Assembly: GCF_000143415.4 (NCBI RefSeq)
Contig: NW_003314333.1
Coordinates: forward strand, 757,207 to 821,206
Direction: 5' to 3'
DNA length: 64,000 bases
Source: Selaginella moellendorffii
Taxonomy: Eukaryota > Plantae > Lycopodiophyta
Made by a program: the position numbers and the translations under genes. The notes beneath the pieces were generated by a model. The model did no database searches, was not told where the DNA came from, and saw only the letters and a list, made by a program, of their open reading frames with translations. Numbering within the stretch: the stretch's first letter is position 1; each line of letters begins with the position of its first letter. Shown here one piece after another: positions 1-64,000 of this stretch.

Positions 1-602
1 CCCAGCTCCGTCACCGATCTCACCTCCTTGATCACCTTGATCTTGTCCGCGGCCTCATACTTCTCCAGCTTGATATCAAACACCATCTTCTCCACTGGCT
101 TCTCGGGTGCCGCGGCGGCGGCGGACGCATCGGCAGCGGCGCCGCCACTTCCAGCTCCGCCAGGAGCCATCATCCCCGCCGGCATCACCATCCCCGCGGG
201 CATCATCATCGGCACCGAGATGTTGGCGTGATCAAGCCCGAGGCGCTTCTTGAGCTGCTCCGTGAGATCCGCGAAGTCGACCACCGAGAGCTCCACGAGC
301 TCGTTGACGAGCTTCATCACTCTCTCGGATGGAACGCGCTCTTGGGCTGCGGCGGCAGCTGCTTCCGGCTTCTCGGATTTGCCCGCCGCCGCCGCTGCTG
401 CTGCTGCTTCTGGCTTCTCGGATTTGGCCTTGTCACTCGCTGGCGATGCTTTGTCTGGTTTTCCCGCCTTCTTCGCCGCTGCCTCTGCCGCATTTACCTG
501 GGAGGATGTGTGGAATGCCAAGGACCAACCTGTGAGAAGCGCGCTCCTCCATTGCTCGTCGGTCCGGAGAGCCAAGTGCCGAGCACCACGAAGAACGCTC
601 AT
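1..602 (-). CDS. RPL12: Mitochondrial-type ribosomal protein L7/L12 (5' part; runs off the window)
   Basis: Manual translation from ATG 602: MSVLRGARHLALR (transit-like)...ERVMKLVNELVELSVVDFADLTEQLKKRLG...Ala-rich hinge...EKMVFDIKLEKYEAADKIKVIKEVRSVTELG, the L12 N- and C-domain motifs. Absent from the ORF track because the stop lies outside the window. Confidence 0.9.
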   Translation of the reverse strand, partial: MSVLRGARHLALRTDEQWRSALLTGWSLAFHTSSQVNAAEAAAKKAGKPDKASPASDKAKSEKPEAAAAAAAAGKSEKPEAAAAAAQERVPSERVMKLVNELVELSVVDFADLTEQLKKRLGLDHANISVPMMMPAGMVMPAGMMAPGGAGSGGAAADASAAAAAPEKPVEKMVFDIKLEKYEAADKIKVIKEVRSVTEL

Positions 603-609
603 TCCTCCC

Positions 610-662
610 TAGGGTTTTAGGGAAGAGCCCAAAAACCCTAATAGTAAAGCCCAAAACCCTAA
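610..662. promoter_or_regulatory. Telo-box (AAACCCTA) and site II-like (GGGCT) cluster upstream of RPL12
   Basis: tagggtttt at 610, and gagcccaaaaaccctaa and aagcccaaaaccctaa at 626-662. This combination is typical of plant ribosomal protein promoters. Confidence 0.6.
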
Positions 663-802
663 TGGCAAATGGTCATAAGGTTGCTAAAAACTCGATTATT
701 CGCTGGCCATGGTTATTTTCTAGAGGACAGTGTTTGTGTTTGTGGCAGTAGCGTCAATGATATATGATCCAATCGGATCAATTGGGTATGAGAAGACGAT
801 GA

Positions 803-2246
803 TCAGTCGCGCTCGATCTGGATGGTAACATGCGTGATCTTAAAATCGCGCTCGCAGTATTCGATCACGTTGCGCAGCACCTCGTCCGCGTCCGCATCGC
901 GCTCGATCTTGACATGGCACGCCAGCAGAACTTTGCCGAGCGTGATCGCCCAGATGTGGAGCTCATGCACCGCCTGGACGCTGCCAATCCGCCGCAGCCC
1001 CTCCTCCAGCCTCGTCGCGTCGATCTCCCGCGGCGTGCTCTCCATGAGCACGTCCGAGATCTCCGTCCACATGTTGACGGTGGTGAGCAGCACCAGTACC
1101 GAGAAGAGCAGCGTGCACACCAGATCCACCACCTTCCACTCGGGCTTGTACCAGATGATCGCCCCCGCGATCATCACTCCGATGCTCTGGATCAGATCGC
1201 CCAAGACGTGCAAGTAAGCGCCCCTCACGTTGATGCTGCTGGTCTTGCTGTTCTTGCTCGTACCGTGGTCACGGAGCTCGTCCAGATCTTTGTCGAGCTT
1301 GATACGGTTGGGGCCGTGATCCGAGTCGACACGTATCAGAAAAGAATCACTTTTTCTCCCATGGTGATCGTGCTGTTCCTGTCCCTGGTGGCCGTGCTCT
1401 TGGTGGCCGTGATCTTGTTCCTGGTGGTCGTGATCTCGGCCGTGTTCTTCGTGATCGTGCTGCTGGTGGTCGTGATCGCTGTCAGCGTGATTAGGATCTT
1501 TGTCCTTGTCACCGACAGTAGTGCATCCTCCACTGTGAGTGTGAGAGTGGGATTGGCGGGAGTGTCCTCCTCCACTGTGGCTGTGGCCGTGGCCGTGGCT
1601 ATGGCTGTGACCGTGGCTATGGCCGTGTCCACCATGATCTCCCAGGATCAGCATCATTCCAATGTTGACGAGCAAGCCAAGCGTTGCGATGATGAACATG
1701 AGCCCCCCATTCACTGGCTGGCTGTCGTGGAAGAAGCGCGAGACCGCCTCGTAGACGAGGATCCCAGTGATGAGCCAGATGATGTGAATTGAAACCAGCG
1801 CCCCCAGGATCTCCACCCGGTGGAAGCCATAGGATTGCTTGGGGGTCGCGTCCCAGCCCGAGGCGTAGATCGCGAAGAGCGAGATCGCGAACGAGGCCAC
1901 ATCCGAGAGGAGATGAGCCGCGTCCGTGAGGATCGCCAAGCTCCCGGCTATAATCCCTCCCCCTACCTCCAGAATCATGAAGACGATACAGAGCCCAATC
2001 GCGATCACCAGCTTCCTCGTCGTCGCGCGCCGCTTGGCCAGGTCCTCCGGGTCCGATAGGCCGCAGCCATCGCCGCAAGAGACCATGCCGCGCTGCCTGA
2101 TCATCGGTCCATCCCAATCGACCAACGGCAATCACACTAAATCAGCTGGAATTCCCAATGCGATCGATCAGGTCGGCTCACCGTGAAATGGAATCCACCT
2201 CCTCCGCCGCGCGTCCGTGGTTGCTCCTCAGCAATGGCTCCTCCAT
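803..2246 (-). CDS. MTP1: Metal tolerance protein 1-type Zn/H+ antiporter (CDF family)
   Basis: SLAILTDAAHLLSDV and GAYLHVLGDLIQSIGV (HxxxD sites), a His-rich loop with about 31 His, and C-terminal HELHIW...HVTIQIE. Probable exon 1 2246-2182 (MEEPLLRSNH...), GT-AG intron 2181-2097, exon 2 2096-803. Confidence 0.93.
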
Positions 2247-2328
2247 GATGCTCTGCTTAGCCCTAAATTTCGCCCTATCTTTAAGGCCCGTTTCTTCACT
2301 GGATTGCTTTTTAGGGCTCTAGCGGAGC

Positions 2329-3781
2329 ATGCGCCAGGGACGCAGGAGTCTCAGGTTTAGCAAGATTTTGGGGCTGGCATTCCTTCTCCTAGTAGTCGGA
2401 TTGCTCGCGCTCCGCCGGTGGCAGCCTCACGAGTTACACATGGGTGAGTGTTTAGATTAGATTCGGTGGAAAATGTATGATCTCTAAATTCTTCCTGTCA
2501 GCATCCTATAATTCGCAGCGCTCGACAATCTATCAGAAAATGGCTGACGAAGGTCGGGCATTCCTTGCCGGTGGAGAAACCACGCAATCTCTCAAGGTAA
2601 GTTTTGAGTCTTTCGTTTCAAAAGGGAACTCCTTGGAACATTTTTCTGTTCTCCAGATCAGTGATATCTTCTCTTTCGACAATGGAAAGATTCATCCCAT
2701 CCACAAGGTACCTACATTTTTCCTTCTTCAGTTCATTCCATGCCATTCTAAACACTTGTTGCAATTCAAGCTCGCAGAGCCACCTGTTCGAGCCGCGGTG
2801 CTCTACTTGCCGCAGAAATTCTCGCGAGTGATATCGTTCGTGTGACGAGTTCTAGTTGCGGGCTCTGAAGTTGATACGTTTCTTTGTTTGTAGGGAGATC
2901 ATCACAGAGACACTCGGCTCGCATTCTTCAGGCAAGTCACGTTCATCGTTTACTATGCCGTGATTGATGTTTCATTGATGCAGCTATCTGGTACCAGAAT
3001 CCCGAGATGTATCACTTTAGCCTTTACCACGCCTCGCATCATCTGGAGCCGGTGCCGGCATCCAAGTCCGAGGTAAGCATTTCGAGATGTGTGCTTTACG
3101 TGTTGGTGTTTTTTTATTGTTTAGATCGCAAGGGAGCTGGAAGCTGTGGACCAAGTTGCAAGATCGTGCTCTCCTTTACGTATTCAACTGGAGCGTGTTG
3201 TATTGACTTGTACAGGAGCTCTGATCGGCTGCTGGCAGGTTTGACGTCCATGATTGGAAAAGTCGTTAAATCTTACTTTAGTTTCCAGGTTTTGGAAGGG
3301 ACAGATCCACTCGTTATACGGGAACGTTTGAAGAACAAGCTCCCAAATGCACCAAAGAAACAACTGGTAAGAGTTGTAGCCCTTCATCCATTCTATGGTC
3401 TCTCTTTTAAGCTCGGTTTTGCAGTATGACCAGCTCATACTCCATTCTTCCTTCGCGAGAATTTTACCACCGACAGCAAACGAAACTGTGGAGGTTTGTT
3501 AGATCGATCGATCGATCAATCGCTCGAGTTTTCTAAGCTATTATCCATGCAGAAAAAAGATAATCGGATGACCACCGAGCTGCTGGAGCAACTAGTCATG
3601 GATCTGAACAAAGCGCTGCAAAACTTCGAGGTGATCAAATCACTATTACTTCCAGGATAAAGATTTATTGTTCCAATTCCAGGCTGATATCAAAGAGCTA
3701 TGGTTCGTGGAAGAACTGGATATATTAGCTCTGGCACTCCAAGGCCGAGTTAAAACCCATAAGTTTTCCCTGGGAGGATAA
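2329..3781 (+). CDS. Conserved plant membrane-anchored protein with a 2H-phosphoesterase-like signature (multi-exon)
   Basis: Spliced across about 10 short GT-AG introns: MRQGRRSLRFSKILGLAFLLLVVGLLAL (TM)...PPVRAAVLYLP...WYQNPEMYHFSLYHASHH...ERVVLTCTGALIGCWQ...LILHSSFARIL...ELWFVEELDILALALQGR...GG*. Confidence 0.75.
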
Positions 3782-4066
3782 ACGTATATACCATTCTGGC
3801 GAATATGCCGTTGGCCCTACTAGCCGTTGAGTTTTCTGACGTGCCACGTTCGCCGGTCGGCACATCTTTCCGGCGTGCCCCCAAAATTCAAAATACAAGT
3901 TTGCCCTAAACCGGCAGCGGCCGGTAGAGAAGGACGCTAGGCTAGGCGCCAGGGAAGGAAGCTTTCTTGGATGCGCCACACCCGCAGCTAGGTTTTTCTA
4001 GGCGCCGAGCTCGCGATCGCTGCGCCGCCCTCGCGATTTGATGCATCGCTGCTGAAATATCGCGGA

Positions 4067-7000
4067 ATGGAGAGCGGCGGAGTCTCGGAGGTCGAGAAAG
4101 ATGCATTGCAGGCTGTCCAGGTCGCCGTTCACATCAGGCCTCTCATCGCGCAGGAACGGATTCAGGGATGCAAGGAATGCGTTTCGGTTGTTCCCGGCGA
4201 GCCGCAGGTAAAATCTCCCAAAATTCCTCTCGCGAGCCGGCGAGATTTCGCTTCTCCCGGTACATCGATCGGGGTATGGATTTAGGTCAATTACGAGCTT
4301 CTGTGGTGCGCAGGTGCAGCTGGGATCGCATTCTTTCACGTTTGATCATGTCTATGGAGGCGGTGGCTCCTCGCCATCGTCTATTTTCGATCAATGCGTG
4401 AGACCTCTTGTCGAGGGATTGTTCCAAGGCTACAATGCCACTGTCCTTGCTTATGGACAGGTAAGAAGTTTGTTTTCTTCTCGTTTGGCACTCACTTGGA
4501 GCTCAATTTATAGACAGGATCCGGCAAAACTTACACTATGGGTACTGGTTACACAGTTGGCGGTAGCAGTGAGGGTGTTATCCCACAAGTCATGAATACA
4601 CTCTTTAGCAAAATTAATGCTTTGAAGCACAAGGCAGACTTCCAAGTCCGAGTCTCTTTTATTGAGGTAACCGGGCAAGCTCTTATGGTTGGTTCATTTC
4701 TTCTTTCTTTTCTGAAGTTTGGCAGTGAATGCAGATCTTGAAGGAGGAGGTCCATGATCTTCTTGACCCAAATCCACCTTCTACAATGAAAACTGATACT
4801 GCCAACGGCGGACTCTTGAGAGTTGTGCCTGGAAAGCCTCCCATCCAGATTCGGGAGACCGGGAGCGGAGGGATCATGCTTGCCGGCGTAACAGAAACTG
4901 AAGTACGTACTTTACCAGAGATGGCCGCCTGCTTAGAACAGGGATCTCTTTGCCGAGCAACAGGAAGCACCAACATGAATGCGCAATCAAGGTGCGTTTG
5001 ACAAGAATTTTCGTCTTTCTGTGGTAGCTAACAAAGTTTACCGCAGTCGCTCTCACGCAATCTTTACTATCAACGTCGAACAACGTCGAAAATGGGATTC
5101 CTTTCTGAATGCTGATACTTCATCATTGCCGGAGGACACCGGAGAAGACTTTCTCTGTGCGAAGCTCCACTTAGTAGATCTTGCTGGTTCTGAGCGCGCC
5201 AAGAGAACTAAAGCAGATGGGAATCGTTTCAAAGAAGGTGAGTGCCTGTTATTCTTGTTACCACTAAAATAGCACCAATGCAGGTGTACATATCAATCGA
5301 GGACTTTTGGCTCTTGGAAATGTGATTAGTGCTTTAGGAGATGACAAAAAACGCAAAGAAGGTGGCCACGTACCTTACAGGGATAGCAAATTGACACGCC
5401 TTTTGCAGGTAAGCCTTAGTGATGGCTGAGTTTATGGTTGTTTATTATTTCGCATGCAGGATTCTTTAGGTGGTAATAGTCGCACAACAATGATTGGTAA
5501 GTCTGCTCAATACAGTTTTCAGAGACTTCACATCCATTCTGTATTAGCTTGTGTTAGTCCTGCGGATTCGAATGCCGAAGAAACACTGAATACCCTGAAA
5601 TATGCTAATCGGGCACGCAACATTCAAAACAAACCAATGGTAGGCTGGCTAATCAATTCTTCTGCCCGTTGTTGATGGTATGCTTTGGTGTGCAGGTGAA
5701 CCGTGATCCAGTAGTTGCGGAGATGCAGAGAATGAGACAGCAGTTGGAAGTACTACAAGCGGAACTTTTATGCGCTCAAGCAGCAACCATACCTGAGGAA
5801 ATTCAGGTAATTATTTTCCTGTAATTCGTTAATTCTGATCCTCGGAAGCACAGATTCTTAAGCAGAAAGTGACATGGCTAGAAAGCAACAACCTGGAACT
5901 ACGGCGTGAACTGCAACAGTCGGCTGAAAGCTGTGCTTTACTTTCCGAGCAAGTCGTTAGTGCACAGGTATTTTACTGTTGGACTGAGTGAACTTTCTGA
6001 ATCTAAACTTAAGTGTAGGTGGAACGCGATAAGTTGCAGCTCAAGTTTCAAAAATTACGTAGTGGCGTGGCGCTTTCGGAGTGTGGAGAGAACGATATCG
6101 AGGTTTGTGTCTGTAAAGTCTCAGTTTGTTTTCTAACCGATTGTTCTCAGCAGAGCGAAGATCTGGTCAAAAACTACTTGAAAAGGATTCAAGAACTGGA
6201 GCTGGAATTGCTAAGTGTGAAGTCTAGCAACGCTACCGATCTTTCGCCTGAAGGAGAAGGGGACGTGGAAGAAGAAGGAGAAGGAGAAGGAGACGTGGAC
6301 GTGGATGTAGTTGCTGCAAAAGAGCTGGAGCATACTATGCGGCAGGACTGTCTGGACAAGGAACTCGAAGAGCTTGATAAACGACTTGAACTGAAAGAGG
6401 TACCGGATGTGAGAATTAAATTGGTTAACATGTTTTTTTTGTCATTCAGGCGGAAATGAAAGCGTTTGCAAGACCCGACAACGTTGTCTTGAAGCAACAT
6501 TTTGAGAAAAAGCTTATTGAGCTTGAAGACGAGAAAAAAACTCTCCAGGTAATGCTTTGCAGAAGTATAGCATGCCGTAACTACTTTGATCTTCTGCAGA
6601 AAGAAAGAGATGCATTGCTTAAGGAGTTAGAGGCGCTGGCGACCAGCTCAGATGAGCACGCTCATAAAATGCAAGAGACGTATGTCCAGAAGCTCAAGGA
6701 CCTCGAGCGTCAGGTGAAGAGAGTTCATAAAGTTTACACTGCCAATGAAAGTTTGGTACTACAGATTGCGGAGCTCAAGAAAAAACAAGAGAATCAAGCA
6801 CAGCTGCTGCGTCAGAAACAACGAAGCGACGAAGCAGCAAAGCGTTTGCAGGAAGACATTTTGCGTATGAAGCAGCAAAAGGCGAGTCATTTTATTGTTT
6901 CCTTAGTGATTTGACTCATCTTCTTTGACAGGTGCAACTACAAAACAAAATAAAGCAAGAGTCAGAGCAGTTTCGTGCATGGAAAAACGCCAGGGAAAAG

Positions 7001-8573
7001 GAGGTCTTGCAGCTCCGGAAAGAGGGAAGGCGAAATGTTTACGAAATGCACAAACTTCAGGCTCTACACCAGCGTCAGAAATTGGTATTTTGTATGATAT
7101 CCTTTCCTGAATTTCTGATTTTATTTTTTCCAGGTTCTTCAAAGAAAAACAGAGGAAGCTGCAGTTGCAACACGCCGCCTGAAAGACATGCTAGAGGCTT
7201 CGGAAGCTTCTTATGCGAGGCAAGTGCTTGTGACGTTACTACCATAACACCTTCGGTTTGTCTGTTGCAGAAGCCAATTGCGTATCAAAGAAATCGAAAA
7301 CAGGGAGCTTAGAAAAAGAGTTATTGAGCTTTCCGAAAGCCTCAAGCAAAGTGAAGCACGCAGAATGGAGTTCGAAAGGGATAATGCTAAACAACGTCGT
7401 GAAAGAGAACAGCCTGCTGCAGTTGTTTTAGCAACAGCGTCAAAGGTACTGCTCAGTTTCATTTCTAGCATTCACTCTGTTTCCTTCTGGCAGGATGCTG
7501 AGCGAGAGATAAATGAGCTTTCTGTCGGACTAGCGCAGCTTGTACATACCGGTAGGAAGTCGTCGCATTATGGCAGTGTTGGTTTTGAAAGCATCCCTTA
7601 CGATCTTCGCAAGGTGGGAGGATTGACGGTTCTTCGATTTTCCACCGGCTTAATCTTGTCGACCATGACAGGCTCCACGGGAATCCTACAAGAGCATAAC
7701 TAGCGAGAGCTCCGAATGTGAAACGGACATGGAGATCGAAGAGATTGATCAGTCAGACAAAGACTGGGACGTGGACGACGAGAAGTACAAAGACGGGCTA
7801 AAGCTGGGCTCGGCAGGGTGCTGCAGCTGCAGCCAAACCTCAGGCTGCAAAACGAAGAAATGTCAATGCAGGCTGGCTGGTGGCTACTGCGGTGCTAGCT
7901 GCTCGTGCAAAGCCAGCAAGTGCGCTAACAGAGAGCATGCGGTGTCCGGGTCAGACATGGCAGGAACCTCTTCAGCTAGCAGTAGTGTACAGGACGCTGG
8001 ATCAGACCGGGGATCGGAAGAGCTGGCCAAGTATGGAGCCAAGCTCCTGGACACTGCATACAAGGAGGAGCTAAGCGCGCAGATTACAGCAAGTATCGGT
8101 GGTGAAACGGTGGAAAAACCCAGCCAGCGTCGCCCACTCAGCGACATCGGCAATACAAGAGTAAGCACGCAAAAACGCTGCATACGTTCGTTTTCTAACG
8201 CAGAGGTGTCTCACAGGTCGTCATTCCGTCTCGAAAGCCTGGAAAGCAAAAGAGAAAGTCGCAGAAGATAGTGGTACAACTCGTTCCCGTGGAGTCGCAG
8301 CCTGAAGCGGTGGCTCCTCCTCCCCAGCCGCCCGCTCTTCCTCCTCTTGCTGTCGATCAAGCTCCACAAGACAGCGAAGTGGAGCAGCAGCAGCAGCAAC
8401 GATATCGGCATCAACGAGAGCAGCCTCTCCAGCCGCGGACTGCGTCAGTGAGCCCGCTTAGAGCTCGCAATCGGCATCGAGCAAGAGACGATAGCGGAGG
8501 CGTGAAGAGAGTGTCGAGCGGTCCACCCAGTCCCAGGAAGAAGCACGGCGACGAGAAAGAAAACATTAGATAA
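4067..8573 (+). CDS. Kinesin-4 (chromokinesin, KIN4C-like with Cys-rich CXC tail), about 20 short introns
   Basis: Motor motifs [69 protein letters not shown]; coiled coil; [17 protein letters not shown]...CGASCSC...CANR; ends DEKENIR*. Confidence 0.92.
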
Positions 8574-8699
8574 GATGCGAAGCAAGAAACAAGCGGCATT
8601 GCAGCCCGAGTCTGCCAAGTGGCAGCCATGTCATCTCTTCACTCCAAATTAGTGATAAATTGGAATGTTATGAGCTAATAATTTAACAATGAGAATAAT

Positions 8700-11600
8700 T
8701 TATCAGCTAATAATTTTAACAATATGAATTTTTATCAACATATTGAATGTTGTATCAGACCTTATAAACTTTGGCACAACACTTGATATAGTTCTTTTCA
8801 ATGTGTAAATAGCCCTTCAGACAAATTATATATCATAAGAATGGGAAAATAAATTAATACTATATTATCCACTTTATATTTTATATATAAAGAAAAATAG
8901 TTAAATATTGATTTTAGAAACTAACTTCAGTAACTGGTGGCAATTGTAAAAGTAAACATAACTCCATTAGCAATATTAGTATTATAAATATATAATAGTT
9001 TATATTGTGAATCATCAACAAAACTTTACACCTCCATAAGATATATATATCATACAAATAACCATCTTAATATGAGTTTTGAAAGTTTATGTACTTCATG
9101 ATCATCCTCTTAAAAGTCTTAATAATCCATTCGACTAAATCATCCATTTATAAATGGTTAGCATTTTGGTCATATAACTTGCTAAACAAGATTAGCAAGT
9201 TGGAGGAACAAGACCCTAGTTGAAGAAGTTGACTTCAAAAAGGGGTGGTACATGGGGCTAACTATGGAAGAGTCCATATATAATCACAAACTTGTTAAGT
9301 GAGAGGGCTTGAAAGTTTGGAAAAACTAAATTCTTAAGTTGTAATTTATAATGTGCTTTGAGTATAAGTTGGTGCATTAACTTGAGGAGTCACATCAGGC
9401 ATCCTCAGTGATGCCATCTGTAAATGCATATGAGGAGGTTGGGTTCAAGTCCCAACCCTCTAGTGTTTGGGTTTAAGTCTTAACTCGCTAAAGTGTAATG
9501 ATGTTTGGAATATGAGGATACTTATTTTTTGGTGGTCATAAACTCTTAGTAAGGAGGCTGTTAAATGGGAGATGCCCTAGAGTCATGATGTACAGTTAGA
9601 TTGTTTAGTTAGAAAACTTGGTAAAGCCTTTGGTGCTTTGGTGCAAATGGCACCAAGGATATGGTGAATGAAATAGGGACACCCAATTTTGATTGTTATG
9701 AACCCTTGACCAAAAGGGTTAACTTGGGTGCACCACCAAAGGTTTGATAGATTTAATATCTATTGGTAAACTTGTTAAGGTGTCGATGTGAGATTATTAG
9801 ATGATTTTATGGCTAAACAAGGACAAAGTCATTGTCAAGTTAAATAATAAGATTCCTAAATCAAAATGTTTATTTAAACTATTAATAATGGTGTGGCTAA
9901 GTCAAGGTGACCAAATGGAAAAAACATATAGAAGAAATAAGTTATGACAATACAATAGTGTTATGAGTCCAAGAAAGTAGTCTCAAAAAAAGCACCCATA
10001 GGAGGGTCATAAGGTGGGCTTAGATAGAGCCCATAGTAGAAATTGTTAAAGAGAATTATTAAAGGTAAATACCCTTAGACTTAGCAAAATAGAGTCTTTG
10101 CTATGGAAATGAAAAGATACTTCAAAATTAAAGGTAGTGATCCTAATTGATTGATGCAACAATCAAAGGATAAAAGCAAAAGACAAATGGTCAAGAATGA
10201 GCCTTAGAAATTATTAGAAGGAATCCAAATAACAAATTAGGCCAAAAACCACCATATAGTGAGTGCTAATGGATTATGGAAAAGAAAATATATTTCCAAG
10301 AATAAGATTCCCAAATACTCTAATTTGGTGAAGTTGAAAGTTTCAAAAGAGATGGAGTGGCAAAGTAGCCAAATGATAGGGTTATGAATAGCCCTAGCAC
10401 GAATTATAAAGTGGTGTTTACATAACTGATGCAATGCAAGGTGTAACACATATGTAGGAAATTGACTCAAGATATCAATATTAAAGTTCTAGAGTGCGAT
10501 GGTTATGTTGGTAGAGGCCAAGGCTACTTTGGAATAAGTAGTAATATTGAGATAGAGAAGTTGTCTCTAACAAGTTTAGCGAAAACTAAACAAAGATAGA
10601 AAAATACCACCAGTGATCTAATATAGCGTATGTGATTTTCACCCTTTATCCTATGGTGATTTACCATAGAATAACTATGAAGTGGAACTTGAACCCTCTA
10701 TATGCCACGTGGCACATGCCATGTGTCTAATGATAGCAGAGTGGAATCCAAGTTTTAGGGTCTTGGGCCAATAAATAAAGGAACAAAGCCAAACTCTCAA
10801 GCTTGCAGCCAAAGAGCAAAGAAACTAGAGCACAGATTAACTAGCAAATGAACAAGAGTACAGAACAACACACTAGTATCCTAACACTAAAACTAATATG
10901 CAAAATAGAGCTAAACGGAGTTTAACACTATTTTAGTATATTAGTAGCCTAACACGAGGATATGGGTATTCCACCAACTAACATAGTTTGGAACTTAGGC
11001 TTAGACTTAAGCGGGATGTAGAACAAAGATAACCACATAAGTGGGAGTGAGACTTTGCCTCAAGTTAGACAAATTTGGACACGGGATGAACACCATTGTG
11101 TTCAGAACAATTTCTACATTCTATAGATATACCAAATTGAATAGAATTAACACAAGATACATGATAGCGAAGGTGTTTGACATACATGGTAAGCTATCAT
11201 CTAATGAATATTGAAGGACTAAGCTCAATATTACGGGGGTTCCCAACACTAGCAAGTGCAAGCCAACATATGAGTTTCTCCTACTATGCCGAGTATGCTT
11301 AGCAAGAAATACATAAGAGTTTCTACCTTATGTTTATCCGGCATAAGTATATACATGATGACTAGTTTCTCAACTAGTTTGAGCAAAGATTGAAAAAAGA
11401 ACTAACAATACCAACCTTCTTCTATTATGGTAGTAAGGAAAGAATATTCGAAAAGACTAATTGATAAGTAGCTTTCGATATCCGCAATCACATTCATAAC
11501 ATCTAATGAGACTCTAAGTTGAAAACATTATGCTTCTTAGATAATGGCCAAAGCATGATGAGCTTTTAGTGTTGAACCATTGATAAATATTGGCTTGGTG

Positions 11601-14500
11601 CTAAAGATGAAAATGGTAATCCATGATATGATTACTTTATAAAATGATTTAATGTTCAATGAGGATATCAAACTTCATATATAGGTGGTGGAGTTGTGAG
11701 CAACAAATCCCTAAGCCCTAAAGTGGAGCTGAAAAGGTGCCGTGTGGCAGTGGTCAAAGCAAAAGTCTAACAAGCTTAACACATTTAGACCAAAAACCCT
11801 GACTCGGAAAGTCGAGAGTGGGAGTGAAACTCCTAAATAAGTTCTTGTGGAACAAATATGAAATGATTGGTGAATGAGTTTCTAGAAAAGGACACAAGAG
11901 GAACTGACACATGGCAAGTGTTATGACATATAAAAGTGTTGGGACTAACTCTGAGATGGAATCCAAAAAGGAGTCTGAGATGGAGTCTGAGATGAAATCC
12001 AAGAAAGAGTCCAAGAAGGAGTCCTAGATGGAATCCTAGATGGAATCTAAAAAGGAGTCTAAGAAGAAGTTTGAGATGGAGTCCAAGAAAGAGGCTAAAA
12101 AAGAGTCCAAAATGGAGTTTGAAATAGAATTTAAGAAAGAGTCCGAGAAGGAATTCAAGACAAAATCCAAAATAGAGTCCGAGAAGAAGTCCGAGATGGA
12201 GTTTGAGAAGGAGTCTAAAATGGAGTCCGAGATAGGGACCGAGATTGAGGCCAAGAACGAGACTAAGACCAAAATTGGGGCCGAGACTAGGACTGAGACC
12301 AGGACTAAGACCGAGACCAAGACCGAGACCAAGACTGAGTCCGAGTCTAAATCTGAGTCCGAGTCCGAGTCCAAACCTGAGTCCGAGTTTGAGTTCGAAT
12401 TTGAGTTTGAGTCCAAGTTCAAGTCTAAATCCAAGGGTGAAAGCTCAAAGCGATATCTCCTAGTCTCTAGGGGGTTTGGTGAGCTCCAAAAGGATAATAG
12501 AGGAAGGATTCTAATGGAACTAATTTAGACAGAAAAGGCAATGTGACTAAGGAAGCATATACCCATATAGTGGGTGATGGTATAAGAGGAGTCCAAAGCT
12601 AAAGTAAACACAGATGGATAAGTGGGGTAACTTAGTAAAGTGTTTAAGAGTTGGCTCTAGCTCTCTTGAGAGATCAAATAGTCGATGCTTCTAATCTAAG
12701 TGTGGGTGGCATTATTTATTTGGATATCTTATGTGGCTCATCAGAACCTCACTCTAGCCACATGGCTAGGGCACTTAAGGGCAGAAGGTGGGGAGAGTAC
12801 TCAAAAGGCTTGTATAGAGCCACAGTGTTTCAAAATGTTATTCTAAAGTCTCAGATTATAGAAAAGATGAGAAGCTATCCTTTTGCATAATGACCAAAGG
12901 TATTGTCATATGGTGAGGAAATCCCAAATGTTAGTGGGATTTAGTGGTCGAGCTTTTAGGCCCTAACCCAATAGTAGTGTTGGCAAGCATAGCCATGAAT
13001 GGAAAGGGACTTAGTGGGAACTAAAGAAAGGATATTGGGGAAAGGTGTTCCCTATGTCTCCAGGCATCTTAAGGATGCTAAGGCATAGTTTTATGATGAT
13101 CACTTATTAACAGATGGCCTAGTCTTAGAGAGATAGGACTATGGCATAAGTGGTTTTTGACTATCAATAAGACAAAGGTAAATGGACATGGTTTTAATAT
13201 AACAAACTGATATGTCAGTAGTACCTTTGGGGTGTATATCGTGGGATCAGACACGTGGAGCACTTACACCAAATGCAAAGGCCAAGTGGCATATGCTATT
13301 CATGGGGTTAGCATATCCCCAAGTCAAGAATAAAACTCTATGGTGAGACTCCTCCAAGTGGTAAAAAATGTGGTTAAATGATTAAAATAAAATAGAAAAG
13401 TTTTACATCATGATTTTAGGGGATCCTTTAGCCTATAACACTTTGGTTAAAAGTATCTTATAAGTCATCACACTAGTAAGAGCATCAACTTCCACCCAAC
13501 AAATTAAATAGTCAAAACCAATATGATATATTCATTACCAATAGTCAACTGTGGAAAATGCCTATTAGACTAAATACTATCAACTCAAACAAACCAAAAA
13601 CTACAATTGATTCCATAACATGAAGATGAGTATTATAAGCTTATCATTAGATAAACTATGCATATAGTGGGTTATATCTTGTCTCATCTCCAACTAATAA
13701 AAAAACCTATACAACTTCTTAAGCATATGATAATGTCCCATATACCCTCCTAAAATAGGAGAGTTATGGTAAGTGTAAAGGAAACATGGAATAAGATTAA
13801 AGGCACTATCAAATATAAATGGTTACAAAATAAAGAAGGTTATCTTTAAGGTAATATTAAAAATTTAAATGCATAAACAACAAATTATCAGTAAACAATA
13901 CAAGATCTTCAAAGTCATCATAAAGCATTCAAATCCATAGCTTAACCTTTTAAATCTCCTGAATATCATTCAAAGAAGACAAATTTAACTTCACACCTTA
14001 TAAACATTGATCATCAAACATAAAAATTGCCAACAACATAGAGTAAAAAATCCATTAATAGAAGAATAATAAGCTCCTCAGAAATAGAAAAAGAGAGAGG
14101 AGGGAGAGGAATTTGAGATAGAGCCACACTATTAGTTATTAAACTCTCAAGGCAATAAATAATCTCAAAGTCAAAGTTCTTTGGCTTACAAAATTCTTTG
14201 GCTTTAACAACAAAGTGATTACAATATAATCATCCTTCAGTAGTGTTTGAAAATTATATTAAAATGCATGGAGCTTCTTAAAACCCTAAACTATTATAAA
14301 CATTCTTTTTTTGTTGCAAACTAGTTCAACTTAACTGATTGTAAAGTATAGTTGATGTATGTAATGAAATAATACTAGTTAAAGACATGTCAAACTCTCC
14401 TAGCCACTAGATTAAGGATATATTAGAATATGCCTTTTCAATCCAATGGTTGGAAATTTATATGTATACCATATGTATGTATGTTTTTCACATGTGTATG
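8700..14500. mobile_element. Decayed AT-rich transposon-like block
   Basis: Abrupt drop in GC, visibly very few CpG, no spliceable gene, stop-riddled frames and an internal minisatellite. Termini and class could not be identified. Confidence 0.45.
11950..12435. repeat. Degenerate 6/12-bp minisatellite (GAGTCC/GAGACC/GAGTTT; AAGAAGGAGTCC)
   Basis: Directly visible tandem units that produce spurious ES/ET-rich and DS-rich ORFs. Confidence 0.85.
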
Positions 14501-14852
14501 GCCATACTGGCTAAGGGAGATTCTACTGAATAATTTTCTGCAGCCCTAGGCATTAAAATTTTCTTGAATCCTTTCTTACTCCAATCTGGGTCATCTCTCG
14601 GTCTTGCCATTCGCATTGATCTCAATAGATGAGCTCAACTGCTCTAGTAATAGAAATCAAGATTTAAGTGTCCACGGAGGAAGCACAAATGTAGTTCAAC
14701 CTAGATTCTTTAAAGGTGGGCCTAACGCAAACCTGGGTGGGCAGAAGGTTCGGCACTCTTTTCTTTGTAAAGACTGGCAAAGATTATAAGTCAACACCAA
14801 ACTTTCTCTTGTTATTTGAAAAGGTCGGTATGTGCGATTAGTTCTTGGCAGA

Positions 14853-16271
14853 ATGGCGTCTCCTCCTCACTTCGTTGTAATTCCACTGCCCGTCTATGGC
14901 CACATCTTCCCGATGCTCCATCTCTCCGTGCAGCTCGCCTCCATTGGAAACAAGATCACATTCATCGCCAGCAGTAGGACCAAGACCACCACGCTCTCCA
15001 CCTTCGAATCCAGTCTATCCCAGATCCAAGACCCTCAAACAGTACGTACCAATCTCATCTTTGAGTTTCTCTCCGGCGACGAACTTCTCCAGCAAGGTGG
15101 CGAGCAAGGCTTCCGGGCCAGTCTCGACTGGATGGTCAGCCAGATCACTGCCGTGGACGAAGCAATCGAATCCTGTGTTAGCCGTCACGGTCCAGTTTCC
15201 TGTGTGATCCTCGACTTCATGGTTTTCTTCCTCAAGAACGCAGCGGCAGACAAGAGAAATGCCACCGTTGCGGCCTTGTGGACTGCTTCCGCCCCATGGA
15301 TGCTCCTTTCTTTGCAGATCCAAGCTTTGATCGACGGGGGATATGTTCCACTCACGCCTTCCAATGCTCTGTCCGTCGTCTCCGGCCTCACTGGAGTTCC
15401 ACCCTTGTGCAACTACAAAGACGTTCCGGTGTGCCTGCTCAAGCCGGCGACAGACCAGCAGATTGAGGAGATAGCAGTGGTCTCGAAGATGTTTTTGGAG
15501 GTGCCATGGCTGCTGGTGAACACGATCCCGGAGCTGGACAGTCGATCGCTGCGCTACGTCCGTGAGCTCGGAGTTAAGTCAGTCGCAATTGGTCCTCTGC
15601 TGCCACTCCCGGTGAAGGACTCTTGTAGAGCTCCAGACGATGTTCCGGTTCTCTCCTGGCTAGACCAGAAGCCACCCCAGTCTGTCGTCTTTATCTGCTT
15701 TGGAACGCTGGCGGAGAACACGCTGGAGCAGCTCCAAGAACTTGCGAGTGCGCTGGAGGAGCTGACGAACCAGAGTTTCCTGTGGGTGCTGCGACCGTCG
15801 CAGCAGTCGTGCCTGAGCGAGGATTTCAAGCGACGAACAGCTGCCAGAGGTAAGATCGTTCCCTGGTGCTCGCAGCTCCAAGTTCTCAGCCACCCTTCCA
15901 TCGGTGGATTCGTGACGCACTGCGGCTGGAACTCCATCCTTGAGAGCCTGAGTTGTGGCGTCCCAATGCTCGGCTGGCCGTGCCTTGGAGAGCAGAGTCT
16001 CAACTCCAAATACTTAGCGGATGTGTGGAAAGCCGGCACCAGAATTGTTCCTTACAATCCCGATGGCAGCAACAGGGTAGTGAACCGGTCCGAGGTATCG
16101 AAAGAAATCGCCCTTTTGATGACAGGCGAGGAAGGACAAGAGTTGAGGAATCGTGCTCGCGAGATTCAGAAGGCGAGTACGCGAGCCATGCAGTCGTCAG
16201 TCGATGAACTTCGGCGCTGGGTTGCTCAACTGTTCCATCAGGGAGAAGCTTCAGTGGAAGAACAAGTCTAA
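14853..16271 (+). CDS. UDP-glycosyltransferase (GT1), intronless (UGT-A)
   Basis: PHFVVIPLPVYGHIFPM (catalytic His), VVFICFGT, PSPG box [44 protein letters not shown]. Confidence 0.95.
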   Translation: MASPPHFVVIPLPVYGHIFPMLHLSVQLASIGNKITFIASSRTKTTTLSTFESSLSQIQDPQTVRTNLIFEFLSGDELLQQGGEQGFRASLDWMVSQITAVDEAIESCVSRHGPVSCVILDFMVFFLKNAAADKRNATVAALWTASAPWMLLSLQIQALIDGGYVPLTPSNALSVVSGLTGVPPLCNYKDVPVCLLKPATDQQIEEIAVVSKMFLEVPWLLVNTIPELDSRSLRYVRELGVKSVAIGPLLPLPVKDSCRAPDDVPVLSWLDQKPPQSVVFICFGTLAENTLEQLQELASALEELTNQSFLWVLRPSQQSCLSEDFKRRTAARGKIVPWCSQLQVLSHPSIGGFVTHCGWNSILESLSCGVPMLGWPCLGEQSLNSKYLADVWKAGTRIVPYNPDGSNRVVNRSEVSKEIALLMTGEEGQELRNRAREIQKASTRAMQSSVDELRRWVAQLFHQGEASVEEQV

Positions 16272-16525
16272 GCTTCGTGGCGCAGCTCGAGAAAAAAACA
16301 ATGTTGACAATTGATTCCTAGCCAACTTTTTCGGTAAAAGCCTCCAAACACGTCAGACAACGCATTTCTCTCCTCGAATAAATGTGGTTAGCCAAAGCAC
16401 ACCTACCAAAAAAAGAAGACTGAGGCGATCTCTACCAGCAAAGCACCACAAAAGAATGAAAACGATACCGAAAGAAGGCCAGCTGGTAAGTCGTGAGCCC
16501 GATGGTCGTCCTCTCATCGCATTCC

Positions 16526-17843
16526 ATGGCTTCTCCACACTTGGTTGTGGTTCCACTGCCGCTCTATGGCCACATCCCCAATGCTTCGATTGTCAGTCCA
16601 GCTCGCATCACTGCGAAACAAAATTACCTTCATCGCCAGCGGAAGAACACAGACTGCCACGCTCTCGGCATTCGACTCGAGCCTCTCCCACATCGATGAC
16701 GCCGAAACGCCGCGTAGCGGGCTTAGCTTTGAGTTCATTCCGATGAAGACGGCGTCGAGCTCGAGCAAGGCGGTGAGGAAGGAATCTGGGCCGTTTTGCG
16801 ATGGATGAGCGCGCAGCACGGTACCGTAGATCAAATAGTCGAGTCGTCCGTTAGCCGCCACGGCCAGATCTCCTGCGTGATCCTCGACTTCCTGGCTCTC
16901 CGTGGCTGACAAGCACAAGGCTTCCGTGGATTTGTTTTGGACGCCATCTCCGCCTTGGCTACTTCTCTCTCTCCAAGTGAAAGCTTTCGTGGACGGGGGC
17001 TATGCCATTCTCATGCCTTCCAATGCTCTCTCTACTGTCTCGGGCCTCACCGGAGTTCCAGCTCTGTGTAACTACATGGACGTTCCAACGAGCATGCTGA
17101 TCAGCAACTTGAAAGGGCTGGCACAGTACCTGATCGAGGTACCATGGGTGATCATGAACACGATCCCGGAGCTGGACTCTCAGTCTCTTGCTTGCATCCG
17201 CCAACTCGGAGTGAAGCTGGTCACACTCGGTCCTTCGCTGCCGATAGCTCCGGATGATCTTCCAATCATCACCCCTCTCGGTTCTTTACATCTGCTTTGG
17301 AACGGTGGCAGAGCACTCGGTGGAGCAGCTCCAAGAACTCGCCAGCTCACTGGAAGAGCTCGTCAGCAACCACCAGAATTTTTCTTCTTGTGGGCTTTGC
17401 GTCGATCCCAGCAGCCGAGCTTGAGCGAGGAGTTCCAGCGAAGAACTTCTGCGAGAGGTCTGGTCGTTCCTTGGTGCTCGCAGCTCCAGATTCTAAGCGT
17501 CCCTCGGTTGGTGGATTCGTCACGCACTGCGGCCTAGAGAGCTTGAGCTGTGGAGTTCCACTGGTCGGCTGGCCATCTATCGCGGAGCAAAGCCTCAATG
17601 CAAATGGATGTGTGGACGGTCGGCGCCAGGATCGTCCCTCGCAATCCCGATGCCAGCACCAGGCTTGTCGCTCGATCCGAAATATCCGACGCCATCGCCA
17701 CGGTGATGATCGCCGAGGAAGGGCGGGAGATGAGGAGCCGCCCTCGCGAGATCCCGAAGGCTGCCGATCAAGCAATGCGATCTTCCCTAGCCGAGGCAAG
17801 ACGCTGGGTGGAGAATTTCTCACCGTTAGAAGATGCTACCTAG
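16526..17843 (+). pseudogene. Frameshifted UGT pseudogene, inverted copy of 25588-27003
   Basis: Near-identical DNA to UGT-B but split over several frames by small deletions; WNSI is lost from the PSPG box (THCG|LESLSCG). Confidence 0.9.
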
Positions 17844-17861
17844 GATTTAGGGTTCTTGGGA

Positions 17862-19691
17862 ATGAGAAGGGCGCCTATAGACGATATTCCCAGGACCGTG
17901 ACGGCGATCCTCAATCTCCTCCACAGCGGCCGGCCATGGAGCGCGATCGAGCCCGATCTCTCGCCATTCTCGGGCGCGTCCACCACGCCCAGGATCGTAG
18001 GTAGGGTCGTGAACAGCCTCAAGGACGCCAAGCTCGCCCTCGCCTTCTTCCGCTGGGCGCCAGCGAGCATTCCGGGGTTCTCCCACACCGCATTCTCCTG
18101 GAATTCGCTGCTCCAGGTGCTTGTGCGATGCAAGAAGCATCGCGAGGCGGGCGATCTCTTCCGCTCGGAGCTCCTCGCGAGCTGCGAGCCCGATGTGTGC
18201 TCCTACAACATCGTCATCTCTGGATTTTGCAATGCTGGCGATCTCCACGCGGCGCTTGAGCTCCTCGAGGAGATGAAGAGCGCCGGGTTCGCTCCAGATG
18301 CTTTCACGCACACGCCGATCATCACAGCCATGGCCAATGCCGGTGATTTGGATGGAGCCATGGATCACTTGAGGAGCATGGGATGCGATCCAAACGTGGT
18401 GACTTACACAGCGCTCATAGCAGCGTTTGCAAGAGCAAAGAAGCTCGAGGAGGCGATGAAGCTGCTCGAGGAGATGCGAGAGCGTGGCTGCCCTCCAAAC
18501 TTGGTGACATACAACGTCTTGGTGGACGCTCTCTGCAAGCTTTCCATGGTTGGAGCTGCCCAAGACGTGGTGAAGAAGATGATCGAGGGTGGCTTTGCTC
18601 CAAACGTGATGACCTTCAACTCTCTTGTGGATGGATTCTGCAAGAGAGGCAATGTTGACGATGCTCGCAAGCTCCTGGGGATCATGGTGGCCAAGGGAAT
18701 GAGGCCCAACGTCGTGACTTACAGCGCTCTCATCGATGGGCTTTGCAAGTCTCAAAAGTTTCTCGAGGCCAAGGAAGTCCTGGAGGAGATGAAGACCAGG
18801 GGTGTTACTCCCGACGCTTTCACTTACAGTGCCTTGATCCATGGACTGTGCAAGGCTGACAAGATCGAAGAAGCCGAGCAAATGCTCCGACGCATGGCTG
18901 GTTCCGGCTGCACTCCCGACGTGGTTGTCTACAGCAGCATCATCCACGCGTTTTGCAAGTCCGGGAAGTTACTCGAGGCACAGAAAACTCTCCAGGAGAT
19001 GCGAAAGCAGCGGAAATCTCCGGACGTGGTGACTTACAACACAGTGATTGACGGACTTTGCAAGCTAGGAAAGATCGCCGAGGCTCAAGTGATACTGGAA
19101 CAGATGCAAGAATCCGGGGACGTTCTACCGGACGTGGTGACTTACAGCACGGTCATCAACGGACTTTGCAAATCCGACATGCTTGTCGAGGCACAAAAGT
19201 TGCTGGACAGGATGTGTAAAGCTGGCTGCAACCCGGACGTTGTTACTTACACCACCATCATCGACGGGCTTTGCAAGTGTGGAAGATTGGAGGAGGCCGA
19301 GTATTTGCTCCAAGGGATGAAGAGAGCTGGCTGTGCTCCAAACGTTGTCACGTACACCACGCTCATCTCCGGCCTGTGCAAAGCTCGCAAAGTGGATGAA
19401 GCGGAACGAGTCATGGAGGAGATGAGAAACGCAGGCTGCCCTCCAAACCTGGTGACTTACAACACAATGGTGAATGGTTTGTGTGTGTCGGGACGGATCA
19501 AAGAAGCACAGCAGCTAGTCCAGAGGATGAAAGACGGTCGTGCGGAGTGCTCGCCCGACGCGGCCACTTACAGAACCATCGTCAATGCGCTCATGAGCTC
19601 CGACTTGGTCCAGGAAGCCGAGCAGCTGCTGGAGCAGATGAAGTCCACCACATCGAGCCAACAGGAACAAGGGTCTCTCACGCTTTTCTAA
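17862..19691 (+). CDS. P-class pentatricopeptide repeat protein (about 14 repeats)
   Basis: Tandem 35-aa repeats of the type [15 protein letters not shown]; N-terminal LALAFFRWA...[14 protein letters not shown]. Confidence 0.93.
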
Positions 19692-20084
19692 CTGGTGTGT
19701 AAGTTCTTTCATTCATAGTCTTTCTTTTTTTTCTCATTTGGTGCTGTTGGCTTTAGCAGGTTGATGCTGATCTTTCCAAGTTCATTGTTTTTGTTGCGAA
19801 GTTTATCAACCTCAGGCTTGAATTGATTTCCTTGATTCAACACTTGCGACGGGGAGGGTGTTAGATGCTCAGGTGGGAAGTCTTATAGTATTTGCTGAGA
19901 TTTGTCTTTCTAAGATTGTTTCAGAGTATCAAAATCGGCTCTACTGAAAAGTTCCTATACGTCAACACTCACGAGGGTTACCAACAGATCATTCAAATCA
20001 AGATCTAAAGGTAAGAGCTTTCCTCGTTGTCCCATTTTCTTATAAACTACGCAGGTCCACCACGGGAGATTGGAACTAGAACAC

Positions 20085-20430
20085 TATCTTTACAAGCGTA
20101 CAAAGCTCTGGGATTCAATCCAAAGGATTAAATCCGTGCTGTGATCGTCGCTACTCCTCACATCAACATGATTCCGACGAGCTCCAAACAACGTTGTCCA
20201 ATGCGGCTCCACTCCAAAATCCCCGATCATGGACAAGAAACACGATGTCTCACCAGCTTCCCGGCCTGGCTCAGCGCGCTCAAAACCAGCACGAATATAG
20301 CCTCACCTATCTCGTCCAGCAGCTTCATCTCATCGAAGAGATTCATCACTGCAACCCATCGGCAAATCCAGCAAGAAGCGAGGTCCACGCCACGAGATTT
20401 CTCTCAGGCGTTCTATCGAAGATCTTCTTT
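20085..20430 (-). pseudogene. Fragment of the 3' end of the PLS-PPR gene (copy of about 23355-23825)
   Basis: KKIFDRTPERNLVAWTSLLAGFADG plus downstream DNA matches the end of the PPR at 23355, with deletions and stops. Confidence 0.8.
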
Positions 20431-21149
20431 GATTTTGCAGTAAAAAATTTAGGACCACAATAGTCGAGAAATATGCCTACAAGCTTGTCTTCTTTAGGAA
20501 CTTCGCGTTTTCGTTCTCCAGATCCTGTTAGATTACAAAGATTAGAAAACGAAGGCACGGAGGCTTTAGAAAACACAAATCAAAAGTACCAGATACTCGC
20601 GAACGTTTGGCAGCTTTTCTCCCGTCAATTTCAGGACCTCCAAATCCGATATGTTCTGGCCTTCTTCGTGAGTCAGCTGTTCTCCCTCGGCAGCTTTGCC
20701 TACAGTGTCCACAAGCCTGAATTCAAAGGTAGAAGTTATTTTTCCTTTTTCTTCCAGCGCTTGCCTGTGTCCATGCAAAGAATTCGGCCACCATTTCCAA
20801 TTCTCATCGATCGTCACGGGCTTAGATATCTCTGACCAAGAAAACTTACCTTCTCATAAGTAGTCCAAGAATCCGATGGATTATACTCCTCTCCAGAAGG
20901 ATTGATGTTGTGATCGATAATCGAAATTTTCTGGTATCAATCACGGTACTGGTAGGACTGCGACCGCATTAGAAATCTGTGCCGGGGATGCTGATCCCGC
21001 TTCGGATGGTCGGGGCGATCTTTCATCCCCGATGCCGTGTACTTCTGATTCATTACGACCATACACAGGCTGAGAGAGTCAAACACACACAGCTTGAACG
21101 CAGTAATAAGAAGTCGAGATTGCATAAAGTTCTTCCCCAACTATAGCCC

Positions 21150-23035
21150 TCCTATTTTTGTTGCATTTTAATCTAGAATTTTTCACTCATGCTTGAGTTT
21201 CTTTTGTGCTCTACGAGCTTGTATAGATTCGAGGGCCTAGAGAGCTCTTAATCTTTCTTCCTCAAAGTTTGATCTCAACTTTCACAAGGCTTTCTCATAG
21301 GGTTTTTCCTTGATTGATCCCCAAGTTATTGACCATGTGGAGCAATTGTACTCGTATATTACATCCTGGATTCTCTCATCCTAGTCTCTCTTATTTGATT
21401 TCATTATCTTCTTGAAAATTCCTTGCAAGGTTTAATTTGTTAATAGTATGGTTTGGATAAAATCCTGAAATAAAATGTTGATGGTGTTATTTAGAAAGAA
21501 TTTATGACAAGTTCACAAAGTAAACCTTATATTATGATAATTGTTTTATATAAGAATTTTGTTATGTTCTTTGTTGTATTAACTAAGCTTTTATATGCTT
21601 ATTTCTTTTGTTGGTTTTTGTGAGCAGGCTTACAAAGTCCAGTACAAATTGCTAAAAATGTTCCAACATCATTGTAATTCTTGTCTTTGTTTCTTTGGCA
21701 GAAATTTAAATCTTTAGTATGTGTCACATTCATGATAAAATTGGGCACAAATCTTTCCACAATGTGGGCCACTATAGGCCAGTTTATCTTTGGATTCATC
21801 ACACCTACTAGCATGTCGTCTTGTTTGAGTTTGTACCACAGCTAAATAGAATCTTTTATCCTTAAAACAAATTGCTTTATATGGTCTTTATTTGCATAGT
21901 GGCTCAGGAATTTGCAGTGCTCAGTAAATAATATATATCCCTGAGTCAATTCTTTTTGGTATTTGATTGAACATGAAATCAATTTGAATCAGGAAGCTCA
22001 TCCATGTTTTCACATGTGTTTTCTCTAATAGTGATCCTGCTTAATTGATTTGCTTGTTCATGTTGTTTACTAAACTTTTGAATGATCTCAAAGTTGAATT
22101 CTTGCAAGAGGAGGAACTATCATATAATTTTTCTGTTAGTTTGTTGAAGAGGTGGAATAAAGTTTTGTTATCCACCATGATCTTCACTTTGTTAGTTAGC
22201 AAATAGTGGTTCTTGGTAAAGAATCTCTTTATAACTTGTGAACAACCACAGTTCAATGGTGTTCCCAAGCCTTGTTGTTTCTATCTAAGTTTGTTTTAAA
22301 AATGTGAGTGTTTGTTGGGAGTTTGGAGAGCTTGGCCCAATTTTATGGGATGTCTAGTGAGTGGCTTGCAATCAATTGTTAAAACACAATGGTCTTGAGC
22401 ATAGAGAAGTTGTTGGAGGATATCTCTAATGAGCTGGAGTAGTCAGAGAGGAGTTTGAATGCAAGCTGTGGTGAGTTAACGAGCCAGTTATTGGAACACA
22501 GTGGCCCCGAGCATGGAGGAATTACTAGAGGACACCTTCAGTGTGTTGAAGAGACTAAGAATGATTAAAGAGTCTGTCACTATGGGTAGGGAAATTTTAG
22601 AGTTGTTCGTGAACAGTTGTGAATCTCAAGTATCCTAAAAGTCCTAAGAGAGTTCTCTAATAGGTTGGATTGGAGTGACTGGGAGCTCCTGGTGCAAGAA
22701 AGAGCCCATCACCTTCTTGGGCAAGTTGGATTGGAGAATCTTGGTATACATTAAGAACAACTATAGACCAGTGGTGTTCCTAGGCATGTTTGAGAACAAA
22801 GTAGTGCATGAGAGAGACAGAGACCACAACTGCAAAGTTAGGAGTAAAAAAGATTCACTGGAGAATTTGTGCATGGCATCTCCTTGGTGCTGCAAGTTGG
22901 TGGGCAGCACTTCTACTGCAAGTAGGCCATTAGAGGTGCCTTCGGTGAGCTGAAGGAACTCAGGAGCGACAAGAAGAAAAAAGAAGAGGAGAACAGCTAG
23001 GCGGATTAAAACCAACTTGGACTGTTTGCATCCAC
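21150..23035. mobile_element. AT-rich, CpG-poor decayed insertion (possible MULE/Ulp1-like remnant)
   Basis: Composition shift between two copies of a duplicated segment; weak protease-like motifs at 21599-21850 (-). Confidence 0.3.
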
Positions 23036-23354
23036 AACCAAGGCACAAAAGTTGCTGGACAGGATGTGTAATGCAGGGAGGCTGATCTTTAGTTATGGGA
23101 AGTCTTATCGTATTTGCCAAAAGCTTTGGTTTTCTAAGATTGTATCAGAGTATTCTATTGAGAAGCTCCTATGCGTCAACACTCACTAACTCAAAATCAC
23201 GGGGCTATAGTATCAGAGATTTAATGACGATGGGCATCTTTCTCTCAAGAGCTTCCCTCTCCCATCTATACCTTTCATTTTTCTTATAAACCACGCAGGA
23301 CCACCACGGAGGTGACGGTGGATCTCCAAACTCTATTGGAACTACGTACGCTTC

Positions 23355-25535
23355 TTACAAGTGTACAAGCAAACTCAAAGCTCTGGGATTCAATCCAAAA
23401 TCCTTTCCCGGCTGCTCCTTGTTGCTGGCCCTCACATCATCATGATTCCGACGAGCTCCAAACAACGTTGTCCACTCGAGAAAATCAGGAACAAATGGCA
23501 TGCTGCAAATGAGTTCGCGAGCGTTGCGGAGGTGACCGACCCTGCAAAGAAGATCTACCAGACAAGAGTAGTGCTGCTTGCACGGCTCCACTCCAAAATC
23601 CCCGACCATGGACAAGAAACACGATCTCCCAGCCTCCAGTTTCCCGGCCTGGCTCAGAGCGCTCAAAACCAGCACGAAGATGGTCTCACCGATCTCGTCC
23701 AGCAGCTTCATCGCATCGAAGAGAGTCATCACTTCTCCCAGTCGCGACCCATCGGCAAATCCAGCAAGAAGCGAGCTCCACGCCACAAGATTTCGATCGG
23801 GCATTCTATCGAAGATCTTCTTTGCTTGATCCAAATGCCCGTTCTGGGCATACGCTGCTGCGATCGCGGTCCAGCACACGCGATTCCTCTCCGGGAATTC
23901 GTCAAACATCGCCTTTGCCTCGTAGATCCTGCCGCTTTGCGAGAGCATTGACACAACTGTGTTCCAGGAAGCCATGTCGTGCTCGGGCATGGCTTGGTGA
24001 AAGATCTTCCGGGCCTCCTCCACAAGGCCCATCTTGGCACACGCGGATAGCACCGCGGTAAGCAGCACCAGATCCTTGGCCGGGATGGAATCAAGCAGCC
24101 ACAATGCCGACTCCAGATCGCCTCTCGCCGCATAGCCATCGATCATCGCAGTGGCCGTGACGAGATTGTGCCGCGGCATTCGATCGTAGATTGCCTTGGC
24201 CGCGCGGAGATTGGTAGCTCTTCCGCGATCCTGGGAGTTTGAGTAGAGCGCCAGCATCGATCCACAAGAGACGATGTCCCGCTCGCGCATCTCATCGAAG
24301 AAGAGACGCTCCGCTTCTTGGATCTTCCCATGCTGCGAGTAAATCGCGAGCATCGCGTTGCAGCACACGAGGCTGTGCTGTGGCAATCGATCGAACAGCG
24401 CCCTTGAGTGGCGGAGGCCATCGATCCTGCCGCCAAGAACACCCAGGATGGTGGTGATCGAGAAGGGATCTATGGCCGGCATACTCTCGAAGAGCCTCTC
24501 GGCCTCCTCAATATGCCTAAGGCGGGCATACGCGAAAAGCATAGCGTTCCATGTCACAATGTTTGTCTCTGGCAGCCCATCGAAAACTCTTTTTGCGTCT
24601 TCAAGCTTGCCAGCCACGGTATATGCCGTGAGCATTGCGTTCCAGGTGACGAGATTCCTGTGCTCCATGGCCAAGAATATTTCTTTCGCGTCCTCTATAT
24701 GCCCAGATTGGGCATATGCTGTTAGTAGTGTGGTTTCAGAGATTACATCCTTTTCGGGTATCTTTTCCAGAATGGATTTTACATTTTCAAGGTTACCAGC
24801 TTGTATGTGTCCAAAGAGATATGTATTCCAAGAAATGAGATTTAAAAGGGGCATCTCTAGAAAGAATGACACTGCTTTATCAAAATGCCCACTTTGGGCA
24901 TATGCTGAAAGCATGGCATTCCACGTAACGAGGTTTCTTTCGGGCATCTTGTCAAACAAAATTTCAGCGTCTTCAACTTTACTGGCTTGTGCTAATGCCG
25001 ATAGCATTGCCGTGCAAGATACCACGCTGTGTTGTGGCATCGCTAAGAAGATTCGCTTTGATTTATCAAGGTGACCATTTCTGGCATTTGCAAAGAACAT
25101 TGTGTTCCACGAGACAGCGTTTCGGTGCTTCATGGAGGTAAATATCTCTTGCGCTCGATCGAGAAAGCCATTGTCTGCATACGCGGCAAGGATTGTGTTC
25201 CAGGACAAAATGCTGTGCTCCGGCATCGCGTCAAAGATTTGCCTGGCTTGGTCCAAATCTCCGTTGCGCGAGTAGGCCGAAAGCATCAGCTTCCAGGACG
25301 AGCAGTTCTTCCCGGCCAATCCATCAAATACTCGCCGCGCGCTCCTGGCGCTCCCAAATCGCCCATACATCTCGATCAATCTGTTGGAAATCGCAATCGC
25401 CTCCTCCTCTTTCTCCTCCATTTCCAAGAGGCCCTGAATTCTTCTGTGGGCGCTCTCGAGCATAGTGAGCGAGCTACAGGATTGGATGAGATGGAGCGCA
25501 TCGTTCCCGGTCACGAGGAAGAAGAAGCAAACCAT
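23355..25535 (-). CDS. PLS-class PPR protein made mostly of 31-aa short motifs, ending in a truncated E domain (organellar RNA-editing type)
   Basis: Repeats such as IFDAMPEHSILSWNTILAAYADNGFL; C-terminal QHYSCLVDLLCRVGHLRNARELICSMPFVPD; no DYW. First ATG is 25535; the true start is uncertain. Confidence 0.88.
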   Translation of the reverse strand: MVCFFFLVTGNDALHLIQSCSSLTMLESAHRRIQGLLEMEEKEEEAIAISNRLIEMYGRFGSARSARRVFDGLAGKNCSSWKLMLSAYSRNGDLDQARQIFDAMPEHSILSWNTILAAYADNGFLDRAQEIFTSMKHRNAVSWNTMFFANARNGHLDKSKRIFLAMPQHSVVSCTAMLSALAQASKVEDAEILFDKMPERNLVTWNAMLSAYAQSGHFDKAVSFFLEMPLLNLISWNTYLFGHIQAGNLENVKSILEKIPEKDVISETTLLTAYAQSGHIEDAKEIFLAMEHRNLVTWNAMLTAYTVAGKLEDAKRVFDGLPETNIVTWNAMLFAYARLRHIEEAERLFESMPAIDPFSITTILGVLGGRIDGLRHSRALFDRLPQHSLVCCNAMLAIYSQHGKIQEAERLFFDEMRERDIVSCGSMLALYSNSQDRGRATNLRAAKAIYDRMPRHNLVTATAMIDGYAARGDLESALWLLDSIPAKDLVLLTAVLSACAKMGLVEEARKIFHQAMPEHDMASWNTVVSMLSQSGRIYEAKAMFDEFPERNRVCWTAIAAAYAQNGHLDQAKKIFDRMPDRNLVAWSSLLAGFADGSRLGEVMTLFDAMKLLDEIGETIFVLVLSALSQAGKLEAGRSCFLSMVGDFGVEPCKQHYSCLVDLLCRVGHLRNARELICSMPFVPDFLEWTTLFGARRNHDDVRASNKEQPGKDFGLNPRALSLLVHL

Positions 25536-25587
25536 AAAAGATTCTTTATTCAGAAAGGAATATTCTTTGTCAGATACAATAAGAGCC

Positions 25588-27003
25588 CTAATTCCCAGCA
25601 CTTTTGAAACTCTGTGCCCAGCGTCTTGCCTCCACTAGGGAAGATCGCATTGCTCGATCGGCAGCCTTCGGGATATCGCGAGCTCGTCTCCTCATCTCGC
25701 GCCCTTCTTCGGCGATCATCACAGTGGCGATGGCGTCGGATATTTCGGATCGAGTGACAAACCTGGTGCTGGCATCTGGATTGCGAGAGATGATCCTGGC
25801 GCCGACCTTCCACACATCCACCAGGTACTTTGCATTGACGCTTTGCTCCGCGATAGATGGCCAGCCGACCAGTGGAACTCCACAGCTCAAGCTCTCCAGG
25901 ATGGAGTTCCAGCCGCAGTGCGTGACGAATCCACCAATCGAGGGATGCTTGAGAATCTGGAGCTGCGAGCACCAAGGAACGACCATACCTCTCGCAGAAG
26001 TTCTTCGCTGGAACTCCTCGCTCAAGCTCGGCTGCTGGGATCGACGCAAAGCCCACAAGAAGAAGAGATTTTGGTCGAGTTCTTCCAGTGCGCTGGCGAG
26101 TTCCTGGAGCTGCTCTGCTGAGTGCTCTGCCACCGTTCCAAAGCAGATGTAAAGGACCGAGAGGGGTGGCTTCTCGTGCAGCCAGGAAAGGATTGGAAGA
26201 TCATCCGGAGCTACCGGATCATCCATTGGCAGCAAAGGACCGAGTGTGACCAGCTTCACTCCGAGTTGGCGGATGCAAGCAAGAGACTGAGAGTCCAGCT
26301 CCGGGATCGTGTTCACGATCACCCCTGGTGCCTCGATCAGGTACTGTGCCAGCTCTAGCGTCCTTTCAAGTTGCTGATCTCTTGGCTTGAGCATGCTCGT
26401 TGGAACGTCCATGTAGTTACACAGAGCTGGAACTCCGGTGAGGCCCGAGACAGTGGAGAGAGCATTGGAAGGCGTGAGAGGGGCATAGCCGCCGTCCACG
26501 AAAGCTTTCACTTGGAGACAGAGAAGTAGCCAAGGCGGAGATGGCGTCCAAAACAAAGCCACGGAAGCCTTGTGCTTGTCAGCCACGTCCCTGAGGTGGA
26601 GAGCGAAGAAGTCGAGGATCACGCAGGAGATCTGGCCGTGGCGGCTAACGGACGACTCGACTATTTGATCTACGGTACCGTGCTGCGCGCTCATCCATCG
26701 CAAAACGGCCCAGAGTCCTTCCTCACCGCCTTGCTCGAGCTCGACGCTGTCTTCATCGGGAATGAACTCAAAGCTAAGCCTGCCACGCACCGTTTCGGCG
26801 TCATCGATGTGGGAGAGGCTCGAGTCGAATGCCGAGAGCGTGGCAGCCTGTGTTCTTCCGCTGGCGATGAAGGTAACTTTGTTTCCCAGTGATGCGAGCT
26901 GGAGTGACAATCGAAGCATTGGGGATATGTGGCCATAGAGCGGCAGGGGAACCACAACCAAGTGTGGAGAAGCCATGGAAGCTTGCTGATGTTTCTTCGA
27001 CAT
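25588..27003 (-). CDS. UDP-glycosyltransferase (GT1), intronless (UGT-B)
   Basis: PHLVVVPLPLYGHISPM; PSPG box [44 protein letters not shown]. Start is 27003 or 26976. Confidence 0.95.
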   Translation of the reverse strand: MSKKHQQASMASPHLVVVPLPLYGHISPMLRLSLQLASLGNKVTFIASGRTQAATLSAFDSSLSHIDDAETVRGRLSFEFIPDEDSVELEQGGEEGLWAVLRWMSAQHGTVDQIVESSVSRHGQISCVILDFFALHLRDVADKHKASVALFWTPSPPWLLLCLQVKAFVDGGYAPLTPSNALSTVSGLTGVPALCNYMDVPTSMLKPRDQQLERTLELAQYLIEAPGVIVNTIPELDSQSLACIRQLGVKLVTLGPLLPMDDPVAPDDLPILSWLHEKPPLSVLYICFGTVAEHSAEQLQELASALEELDQNLFFLWALRRSQQPSLSEEFQRRTSARGMVVPWCSQLQILKHPSIGGFVTHCGWNSILESLSCGVPLVGWPSIAEQSVNAKYLVDVWKVGARIISRNPDASTRFVTRSEISDAIATVMIAEEGREMRRRARDIPKAADRAMRSSLVEARRWAQSFKSAGN

Positions 27004-27129
27004 GCTTTTGCCGCCGCCCTAGGACTAGAACAGAAGTGCTGCACGGCTGAGGTGTGATCGATGTCGACCAAAAGTTTGTCAAACAGCTATACAAGCGGGC
27101 CATGCAAAACGACAGGGAACCATTCTTTG

Positions 27130-27208
27130 CCACGAATTTTTTCTAGACTTGTCTTCTACTGAAGTTTCTTCTGGTTGCAACAGTTCCACGAGTGATGACT
27201 GCATGGCA
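27130..27208 (-). pseudogene. Remnant of the UGT-A 3' end
   Basis: Reverse complement gccatgcagtc...gaact...cttcagtagaagacaagtcta...ttcgtggc aligns to 16185-16281. Confidence 0.65.
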
Positions 27209-28243
27209 TCAAAGCAACAAGATTATACTCTAAATCCCCTTAGAAAAAATATAGCCACTTTATCCAAATGACCTTTGAATTGCCTCAAGATGGAAACAAC
27301 ACTGTGTTCCAAGAGACATGGAGCTAAATATTTCTGGCAGTCGATTGGGCGAAAATTTGCCTGGCGAAAATTTGAGTTGGGCTTTTGGCGCTCTGTGATG
27401 AATATTCTCAATTCAAATGTTTGGATTAAAAGGTTTGACTGTGACGGTGCGCCGGCGGAGGCTTCATAGATTGGAAAGATTCCCACGCGAATCTTTCCGA
27501 TTAGCGTTGCTATCGACCGAATCGAGCCCGAGACCTCTCACCAGCCAGCGACGCCGACAGCTCTTCTCCTCGTTATATTCGTACTCAGCTACGCACGCAA
27601 GCAAACAGCGTATGTATACACGTATGGAATGGAAGAAGCGAACAGAAAGAACGCATTTAATGTCAAAGAGACGCCGTCCCAGTAAAAGGTTAAAAGGTCT
27701 TCGTTTTTACTAATTTATTTGCGAATATTGGTGCGCATGAAGAGAAAGAACGAGGGCTTAGCTAATGAAAGAAGGAATGATGAACACATTCCAGGCGCTG
27801 GCGCTGGCCGGAAGGAGCTAGGTCGATTCGATCGCTAGGGCGCATTCATTGCGCGGCACAGGTTTGTGAAGCCAAATCTCGTGGTATCGTTGCGCTCCAG
27901 GCAAGCAGGCGGCTCCATCGGCATGGGATCGCGATGATCTTTGCTTGTTTCGATGGAATCCCGAGCGCGGGCACGTATTTCGAGCGCTCCAGGCCGGAAT
28001 CCCTCCTCTTTTGGGATCGCAATGCGGGTATCCAGCTGCGAGCTCTGGAAATATTGAAAGGCTGGGCAGTGATTCTGTTCTTCCGGGAAGAAGGAAGGGG
28101 CGAGCTCGCCGAGCCAAGACAATGGCGTTAGTTAGGTGGATGTAACTGCTGCCTAGTTCCGGAATGCGGCGCGCAACAAGAATCGAGAGCTCTCGTCGTG
28201 ATCATCCAGGCGCTCGGCTCCAAGCTGGATTGATTATAAGGGG

Positions 28244-30746
28244 ATGGAATCGCCAGAGTTTCAGTTCGACGTTTTCTCCGCGAATGATCATCACTTCTCG
28301 CTGCGCGATAGCGTTTCTTTCGTCGATGGCAATGCTGCTAGTGCTGCTGCGGCTTCGAGACGACACTCGCGATCTATGAGGTATGGCTTTCTCGCGACAC
28401 TGGTTGGTAACTTTGGAAAAGCTGATGCTCGTGAGCTGGAGCAGTGCGCCAGTGTATCAACGCCCGTCTGGTGGTTGGGGGGAGGCTTTTCAATACAAAG
28501 AGGTGAGCAACGCCGATACACTCTCACTCTCATCGCTAGTTCCCTCTTCTCTTCCAAACACTTTTTTTCCAGGTCTTTATGCCGGATAAAACAAGAGGGT
28601 GGAGCTACATGCTGAAAAGGAGCGATGTTGACACGAGAATTAGCCAGCGAGCGAGCTTAGAGAAGGACGTAAGTAGCGATGGTTTAAGAAAGAAGTTCTA
28701 TTTCACTTACGTGATCCATCAATTGGTGCTTTTAATTCCGCAGGTTCATGAGCTCCAGCTACAGCTTGAGATTGAGAAAACTGTACGAAAGGTGCTGGAG
28801 AAGGCCTTAACATCGCCCTGCTGTGAGCCACTATCGTCTGGAGTTTTAAGTCCTCAGGTGAGTGGAGTGGTGCATTAAACTGTACTATATTTCTGTTTTT
28901 TCAAACTGGTCCTTTGTCCGCCTGGCAGATCACGGAGCTCATCAAAGAGATTTCAAGTCTCGAGTCAGAAGTGGTTCACTTGGAGAAGCACGTACTCTCA
29001 CTGTACCGGAAAGTGTTCGACAGCAAAGGGACTCCACAAGATGCCGGCGTTCCAATGCGTCTGCTGTCGTCGAGCGACCATCAACATAACGTCAGCGTCC
29101 GACACAGGCCAAGGAGAGCTTATTCTTTCCAGCATAGACGACATGCTTCCCAGGGCTGCCAATCTCTACAAGATGCTGCCTCATATGCGCATTCGAAAAC
29201 AAGGCATGCGTCGCTCCTTGGCGGGAAGTTCCGCATTGCGGAGGAGCAGGAAAACGTAAGCAATGCGTTTCAAAGCCTTTCTTTACCTTTTTTGCTCTTT
29301 ATCTTGGCCAGGAAACTCGGGTGTATTCTTCCGAATTTGATGTTCCGAGTCCGCGGGGCTGGGCCTTGGCGTGTGATACTCATACGGTAAAAGCCGTTTC
29401 GCTGTATCATCTCTGCAATTTCTGGCTTTACGTGTGCAGCCGCTGCAAGGCGCAGCACCAGATCGCAACTTAACGGAATTCTACGATTCTCCGAACAAAC
29501 TGTCGGAACGAATGGTGCGCTGTATGGCTGCCATTTACTGTAAACTAGCTGATCCGCCGCTGCCATCCACTGGAGATGCATTATCTCCACCTTCTTCATC
29601 GTCAATGTCGTCAACGGGCACTTCTCGTGATGTATCCAGCGAAGGATGGAGTCCGCTGTCCAAAGAATCGGCGACTTGTTCAACGAGTATGATCGAAGTC
29701 CCCTGGATTCGCGTGGACAAGGAGCGTTTGACTTACGCAGCACAGGCCTTGCGGAATTTCAGGTGAGCGGTTTTAATTATGGTGTTTCGTTGCTGCTGGC
29801 TGACATACCGGCCGACAGATCAATGGTCGAGCAGCTTGAGAGCGTTCACCCGGGTGAAATGAAGCATGACGAAAAGCTGGCGTTTTGGATAAATATCCAT
29901 AACGCGCTGGTGATGCACGTACGAGAATCTCTTCTGATTTAACTCACCTGATCAAGATTCTCGCTCCTACTAACGTGCGGAGATGACGTCTCTTGCAGGC
30001 ATACTTGGCATATGGAATCCCGCGCAGTAATCTTAAAAGGGCTTCTCTTTTGCAAAAGGTACATCCACCAGGCCATACCAGCTTCTTGCTTAGAAATTGC
30101 GTTCGTGTTCCCCATGTTTCAGGCTGCGTATAAAGTAGGTTCATATTCTATAAACGCGTGTACCATAGAGAATTCGATTCTTGGCTGCCGCTCTCAACGT
30201 CCAGCTCAGGTTCTTGCCATCGCACTTGCAACTTGACGGAATTATATTCCTTCTGTGCAGTGGCTTCAAACGCTTTTCGGACCCCTCACCAAGTTCAAAT
30301 CGGAAGAACGTCGAGCTTATGCACTAAACACGCCAGAGCCACTGATCTGTTTTGCGCTGTGCTCCGGAGGACGCTCCGATCCGGCGGTACTTTCCCCGTT
30401 TACTTGCGTGTATCTGGCTCACATTTTGTTCCAGGTGCGAGCTTACACTCCAAAGTCTGTCAAGACAGAGCTCGAGTCAGCCAAGAGAGACTTTCTACTC
30501 GCAAACATCAGCACCAAAAACAGCAAAGTCCTGGCGCCAAAGCTGGTCGAGGCATATGCGCGCGACGCCGGGCTCTCCTCGAGCAAGCTCCTGGATTGGA
30601 TCATCCGCAACGCATCTGACAAGCAGGCGAGGAACTTTCGGCATGGAAAGTCGACGGGGCAGCGGCAGCGACACCTGGAATGGATCCCTTACGACTTTAA
30701 CTTCGGCTACGTGTTTGTGAGGGAGCTGGCGACGACGACGAGATAA
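28244..30746 (+). CDS. DUF547 protein with N-terminal leucine zipper (MIP1-like), multi-exon
   Basis: QRASLEKD|VHELQLQLEIEK...ELIKEISSLESEVVHLEKHVLSLYRKVF; PNKLSERMVRCMAAIYCKL; EKLAFWINIHNALVMH; PEPLICFALCSGGRSDPAVR; EWIPYDFNFGY. Confidence 0.9.
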
Positions 30747-31067
30747 GTGGTTTTCTTCTCCGAGTGAGTTCTTCACAGCATATTTATTGGTTCTAACTCT
30801 GTGTATATTAACACCCCAAAGCGAAGTTTACAGCTTGAAAGAAAAAGAGACGCAACACGGGGTGGTATTCACTTTTAAAGAAGCTTCTTCCGCGACAAGA
30901 GCGTGAGCCAGCCAAACCATAGGTGCGCGAACGGAAAGCGTGCACACACGACTCTCACAACAGCGTTGCTCAGCTCAGCCACAAAAACCAATGACGACGA
31001 CGACGACGACGACGACTTTTCCTCCCCTCGATCGAGATTCGACAAGCCGGAAGCTATGTACAGCTTA

Positions 31068-32159
31068 CTAGGAAGCAGCGGAGGTGGGCGGGGACTTATG
31101 ATGATGGTGATCGGGCGTGACATCCTTGGCAGCAGTACCGCCAACCAGCCACTTCAAGCTCCGCCTCGCAAATCCAGAGACCGATGCTCCTCGGTTTGCC
31201 GCGGACGACTCGCCGCCGCCACTCCAGAGATTGCCGGAGCCAACCGAGACGGACCTCCGCAAAACATCCGGGCTGCGAGCAGCCGGCAACGAGTCGGGCT
31301 CGTCGAGTGGAGCAAGCCCGGCAAAGCTGTTTGAGTGGTGGATCACAACCTGAGGAGGAGCAAGTCCCCGCTGGCTCCTGGCTCGCATTTTCTCCCGGAT
31401 CTCCATCAGCTCCAGGTCGTGCACCGCCATCTTAAACGACTCCGAGTGCCGCGAGAGTGTCCTCACCGCCTGGCCTTGGTCGTGCCGCCGGCTGGCATCC
31501 AGCGCCTCGTCGGGCTGGTGATCTTCACGAAGAACCGGGCGCTCGGGATCCGCCGCCACCGTCACCACCACCTCCACCTCCACCTCCGCTGCTGCGTCCC
31601 GCCGCCCCTCAGCGATGGAGTTGGAGTTTGGATCCCGGCGGAAGGAGCCGACCACTGCCGAGAGAGCGCGCTGCAGGTGCCCGGACACGGCATTTTGGTC
31701 GAGGTTGCGGCGACAGAGCGGGCAAGTGGAGTGGGTCTCGAGCCACATATCGATGCAATCGGCGTGGAAGAGGTGGCCGCAATCGGGGAGGAGGCGGACT
31801 TGCTCGTTCTCCTCGAACTGGAGCAGGCACACTGTACACTCGGGGCCGGCCTTCCCCTTCTTGCTGGATTTGATGGACGAGTATCTCAAGATGGGCAGCT
31901 TCTCCAGCGATTCGGGATCCAGGCCGCGGTGCCGCTGCTGCTGCTGCTGCTGGCCTTGCTGCTGCTGCGCGTTGGGGCCGGCGTTCCAGCCGGTGGCATT
32001 CACCATGTTGCAGCGGCGGATGTAGAGCACGAAGAGGGCCATGAAGAAGAAGGTGGTGACGAGCACCACGACGATGATCGCCATGCTCGCGTTGAATTTG
32101 TAGGTGAGATCGCTCGGGTAGAACATCCCGCCGGGGCCGCTGGGTGGGCTCGACGACAT
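31068..32159 (-). CDS. ATL-family RING-H2 E3 ubiquitin ligase
   Basis: N-terminal TM, GLD motif (RGLDPESLEKLP), RING-H2 CTVCL...[26 protein letters not shown]; intronless. Confidence 0.93.
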   Translation of the reverse strand: MSSSPPSGPGGMFYPSDLTYKFNASMAIIVVVLVTTFFFMALFVLYIRRCNMVNATGWNAGPNAQQQQGQQQQQQRHRGLDPESLEKLPILRYSSIKSSKKGKAGPECTVCLLQFEENEQVRLLPDCGHLFHADCIDMWLETHSTCPLCRRNLDQNAVSGHLQRALSAVVGSFRRDPNSNSIAEGRRDAAAEVEVEVVVTVAADPERPVLREDHQPDEALDASRRHDQGQAVRTLSRHSESFKMAVHDLELMEIREKMRARSQRGLAPPQVVIHHSNSFAGLAPLDEPDSLPAARSPDVLRRSVSVGSGNLWSGGGESSAANRGASVSGFARRSLKWLVGGTAAKDVTPDHHHHKSPPTSAAS

Positions 32160-32670
32160 TGTAGCTGCTCGCGAAATATCGCCCAAATCGATAGATGACG
32201 ATGGGAAGGATCTAGATCGAATCGCGGAAAGAGGAAGAAATCCCTCTCGGGCTGATGGATATCGATCTTAAATAGCCAGACCTTGGTCCTGCCGCTGTTC
32301 ACACGCAGATTTCCGCGATCGCTCGTCCCTTTGTCGTTGCTGCTGGCCTCTCGGCGCGTCCTCGTTACGATCCAAGAGATAGAACCGGAAAAGAGAACGC
32401 GGACACCGCTGTTCTCATCGCACGGCTTTCTAGCCTATCCCTCACTAGCCACGCCAGACAGAGATCCACAACACGCCAAGCCGAGCGCTCCATCGCGCCC
32501 TCTCTCCTCTCTCTCCTCTCGCCCTCTCTCCTCTCTCCTCTCGCCCTCTCGCCCTACCCTAATTTCTCCCCCTGGAAGAAGAAGTATCGCAGTCGCCAGG
32601 CATTGGAGAGAGGCTTTGTTGCCAAAGTCGTATCCGGCAGCTCTGTGCTGGTTGACAAAATTTTCCCACT

Positions 32671-32680
32671 GCCACGTGGC
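32671..32680. promoter_or_regulatory. Perfect G-box palindrome GCCACGTGGC in the promoter shared by the ATL pair
   Basis: Exact 10-bp palindrome roughly midway between the two divergent start codons. Confidence 0.45.
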
Positions 32681-33254
32681 CAACACTGGGCCACTTGAAA
32701 AAAATTTCTAGTAAGGGAATTTTATTTCTTACATTACGTAGGCGGCCATCTAGATTTTACACTTACCATGGCGGCCTTCTAGATGCTCCCAGACCATAGC
32801 ACAAGCATTGTATTCCGGCGCTACTACAGTAAAACGCCAGAAGAATATTCGCAAGAATCTTTCCGACACAAGGAGATCGATCCAACGGCTACGATTTGCG
32901 TGCGTTTGAAATAATCTTTAAACAAAATAGAAAGATTATCTCCGACGAAGAGGATGAGATGAGCGTCCCTTCCCTTTCAAAGAGGTAGGGCTGCCTTTCC
33001 GTGATATGAATCTTTGGCCTCTCTCTCTCCCAAAAGAAATCTCTCTTTCCTTTGCGCGCCTCGCAGATCCATCCACCAGCATTTCCTCCATCATCGATCG
33101 GCGCCTGCATTTCGACTCCTCTTCTCGATCAATGATCTCTGGTGGTGAGCAGCAGCTCGCAATTCCCTCTTCTTGGCGTGGCTATGGCGGATTTTCACGA
33201 GCGGTGATTTGATCGGCCGAAATATCGACTCGAACTTCTTCCTTGGAGGGAGCT

Positions 33255-34349
33255 ATGGCGGCTCCTCCATCGGCATCGCCGCTCACATACCCCTACAGCC
33301 TGAATTTCCAGTCGAGCACCAGCGTCGCGATCATCATCGTCGTCCTCGGCGCCACATTCTTCTTCATGTTCTTGTTCGTCATCTACATCAAGCGATGCAA
33401 CACGGAGCGATTCGACCAGGGCGATGGGATGATGGCGCTCTCCAATCCACGGCACGATGGCGGCGGCGGCGGCGATGGCTGGAATCACCACCACCAGCAG
33501 CCGCGCATCCACGGCCTGGACCCCGAGGTTCTCCAGAAATTCCCAATCTTACAGTTCTCTCTGGATCGCAGCGACAGCAAGAACAAGAACAGCGCAAGCG
33601 CTACCACCAAGAAGGGCAAGATCATCGATGGCCCGGTGGAATGCGCGGTGTGCTTGGGGAATTTCGAGGAGGGCGAGCTCTTGCGGATCTTGCCCGCTTG
33701 CGGCCATCTCTTCCACCCGGATTGCATCGATGCGTGGCTCCACACGCACTCCACTTGCCCGCTGTGCCGGCGAAGCCTCAGCCGCGATGCCGTGTCTGGG
33801 CATTTGCTGCAAAGAGCGCTCGCCGCGATCGCATCGCTCAGGAGCTCTGCCAATGCGGCCGCTGCCAACGAGGGGGACTCCTCCCCGGAGAATTCCACCA
33901 TCTCTCCTCCAGTTCTTCCCACCCCTAGCGAGGATTTGGATCTGGAATCCCAGCAAGAGCTCGAGCAGGGACGGATCCTCCGCGCGCTCTCGCGCAATTC
34001 CGAGTCGTTCAAGGCGGCAGCACAGAGCTTGGAGATCCAGGAGAGGCTACTCGCGGCGGTGGCGGCGACGAGCTCCTCGTCTGGAAGGTACAATCTCTCA
34101 TCCAGCTCCAATCCGGGCTCCGCGAGGCTGGAATTCCTCTCCCCGGGGAGATTGAGGAGCCTCTCTCACACCGCGGCAATGTCGCCCATCGCGTGTGGGC
34201 GAATGCCCCACTCCCAGAGCTTGACCAATCTCGTCGCCAGTGGGCAATCGCCCGGATGCTCGCAGTGCCAGCAGCCGGATGAGCCGCAATCGCAGCAATC
34301 GCGCTTCTCCCTGCGGAGATCCGTGTCAGCGTCCGGCCGGCGGCCATAA
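33255..34349 (+). CDS. ATL-family RING-H2 E3 ubiquitin ligase (divergent paralog)
   Basis: [19 protein letters not shown]...[26 protein letters not shown]. Shares AVSGHL..RAL and LSRxSESFK with 31068-32159. Confidence 0.93.
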
Positions 34350-34662
34350 GAGCCCTAAAAAACAGAGGAGTGCTCCTCGGGACTGGTGATTGAATGGATC
34401 CCCCCACCAAACCCGAGCGCGACTGGACGGATCAAAGATTGGATTGATTGCGTGCTGCAGCTGCGATGCGATCGATCCATCCGAGCAGTAAAAGGTCGGC
34501 ATCAAATGGGAGAACAGGGGAAAAAGGAGATGCGAGTGCCCTAGATGACGTTCCTTCTGCCCTAGCGGCGGGGGAATGGATATTCCGCTAGGCGAGAGAC
34601 AGTTTGTGTTGTCCTAGACCTAGGAAAGGAGAGGAGCTCTGGCGGCGAGTGATCAACTCGGC

Positions 34663-35514
34663 ATGGCGGGGGCTCCGCAGCCCAACATGGCGCTCCTCTC
34701 GCAAGCTCTCAATCAGTGCTCCGTCGAGGTTGCCCACATTGGGAACCTCCCCATCAAGATCCAGGTAACTAGAAAAAAATGCCTCTTGCTTGAATCTCTC
34801 ATCTTTTTCTGTTCGTGATCGCAGCAAACGCAGCAGCAGATCCAACAGACACAGCAACAGATTCAGCAGCAGTTGCAACAAGTTCAACAGCAGCTGCAGG
34901 TGATTCAGCAGGCGCAACAGCAGCAACTGCAGCAAGTCCAGGTGAGCGCATGAAACAGAAAAGAAAAACAAGTTCACCAAAAGGAAGGACAAAATCGACA
35001 CGCCACCTGTTTCTTGAAGTTGACAAGCACGTAGTTGATCACAGTAACACAAGTTTACAAACAGTCACACACACTTGGGAATTGTGCTGAAAGACTTGAT
35101 CGGAAGCTTGCTTGTGGGAAGAATGAACTTTAAAAGCTGGAAGCTCAAAGCTGGTTGAATTGAATCGTGTTCCTCGCTCTGCTTGTGCAGCAAAGCATCC
35201 AGATCCTGCAGCAAGGCCAGGCGGGGATGCTGCAAACGCTGCAGCAGTGCATCCAGGCGCAGGCGCTCGTCCAGCAGGTGTCCGAGGCCCGGGCGCTGGC
35301 CCGAGCTGCAAACGCCGCAACCTCGCAGTCGATCGAGCCGCTGCCCGACGCGCAGAACGTGATGCCGCAAAACTTCCCCGCCACGAGATACGAGCTGACG
35401 CAGCTCAACGACAATGGCGTCAACAATCTGCTCGGCTTCTACGGCCTGCAGCTGCAAGGTAACATTGATGCCCGGCGGCAAAGGCTGGCGAGATTTCTCG
35501 GTGTGTCCTTGTGA
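34663..35514 (+). CDS. Small Gln-rich coiled-coil protein with a Mug135-like C-terminal domain (exons 34663-34764, 34825-34941, 35191-35514)
   Basis: Phase-0 GT-AG splicing gives MAGAPQPNMALLSQALNQCSVEVAHIGNLP-Q-rich heptads-PLPDAQNVMPQNFPATRYELTQL...LLGFYGL..QGNIDARRQRLARFLGV*. Confidence 0.7.
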
Positions 35515-37580
35515 AAGGTACTCGTTCCATCATTTCGGATATACAACTTTTAAAGTGCTAGTGACTGATCCTGACGAGATTTTCGAGCAGATTTGTGAAC
35601 TTTGTTTTGTTTCAGCTGTTGTTTGCGCTGATGTTTTGAATGCCGAGGCAACTCATCACGTCCCTAGCCAGGCCACAACTTTCAGGGTCCATTTTTTCTG
35701 AATTGTTATCGTGATATCGAGGACTACTTTGTGTGAATCTATAATAGTGTCGAATCTTCCAAGTTCAAAGCAACATGAAGGTAATGAAAAGCTTGACATG
35801 TTTTTCTTTTTTCCCATGAGCTTTCAAACGCTGAGAACTGAAAAGTCTTCTAGCCCCTGTATTCGGCGTGATATAAGATTCAGGGACCCATGAATATCTA
35901 TGCAGTACGTTCGTGGTCATCAAAGAGCAGAGTGTGGAGTTACATGGTCTATTTTTGTGCGCGAACTTGCTTGATCGTGTCAATCGCTGGTGTGACATGG
36001 TGGAGAGTAAAGAAATGCGAACCAGACCAGCCAATTCTGGCTGTCATGCACAATATCAATCAGCCCAATAAAGAAATCGGAATGCACACTGTCTCTAACA
36101 CCGCAAGCAGGGAGATCGAGGCGTCTACAACCTTAATATACGCAGTCTTCGGTCTTGCTCTCCAGAAAACACCAAAACTTCCGAGCAGGGGAATATCCGG
36201 CCTTTGACAATGACGAGTTTTTGATCTTGTTGTTTCCCAAGGTGTTGTTTGTTTGCCCCTCTCCATACCTACACATCTCTAGCTATAAGAACCCCTTTTG
36301 ATCCAAACAAGATCACTCACCAATTGGGTAGAAGAAAGAAACCTTGAACAAAAAAAAGGGAATTGGAGTGGCCAGGGGGATTAAATGTGGGCCTTTAAGA
36401 AGTAAGAAGGTAGACACACAGAACTCACACAATGGTGCCCATGCCCATACCAATGAGTCAGTGACAGGGGTTAAAAATAAAAACAAAGTCAAGAGCTAAA
36501 GAGCTGCTTCCTGCCAACAAGTGTGCCAGAAAACAACAACAGGCCCTCAGGATGGATGGATGAATTAAGCTGGGCCCACAGACAGGCATATTCTTGGGAT
36601 ATTCCTGATTTTTATTCCGATTCTCACTGGGCCAGTTTTACTGTTTTACCCCAGCAGGCGGCGCCGCTTGGTCACCTGTCGGTTGGTAGGGATGACAATG
36701 TCGGTAATCAAAGCGATGCACGTGGGAACGGACTGACTGACGGAAATGCCGCCGGCTCTCTGTCAGCCGCCTACGTGTAGCACGTATATTCCATCTGCTG
36801 ATTCGCCTCCCATGGCGGGCGTCGTGTACGCTACGCAATACGAGCATACGGGCACAACATTGAGACTGGAGTGCTGTGATTTGCCTAATTCGTCGAGCGA
36901 AAAGAATGGCGGATCGATTCCATGGTATGATCGCGACAACGAAAGCCGCCACGTCATTCTGTGTGGCTTTGGCACGGCAGTAACACTGTGAGTGTGTGTA
37001 TGTACAAGAGTAGTGTACAAGTGGTATTCGTATCGTGGGTGTCGTATGTGTGCTTGAAAGGGAATCTCGCGATGACGACAGCGTGTGTGTGTTTATACAG
37101 GCGACGCATTTAGGGTTTCCACACGTAAAATGATCCCGCGCGGGTTGGCAACAACGAAATTTGGCAATGATTCGGGGATTTGATGCTCCTACATGGGAAG
37201 GAACAGGAGCGGAGAAGGATGAGAGCGAAATGATCTTAGACGACGATACCATAATATGCTGTGGTCCATCCACTCTTCCTTTTCTCCTTTGAGTGTGATT
37301 TTTCTTTTTGCTTTGGTTGGAGCTCGAGGTTTCTGGGGGGCGTCTCGCTCGCGTGCGTGCCACTTTGTGGGATGGAATATATAGATTGGAATCTGGAGTG
37401 TGCGTGATTGTTCTTGTGGGGGGTTTGTTTGTCCCCCTCCCGCCCCCAATTATTCACTTGCGGGCGATGCAAATCGAAAAAACCAGCGACGAGAAAATGC
37501 GGGTTTGATACCAAAACGAGGAGCACTGGCTTGATTGATTTTACACACTTGCTCCATTGCGAGGGGGCACAGCGCAACCA

Positions 37581-37789
37581 GTACGGCGCCGGTACGGCAC
37601 GGTCAAGCGGCGCTGACCGCGCACCGACAAAGCTGCGGCCGCCTGGCCGCAAAGCCCGCCGGGTCCAGCGCCGCCTGCAGTGGGGCCGCCTGTCGCCCAG
37701 CCGGTCACCCCGGCGTGTCCACTAACCGGTCCACAACATTCCGACCGGTCACGGCCCCACTGTCCGTACCGGATAGGGGCGGCGTACGG
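37581..37789. promoter_or_regulatory. GC-rich upstream island with four SBP/SPL-type CCGTAC/GTACGG sites and a CCGACA (TGTCGG AuxRE)
   Basis: GTACGG at 37581, 37592 and 37784; CCGTAC at 37764; CCGACA at 37624; all upstream of the ARF leader. Confidence 0.4.
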
Positions 37790-38458
37790 TAGGCGGGGCT
37801 GCCCAAGTGTGTTTAGTTTAGTGTTGTTGAGCTGGGTTTTTTTGGTTTCGCTGCTCGGCTATGGCGGACAAGGGAAGCAGCTGTGTCTGAAGAGAGCAGC
37901 AAAAAGACGTGAAATTCCGTTTGCTCTGTTTTTGGGAGCGCAGTGCGTTGTTGCCGCTTGTGATCCCCCAGATCCAAGCGCTCCACCTCTGGTGTTTGTC
38001 ACTACTTTCCTCTCTCGATCTTATCCATTCCCATTCCAATCCTTTCCCGTCCTGGGTTTTCTCCCTTGGGTCTCTTCTCTCGTGCGAGCGAGTAGAGGGG
38101 TTTTAAACTTCCCAGATCCTGTGAGCTGCGGTCGTCTTGTTGGTGTTCTTGTCGCTCTTCCGGGGAGCACAACGGCAAAACTGGCATTATTGGGCCGGCA
38201 GCGGCGGCTTCCCGTGTGGATCTGCCGGATCACAGGCCATGGGGCTGCGAAATGCTCAGCAGTGGTCGCAGGTAGAGCTCCGTCTCGTCTCGCGGGGGGT
38301 GGAATGAAGCATGTCTAGCAGCTCGCTCGACTTCTAGGAGCACGAGAACAGAACAAGCATCGATAGAAAAGTAGAAGGCGAGAGATTTGAGCTGGTTTTG
38401 GAGCTCGATCTGCCTTCTTCCAAGTCCGAGTGAAAGCTAAAAGGTAGCGCCAGGATTC

Positions 38459-38480
38459 ATGGAAGGTACTACTCGCGAGT

Positions 38481-38523
<43 letters not shown>

Positions 38524-40480
38524 CTTTAGCTGGGTGGAAATGAATTGTTTGCTTGCAGGAGAGAAGAAGGCGATGAACACGGCTCTTTGGCTGGAATGCG
38601 CTGGTCCTCTGGTGACGCTTCCAACAGTAGGCAGCCATGTCGTCTACTTTCCTCAAGGCCACAGCGAACAGGTTCGTAGCAAACGCAAAGAGGGTGTGAC
38701 GCAGGAACTTAGAGAAAGTTGGTGTTTGATCTCCAGGTGGTGGCTTCCACGACTCAAAAGGATGGAGTGGAGGCAGAGATCCCGAACTATCCCAATCTCC
38801 CAGCGCATCTCATTTGCCACCTCCACAACATCACGCTCCATGTAAGCTTTCCAGATCTTGCAGCGAGAGTTTGTTCGAGCTAAGCGGAGGACTTGGTTTC
38901 AGGCCGATCCAGACACGGACGAAGTCTACGCGCAGATGACTTTGCAGCCGGTGCAGAACGACAAGGAGCCCTTCCTGACACCCGATCTGGGAATCCAGCC
39001 CAAGCAGCAAACTCTCTCCTTTTGCAAGACTTTGACAGCCAGTGACACGAGCACGCACGGTGGATTCTCCATCCCAAGGCGCGCAGCCGAGAAAGTCTTC
39101 CCTCCTCTCGTAAGAAAACTCTTTTCTAGACTTCTTGGCTTGGGGGACTCTAAAGCTTTCTTTCTCGCCGTTCTTTGCGTGGCTTGTCTAGGATTTCACC
39201 AAGCAGCCCCCGGCGCAGGAACTCGTTGCCAAGGATCTCCACAACCAGCAGTGGACGTTTCGACACATTTACAGAGGTAAGTTCGTCTCGTCTCCGCGAT
39301 GAAAACCGTAAGAGAAATACTCTTTCTCTCTCTCCTGGCGCGCAGGACAACCGAGGAGGCATCTCCTCACGACTGGCTGGAGTGTTTTCGTAAGCGCCAA
39401 GAGGTTGCAAGCGGGAGACACAGTTCTCTTCATCAGGTTCGCGTTCCTCGCGCGAGGCGTGTGTGACTCGTGAGCCTGATCTTTCGTTTCTTTCTCTTGT
39501 TCTTGATCAGGGATGAAAACAACCATCTCCTGCTGGGAATCAGGCGAGCAAACAGGCAGCAGGCCAACGTTCCCTCCTCGCTTCTGTCGAGCGACAGTAT
39601 GCTCATTGGAGTCTTAGCTGCGGCTGCCCATGCTGCCACCACCAACAGCCGATTTACGATCTTCTACAACCCGAGGTGAGAGAGAACTTTAAAAATCTTC
39701 GTCTTGTCCTTTCGTTCCTAACCTTAATGCTTGTGTCAGGGCAAGTTTCTCCGAGTTTGTCGTCCCCTTCTGCCGATTCAGCAAAGCAACTTACCACCCC
39801 CGCGTTACTGTCGGCATGCGTTTCCGCATGGAGCTCGAGACGGAGGACTCGAGCACGAGAAGGTAATCCTCGTTGCTCGTTCTTGCAACTTTAAGTATAA
39901 ACTCGGCCATCTTTTGCAGGTATATGGGTACGATAACTGGGATTGGTGACCTCGATTCTGTTCGGTGGCCAAACTCTCTCTGGAGAACTCTAAAAGTGAG
40001 GAGCATTGCTTTCGCGATTGATCACCAACTTACACAAAAAATCTTGATCTTTGCAGGTTGGGTGGGACGAGTCGACTGCCGGGCAGAGACAAAAACGCGT
40101 GTCGCTGTGGGAGATAGAACCACTCACTGCTCCCTACTTCCCATGCACGTCCTCGCTCTTCCTGAGAAAGAGAACTCGACTTGATGGTATGTATGAGTAA
40201 GTAGCAAAAATAACAGTTGAGTTACCAGGCTTTCTTTTTGCGCAGGCGAGCTGGACGAGCTGGACGCGATCCGGTCCCAAGTGTGGGCTCGAGCAGAGGA
40301 CGGGAAGATGGACATCCGTGCACTCAACGCCGCCGGCTTGAGTCTCGAGCACTGGCTTCGTTTCCAGCATAAGCCCGAGGCGGCCATAGCCACGGCGTCG
40401 CAGCCGGACTACTACCGAGCCATGGCGGCCCAGGCCCTCCAAGAGTTTCGAAGCGTCGACTCCGCAAAGCAGCAGCATCA

Positions 40481-40515
<35 letters not shown>

Positions 40516-42240
40516 TCGTCACACCAGTTATCCATATGACGCCACAGCAGCAGCAGCAGCAGCAGCAGCAAATACAGTATAGAAGCCAGTTGCCGCAGCA
40601 GCAAGTTCTGCAAAGCCATCCTCCACAGCAGCCGATCTTCCAGCCTCAACAATTACAGCAGCAACAGCAGCAACTTCACCACCAACAGCAACAACAGCAA
40701 TCTTCTCATCATCAGCAGCAGCAACAGCACCACCACCACCATCAGCAGCAGCATCGCCAGCAGCAACAACAGCAGCAACAGCAGCAACAGCAGCAGCAGC
40801 AGCAGCAACAACAACAACAACAACAACAACAGCTCCAACTTCAACAGCAGCAGCAGCAGCAGCAGCAACAACAAAGCTATCAGCTGCAAGTCCCGGCTTC
40901 TCTCCAGCAAACTGTCCCCCTAGCGTCGAGGCTCACCCCCGGTTTCTCCGAGGACTCTGGAGCGAGCTTTGGCTCCATGCCAGCCAACAACATGTCGCTG
41001 CAAAGCCTCCTCAACCGGTCCAACCCAGACGCCTTACTCCAAGAGAGCCAGTACTCGAGCCAACCAGTGGCGGCTGCTCTCAAGCAAAACCAGCTCCCTT
41101 TACAGCAGCAGCAGCAGCAGCAGATCCCAGCTCCGGGACTCTTGTCTCAAGAGCCGCAGCTCTCGGGTTCCTGGATGTCGTCGATACGGGACTCCACCGG
41201 ACCAGCTTCCGCCGTCTTGAGCCCGCGGACGCTCGACTCGTCAGGAAATCCTTACATGGTCCAGCCTTCTCCATCAGGGGGAGCAGCAGCAGCGGCTCAT
41301 CTCTCGCACTTGCCACCACCACCAGCAGCCGCAGCAGCAGCAGCTCCCACACCACCTTACAGCGTCTACCGGGACGTGTCATCGTCCCACCAAGAGCAAG
41401 ACGTCCAGTCTGATCTCCGCAGCAACAGCCACCTCCTGTTCGGAGTAAATATCGACAGTCCTCTGATGCTGTCGAGCGCAGCCGCGGCAGTGGCGCAGGG
41501 ATTTGCTCCCGCCGACAAGGCTAAAGACGTTTCCTTCTCGATGATCGGCTCACCTTCCGGCTCGGACATGCACATGAGTGGAGGAACAGCAGTTGCTCTT
41601 GACGACAGTCCGACGAGTTGGCAGCAGCAGCAACACCAGCAGCAGCAACAGCAACAGCAGCAGCAACAAGTCCAGCCTTCTCCGATGAGAACTTTCACCA
41701 AGGTGGTAGAAACAAGCCTGCTTTCCTGTGCCAAGCTTGACGAGTTTCCGGCTGTTTATGATTCGCAGGTGTACAAGACGGGGTCCGTCGGAAGGTCCAT
41801 AGACGTGACGCGGCTCAAGAACTACGAGGAGCTCCGGAGAGATATCGCACGGATGTTCAACCTCGAAGGCCAGCTTCTCATGGACTCGTGTCGATCGTCG
41901 TGGCAGCTTGTGTTTGTCGACTACGAGGGAGACGTTCTGCTCGTTGGAGACGATCCGTGGGAGTAAGTGACGCAGCCGTTTCGTAGCCGAGAGAGCTTCT
42001 TTCACTGATTGATTGTCTTGTCTCTTTGATGATGCCAGGGAGTTCGTCGGCTGTGTCCGGTTCATCAAGATCCTGTCACCTTCCGAAGTCCAACAGTTGA
42101 ATCGCGAAAATCTCGAGTCCATAGCTGCAGTCCCCAACCAAAGACAGACGAGCAGCAGCTCTGACGACTGTGCCAACCCCACCAACAACTTTGCTCAGGA
42201 TCCTCGCCTATCCTATCACCACAGGCCAGACTTCTGTTGA
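38459..42240 (+). CDS. ARF: Class A (activator) auxin response factor with poly-Q middle region and PB1 domain, multi-exon
   Basis: MEG|[18 protein letters not shown]; B3 [25 protein letters not shown]; ARF domain; poly-Q; PB1 [19 protein letters not shown]...[24 protein letters not shown]. Confidence 0.95.
38486..38521. repeat. (GA)n microsatellite in ARF intron 1
   Basis: Directly visible. Confidence 0.9.
40469..40875 (+). repeat. CAG/CAA trinucleotide tracts encoding poly-Q in ARF
   Basis: Directly visible. Confidence 0.9.
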
Positions 42241-42430
42241 TCGCCTCGGTCTTTTCCATACCCAGCCTGCCAAGGAAGAAGATCCTGGTAGCAATTTTGT
42301 AAAACACGTCCGTCTGTAAATACTATTAACTTTGTTATTGCTCTTCATATGTAAGCTCCTGGAATGAAGCACCAGGCCAGGAGGACAAGCGTTACAATTA
42401 GTCGCACAAAAGCCAGTGGTACCTTCTCTG

Positions 42431-43686
42431 TTACTTGGACTTGGCAAAATGCTTCTTATCCAGTTTCTCGACTGGTGTGGTTTTCAAGAGAAACAGCCTT
42501 GCCGACCTTTCCTTCAAGCTTCCACCGCACTTAAGGCCTCGCTTCTGGAGCTCGGACTTAAGCCGATCCATGCCAAGTGTCTGTAAATCACAGAGCAACC
42601 TGTTTAGCCATCAAGTAAAAAAGAAATCCTGAACAGTACATACCTCCAGCTCTTCGGCGCTCTGAAAGTTGTCGAAGCTTAGTTCTTCTTCTATGACCTG
42701 AAAGAAAAAAAGAATATTTTTTCCTTTTTAACAATTCCCATTGCTTACCTTTGGCGGTGGCTCCTGGGGAGCCTGGAGATTTACCACAGGCTCCACAGGC
42801 TCCACGGGCTTCGCTGTCTCAGCCGGTGACGGGACAGCCTCTGGCGAAGGATTTAATACGCTGGGGTCTTCGAAACTTTGACTACTGGAGGCCCCAGTGT
42901 GGATAGGAGGAGGCATCAACTCTTGGTCGCTATCCTTTCCAGTCGACATTCTGGAAAAGGAGACAGAACAAGAATCTCAGAAAAAGCAAACCAAAACACC
43001 AGCCAGAAAAACACCAGCCAGAAGAATGGCACGACTTACATTCGAAGTTTCTTGGATGCCATGTCGTCCATGTCGATCTTCTTTCTCTTTCCATCAGTCC
43101 CCCGCTTCTTGTTCTTGGCCCGCCTCAAGCCATCCAGCACTGCTTCCTGGACCTCCTGTGACTTTCTCTCCGCCTCTTCACGGAACTTCTTGATATCCTC
43201 CGCGGCGGACGACTCATTCTTTAGCTTCTGGCTTTCCTTCTTCAAATAGTCGTGAGCCACCACTTCCAGCTGCCTCAATCCCGCCTCCTCGTTCCACTCC
43301 TTGATCTTCTTCTCCCCATTTACATGCCTCAGCCGCCTCCCACTCATGTCTCTACACGCATCGAAATTACTCGTCTTCTTCTGCCCGGCCTTGGTGGCCG
43401 CCCCCCTAAGCAGCGAGCCAAATCCTCCCTTCCCGCCCCTCAGGCGCAGCAACACAGCGCACGACGCATCCCTGGACGCCGGCAGAGCCTCGCCCTCGCC
43501 AATCTCCCGCGTCCCTGTGACGATCCGCTGGAGCGATGGCGGAATGCCCGCGATCTCGAATACCCTAGCCTTGAGATCCTCGCAGAGAACCCGCGGTGAT
43601 GCGAATCGCACGCACCTGGTGCTGCCATTGAGAAGCCTTACCAGGATTTGCTGCTCCACGGTCTCCTCTGCCACCGCCATCGCCAT
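42431..43686 (-). CDS. SDE2: SDE2 homolog (ubiquitin-like N-terminus, C-terminal SAP domain), 4 exons
   Basis: UBL ending LRLRGG|[11 protein letters not shown]...[17 protein letters not shown]; last exon [32 protein letters not shown]...KSK*. Confidence 0.92.
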
Positions 43687-43799
43687 TCCTCCACAAACCC
43701 TAACTCAAAATAAAAAAATGGAATATCCTTTTTAGGGTTCTATCATAGAAGTATCTCAACGTTTTTAAAGGTATGCGCACTACGATTGAGGACTTTGTT

Positions 43800-44834
43800 T
43801 CGGGTTTTCTAGGGGACAAATCGTTGCTGCCGGTGTGGATTCATCCCAACTTCGAGCTTCTTGAAGAGTACATTGATGCTGTCATTTGAAGCACAGAGAA
43901 GGAAGCGCCACCGGTTCGTGGTATCGGCAAGAGGTACTTCGGACACTACTGGTTCTTCAAGCAAGCCAAGCTCAAGCACAGGGTGATATGGAGGACAAAT
44001 AGTGACGATCCACTGTTTCTCTAGTACGACTTCTCGTTGGATGAGCCCCTGGTGGACGTAACCATGCTCTAGTCGGCTGGACTGAAGCGGGAAAGGATCA
44101 TACCTGGTTGATTGTCGATGGTGAGTCCAAGGGGATTGCGGGGCACTCCGGGCCAGTTCTGCAGTTCGTGCCGCCAGGTCGTCGTGGTTATCACGAGTTC
44201 TCCAAGGACGGTGGCCAGTTTTGTCATCTCGAGGCCTGGAGTTTGGAAGACTTGAGGGCTTGCAGAGCTGGAGTTTGATGATGCGCAATTAGAGAGGCGA
44301 TTCTATATCTGCAGGGGTATGCCGCGTTTGATATTTGATGACGAGATTTCGCTCAGGCCATTGCACTTTAGGCGACTTAAGATTACAGGGGACATTCCGA
44401 GTGAATGGAGAGGGACCACCTCGACGAAAAGAATACTGGTAGGGAAGGCTGGGTTCAATGTTTACGATGATTTTAGTGGGGAGAGAGGACGCAGGAGGAT
44501 CGGGAATAGCAGGAGGTCTGGCAAGGGTCCCATGTTTCGTGGAGCCATATTCTGGAATTCAGAAGGCTTTCGGTTCATTACTCATGCCAGATATCATCTT
44601 CCAGGCGACAGTATCGGGAATCATAAACTCTTTTGGTCAGTAATTTGGGACATCGTTCAGGAGTATGATATATGGCACAAGCATAGGAACCTTCCTGCAC
44701 CGCCATTTTACAGGTTTATTTTTGTGGTTCCAGAGTCCAAGTTTGATGCTTACGAGTTACAAGAAAAAACGATGGAAATACAGTCTTTTATTTTTAATGG
44801 GTTCCATCTAGCCGTCAGATCAAGGGAATGGTAG
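43800..44834 (+). pseudogene. Decayed Crinkler/RHS (CR)-type P-loop NTPase plus nuclease-like gene
   Basis: Joining frames gives TGS/GIGKRYFGHYWFF (Walker A region), TWLIVDG (Walker B), YHEFSK, WSLEDLRAC, RFYICRGMPRLIF and C-terminal YRFIFVVPESKFDAYELQ, with frameshifts and a stop at 44022. Confidence 0.6.
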
Positions 44835-46400
44835 TTAATACCCATTGTGATTTATATTCCTGTGTTTCCCTTAAGATACGTTGCTCATCAGATCCAAACA
44901 TTAGTGACTGTTAGCCAGTCAAATTATTAAGCAAGAAGCTGGCCGAATTTACAAGGCAAGATCCAAACACAAGCTCAGTCCTCGAAGTTTCTACCTAGAT
45001 TATCAGGACTACATAATAAAGTTTCAATGAATAATATTGTATTGGCAAGCCTTCCATCCAAAGAATCTATTTATTTTCTCCTGCCATAGAATATAAAGGT
45101 TTTCTAGTTTTTAGAATATTATGAGTCTTTTGGAAAGTTTGTCTCACATTTTGTTTGTTTTGGGCCATTCGATCATGCTGTGAATGTTGCTCGTGGGTTC
45201 GCAGAACACTATAGCATAAACCACTTGCAACTTGAAAAGAAAAACATGAGCCATCAATGAGACAAAGATGGCTGTCAAACTAGCGGAGAGACTGCTGAAA
45301 CAACTATTTATCAGTGTTGTGAGGAAGCTTCAACGGGAAGGTTGCAGCTGTGGACGCATTAGTACCAAAGATTTGGAGCAAGAGCACTTTATTTTTTTTA
45401 ATGAAAGAAAATGGACCTGCACTTCCCATATCCAAACTATTTTGTCTCGACCACAAGTCATGAACAGCAGGAGCGCTCCATGCAATGCAATCCATTTTCA
45501 TGCCCCTGAATCAGGATGCCATTAAGCTGAAAAAAAAAAAACGGTGTAGCATTGTAACACACTCTATGGTCTATTAGCATTAGGTATTGTGCCAATATGT
45601 TGACAATATTAAAGTACTCTCTGAATTGGAATTGTGTTGAGCTCAATTAGCTACCAATAGAAGATATTTTTAAACAAAATGCATTGCACTCATTTGTTCC
45701 AGATGCTAGGATTTAAATTCATATAGAATATAAGAATATTTTAAATTCATACTACATACTATTATTATAGTCTTCAGAACTTAGAACTTATTTTACTTTC
45801 TTGCTGTAAATTAATTTTAATTTATACTACATGATTTTTATATCTTATATTTATTAGAAATAAAAATATTAAATTTAAAACAAGATTTTTTTATAATTGA
45901 TGAACTCAACTTAACTTTGGATTATTCCTTTTGTGATTACTAGAACATGAGAATTTTTTTAAACATGTCAATCATTCTATTCCATTTTTAATTTTTTTTC
46001 TTAAAAAATATTACACTAACTTGCAAAACATTTGTCAAAAATGAAAGATGATTAAATTTTAATTCATTTAAATTATGCATATGATCATACATTTTTACAT
46101 TTTAGATGCACTATAAATCAAAGAAAATGTACTTAGTGTACCTTATAACAATTTATTTCCTCTTTATTTAGTTTATTTTTGGCTATAATAGATTTTCAAT
46201 TATAAGAAACTAAGATTTTATTTTATTTCTCATACATTTATTAAATATTTTTTTAGTTAATTTCTCAATTTGTACAAGAATGTTATGAAGGCTACAATAA
46301 AATCAAAATAATTTAAAATAAATTTTTAAATAAATATATAAATATTTTAAAATTAGTATTTTAACTATACTTTTAACCTTTAAAGGGCCTTATCCTTTAA

Positions 46401-46405
<5 letters not shown>

Positions 46406-46466
<61 letters not shown>
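46406..46466. repeat. (TA)n microsatellite in a very AT-rich intergenic block (about 45600-47070)
   Basis: Directly visible. Confidence 0.9.
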
Positions 46467-46475
<9 letters not shown>

Positions 46476-47420
46476 GTTTACATGGCATAAAAAAGTGGCT
46501 CGAGAAAAACTTAAAACCCCTAGAATGCTAAAAGAGGAAAACAAAGTTTATTTTGAAAAAATGATGTTGTAAACTTCGTTTTCTTGTTATGGGATTCAAA
46601 AAGACAAAAATATTTTTTAAAAGAACTAAAGTAAAACAATATTATATATTAGTTTTACAATAAATTTTAAATATCTCAAAAAACTTCTCAATATATTTTA
46701 TTTTCTTCATTATTTAAATTCATTATATATTACAAAATACCATTATTTAAGCAATGTCCATTGCAATCATTATTATTTGATGTCCATAATAAATTTTATC
46801 CATGCTATGAACATTAAATATATATCTAGATTTTAAACATAGCTTTTTATTGTTTACGTAATAATATAAAAGCAATGTGACATTCAATAATCATGTGACT
46901 GTAAAGAAATAATTCTTGTTCCTTTGAAATAACAAAAACTTATTAAACTATCAACTTGATAAATTTACCACAGCTATCTATCGACATTAACATAAATAAG
47001 ATAATAAAATCAACTAAACATTATTTCCAAAAGAAACCTTGTTACATAGAATGGCATTTGATAAAGCAATTATATGTCTTTTAGACCTTTTATTGTACCC
47101 AAAAAGGATGAAGTTACAGCATATGCCCAACCTAGGGATTTAAAGTGCTTGAAATGGAGCACAGGTTCAAAAGGAACTTACCTTAGGAACTTACCTTATG
47201 GAGCAATGAACTTACCTTGGGTAAATGGATCAAAACAATTCAAACCATTTAACAAATTTTGTACATTCAACAATGCTTTATGTCAAAATTTAATAGATAC
47301 TAACTGGGAAATATCCCTGTATATCGCAGCCATTTGTACCAAACAAATCCTTGTTTTTCCCTTCCTAAGCGAGCGAGCGAGCGAGCAAGAACGATCGAGA
47401 AGTCGACCGAGAAACCGAGA

Positions 47421-48211
47421 TCATACGCATCTGTGAAACTGGTGGCCACCGACGAATCCGCCTTGCATCGATCTCCTCACGTTAGTTTCAAACTGTTTGG
47501 GGTTTGTTCTAAGCACCTCAGCGGCTTCCTGATTCAAAGGATCTTCCGGGTTTGGATCCTACGAGCAAACAAACTAAATTGGTATCTTAAGTAGAGAAAA
47601 CATGGATACTTACCAAGAAGAGGTACTGCAGGCCGTAGATGATCGAGTTTATGCTCAAGACTGGCTTCCAGTCCTCTCGGAGAATGTTGAGACAAACATT
47701 TCCTTCGAGGTCGATGTTGGGGTGATAGATCTGCTCAAAACTTCGTGTGAGCAAAGAAAAGAATGTAAAGAGGAGAGAAGACTTACTTTGGTCTTGCATT
47801 TTACTTTGGGAGCTTCGTGAGGATAGATTCCCGAGACCTGGAACGTGAAAACAAACAAACCTCCGCTGGAACAATCCAATCGATCAATCGATAGCAACAC
47901 TCACACGAAAAGAACTTACTGGTAGTAGCCTTCGTCCGGTCCGATAGTTATCTCGAAGTTGAGGAGATCATCCTTCCCGTTGGGGAATCTGATGGACGTA
48001 GATTTCGCCAAGTTGAGCTCACTGATATCTAGACAAAGAAAAGAAGAACAAGTTCTTTGTGAATGGATGAAGAAGGTGAGAGAGATTTCGTCGTTTTACC
48101 CTTTTGGACGCGCAACTCTCCGGGCGTTTGCTTCTTGCCGGCGCTGGGTTTGCCATTGGCGCCATCGGCAGCTTCCTTTTGCTTCTGCTTGACGCTGAAA
48201 AGCTTGATCAT
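47421..48211 (-). CDS. RCE1: RUB1/NEDD8-conjugating enzyme (Ubc12), 5 exons
   Basis: [12 protein letters not shown]...GELRVQKDISELNL...[34 protein letters not shown]...[12 protein letters not shown]...RCV*. Confidence 0.95.
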
Positions 48212-48801
48212 TATTGCCCCGGCGCCAAGCACTGGAATCGATCTCTCTCGCCGAAGACCTAAAACCACCGCCAGACCTAATTTGTCCCCCAAGCATTATG
48301 AGCGCGATGCCAAGGGTTTTGCTCCACCGTCATTCATCCACTAGAGCGCTGGACTCTCCAGGATCGATCGATAGATATCGGCGCAGGTAGATCGAAATGT
48401 TGCTAGATGGATATGTGTTGGCCAGATTATCGATGGTCACGGGGACGATTGATGGAGTGCTTGGAGATGCGATCGCCTGCTAACGTTCCAGTGAGTTTTG
48501 TTCTTGAAACATCAAAGGAAAAACCGCTTTTTTCAGGTATGCTACTAGCATTCGAGCGAATCCAGGATGCCTTGCGAAGTTTTCCCCGGAAGCTGATCAA
48601 TCTAGCACAGAAGCAGTGGCCTCGCGATCGATACACCAGTTACTACAAAATCCAGTTTTTTTCTAGAAAAAAAAAGAAACTAACATTGTGATGGTTCTTC
48701 AGGTATGCGTTTCTATGCATTCTAGCGAATCCAGGATGGTTGTTTATTGCGAGTCACACACACACCTCACAGATGCACAGTAAGTGTTTCCAGCACGCTC
48801 T

Positions 48802-49758
48802 CTAATGCTCCGAGCACGCAAACGTGTCTCCTCTTTGCAGGTTATCGAGAATCCCATTCAGGCTGTGCGCCTGGAAGGCGCAGTTCGAGCAAGTTGAGCT
48901 CCCATCGCTCACTGAACAAGCCGCGCAGTCCGACGCTCCCTGGTGCTGCACCAAGCAAACCGTGCCAACTTGCTGCTCCCACGACCCCGTGACCACGGTA
49001 TCCCACTCGTCACCGATCACGACCATGCTACGCTTCATCTCTGGAGAGAGCTGCAAGGACCTCGACCGCAGCGAGCCTCCAGCTCCCGGGCCGCTGAAAG
49101 CAACAACAGCAGCAGGTCCGCCGAGCGTTGCCGAGACGAGAACCGCGAGTCCGGCACCCAGGCTATGGCCAGTGAGCAGCAGCGATGCGTTTGGATACGC
49201 CTCCACAGCCTGGCGTGTGTAGCTCACACCTTGGGAGACGTAGTCGAGGCTCTGGTTGGAATAGGTGGAGAGGCAAGAGCTCAGGCTGGGAAGCGACACC
49301 CTTGGAAGCTCTCCAAACAGGATCCGATCGACGCACAGGTCTGCCTGGGTGGAGGTGCCCCGGAACGCAACCACAATGCGTTTGTGAGCGGAGGTGGTGT
49401 CTTCCTCGTACACTAGGCCCCGAGCTCCGGTGTTTGAGGAGGGCTCGAGTGTTGGGACTTTGGGGGATGGCTTCCAGCCGGGGACGGAGGCGGGCGTGGC
49501 CGAGAATCCATAGGCGTTGGAGGAGATTGTGACGAGCGGGGAGATGAAGAGTGCCAGGCGCTTGGGATCATACTGTGAGAGCTTGGAGACTTCGTCCCAC
49601 GCTTCTGGAGCTTCTTCGCTTGGTGGGATTTGTTTGGCTGAGCGGTGGTGGTGATGGCGGGCTAGAAGAACACTGGTAGTAACAATGGCGACCACAACCA
49701 AGAGCACGAGCAGGAGAGTGGTGCATTTGCAAACCATGGCTTTGGGATTTTTCTTCAT
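48802..49758 (-). CDS. Type II membrane-anchored class-3 lipase (alpha/beta hydrolase), Atg15-like
   Basis: N-terminal TM, IVVAFRGTS, nucleophile elbow LLTGHSLGAGLA, VAFSGPG, candidate catalytic D and H near the C-terminus; intronless. Confidence 0.8.
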   Translation of the reverse strand: MKKNPKAMVCKCTTLLLVLLVVVAIVTTSVLLARHHHHRSAKQIPPSEEAPEAWDEVSKLSQYDPKRLALFISPLVTISSNAYGFSATPASVPGWKPSPKVPTLEPSSNTGARGLVYEEDTTSAHKRIVVAFRGTSTQADLCVDRILFGELPRVSLPSLSSCLSTYSNQSLDYVSQGVSYTRQAVEAYPNASLLLTGHSLGAGLAVLVSATLGGPAAVVAFSGPGAGGSLRSRSLQLSPEMKRSMVVIGDEWDTVVTGSWEQQVGTVCLVQHQGASDCAACSVSDGSSTCSNCAFQAHSLNGILDNLQRGDTFACSEH

Positions 49759-50689
49759 TGGATCAAATTCTCACCTGTGTTCTCCCTGCGGGCCTGAGAA
49801 TTAGAGATTCACCGGATCTCACCTATCCCCGTTGCCTTTGTCAAAGCTTCCAACTCTTTTTCACTTTATAATGGTCTAGATTTTTCAGCTCTCTCTTGCT
49901 TTATAATATCTCGACTCTTACATTTCGAGTCTTCACAACATGAAACTATGGCGCCCATACTATTTTCTTAGAACTGAATTTTAAGATTCACAGATCTCAC
50001 CTATCGGCATTGCCTTGGTCAAAGTTTTATATCTTATGATCTAGCACCACACTTTTGGATTTCTTAGATTTTCTATTTCTTTCTTTATATTAATCTAGCA
50101 GTTTCTTAACAGAAGTTTAAAGATGCAGTTCACAAATTTATAGTTTTATCATCAACTCTGTGCAAAAGCGCAATCTCCAAGCGCTCTTGTTCAGCCTTTG
50201 GAATGGATTCTATAGTGAGAGAGAAATAATAAATTTCTAGAATGTTCTAGTATATGCCAGATATTCCTAGTAGTTTTCAACTACTTTTTTTTCGTTGGCT
50301 GACTATCGGAGAGGTAATGTTTATTTTAATATCATTGAAAAGTTCTGGAATGCTTTCACTTTTAAAAATCTTTTACCCTCCAGGCCCAATCTTCCTTTGC
50401 AGCGCACTGTTCCAAAGTGTAACCTTATATGATGCTTATGAGATATGATTAAAACTGTGACAGAGTATGTTGCGAGTACGTTCTATTTACTTTCAACTAC
50501 AGTTAACCTTCAAAGTTCTTGACAGCTTTTCCCAAAGAGATGCAAGTTCATAAGGAAATAGAAAAGAATGAAAACATACATTTGTAAAAGTAGTGCTCTC
50601 CTTTTGATATGGGATGCATGGAGTATGCAAGTTCGCTGCTGCTAAGTGAGTGACAATAGTGAGAAGCCACAAGCGTTGAGATCCGCTGA

Positions 50690-51277
50690 TCAATAAGCCG
50701 GACTGTTGAAGCTGTCTTGTCGAGGCCCTCGGATCCTCCCATACAAGCTAAACGCTGGTGCCTGGTTTGTCTTCGGCAAGAAGTACGCTCCCGGTCCTGG
50801 AGAATGAGGTCGCTCTCACGAGAAATCTTACCCCGGATGCTGAAAGATGGAGAGCTCCCTTCACTCTCGACGTTGTAAGCCCCCTGTCCCGGACTCCGGC
50901 TAGTCTGCTGGACTGGAACCTTTCCCGGCCTAGTCTCGAGTGGAAAATCATTCCATTCGTTGTTCTTCTTCACCAGGCCATAGATCGTAAGCGATGGACT
51001 CGTCCGCTGTGCATAGGACCGTCCATGGAAGATCTCGATGTGTAGGAGCCGGGGCTGGGGGTGTCACGTCCTGATAACTCGAGAAGCTTTTCTGCATCGA
51101 GAAGGATGGAGAGGAGCTCATGCGCTGCGGACTGTATGATCCCGGGCCGGGAGAGTTTGGAGTTCTTGGCGAGCTTTGTCTCGACTGCATGGTGAAAGCC
51201 GGGCCTCTGGGAAGCCGCACAGAGTAAGTACCGGGGCCTGGAAAATCGCTTTCTCGTGGAGACGTCGCCTTGCCAGT
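50690..51277 (-). pseudogene. Detached 3' segment of the SHIPPO/ODF3-like gene, including the likely original C-terminus
   Basis: Matches 57320-57947 and continues SPGPGAYFLPKTNQAPAFSLYGRIRGPRQDSFNSPAY* (stop 50690); frameshifted. Confidence 0.8.
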
Positions 51278-51677
51278 CTCTTGGAAAATATTAAAACATT
51301 CAATAACTAGAAAATGTATTTTTACCTTGGCACTATCAGCCAGTGCTGGTAATGGATCACTTGCAGAAGTAGTAGTCCCAACCTTAATACAAATTAATTA
51401 GATTAAATAATTATCTTGAAAATTCTGCCAGAATTCGTCCAGCCCGAAAGTTGGTGCGGGTCCTTATCTCCAAAATCGATCAATTAATCAATGCAATAAT
51501 TTTATAAAGAGTTTTAGCAAAAGTTTCAACATGCAATTCTAAATTGAATTCTTCCTCTATAATTTTGCTCCCGGACAAAAGAGTTAAAGCCACGGAGGCT
51601 TGAAAGATATCTGTCTCTTTACTTGCACAGTGAGACTACGATCAATAAATTCTGGCTTCCAGCCCCATCGCAAGACC

Positions 51678-53831
51678 ATGGATCGCCTTGCGCTCGGCCT
51701 ATCTCTTCTCTTCTCGTCTCTCCTTGTAAGTAGTTCTTTCCAACTTCTATCGTTCAATCGTTACTAAAGCTGGGGATTCCTGTTTGGCAGCTTTCCGAAT
51801 GCAGTGACATAATCTCCACGAGTTTCGCCGATGAAGCCTCGCCTCTGGGGGCATTCGAATCGGCTCGCTTCGGCGAGCAGATGAGAAGAGGCGTTTTCAC
51901 GGCCGATGCAAAGCTTTGCCACCGTGCAGGATTTTTTTGTCATCCTTATGGAAGGCATGGAGGCAATGCCCACTTTGGCGATGCTGCAGAGAAGACCGCC
52001 CTTGCAGCAAGCAAGCTCGGAGGGAATGCTCACTTTGGTGACTTCCATGACCGTGTACGCTCGCTGGAAGCCAGAGATCTTGGCGGCAATGCACACTTTG
52101 GTGACTTCAAAGATCATGGAGCTCTGGGTGGAAACGCTCACTTTGGTGACTTTCATAAGGATCACGGGCTTGGCGGAAATGCTCACTTTGGTGACACTGG
52201 ATTGGGTGGAAACGCGCACTTTGGTGACTTCAAAGACCACGGATCATTGGGTGGAAATGCACACTTTGGCGACTTCAAAGACCATGACTTGGGTGGCAAT
52301 GCCCACTTTGGCGATTTCAAATCATTGGGTGGCAACGCCCATTTTGGCGATTTCAAAGACCATGGTTTGGGTGGCAACGCGCACTTTGGCGATTTCAAAG
52401 ATCATGGTTTCGGTGGTAATGCTCACTTTGGTGACTTCAAAGACCAAAGTTTGGGTGGAAATGGTCATTTCAGAGACTTTAAATACCATGGATCATTGGG
52501 TGGTAACGCCCACTTTGGCGACTTCAAAGACCATGGTTTGGGTGGCAACACGCACTTTGGCGATTTCAAAGATCATGGTTTGGATGGTAATGCTCCCTTT
52601 GGTGACTTCAAAGACCAAAGTTTGGGTGGAAATGGTCATTTCGGAGACTTTAAATACCATGGATCATTGGGTGGTAACGCCCACTTTGGCAACTTCAAAG
52701 ACCATGGTTTGGGTGGCAACGCGCACTTTGGCGATTTCAAAGATCATGGTTTGGGTGGTAATGCTCACTTTGGTGACTTCAAAGACCAAAGTTTGGGTGG
52801 CAATGCTCACTTTGGCGACTTTAAGGACCATGGCAATGGAGACTTCAAAGGTTTAGGTGGCAATGCTCACTTTGGGGACTTCAAAGACCATGGTTTAGGC
52901 GTAAATGCTCACTTTGGTGATGCTTCTCTAGGTGGAAATGCTCACTTTGGTGACCACGGATTAGGAGGAAATGCTCACTTTGGCGATGCTTCTGTCAAAC
53001 CAAGCACTAGTTGCAAGAAGAACATGCCGCTGTATTTGATCCAGATTTTTACTGAGTACGAGGAAGAGGGTTATGGAGGAAGGAAGTCACTGCACTCTAT
53101 GGACTGGGCAACCATCAAAGCCTTAATAGCGAAATGCTCCCCTGGAATGCTCCATCACTTCTTCACACTGGAAGAACTCCGACAAAGAAACGGTAAGTCC
53201 AAACATTCCTTTTGCAAACTTATCTTCTTACTCGTACTTGTGTAAAATCTTGACAGGAACTGAAAGTGTCCTCCCAAACATCCGTGACACTTATCCTCCA
53301 CGGGCACTCCTGCCAAGCGCAATGGCTAAGCACACAAACTTCGGTAAGCGGAGCCTTGACTCATACTTGAAAGAGTTTAACGTCCCAAAGGAGTCTCCAC
53401 TGGCAAGAAAAATGGCTTTCACTCTGGAACTCTGCAATGACAATGCTGGGGGGAAGATGAAGTGTGTGGCTTCCATGGAAGAAATGGCCGAGTTCGTCAC
53501 CTCCACCCTTGGCCCTGTGGAGATTACCATGGTGACAGGAAGCAAGGCTTTTGCAGCCGAGGTTGGAAAACCTATCAAGCTTGGCGAGGTCAAGCCCATC
53601 ACGAAAGGCGACACTCTTATGGTCGTCTGCCACACAACTATGTTTCCATACAAAGTTTACTTCTGTCACAAGGTGAGTAGCACCAGCGCTTCCAAAGTAA
53701 ATGTGAAGACCAGCAGTGGCATGGAGCTCACTCCAAACGTTCTGTGCCACAAGATGGGCAAGACTTATGTTTGTCACTGGTTTGTGGAAACGGTCATTAT
53801 GTTCGTTCCCACTGCCACTGTCTATGCTTGA
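51678..53831 (+). CDS. Secreted BURP-domain protein with 24 GGNAHFGD-type repeats; candidate fused burpitide (RiPP) precursor-cyclase of PG1beta ancestry. Exons 51678-51725, 51791-53192, 53257-53831
   Basis: Signal peptide MDRLALGLSLLFSSLL|LSECS; PG1beta-like ASPLGAFESARF...LCHRAGFFC; repeat array; BURP start HFFTLEEL...LPNIRDTYPPRALLP; TLELC...KCVASMEEMAEFVTSTLG; four CH motifs (VCH-x10-CH-x25-CH-x7-CHWF). Both introns are GT-AG and keep the frame. Confidence 0.92.
51959..52987 (+). repeat. Coding tandem array: 24 x 24-nt core with variable spacers and a 171-bp higher-order duplication (52445-52615 ~ 52616-52786)
   Basis: Core ggN-ggN-aaY-gcN-caY-ttY-ggN-gaY with synonymous variation; CAA-AGT units at 52445 and 52616 are 171 bp apart. 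Confidence 0.92.
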
Positions 53832-53846
53832 TTGTATCTAAAAAGC

Positions 53847-53945
53847 TAATAATGATGATGATGTTAATAATAATAATAATAATAAATTTACGCATTAAAA
53901 CATTTTTAATAATAATAATACTAATAATCCTAATCATAATACTTA
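53847..53945. repeat. (ATA/ATG)n low-complexity tract 3' of the BURP gene
   Basis: Directly visible. Confidence 0.75.
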
Positions 53946-54104
53946 TTGGTTTTGGGGTTAACAAAGAAATTATTTGAAATTATTTTTATTTTAAAATATT
54001 TTAAAATATTAAACAACTTCATTATTTTTAAACACATTTAAACTAAACATAGTTATGGTAGTCATAACGTACTTTGGACGCGCGGCTGCCACTTGGCCTC
54101 GTTG

Positions 54105-56347
54105 AGGATTCCATTACGTCCAAAGGAGAACTTTCCAGGACCAGGAACTGACGACGTTGTGTCGAGGCCGAGCTCGCCATCCTTCTCTCTCGGCACTCGC
54201 CGTTTTGTTCCGGAGGACAAAACAGAAAATCCAGGGCCAGGAGCGTACAGGATCATAGGGAAGCCACACGGCCCGCATTTTTCAATCACTGGCAAGCCCC
54301 GAGACTCGTCACCCCGCTCGAGAAGTCAATGTCCCGGAGCCTACAAGTACGAGAATGGAACCATCGGCTATGGTCTACCAGCTTTCACCATCACTGGCAA
54401 GGCGACGTCTCCACGAGAAAGCGATGTTCCAGGCCCCGGTACTTACTCTGTGCGGCTTCCCAGAGGCCCAGCTTTCACCATGTAGTCGAGACAAAGCTCA
54501 CCGAGAACTCCACACTCTCCCAGCCCGGGATCATACAGTCCGCAGCACAGGATGCGAGAAGAGTTATCAGGACGTGACACACCCGGCCCCGGCTCCTACA
54601 CCTCGAGATCTTCCATGGACGGTCCTTCCTTCAGCATGCACGGCCGACTTAGTAGCCCGGCTTCTTCCACTTCCAGGAGCAGCTCTCCGGGACCTGGAGT
54701 GTATACGATCTCTTCCAGGCCAACGAGTCCAAGCCAAAGTTCTTAGGAGGGAGTGGATTCTTTTGAGCTAGATAAAAATTCTTCCTCCACCATCACCATC
54801 ACTATAATTTTTCTTCCATGGTAGCAATAACAACTTTCTAGTGAGCTCTAGGAACTCTCACACTAGCATGGGAACAAGAGCGCCTCAACTAGAGTGTCAG
54901 TGATTAGCTATAAAAGCAAGCAGGATGGTGCTAGCGTCCAGTCCAAGAAGCTCGAGCCTCTAATCACAACCATGGCAGAGAAATCGACACAAAGAACGTT
55001 GCGCTAGACACTTCCAGTTTGGTTTCCACAAACTTTGGAAAGCTGGCTACTTTGTGTGTCAGTGTTGGGACTGGGGCTAGGATGGTACTCGCCGAAGTCC
55101 CAGCCATCTTCGCCAGCTTTCTCGATGGGAAGCTGGCTTGGCGATGGCAAGAGGTGTCACAGTCCTGGACCGGGAGCACACAACGTAAAGAGGAGGCCGG
55201 ACTGTCCAGCCTACACAATGTCTCCTCGGTTTAGAGACGCTGCAAAGGACCGGAGTCCCGGGCCAGGGCAGCACAATCTTCCTGGAACTTTTGGTGGTCC
55301 GGCTTATATCATGGCACGGCGGTTTAACTCGCCTCCCGGAGCTCACAGCGAAGCCATTTGCTTCTTTGTTTCCATCCTAGGCAAAGGTGCCGGCCCGAGG
55401 TGAGAGACAAACACTAGCTGGACCAAGACCGCAGTTGAAGGTTGGTTGAATGCTCATGCAAACGTTCCTGGTCACGGGGTTTATTCCAGCTACAGGCCCG
55501 AGCAGCTGCCGAAGAAGAACAAGGAGAAGTAAAAGGAAGTTGGCTACTTCATCGTCAAGGTGAATCCGAAAGGACCGGCTTACAAGATCACAAAGACGGG
55601 GACCTTCTTGATGCCGGAACCAGATGATCCGGCTTTCAATCCAGAGAGAGGGGAGTCAGGAAGAAGGGACTCTGGCAATGTAGGCAGGAGAGATTCCAGC
55701 TCCAGGAGAAGATCCAGTTTATCTCCAAGGCGGTCGTCGAGTCCTCCACAATCAGATCCAACTCCGGGACCAGGAAGATACCATGACACCGAGTTTCAAA
55801 CAAACGGTCCCTGGAGAACTATCAAGTCGAATTACGTCCAAAGGAGAACTTTCCAGGACCAGGGACTGACAACGTTGTGTTGAGGCTGAGCTCGCCACCC
55901 TTTTCTCTCGGAGGACAAAACAGAAAATCCAGGGCCAGGAGCGTGGCAAGGTGACGTCTCCACGACAAAGCGATGTTCCAGGCCCTGGTACTTACTCTCT
56001 GCGGCTTCCCAGAGGCCCGGCTTTCACCATGCAGTCGAGACAAAGCTCGCCAAGAACTCCAAACTCCCCCGGCCCGGGATCATACAGTTCGCAGTGCAGG
56101 AGCTCCTCTCCATCTTTCTCGATGCGAGAAAAGCTTCCTGAGTTATCAAGACGTGACACCCAGTTACACCTCGAGATCTTCCATGGACGGTCCTTCCTTC
56201 AGCATGCATGGCCGACTTAGCAGCCAAGCTTCTTCCACTTCCAGGAGCAGCTCTCCGGGACCTGGAGCATATACGATCTCTTCCAGGCCAACGAGTCCAT
56301 CATTTATGCTGTATGGCCCGGGAAGAAGAACAATGATTTTCCAGGGC
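54105..56347 (+). pseudogene. Three tandem, permuted, inverted pseudogene fragments of the SHIPPO/ODF3-like gene (about 54105-54745, 54746-55940, 55945-56347)
   Basis: Reverse-complement matches to about 57610-58237, 58100-59380 and 57555-57945; premature stops at 54483 and 55401, plus deletions. Confidence 0.85.
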
Positions 56348-57299
56348 CCTTTATTAAATTAAATTTTCATTTATGTTTAGCCTTAGAGAGTGTTTTGTGG
56401 TTATCAATGGAAGTTATATTAAACTTATTTAAATTAAATTGAAATAAAAAATTAAATTCCATTTTTTATCCTCTTCCACCACTATGGAAGGATGAAAAAT
56501 TAATAATTCCATTTGTCAGGGAGAAAACTATGACAGAGTTAGATTATAATCTATAAACTAGGGGAGAAATGTCTCTTAAAATGCTATTCCACATATATTG
56601 TAAATATGTTTATTCAAAAATAGTGAAAACAAGAAGGATATATAGCTTTATGTATAGTTTAGAAAATGCCAAAAAAGATATAACAATTTACACTTAACTG
56701 TGATGTAATATTTTAACATTTGTATAACTTTACATTTTGGGACAATCAAAGTAAAAAGTGGAAAGATCTTTGAGAAAGCTTTTGAGTGTTATAAAATGCA
56801 AGAAGAAATCACTTTACAAAATATATAAAAAAAGTTTTTATATATATATTTATTGAGTCAATACACAAGAGTTATAATGATCTCATTAAAATTTGCACAT
56901 GATGAAGTCAAAGAGCGATAACAACACTCTAAATTTCTAAATAGTTGGTATATTATAGGAGATGTTTAAGTTGGAGGACCGTCCTATGCTTTTGGATAGA
57001 TTCTCAAGGTCTTTAGCTTGGACACCTGAGACAATGTTTGTACTTTTTGGAGACTCTAATTGGGCGGAAGCCAGAACGTGGACAATAGACGATGTGGAGC
57101 AAATAATATTAAATAACACAGAGGGACTTAATTGAGTAGGAAACCTGCTGCTGAAGAATATGAAGAGGTGGTGAACAAGAGGAAACAACATCCTCAATCC
57201 CCAAGAAGTGGCCGGCTTGGAAAGAGAAGAAAAATATAGAGCTTCTTCATACCAGCACTAAAAAACAATTGTAAACAGGGACAAATATAACTTCTCATT

Positions 57300-59612
57300 T
57301 CATATTTTTCTTAGCAATCTTGGAGAACGAGGACGCTCCTCACAATAAATCTTCTCCTGGATGCTGAAAGATGGAGAGCTTCTTCCACTCTTGACGTTGT
57401 AAGCCCCCTGTCCTGGAGAACGAGGACGCTCCTCACGAGAAATCTTCCCCCGGATGCTGAAAGAGCTTCTTCGGCTTCTCTGCTGGACTGGAAGCTTTCC
57501 CCGGATGCTAAACTCCGGACTCACCCGGCCTAGTTTCGGGCAGTACGCTCCGGACCCTGGAAAATCATTCCATTCGTTGTTCTTCACCGGGCCATACATC
57601 GTAAATGATGGACTCGTTGGCCTGGAAGAGATAGTATACGCTCCAGGTCCCGGAGAGCTGCTCCTGGAAGTGGAAGAAGCCGGGCTACTAAGTCGGCCGT
57701 GCATGCTGAAGGAAGGACCGTCCATGGAAGATCTCGAGGTGTAGGAGCCGGGGCCGGGGGTGTCACGTCCTGATAACTCTTCTCGCATCCTGTGCTGCGG
57801 ACTGTATGATCCCGGGCTGGGAGAGTTTGGAGTTCTTGGTGAGCTTTGTCTCGACTGCATGGTGAAAGCCGGGCCTCTGGGAAGCCGCACAGAGTAAGTA
57901 CCGGGGCCTGGAACATCGCTTTCTCGTGGAGACGTCGCCTTGCCAGTGATGGTGAAAGCTGGTAGACCATAGCCGATGGTTCCATTCTCGTACTTGTAGG
58001 CTCCGGGACCGGGACTTCTCGAGCGGGGTGACGAGTCTCGGGGCTTGCCAGTGATTGAAAAATGCGGGCCGTGTGGCTTCCCTATGATCCTGTACGCTCC
58101 TGGCCCTGGATTTTCTGTTTTGTCCTCCGGAACAAAACGGCGAGTGCCGAGAGAGAAGGATGGCGAGCTCGGCCTCGACACAACGTCGTAAGTTCCTGGT
58201 CCTGGAAAGTTCTCCTTTGGACGTAATGGAATCCTGGACTTGATAGTTATCCAGGGACCGTTTGTTTGAAACTCGGCGTCCTGGTGTTCTCCCGGTCCCG
58301 GAGTTGGATCTGGTTGTGGAGGACCCGACGGCCGCCTCGGAGATAAACTGGATCTTCTCCTGGAGCTGGAACCTCTCCTGTCTAGATTGCCAGAGTCCCT
58401 TCTTCCTGACTCCCCTCTCTCTGGATTGAAAGCCGGATCATCCGGTTCCGGCATCAAGAAGGTCCCCGTCTTTGTGATCTTGTAAGCCGGTCCTTTCGGA
58501 TTCACCTTGACGATGAAGTAGCCAACTTCCTTTTTCTTCTCCTTCTTCTTCTTCGGCAGATGCTCGGGCCTGTAGCTGGAATAAACCCCGTGACCAGGAA
58601 CGTTTGCATGAGCATTCAACGAACCTTCAACCGCTGTCTTGGTCCAGCTAGTGTTTGTCTCTCGCATCGGGCCGGCACCTTTGCCTAGGACGGACAACAA
58701 AGAAGCAAATGGCTTCGGGCTGTGAGCTCTGGGAGGCGAGTTAAACCGCGGCGCCATGGTGTAAGCCGGACCACCAAAAGTTCCTGGAAGATTGTGCTGC
58801 CCCGGCCCGGGACTCCGGTCCTTTGCAGCGTCTCTAAACCGAGGAGACATCGTGTAGCCTGGACCGTCCGGCCTCCTCTTTACGTAGTGTGCTCCTGGTC
58901 CGGGATTGTGAGACCTCTTGCCATCGCCAAGCCGGCTTCCCATCGAGAAAGCTGGCGAAGATGGCTGGGACTTCGGCGAGTACCATCCCGGCCCCGGTCC
59001 CGGCGATGACGATCCTCCACGCAAAGTAGCCGGCTTTCCAAAGTTCGTGGAAACCAAACTGGATGTGTCTAGCGCGACGTTCTTGGAGCTGGAAGTTTGT
59101 GTCGATTTCTCTGCCATGGTTGTGATCGGGAGCTTTAGAGGCTCGAGCTTCTTGGACTGGACGCTGGCACCATCCTGCTTCTCAGAGATCCCACTGCTCC
59201 TATAGCTAATCACCGGTACTCTAGTTGACAAGCTCTTGTTCCCCATGCTAGTGTGAGAGTTCCTGGAGCTCACCAGAGAGTTGCTGCTGCTACCATGGAA
59301 GAAAAATGGTGGTGGAGGAGGAAGAACCTCTATCTCGTCAAGCTCGCAAAGCTTAGCTCGAAAGAATCCACTCCCTCCTAAAATCTCTGGCCTGGGGACG
59401 CTGTTGTGGAGGAGCCTGGGATGAAATACAGTGCTGCCTCGACAAGAAGGATCGCAAGCCTGTGAGAGATTGCCTGCTACTCGTCTCGGAGAGCTTGTGA
59501 TTCCAATTCCAGCACTGCTCCAAGCGGATCTGGGAGTGGTGCCGCCGCCGCCACCGCCGCCGTCCCAGTTCGTGTCGTGACCACTGCGCCAAAGAGCTGG
59601 CAGTTTGATCAT
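57300..59612 (-). CDS. Sperm-tail PG-rich repeat (SHIPPO/ODF3-like) protein, probably 3'-truncated
   Basis: About 14 P-G-P-G-x-Y/H...P-x-F/Y-S/T repeats with roughly 35-aa periodicity; intronless; the last residues (RLLRKI*) are read from unrelated AT-rich DNA. Confidence 0.82.
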   Translation of the reverse strand: MIKLPALWRSGHDTNWDGGGGGGGTTPRSAWSSAGIGITSSPRRVAGNLSQACDPSCRGSTVFHPRLLHNSVPRPEILGGSGFFRAKLCELDEIEVLPPPPPFFFHGSSSNSLVSSRNSHTSMGNKSLSTRVPVISYRSSGISEKQDGASVQSKKLEPLKLPITTMAEKSTQTSSSKNVALDTSSLVSTNFGKPATLRGGSSSPGPGPGWYSPKSQPSSPAFSMGSRLGDGKRSHNPGPGAHYVKRRPDGPGYTMSPRFRDAAKDRSPGPGQHNLPGTFGGPAYTMAPRFNSPPRAHSPKPFASLLSVLGKGAGPMRETNTSWTKTAVEGSLNAHANVPGHGVYSSYRPEHLPKKKKEKKKEVGYFIVKVNPKGPAYKITKTGTFLMPEPDDPAFNPERGESGRRDSGNLDRRGSSSRRRSSLSPRRPSGPPQPDPTPGPGEHQDAEFQTNGPWITIKSRIPLRPKENFPGPGTYDVVSRPSSPSFSLGTRRFVPEDKTENPGPGAYRIIGKPHGPHFSITGKPRDSSPRSRSPGPGAYKYENGTIGYGLPAFTITGKATSPRESDVPGPGTYSVRLPRGPAFTMQSRQSSPRTPNSPSPGSYSPQHRMREELSGRDTPGPGSYTSRSSMDGPSFSMHGRLSSPASSTSRSSSPGPGAYTISSRPTSPSFTMYGPVKNNEWNDFPGSGAYCPKLGRVSPEFSIRGKLPVQQRSRRSSFSIRGKISREERPRSPGQGAYNVKSGRSSPSFSIQEKIYCEERPRSPRLLRKI

Positions 59613-59874
59613 CTTTGCTACCCAAGGCGCCCATCAATGGGGCTTTTTTTCCACAGATTGTTCTTCCTATCAGAGGTTCTTGATGAAATGGATTGAATCG
59701 AAGCCGAGAGAGCCGCAAGAATCTCACCTGGGATCATCCGCGACGGCCGCAATGCGAACAGCGCTCCTCCTAGGGCTTTTTGGGCGGGAGTGCAAGCGCT
59801 GCGTAAATGCCGACGTGGCAAAAGCTTAGAACCCTAAAATCTTCTTTCTTTCTAGGGCTTTTGGTCTCGCGACG

Positions 59875-62131
59875 ATGCTGAAGAGAAAGGATTCGATGGC
59901 GAGGAACGAGGGCGAGAAGATGGAGATTATGCCTCTGGGAGCTGGAAGCGAGGTCGGCCGATCGTGCTGCCACATGACTTACAAGGGAAAGACGATTCTG
60001 GTGAGTGGATTTCGAGATTTCTTTCTTTCGAGCAAGGAAATGTGAAATGTGAGTGCTTACCTGCCCAGTTCGACTGTGGAATCCATCCCGGGTACACTGG
60101 AATGGCCGCGTTGCCGTATTTCGATGAGATTGATCCGTCGACAATCGACGTGCTGTTAGTAACTCAGTAAGGATTTTCCTTTTCGTTTCCTTTTATTGTT
60201 CTACTCTTCGTGATCTCTGTTCCAGCTTTCATCTCGATCACGCGGCCTCGCTTCCATATTTTCTGGAGAAGGTACTTGAGTTCTCTTTTGCGAGGCTGGT
60301 TTATAAAGTTTTGTCTCTCAGACCACATTCAAAGGCCGAGTGTTCATGACACACGCAACCAAAGCCATTTACAAGCTTTTGCTCACGGACTATGTCAAGA
60401 TCAGCAAAGGGTCTGTCGAAGACATGCTGTATGACGAGCAAGACGTGCTGAAAACCATGGACAAGATCGAGGTATGTGTGGTGCTACCTGAGATCACATC
60501 ACTTACGGTGCTTACAGGTTATAGACTTTCACCAAACTATGGAGGTGAATGGGATACGCTTCTGGTGCTACACCGCGGGACATGTCCTCGGGGCAGCGAT
60601 GTTCATGGTGGATATAGCCGGTATCCGGGTCTTATACACAGGAGACTACTCCAGAGAAGAGGATCGCCACCTCAAAGCCGCGGAAATGCCAGAGTTTTCT
60701 CCAGACGTCTGCATCATAGAGTCGACTTATGGCGTTCAGATTCATCAGCCGCGACACGTCCGGGAGAAGAGGTTTACGGAGACTATAGCACAAACCGTGT
60801 CTCACGGAGGCAGAGTTCTCATTCCGGCTTTCGCTCTAGGACGAGCACAGGAGCTTCTGTTGATTCTAGACGAGTACTGGGAGGCTCACCCGGAGCTGCA
60901 ACACATCCCGATCTACTATGCTTCACCGCTAGCCAAGAAGTGCATGGCGGTCTATCAGACTTACATCAATTCCATGAACGACAAGATCAAGTCTCAGTAC
61001 GAGAACTCGAATCCCTTCAACTTCAAGCATATCTCTCCTCTCAAGAGCATCGAGCAGTTCGAAGATGTCGGGCCTTCGATTGTTATGGCTAGTCCAAGCG
61101 GTTTGCAGAGCGGGCTCTCTCGTCAGCTATTCGACCGCTGGTGTCAGGACAGGAAGAACGCTTGCGTGATACCGGGTTACGTTGTGGAAGGGACACTTGC
61201 AAAGACTATACTCAACGAGCCGAAGGAAGTTGCCCTCGTCAGTGGCCTCGTAGTTCCGCTCAACATGAGGGTGGTGTACATCTCTTTTTCGGCACACGCG
61301 GACTTTGCTCAGACCAGCGCCTTCTTAGGGGAACTAAGGCCTCCGCACATTGTTCTCGTTCATGGAGAGCAGAACGAGATGGGCCGTCTAAAGGTCAAGT
61401 TACAGGCGCAGTTTGCAGAACAAAACGTCAAGATAAACTCGCCAAAGAACTGCCAACCCGTGGAGTTTTTTTTCAAAGGAGAGAAAGTTGCAAAGGCTGT
61501 TGGTAGGCTGGCGGAGAAAACACCAGACGAGGGGGGCGCAGTGAGCGGCCTGCTGATCAAGAAGAGCTTCACGTACCAGCTGATGGCTCCGGACGACCTT
61601 CATGTTTACACACAGCTTTCCAGGGGCAGCATCCAGCAGAGGCTCTCAGTCCCATACGACGGCGCATTTGTTGTGCTGCGACACAGGATTGAGCAGATGT
61701 ACGACGGCGTGGAACACGTTACAAAGGCCGAGAGCCAGACACTGAGGATCCATGACAAGGTGACGATTTCTCAGGAGTCAAACGAGCATGTGGTCCTCCA
61801 GTGGGTGTCCGATCCAGTGAGCGACATGATAGCGGATTCAATAATTGCGATCATCACGAAGATGGATCCTCGCTTGCTGACGGACGCCAATGGTCTGCCG
61901 AAGATTGAGGAGGATCTTACGGTTGTCCAGTCGCTGCTCACGTCTTTGTTTGGAGACGTCAAAGTAGACGAGGAAGGGAAGAAGCTCGTGATTTCTGTGG
62001 ACGGAGTTGCTGCCACTGTGGACTACACCAGCCGCAGCGTCGAGTGTGACGACGACAATCTCAAAGAACGCATCAAATCTGCTCTTCACAGAATGCATAA
62101 TGTTCTACACCCTCTGGCGATTGAAAGCTGA
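59875..62131 (+). CDS. CPSF73: Cleavage and polyadenylation specificity factor 73 kDa subunit (CPSF3)
   Basis: [61 protein letters not shown] (metallo-beta-lactamase/beta-CASP); short 5' introns and a large last exon. Confidence 0.96.
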
Positions 62132-64000
62132 TCCAACACACCTGGTCCTTCATGTGCTCGGTACGTTTTGTGATCATCATCGCAGCAACAAAATCCATGA
62201 CTTTTAAGGTACGTTTTTTTCTGTTTTCTAGACTAAGACGGGATAGCGACGCGGTGTTGTTTGATCTTGCAGTCTGGAGTTATGCGCCCGACCCCGACTT
62301 GCCGACTTTTTAAGATCTGGCATGGTATCGTTTCTTACTCAACCGGCACCTTTCACCATCTGTGCAAGATCATAAGCTCGTCGTTGCTGACCTGTGTTGA
62401 TGTTCTCGACAAGTGTTTTTTATATTCGAAGAGGTGGGGAATTATGCTTACAACCACAAACGACTGCCGCTGCACTGGTGTTTCACACTACTCCAGATTA
62501 AAAGATAAAAAAACGAAGGAAAAGGTATGTCTTTTAAACTTCCGTCAGGAGAAACGCATTTTGATATTATTGTTCATTCCTGTCAATGCAGCGCAGTGTT
62601 GGCGCGTTGGTTTCCACCACCATCGCATGGACTGCGGACTGGAAACTCTCGTGAAGCCCATGAAGTGGAATCCGACGGCATTCAGGCGTCGTCTAGTGGA
62701 GTTACAGGTAACTTTCTTCCCACCTAGCAATGTTCCAGCAGATGCTTCGCTTTTGGATCCTCCGATTTGGGGCCCCGGAATGTAGGAGTGCGTTCCGCGA
62801 CGCGGTCAGAGCGATATCCGGAAGACTGGACGGACGGCTTTTCTTTTCCACAGGTGAGCTGTGCTGTGTCGCTTTGTTTCATTCCAAGTGAAACTTATCT
62901 CGTTTTGCGGTGCTTGTTTCTGTAGGAAAGAAATCGTAGCGAGCACAGCACAAGAGGTTCTCTCTATAATGGTAGAGATGCCAGAAGCTCCAGAGGGACT
63001 GCCAGGAGGTATAATTTTTGGAGCAGTGGCACTGTGGCAGTAGCTCACAGGGCAGGCCAGGCCAACAAGGAAAGCATCTGTGTTGGAAATGACGCTGAAA
63101 GGATTGGATTTATTCCTTCGTGCTCGAGCACATGGATGAAAGAGGTCGACGGGTATGGAAAAAAGAAGATGGTATATACAAATCTAAGCTCTAAGATCTA
63201 AGATCTAATGTAATGTCCAGGGATCGATCTGGAAGTTTGGGAGAGAGGATAAAAAGATATCATACTACTACTTCAGAGTACATTATAGTTACGTCTAAAG
63301 ATATTCTTCCATTCCAGACAGACAAAGAAGGGATTGTGCTTTGCTTGGAGAGAGATCCTTTGGGAAAGATTCGAACCGGCGACCTCGGCGCTAGCAATCA
63401 TGGGATCTCCACAATCTCCGACAGTAATTAGCAGCAGTTGTTTGCTCTAATTGCCCACGCTAACGGGCAGGGTAGTGAAAGTTTTGGATTGGTCCGGTCA
63501 ATTTAGTTGGGTGCGAGCCACTGTGGACCAGACACGTGTCACCACCCGCTGGTCCCTGTCGCAGCGGTGGGGGTTTTTATTTTTTACTGTGGTGGCGTAA
63601 ATTCAAATCCAAGGCCAGGATCAACGGCTATCAATGTTTCACCGTTGACGGTTTCATCCGGCCCGTCAACCATGAGAGGACCGGCCGGCCTTCAAATCTT
63701 TTTACCCGCCCGCAGTAAAATCGTTTGCTGGTTCGGAGCTCGTGCCTCGGTGCCGAGCCTGGCCCGAGCTTTTGGCTATGGCTGTATTTGGAAATAGTTT
63801 TTATTTTAGTGTTCTGTGCATAGGGTTTGTGTGGTGTGTGGAGAAAATGTGAGAAGAGGATTGCTCGGGGATCTCGTCTATCTGCGAATCGCGAGAATGT
63901 CTGGATTCTAGGATGGTGAAATTTCGTCACAGATGACTACGCCGCGGCTGGATTCAAGAAAATTCTCCGGGAATCGGCAGCGCGAGCTCGGCGATGATGA

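What the first reader, a model, noticed from the sequence alone, without database searches (positions are those of the whole stretch)
51678..53831. Candidate new burpitide (plant RiPP) system: secreted BURP cyclase fused to 24 His/Phe core repeats lacking Tyr and Trp
Seen: one spliced ORF comprising a signal peptide, 24 copies of GGNAHFGD (18 exact; variants GGNGHFRD, GGNTHFGD, DGNAPFGD, GGNGHFGD, GGNAHFGN, GVNAHFGD) and a C-terminal BURP domain with all four Cys-His motifs. Spacers vary from 3 to 13 aa (TGL, FKSL, FKDHGL, FHDRVRSLEARDL). The core keeps its amino acids despite synonymous codon changes, which implies selection on the peptide rather than on periodicity. Established: fused BURP domains are copper-dependent autocatalytic peptide cyclases (lyciumins, moroidin, Selaginella selanine) that crosslink Tyr/Trp side chains of repeated cores. 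Inference: this is a self-processing precursor whose core has only His and Phe as aromatics, so any product needs different chemistry (His or Phe crosslink, or Phe desaturation). The flanking Asn and Asp could be asparaginyl-endopeptidase sites releasing AHFGD or a longer LGGNAHFGD.
Basis: partly seen in the sequence, partly recalled or inferred. Interest (0 to 1): 0.95.

Follow-up and report, generated by a model that had tools for sequence, protein, structure and literature searches.

The report
Spikemoss BURP protein with His-Phe repeats
This is a real gene of the spikemoss Selaginella moellendorffii, whose gene family is transcribed, for a secreted protein that joins 24 near-identical histidine/phenylalanine repeats to a copper-enzyme (BURP) domain; it looks like a self-modifying peptide precursor but lacks the tyrosine or tryptophan that all known products of such enzymes need, so its chemistry is unknown and worth testing.

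Summary
One three-exon gene (51678-53831, +) encodes 674 aa: a signal-like N-terminus, 24 GGNAHFGD cores (18 exact) and a C-terminal BURP domain (Pfam E 2.4e-30; AlphaFold pLDDT 91.7; best fold match the peanut BURP cyclase 8SY2/8SY3). Cores are under strong purifying selection (pN/pS 0.05 with saturated synonymous sites).

The genome is Selaginella moellendorffii. The gene is one of three about 98-99% identical paralogs, already annotated as 'PG non-catalytic subunit AroGP3-like' and probably catalogued as SmPG4/SmPG6. No paper found describes the repeats.

The modal unit is 14 aa, the PG1beta period, and its best register puts FKDH on the PG1beta FxxY motif. The unit is 90% self-identical against about 30% in PG1beta arrays. 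The weakly supported nearest relative is a S. uncinata putative lyciumin precursor.

The BURP domain keeps all four Cys-His pairs but lacks 18 residues between the third and fourth. The burpitide reading is only partly supported: no product is known, the defining Tyr/Trp is absent, and RD22-type BURP proteins also carry Tyr/Trp-free repeats. RNA evidence is at family level only.

Other first readers of this scan noted the PG1beta likeness, the short CH spacing and the tandem copies independently.

Verdict: new variant of a known kind, moderately interesting.

The parts
51678..51725 (+). Exon 1: start codon and first 16 residues (MDRLALGLSLLFSSLL) of the signal-like hydrophobic N-terminus.
   Evidence: model. 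(Kyte-Doolittle means 1.7-1.9 over residues 3-18). Identical N-terminus in RefSeq model P0001.
51726..51790 (+). Intron 1, 65 nt, GTAAGT...GGCAG.
   Evidence: Same position and ends in both paralogs of L001.
51836..51940 (+). N-terminal conserved segment ASPL...KLCHRAGFFC (C-x6-C). It carries two extra Cys-His dipeptides at aa 59 and 66.
   Evidence: ASPL...C-x6-C in PG1beta-like and other BURP proteins. (CH..GFFC aligned with the S. uncinata precursor P0032)..
51959..52987 (+). Repeat array: 24 GGNAHFGD cores (18 exact), modal unit GGNAHFGDFKDHGL (14 aa). Composition 25% Gly, 13% Phe, 12% His, 12.5% Asp.
   Evidence: AlphaFold pLDDT 20-48 for the array in P0002, the same-family protein.
52988..53152 (+). 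Linker between the last repeat and the FF motif of the BURP domain.
53111..53828 (+). BURP domain (aa 457-674), interrupted by intron 2. FF motif at 53153-53179, C-x9-C at 53433-53465.
   Evidence: Pfam E 2.4e-30. (phmmer envelope). (pLDDT 91.7). (8SY2/8SY3, probability 1.00, TM about 0.5).
53193..53256 (+). Intron 2, 64 nt, GTAAGT...GACAG, phase 1.
53628..53804 (+). Metal-site region CH-x10-CH-x25-CH-x7-CH-x8-F. CH dipeptides lie at 53628, 53664, 53745 and 53772. There is an 18-residue deletion between CH3 and CH4, and the terminal W is replaced by F.
   Evidence: In the model CH3 and CH4 lie on adjacent strands of a tight hairpin.
51272..51397 (-). Remnant of an aromatic-amino-acid-decarboxylase-like exon (43 aa, 79% identical to the AADC-like gene next to paralog g1). 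It marks the upstream edge of the duplicated BURP block.

Best explanation
This is a lineage-restricted, secreted pre-pro-protein of Selaginella moellendorffii, one of three near-identical paralogs. Its payload is the His/Phe repeat array, and its C-terminal BURP domain most likely acts on that array in cis.

Shown:
- The intact three-exon gene.
- The 24 strongly constrained cores.
- A confidently folded BURP domain that keeps all four Cys-His pairs, the FF motif and the two extra Cys.
- Purifying selection on the non-repeat parts of all three copies.
- Transcripts of the gene family.

Inferred:
- Like fused burpitide cyclases, and like PG1beta, whose FxxY phenylalanines carry a -2 Da modification, the copper domain oxidises a C-H bond of the repeat.
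- With no Tyr or Trp available, the likeliest outcome is a -2 Da change at Phe. That would be either an alpha,beta-dehydro-Phe or a bond from Phe C-beta to the imidazole N of the His three residues on. F-K-D-H sits where PG1beta has F-x-x-Y.
- The D-F-K-D element resembles the 'Phe flanked by charges' recognition determinant of burpitide precursors.

Whether the modified array stays a polymeric cell-wall or vacuolar protein after the BURP domain is cut off (as in tomato PG1beta) or is cut into small peptides is open. I think the polymeric fate somewhat more likely.
For: - Gene model and repeats.
- Selection on the cores: pN/pS 0.05 with pS 0.69.
- Unit identity 0.90 against 0.29-0.36 in PG1beta arrays.
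- BURP Pfam hit. AlphaFold pLDDT 91.7 with CH3 and CH4 on adjacent hairpin strands. Foldseek top hits 8SY2/8SY3.
- Nearly invariant C/H columns all present.
- Paralogs: non-repeat pS about 0.05, pN/pS about 0.1.
- Best BURP-domain hits include PG1beta-like proteins.
- Modal 14-aa period, and a register test that places FKDH on FxxY, G on G and N on N, p 0.023.
- Sister to the S. uncinata putative lyciumin precursor, with a shared CH..GFFC segment.
- RNA runs from several studies hold about half of the 31-mers.
- Literature: -2 Da on the Phe of FxxY in PG1beta (PMC5313189). BURP cleaved from mature tomato PG1beta (PMC4460304). The four His are essential in cyclases, and a Phe(-7) flanked by charges acts as recognition determinant (PMC12186524).
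Against: - No biochemical datum exists for this protein.
- All characterised BURP crosslinks use Tyr or Trp (PMC11253845).
- The enzyme that makes the PG1beta -2 Da modification has not been identified, so the analogy rests on an unproven link.
- The 18-residue deletion removes a segment conserved in nearly all BURP domains (consensus DTSxWxPxHxAFxxLxxxPG) and could disable the HH-B copper site.
- The register match to PG1beta is only p about 0.02 for a 14-residue unit.
- Tree placement is unresolved: 56/65 support for the S. uncinata sister grouping, and the AU test gives p 0.40 for the PG1beta alternative.
- RNA evidence cannot separate the three paralogs.
Confidence: 0.4

Rival explanations
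1. The array is a histidine-rich metal-binding protein with no chemistry on the repeats. The 24 units (40 His and 43 Asp in 343 residues; Gly-Gly-Asn-Ala-His followed by Phe-Gly-Asp) form a multi-site Cu(II), Zn or Ni binding array. This would be comparable in principle to the His/Gly/aromatic octarepeats of prion protein. The BURP domain would serve targeting, folding or metal handling rather than modifying the array. The function would be metal buffering or storage in the wall or vacuole.
For: - Composition of the array.
- Extra CH dipeptides just before the first repeat.
- The strict conservation of His, Gly and Asp positions fits a coordination motif.
- A USP-type BURP protein (SALI3-2) is reported to bind Cu and Cd (abstract of PMC4047006).
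- The array is predicted disordered.
- The prion analogy is from my own knowledge, not tested here.
Against: - Phe is as strictly conserved as His (22 TTT and 2 TTC codons, no replacement). A pure metal site would not require that.
- The fused-BURP, multi-copy-core design is elsewhere tied to cis modification.
- The two functions are not exclusive.
Confidence: 0.25
2. The protein is a self-processing burpitide precursor whose repeats are cyclised by new His- or Phe-based chemistry and then excised, for example at the flanking Asn/Asp, as small peptides such as (L)GGNAHFGD. That would be a new burpitide class.
For: - The same architecture and selection data as above.
- Selaginella makes proven burpitides from fused precursors: SkrBURP and selanine (PMC11253845).
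- The nearest relative is annotated as a lyciumin precursor.
- His already takes part in one burpitide bond, Trp-C2 to His-N1 in moroidin (PMC12056006).
Against: - There is no Tyr or Trp, no N-terminal Gln for pyroglutamate, no known peptide of this sequence, and no evidence for cleavage sites.
- The moroidin His bond needs Trp.
- The 'spacer' is conserved too, and the unit has the PG1beta period. That fits a polymeric product better.
- The HH-B loop deletion.
Confidence: 0.15
3. The BURP domain is catalytically dead because of the CH3-CH4 deletion and the W-to-F change. In that case the protein is simply a species-specific repetitive cell-wall or storage protein. The domain would be kept only for secretion, sorting or folding, as was proposed for BURP proteins before the cyclase discovery.
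For: - The deletion of a nearly universal 18-residue segment.
- The long branch of the trio, 1.2-1.3 substitutions per site.
- The family is found in only one species.
Against: - All four His and all six Cys are retained.
- pN/pS is about 0.1 in the non-repeat parts since duplication.
- The fold is predicted at pLDDT above 90 through the shortened hairpin.
- An unrelated BURP protein (P0063) has independently acquired the same CH-x7-CH spacing, which suggests the loop is dispensable.
Confidence: 0.15

Closest known systems
Selaginella uncinata 'putative lyciumin precursor peptide' (QFZ95611.1; P0032)
   Same: - Same genus.
- Signal peptide, then an N-terminal segment with CH..GFFC, a multi-copy repeat array and a C-terminal BURP domain.
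- Sister to the window's protein in the best tree.
   Different: - Its five exact QPYSVFAW cores carry Tyr and Trp.
- Its CH spacing is canonical, with x25 between CH3 and CH4.
- BURP identity is only about 30%, and the sister grouping has weak support (56/65).
PG1beta / AroGP polygalacturonase non-catalytic subunit family (tomato PG1beta, AtPGL1-3, OsBURP16; P0004, P0008 here)
   Same: - Overall length and order of modules.
- ASPL...C-x6-C N-terminal segment.
- About 20 repeats with a 14-aa period.
- An aromatic at i and i+3, Gly at position 5 and Asn at position 9 in the best register.
- Among the best BURP-domain hits.
- NCBI and PMC9121072 file the family here.
- PG1beta repeats carry -2 Da on Phe (PMC5313189).
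   Different: - No FxxY motif: one chance occurrence against about 21.
- Repeats are 90% self-identical against about 30%.
- The protein lies outside the PG1beta clade in the tree (99/93), although the AU test does not reject inclusion.
- The CH3-CH4 segment is deleted.
Proven fused burpitide cyclases: SkrBURP (S. kraussiana, selanine), AhyBURP (peanut, legumenin; PDB 8SY2/8SY3), LbaLycA
   Same: - Cores and the copper BURP domain sit in one polypeptide.
- The four CH histidines are present.
- The fold matches AhyBURP.
- The genus is known to make burpitides.
   Different: - Their cores contain the Tyr or Trp that forms the macrocycle. Here there is none.
- Sequence identity to AhyBURP is about 20%.
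- The HH-B loop is shortened.
RD22-type BURP proteins (TxV / GVGKG repeats; e.g. P0050)
   Same: A BURP domain fused to a Tyr/Trp-free, Gly-rich repeat array with no known peptide product.
   Different: - The repeat is unrelated, without His or Phe.
- They lie in the other main branch of the BURP tree built here.

Membership tests
BURP domain family (PF03181) | Match to the Pfam BURP profile above the gathering score | tested here: met
   106.2 bits against a cut-off of 27, E 2.4e-30, on exon 3 alone.
BURP domain family (PF03181) | FF motif, two conserved Cys and four Cys-His dipeptides | tested here: met
   every nearly invariant C/H column of a 98-sequence alignment is present, and HHFF lies at aa 471-474.
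BURP domain family (PF03181) | Canonical spacing CH-x10-CH-x23-27-CH-x23-26-CH-x8-W | tested here: not met
   the spacing is x10, x25, x7, then x8-F. There is an 18-residue deletion relative to P0032. Among 151 fetched proteins only one unrelated protein (P0063) shares x7.
BURP domain family (PF03181) | BURP fold | tested here: met
   pLDDT 91.7. The only significant PDB matches are 8SY2/8SY3 (probability 1.00, TM 0.46-0.53, rmsd 2.7-3.9 A).
Fused burpitide precursor / cyclase | Repeated core peptides N-terminal to a BURP domain in one ORF | tested here: met
Fused burpitide precursor / cyclase | Core contains the Tyr or Trp whose side chain forms the macrocyclic bond (definition in PMC11253845) | tested here: not met
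   no Tyr or Trp in any of the 24 cores, and only two Tyr in spacers.
Fused burpitide precursor / cyclase | Four invariant copper-binding His (HH-A and HH-B pairs) | tested here: met
   by sequence. The geometry of HH-B was inferred only from the strand pairing in the model. No coordinates were available to measure.
Fused burpitide precursor / cyclase | Cu- and O2-dependent macrocyclisation and a detectable peptide product | not testable with these tools
   Needs expression, reconstitution and mass spectrometry.
PG1beta-like BURP subfamily | Many copies of a 14-aa repeat | tested here: met
   11 of 23 core-to-core spacings are exactly 14 aa and 5 are 15. The TRF period is 42 nt.
PG1beta-like BURP subfamily | FxxY tetrapeptide in each repeat | tested here: not met
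   one FxxY upstream of the BURP domain against 21-22 in P0004, P0008 and P0012. The equivalent position reads FKDH (best register, p 0.023) or FGDF (second best).
PG1beta-like BURP subfamily | Placement inside the PG1beta-like clade of the BURP tree | tested here: inconclusive
   the clade excludes the trio at 99/93; the AU test does not reject inclusion (p 0.396).
PG1beta-like BURP subfamily | -2 Da modified Phe, removal of the BURP domain, and association with pectin or PG2 | not testable with these tools
   Known for tomato, alfalfa, Arabidopsis and maize proteins only (PMC5313189, PMC4460304).

The most novel reading that the evidence does not exclude
The shortened BURP domain catalyses, on its own 24 repeats, a crosslink or desaturation that needs neither Tyr nor Trp. 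Candidates are a Phe C-beta to His imidazole-N bond within F-K-D-H, or dehydro-Phe. That would define a new burpitide or BURP-modified-protein class. It would also identify BURP as the long-sought enzyme behind the -2 Da phenylalanines of PG1beta cell-wall proteins.
Probability: 0.15. Interest if true: 0.85.

Novelty: new variant of a known kind. Interest (0 to 1): 0.55.

Why it matters
BURP copper cyclases are a recently discovered enzyme class, and every known product hinges on Tyr or Trp. A fused BURP protein has 24 cores under strong purifying selection that contain only His and Phe as ring-bearing residues, and it occurs in a genus proven to make burpitides. It is therefore a clean natural test of how far the chemistry reaches.

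Its 14-aa period puts F-K-D-H where PG1beta has F-x-x-Y. That links it to the unexplained -2 Da phenylalanines of PG1beta, a cell-wall protein family found across land plants whose modifying enzyme is unknown.

The natural 18-residue deletion at the HH-B copper site also shows which part of the BURP active-site region may be dispensable. If nothing happens to the repeats, the protein is instead an unusual His-rich metal-binding array, which is of narrower interest.

Tried and rejected
They lie in the AT-rich 3' flank, outside the gene.

2. Word-indexed protein searches found nothing beyond the two S. moellendorffii clusters. The queries were the repeat-bearing exon, the BURP domain within the full-length range and exon 3 for short fragments. 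No orthologue in another species could be shown. Length windows and word sharing limit this.

3. P0002 has no gene on record in the contig index.

4. The ESM Atlas feature search of the repeat part gave only weak leads, about 0.6, to other BURP proteins.

5. AlphaFold of the full-length P0002 gave no confident fold for the array, pLDDT 20-48. It therefore does not discriminate a solenoid from disorder.

6. Literature searches for the core sequence, for SELMODRAFT_229071 and for S. uncinata lyciumin returned nothing. The AhyBURP structure paper itself is not in the library, so the role of the deleted loop could not be read.

7. I considered an RTX-like calcium repeat (GGxGxD) and rejected it on period and motif. 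This is my own knowledge, not tested.

8. I considered the open alternative frames and the antisense ORFs across the repeats and rejected them. Codon changes fall on third positions of the annotated frame, roughly 63 synonymous against 8 replacement departures from the modal codons by my count from the codon table.
Full report
**1. What is there**

Reading 51000-54600 and assembling the exons gives one gene on the + strand.
- Exon 1 is 51678-51725, exon 2 is 51791-53192 and exon 3 is 53257-53831.
- Both introns start GTAAGT and end AG. They are 65 and 64 nt.
- The CDS is 2025 nt and encodes 674 aa.

The same splice pattern applied to a paralog in the public S. moellendorffii assembly reproduces the RefSeq protein P0001 residue for residue. 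The model is therefore the accepted one for this family.

The N-terminus, MDRLALGLSLLFSSLLLSEC, is hydrophobic in the way of a signal peptide. SignalP was not available.

**2. The repeats**

- A pattern scan finds 24 cores, 18 of them exactly GGNAHFGD.
- Tandem Repeats Finder reports a 42-nt period and a 171-nt higher-order unit.
- The modal unit is 14 aa, GGNAHFGDFKDHGL. Eleven of the 23 core-to-core spacings are exactly 14.
- The claim of selection on the peptide holds quantitatively. Among the 24 cores the mean pairwise synonymous difference is 0.69 per site, essentially saturated. The non-synonymous difference is 0.038, a ratio of 0.05.
- The six-residue spacer is also constrained, at 0.28.
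- Cores have no Tyr or Trp, but two spacers read FKYHGSL.
- The array is 25% Gly, 13% Phe, 12% His and 12.5% Asp.

**3. The BURP domain**

- Exon 3 alone matches Pfam BURP at E 2.4e-30.
- A 98-sequence alignment shows that every nearly invariant Cys and His of the family is present. The FF motif lies in exon 2.
- An AlphaFold model with that alignment has mean pLDDT 91.7.
- Its only significant PDB matches are the peanut burpitide cyclase AhyBURP, 8SY2/8SY3: probability 1.00, TM about 0.5.

The domain is not canonical.
- The spacing is CH-x10-CH-x25-CH-x7-CH-x8-F. The alignment with a Selaginella uncinata relative shows a clean 18-residue deletion between the third and fourth CH.
- In characterised cyclases these two histidines form the HH-B copper site, and all four His are essential (PMC12186524, PMC12164859).
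- In the model the two CH dipeptides sit on adjacent strands of a tight hairpin (E188-194 and E197-202). From strand pairing I infer that this geometry could keep the disulfide-stapled bis-His site. I could not measure distances.
- An unrelated BURP protein (P0063) has the same x7 spacing. This suggests the loop can be lost repeatedly.

**4. Organism, copies, expression**

- The only close proteins among 5.8 billion are two S. moellendorffii clusters. P0001 is named 'polygalacturonase non-catalytic subunit AroGP3-like'. P0002 is SELMODRAFT_229071.
- The P0001 locus, on scaffold GL377630.1, holds two tandem copies (642 and 641 aa). Each lies next to a Pyridoxal_deC (AADC-like) gene on the opposite strand.
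- The window's copy is a third paralog. DNA is 88-94% identical over 51273-54104, with different flanks.
- The copies carry 24, 22 and 21 cores.
- Outside the repeats they differ at pS about 0.05 and pN about 0.005, a ratio of about 0.1. All three are therefore kept under constraint.
- Contigs of at least 14 runs typed as probable RNA, from several studies, hold about half of the 31-mers of 51500-54000.
- The paralogs are about 98% alike in their unique coding parts, so this shows transcription of the family, not of this copy.
I sent nothing from those places to any search tool afterwards.
- Supplementary Table 1 of PMC9121072 lists S. moellendorffii BURP proteins SmPG4 (597 aa) and SmPG6 (641 aa). 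Its motif table shows them with a private motif and lacking one motif that the Arabidopsis and rice PG1beta-like proteins have near the C-terminus. By length and motif pattern these are probably this family. It is catalogued but not analysed.
- No paper holds the core sequence.

**5. Relatives**

An exhaustive HMMER search of 1.84 billion representatives found only the protein's own cluster above 50% identity. The next hit is E 2e-19. Among the best hits are PG1beta-like proteins:
- Acorus 'polygalacturonase-1 non-catalytic subunit beta', P0008.
- P0004, with 22 FxxY.
- Welwitschia P0005.

In a careful tree the three S. moellendorffii proteins sit on a long branch.
- They lie outside the PG1beta-like clade, which excludes them at 99/93.
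- They are sister to P0032, the S. uncinata 'putative lyciumin precursor' (QFZ95611.1), at only 56/65.
- An AU test does not reject joining them to the PG1beta clade, p 0.396.
- P0032 and the window's protein alone share the N-terminal CH(R/S)xGFFC segment.
- P0032 carries five exact QPYSVFAW cores and canonical CH spacing.

**6. PG1beta or precursor?**

PG1beta-like proteins are defined by about 20 copies of a 14-aa unit, FTNYGxxGNGGxxx (PMC6102523).

A profile of 94 such units was compared with this unit in all 14 cyclic registers.
- The best register is FKDHGLGGNAHFGD on FxSYGxxxNVxxxx. FKDH then stands for FxxY, with Gly5 and Asn9 matching. The p value is 0.023 against column permutations.
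- FGDF on FxxY is second best.

The period and the skeleton are thus PG1beta-like, with Tyr replaced by His or by Phe. The array behaves differently, though. Units are 90% identical to each other, against 29-36% in six PG1beta-like proteins. That is the pattern of multi-core peptide precursors, or of strict binding motifs.

Among 26 long-N-terminus BURP relatives, only this family and an RD22-type protein lack Tyr and Trp. Tyr/Trp-free repeats on BURP proteins are therefore not unprecedented.

AlphaFold gives the array no confident fold.

**7. Mechanism**

Burpitides are defined by BURP-made macrocyclic bonds from Tyr or Trp (PMC11253845). That feature is absent here.

The nearest published chemistry that needs no Tyr or Trp nucleophile is the quantitative -2 Da on the Phe of FxxY in PG1beta. 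It was read as alpha,beta-dehydro-Phe and its enzyme is unknown (PMC5313189). In tomato the mature PG1beta is the repeat domain alone, with the BURP domain cut off (PMC4460304).

I therefore think it most likely (0.4) that the copper domain abstracts a hydrogen from the repeat, probably at Phe C-beta. That would leave a -2 Da product, either dehydro-Phe or a Phe-His link. D-F-K-D may serve as the 'Phe flanked by charges' recognition element described for split precursors (PMC12186524).

Rivals:
- A His-rich metal-binding array without covalent chemistry (0.25).
- An inactive domain on a structural repeat protein (0.15).

None can be settled without mass spectrometry.

**8. Verdict**

- The protein is a Selaginella-lineage BURP-repeat protein with precursor-like features and a PG1beta-like repeat skeleton.
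- Membership in the burpitide class fails on the defining residue.
- Membership in the PG1beta subfamily fails on FxxY and is phylogenetically unresolved.
- The gene is already annotated, but its repeat and its shortened active-site region are undescribed in the searchable literature.
- It is a new variant of a known kind and a good, cheap experimental target. I score it 0.55 rather than 0.95.

Noticed in passing
window 51015-51284 and 54393-54626 (also 55935-56125, 57587-58000): The 2.8-kb BURP block (51273-54104, the part homologous to the tandem paralogs) lies between inverted copies, 93-95% complementary, of sperm-tail PG-rich (SHIPPO, PF07004) repeat sequence. A 770-aa SHIPPO-repeat ORF lies at 57300-59612 (-). 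The BURP copy seems to have landed inside, or rearranged with, a SHIPPO-repeat gene.
   Followed up: partly
window 51272-51397 (-); L001:7704-9763 and L001:13227-14504: Both tandem paralogs in the public assembly are paired head-to-head with a Pyridoxal_deC (AADC-like) gene, one full (488 aa) and one fragment (219 aa). The window copy keeps only a 43-aa exon remnant (79% identical) just upstream of its promoter region. Whether the BURP/AADC pairing is functional or an accident of duplication is open.
   Followed up: partly
window 52198-52833: There is a higher-order repeat of 171 nt (four units, 57 aa) in 3.8 copies at 88% identity. Core numbers differ between paralogs (24, 22, 21). The older model P0002 has fewer repeats still. 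The array changes length by unequal exchange, and older assemblies may have collapsed it.
   Followed up: partly
window 51917-51943: Two additional Cys-His dipeptides (LCHRAGFFCHPYGRH) lie in the N-terminal segment just before the first repeat. The S. uncinata relative has only the first. They may form an extra metal or disulfide site.
   Followed up: no
protein P0063 (210 aa, transcriptome contig of unknown plant): A BURP domain from the other main branch of the family has independently the same CH-x7-CH spacing (CHTSEKADVCH). P0049, P0088, P0110 and P0075 have intermediate spacings of 10-17.
   Followed up: partly
   Followed up: no
window 48802-49758 (-), 60476-62131 (+): The neighbouring ORFs match class-3 lipase (PF01764) and a CPSF73-type pre-mRNA 3'-end endonuclease (Beta-Casp, RMMBL, CPSF73-100_C). 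They are ordinary housekeeping neighbours with no obvious link to the BURP gene.
   Followed up: no

Follow-up and report, generated by a model that had tools for sequence, protein, structure and literature searches.

BURP domains have only lately been recognised as copper-dependent peptide cyclases, and to our knowledge the whole family is represented by a single crystal structure. Published work traces two type-2 copper sites to the four Cys-His (CH) pairs of the domain: HH-A is formed by the histidines of CH1 and CH2, and HH-B by those of CH3 and CH4. A disulfide staples each of the two sites. In 8SY3 the HH-B site was seen to hold Cu(II), and in the cyclase ArbB2 mutating the copper-site histidines abolishes activity (PMC12186524, PMC12164859, PMC12874468).

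Several described systems resemble the gene analysed here. In AhyBURP, a USP-type cyclase of peanut (PDB 8SY2/8SY3), the CH pairs are spaced by x10 and then ~x25 residues, CH3 and CH4 are separated by a 24-residue linker, a Trp follows, and the core contains Tyr and Trp. PG1-beta-like proteins, such as the tomato PG1 beta subunit (AroGP), consist of a signal peptide, an N-terminal segment, a 14-residue repeat array and a C-terminal BURP domain. Within Selaginella itself, fused burpitide precursors combine repeats and BURP domain in one layout; those considered here are P0029 of S. uncinata, a putative lyciumin precursor, and SkrBURP of S. kraussiana, a proven copper cyclase (PMC11253845). In addition, lycopod BURP genes have been listed as SmPG1-6 and treated as PG1-beta-like (PMC9121072).

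The S. moellendorffii gene shares features with each of these systems, and differs from them in others. Like AhyBURP it has the BURP fold and the four Cys-His pairs in the x10 and ~x25 arrangement, but its CH3-CH4 linker is only 7 residues long and is followed by Phe, its repeats hold His and Phe in place of Tyr and Trp, and the sequence identity between the two domains is merely 21-23%. It matches the PG1-beta-like layout throughout, RefSeq applies the PG1-beta-type name to the Selaginella genes, and among its closest canonical domains, at 33-39% identity, are some from proteins of ~610-635 aa whose 14-residue repeats carry F-x-x-Y; however, Tyr is absent from the Selaginella repeats (GGNAHFGDFKDH), the domain lacks the CH3-CH4 flap, 9 residues separate its surface cysteines as against 11-12, and our tree gives the protein no supported place inside the PG1-beta group. 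With the fused precursors it shares the genus and the repeat-plus-BURP layout, whereas the cores of SkrBURP and P0029 carry Tyr/Trp and P0029 has a canonical 25-residue linker (the retrieved sequences included P0029 and not SkrBURP).

Gene structure and the short CH3-CH4 linker

The window, by which we mean the whole 64,000-nucleotide stretch of S. moellendorffii DNA that was analysed, corresponds to scaffold GL377637.1 (GCA_000143415.2), with 100% identity over 22,154 bases. The gene within it is RefSeq XP_024515913.1, a protein of 674 aa with the product name 'polygalacturonase non-catalytic subunit AroGP3', and each of its three exons, translated separately, equals the matching part of that protein (Table 1). 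It and its copies are already annotated genes, and belong to the lycopod BURP genes treated as PG1-beta-like. The protein starts with what looks like a signal peptide and continues through 23 His/Phe repeat units to the FF motif and the BURP domain. Exon 2 alone encodes the remainder of the signal peptide, the N-terminal segment, all 23 repeat units and a linker, and at its end the FF motif with which the BURP domain opens (HHFF, from residue 471). The repeats have a period of 42 nt (Tandem Repeats Finder), 18 of the 23 units carry a strict GGNAHFGD, and in translation His and Phe are present in the array while Tyr and Trp are absent. HFGD repeats were not found in any other retrieved protein. 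Intron 2 holds a 4-nt indel that is polymorphic among the gene copies.

Table 1. Features of the S. moellendorffii BURP gene; positions are those of the window, and residue numbers are those of the exon-3 protein unless XP_024515913.1 is named.
Feature	Position	Strand	Description and basis
Exon 1	51678-51725	+	Start codon and signal peptide residues 1-16 (MDRLALGLSLLFSSLL); GT donor after
Intron 1	51726-51790	+	65 nt, GT..AG; splice dinucleotides, exon-by-exon match to XP_024515913.1
Exon 2	51791-53192	+	Residues 17-483 of XP_024515913.1, by translation
Intron 2	53193-53256	+	64 nt, GT..AG, phase 1; split codon G/GA = Gly, residue 484 of XP_024515913.1
Exon 3	53257-53831	+	BURP domain body and stop; Pfam, AlphaFold2, VIA-align
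Surface Cys pair (CC-S)	53433-53465	+	Cys59 and Cys69; alignment columns
CH1	53628-53633	+	C124/H125; translation; invariant column of alignment
CH2	53664-53669	+	C136/H137; translation; invariant column of alignment
CH1-x10-CH2 (HH-A pair)	53628-53669	+	His125/His137; model strands 119-127, 133-151
CH3	53745-53750	+	C163/H164; translation; invariant column of alignment
CH4	53772-53777	+	C172/H173; translation; invariant column of alignment
CH3-KMGKTYV-CH4 (HH-B pair)	53745-53777	+	His164/His173; 7-residue linker, usual 24-26
Phe182	53802-53804	+	Family's C-terminal Trp position (CH4 + 9); translation, alignment

The exon-3 frame (53259-53831, + strand) translates into an uninterrupted 190-residue C-terminal domain followed by a stop codon, and reads VVCH-x10-CH-x25-CH-KMGKTYV-CH-WFVETVIM-F. 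This reproduces exactly the CH string and the 7-residue CH3-CH4 gap that a sequence-only reading of the same DNA had claimed, and its coordinates hold as well: the CH1-CH2 and CH2-CH3 spacings, 10 and 25, are canonical and the CH3-CH4 spacing is not. That reading had also described a clean in-frame loss of ~18 aa, which proved accurate, since in the multiple alignment the gap covers the conserved segment D-T-S-x-W-x-P-x-H-x-A-F-x-x-L-x-x-K-P, of which 18 residues are lost in frame. The near-invariant Gly that follows the deleted segment, four residues N-terminal to CH4 and 94% conserved in the family, is retained.

The Pfam BURP profile (PF03181) matches exon 3 with an E-value of 2.4e-30 (106 bits, cutoff 27) and XP_024515913.1 with 1.3e-30 over residues 473-650; of the 216 profile positions the alignment reaches 179-180, the point at which the deleted segment would follow. 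Both cysteines of the surface pair lie in columns that are at least 90% Cys among 124 aligned domains, and the spacer between them is 9 residues, compared with the C-x11-12-C by which the motif is defined (PMC12874468).

Two further observations concern the DNA in and beside this exon. A consensus-like 5' splice site (AAG/GTGAGT, 53671-53678), unused by the RefSeq model, lies just past CH2, and straight after the stop codon the 3' flank becomes very AT-rich and microsatellite-like, with runs of ATA/ATG triplets (53840-54040).

Predicted structure of the shortened domain

The exon-3 domain was modelled with AlphaFold2 from a 124-sequence alignment, yielding a mean pLDDT of 94.1 and a pTM of 0.87; AlphaFold2 builds no metal, and family geometry may carry over into such a model from the alignment. 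Only the entries for the peanut BURP cyclase gave significant matches in the PDB (with Foldseek, E 1.5e-8 to 8SY3), and VIA-align superposed the model on 8sy2_B with Z 12.0 and an rmsd of 2.3 A over 129 residues, the next unrelated entry scoring Z 3.7. The sequence-only reading had proposed comparing a predicted structure with a solved cyclase, and this yielded a confident BURP fold.

The model places CH3 on strand 160-166 and CH4 on strand 169-174, with a two-residue turn (Gly167-Lys168) between them. In a canonical relative modelled identically (the P0003 domain, pLDDT 96.4), the equivalent strands are separated by coil 167-176, helix 177-182 and coil 183-190. Because the comparator has a coil-helix-coil where the Selaginella model has a two-residue turn, the deletion is predicted to remove one discrete excursion and to leave the ligand-bearing strands as a tight hairpin.

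By register arithmetic, a turn at 167-168 would pair residues 166/169, 165/170 and 164/171, and Cys163 with Cys172. Cys163 would then sit opposite Cys172 in disulfide geometry, as secondary structure and register together suggest, and His164 and His173 would point to one face, along with Met166. The CH1-x10-CH2 hairpin of the same model has an identical Cys-opposite-Cys register. Met166 itself is two residues past His164 (Lys165-Met166, 53751-53756), on what the register suggests is the face of the HH-B histidines. Methionine residues flank the copper sites of AhyBURP according to reviews, and one may speculate that Met166 plays such a copper-flanking part.

Short linkers in the BURP family and the five Selaginella copies

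To place the short linker within the family we searched 1.84 billion representatives exhaustively with HMMER, which returned 427 matches. The Selaginella cluster itself was alone in being close, the next best match being 39% identical. Word-index searches turned up no orthologue in other species: those with exon 2 and with the BURP region of P0002 brought up the S. moellendorffii clusters only, and one with exon 3 alone gave no match, the relatives being full-length proteins beyond the length range of that search. Spacings were counted in the 131 retrieved family representatives that have four CH pairs. CH1 and CH2 were 10 residues apart in all 131, and CH3 and CH4 were 24-26 apart in 116; a CH3-CH4 spacing of 7-22 was found in 14, namely two entries from the Selaginella family and 12 others, and a spacing of exactly 7 in three, two of which are again the Selaginella entries. 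Named proteins with short linkers are Gb_00403 of Ginkgo (11 residues), XP_020248567.1 of Asparagus (14) and KAL4204421.1 of Amborella (19); unnamed transcripts have linkers of 7, 10, 17 and 18 residues, and in the lycophyte Diphasiastrum the linker has 21.

A tree was built without the linker columns and is unrooted. Linkers of 20 residues or fewer require 7 changes on it, and well-supported branches make at least 4 of these unavoidable; shortening is thus recurrent, with four separate events as the minimum and seven as the probable number. These short-linker proteins have independently shortened the same CH3-CH4 excursion and kept the four CH pairs, as the Selaginella domain has, but they belong to unrelated lineages without His/Phe repeats and most of them retain the C-terminal Trp; none of them is known to have been characterised. 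Because other plant BURP proteins have repeatedly shortened the linker, the BURP fold tolerates loss of the flap. The nearest row to the Selaginella protein by path length is P0029 of S. uncinata, and given this canonical relative and the canonical majority in the family, we infer that the deletion was derived within the Selaginella lineage, at a node that lacks support in this unrooted tree. As far as sampled, this variant of the domain is specific to a few secreted, PG1-beta-like proteins with His/Phe repeats that make up a small family in S. moellendorffii.

The deleted segment is otherwise well conserved in the family (Thr 89%, Trp 78%, His 71%, Phe 83%, Leu 85%, Pro 81%). The terminal Trp is a different matter. 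The sequence-only reading was right that Trp is replaced by Phe, but had taken this to be atypical, and of the 124 aligned domains 104 have W in this column and 14 have F; Phe at this position is thus an ordinary variant, found in 11-13% of the family. A link between loss of the loop and loss of the Trp was considered and rejected, with Trp kept in 7 of 9 short-loop rows and no trend between loop length and terminal Trp in an independent-pairs test. A general tie between short loops and His/Phe repeats was likewise rejected: the sequence-only reading had asked whether short-loop paralogues carry similar repeats, and none of the other short-loop BURP proteins has them.

There are five annotated copies of the gene in S. 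moellendorffii, at three loci on GL377637.1 and two on GL377630.1. Besides the window copy, GL377637.1 carries a tandem pair (XP_024515918.1 and XP_024515919.1) 9 kb past the window end, and GL377630.1 carries the pair XP_024514722.1 and XP_024514723.1 with identical flanking genes, which we take to be the other haplotype. All five copies share the ending CH-KMGKTYV-CH-WFVETVIM-F and all five reading frames are open, and the repeat number varies among them from 17 to 23 units. Across the copies, the BURP exon varies at 21 nucleotide sites, 16 of them silent and 5 replacement. Silent changes fall at codons 160, 161 and 167 (the last being Gly167), adjoining and within the short linker, and the two replacements closest to the linker lie C-terminal to Phe182. 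Pairwise pN/pS ranges from 0.03 to 0.29, and 16 silent changes out of 21, compared with 22% silent sites, gives a binomial p of 2.3e-7. Because most changes are silent and pN/pS is well below 1, we conclude from the copies that the BURP domain is under purifying selection and that the deletion is fixed in this small gene family.

Some features of the surroundings may bear on how the copies multiplied. The window shares a block with a GL377630.1 paralogue (window 51273-54104 against 14099-16856 of the retrieved GL377630.1 region, L001), spanning from ~400 bp upstream to ~270 bp downstream of the gene and ending at PGPG-repeat sequences, where the sharing stops; this suggests that a ~2.8-kb gene cassette was duplicated into a PGPG-repeat region and so gave rise to the window copy. 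Inverted PGPG-rich copies, 93-98% complementary, flank the gene (51094-51284 against 54393-54552 and 55935-56125), a second inverted PGPG-rich set pairs 54105-54731 with 57609-58235, and the 5 kb downstream of the gene is a nest of inverted repeats; an assembly gene call on the PGPG-rich sequence has a faint Pfam match to the SHIPPO repeat (sperm-tail PG-rich). Between the tandem BURP genes of GL377630.1 sits a piece, 219 residues long, of a pyridoxal-dependent decarboxylase gene (L001 13227-14504, with the corresponding interval in L003, the region of the GL377637.1 pair), and a full-length copy of 488 aa lies upstream of the pair, so the tandem duplication probably carried part of the neighbouring decarboxylase gene. 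Finally, BURP exons on the same scaffold are closer to each other (pS 0.016-0.039) than presumed alleles across scaffolds (0.063-0.087), a pattern expected from gene conversion among paralogues.

A proposed flap-less BURP domain and its alternatives

Taken with the models, these data make it reasonably probable that the Selaginella domain is a real, fixed and selectively kept BURP variant, in which both putative metal sites are formed and the CuB side is more open. We regard it as a working structural variant, and not an error or a dead gene, because the loss is real, is present in five copies and is under selection. In a canonical BURP domain, CH3 and CH4 lie on neighbouring beta-strands linked by the conserved ~25-residue excursion of coil, short helix and coil; in the Selaginella domain 18 residues of it are gone, and the strands would be joined directly at the conserved Gly by the two-residue turn. 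The 7-residue spacing would set a hairpin register that places Cys163 against Cys172 and the two histidines on the same face, as the model also arranges those of the CH1-x10-CH2 hairpin, and from this register both bis-His, disulfide-stapled metal sites most likely still form. What would be missing is the flap covering the CH3/CH4 (CuB) side, leaving the cleft more open there; that the flap-less domain binds copper, and that substrate access is affected, are likewise expectations drawn from the models. The sequence-only reading had spoken of a remodelled pocket matched to the unusual core, and its first half fits the models, in which the flap by the HH-B pair becomes a tight beta-turn, while for the match to the core there is only co-occurrence in one lineage, that is, one evolutionary event.

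Counted against this view is that the lost segment holds some of the family's best conserved non-ligand residues, so its loss could abolish any activity for which these residues are needed. The searches also brought to light no orthologue in other species that might indicate long-term retention, and purifying selection shows function, not catalysis. The main rival is accordingly a domain that is functional but non-catalytic: the flap lost, peptides would no longer be oxidised, and the domain would help the repeats to fold or reach their target or act as their pro-domain, or the whole His-rich protein would be an apoplastic metal-binding or cell-wall protein. A role of the latter kind has long been proposed for BURP proteins of the PG1-beta and RD22 types, and the RefSeq name, a non-catalytic polygalacturonase subunit, agrees with it, as does the conservation of what was deleted. 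The repeats, moreover, lack Tyr and Trp, the residues that most characterised cyclases cross-link (PMC12186524), and PMC6102523 summarises the classic idea that BURP serves for targeting or anchoring. On the other hand, all five copies strictly retain the surface cysteines along with every one of the four Cys-His pairs, and the predicted hairpin register leaves Cys facing Cys. It is not obvious why a module with a purely structural role should require such features, yet all BURP proteins retain them, whatever their role. Selection, being compatible with a catalytic and a structural role alike, cannot separate the two readings, and we hold the non-catalytic one to be possible, if doubtful.

Decay is a far weaker candidate. 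The sequence-only reading had offered a degenerate, inactive domain as its second option, and a family on its way to pseudogenes, marked by the short linker, could explain the lost conserved residues, the failure to find orthologues elsewhere and the variation in repeat number among copies. Yet all five frames are open, pN/pS is low, the fold prediction is confident, and the CH pairs, surface cysteines and FF motif are all kept, so that we consider decay very improbable. An artefact of the assembly or the annotation deserves hardly any credence, and nor does a private loss-of-function allele; assembly error and private allele had been raised at the outset, and as far as the assemblies show they are refuted. 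The internal GTGAGT donor could in principle be spliced, but splicing from it as the main form was rejected, since CH2 and CH3 would then no longer be canonically spaced, whereas the unspliced reading gives x25 and a confident model; the linker is contiguous DNA, identical at the protein level in five copies that lie on two scaffolds and vary among themselves at 21 nucleotide sites, and the RefSeq models agree.

A bolder extension of the favoured reading is that the flap-less domain is an active copper enzyme acting on its own Tyr/Trp-free GGNAHFGD repeats through the opened CH3/CH4 site, where it might form, for example, His- or Phe-based cross-links. We know of no product from a Tyr/Trp-free His/Phe core, and the short linker by itself is no demonstration of new chemistry; we think this extension unlikely. 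Histidine is among the residues cross-linked in burpitides (PMC12874468). If true, it would mean new burpitide or modified-protein chemistry, as well as a natural experiment indicating that the conserved flap gates substrate choice.

The value of the structural variant that we favour lies chiefly in its being a natural minimal form for structure-function studies of BURP copper enzymes. In the BURP literature covered, which for the AhyBURP structure consisted of secondary sources, we found no mention of a shortened CH3-CH4 linker and no definition of the role of the conserved CH3-CH4 segment. The selected flap-less domain and the independent short linkers of Ginkgo, Asparagus and Amborella are ready-made minimal variants, which could probe whether the segment's job is to cover CuB, to gate substrate or to make a dimer contact. 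They also bear on how the family is searched, as motif filters that demand an x25-26 spacing miss short-linker BURP proteins.
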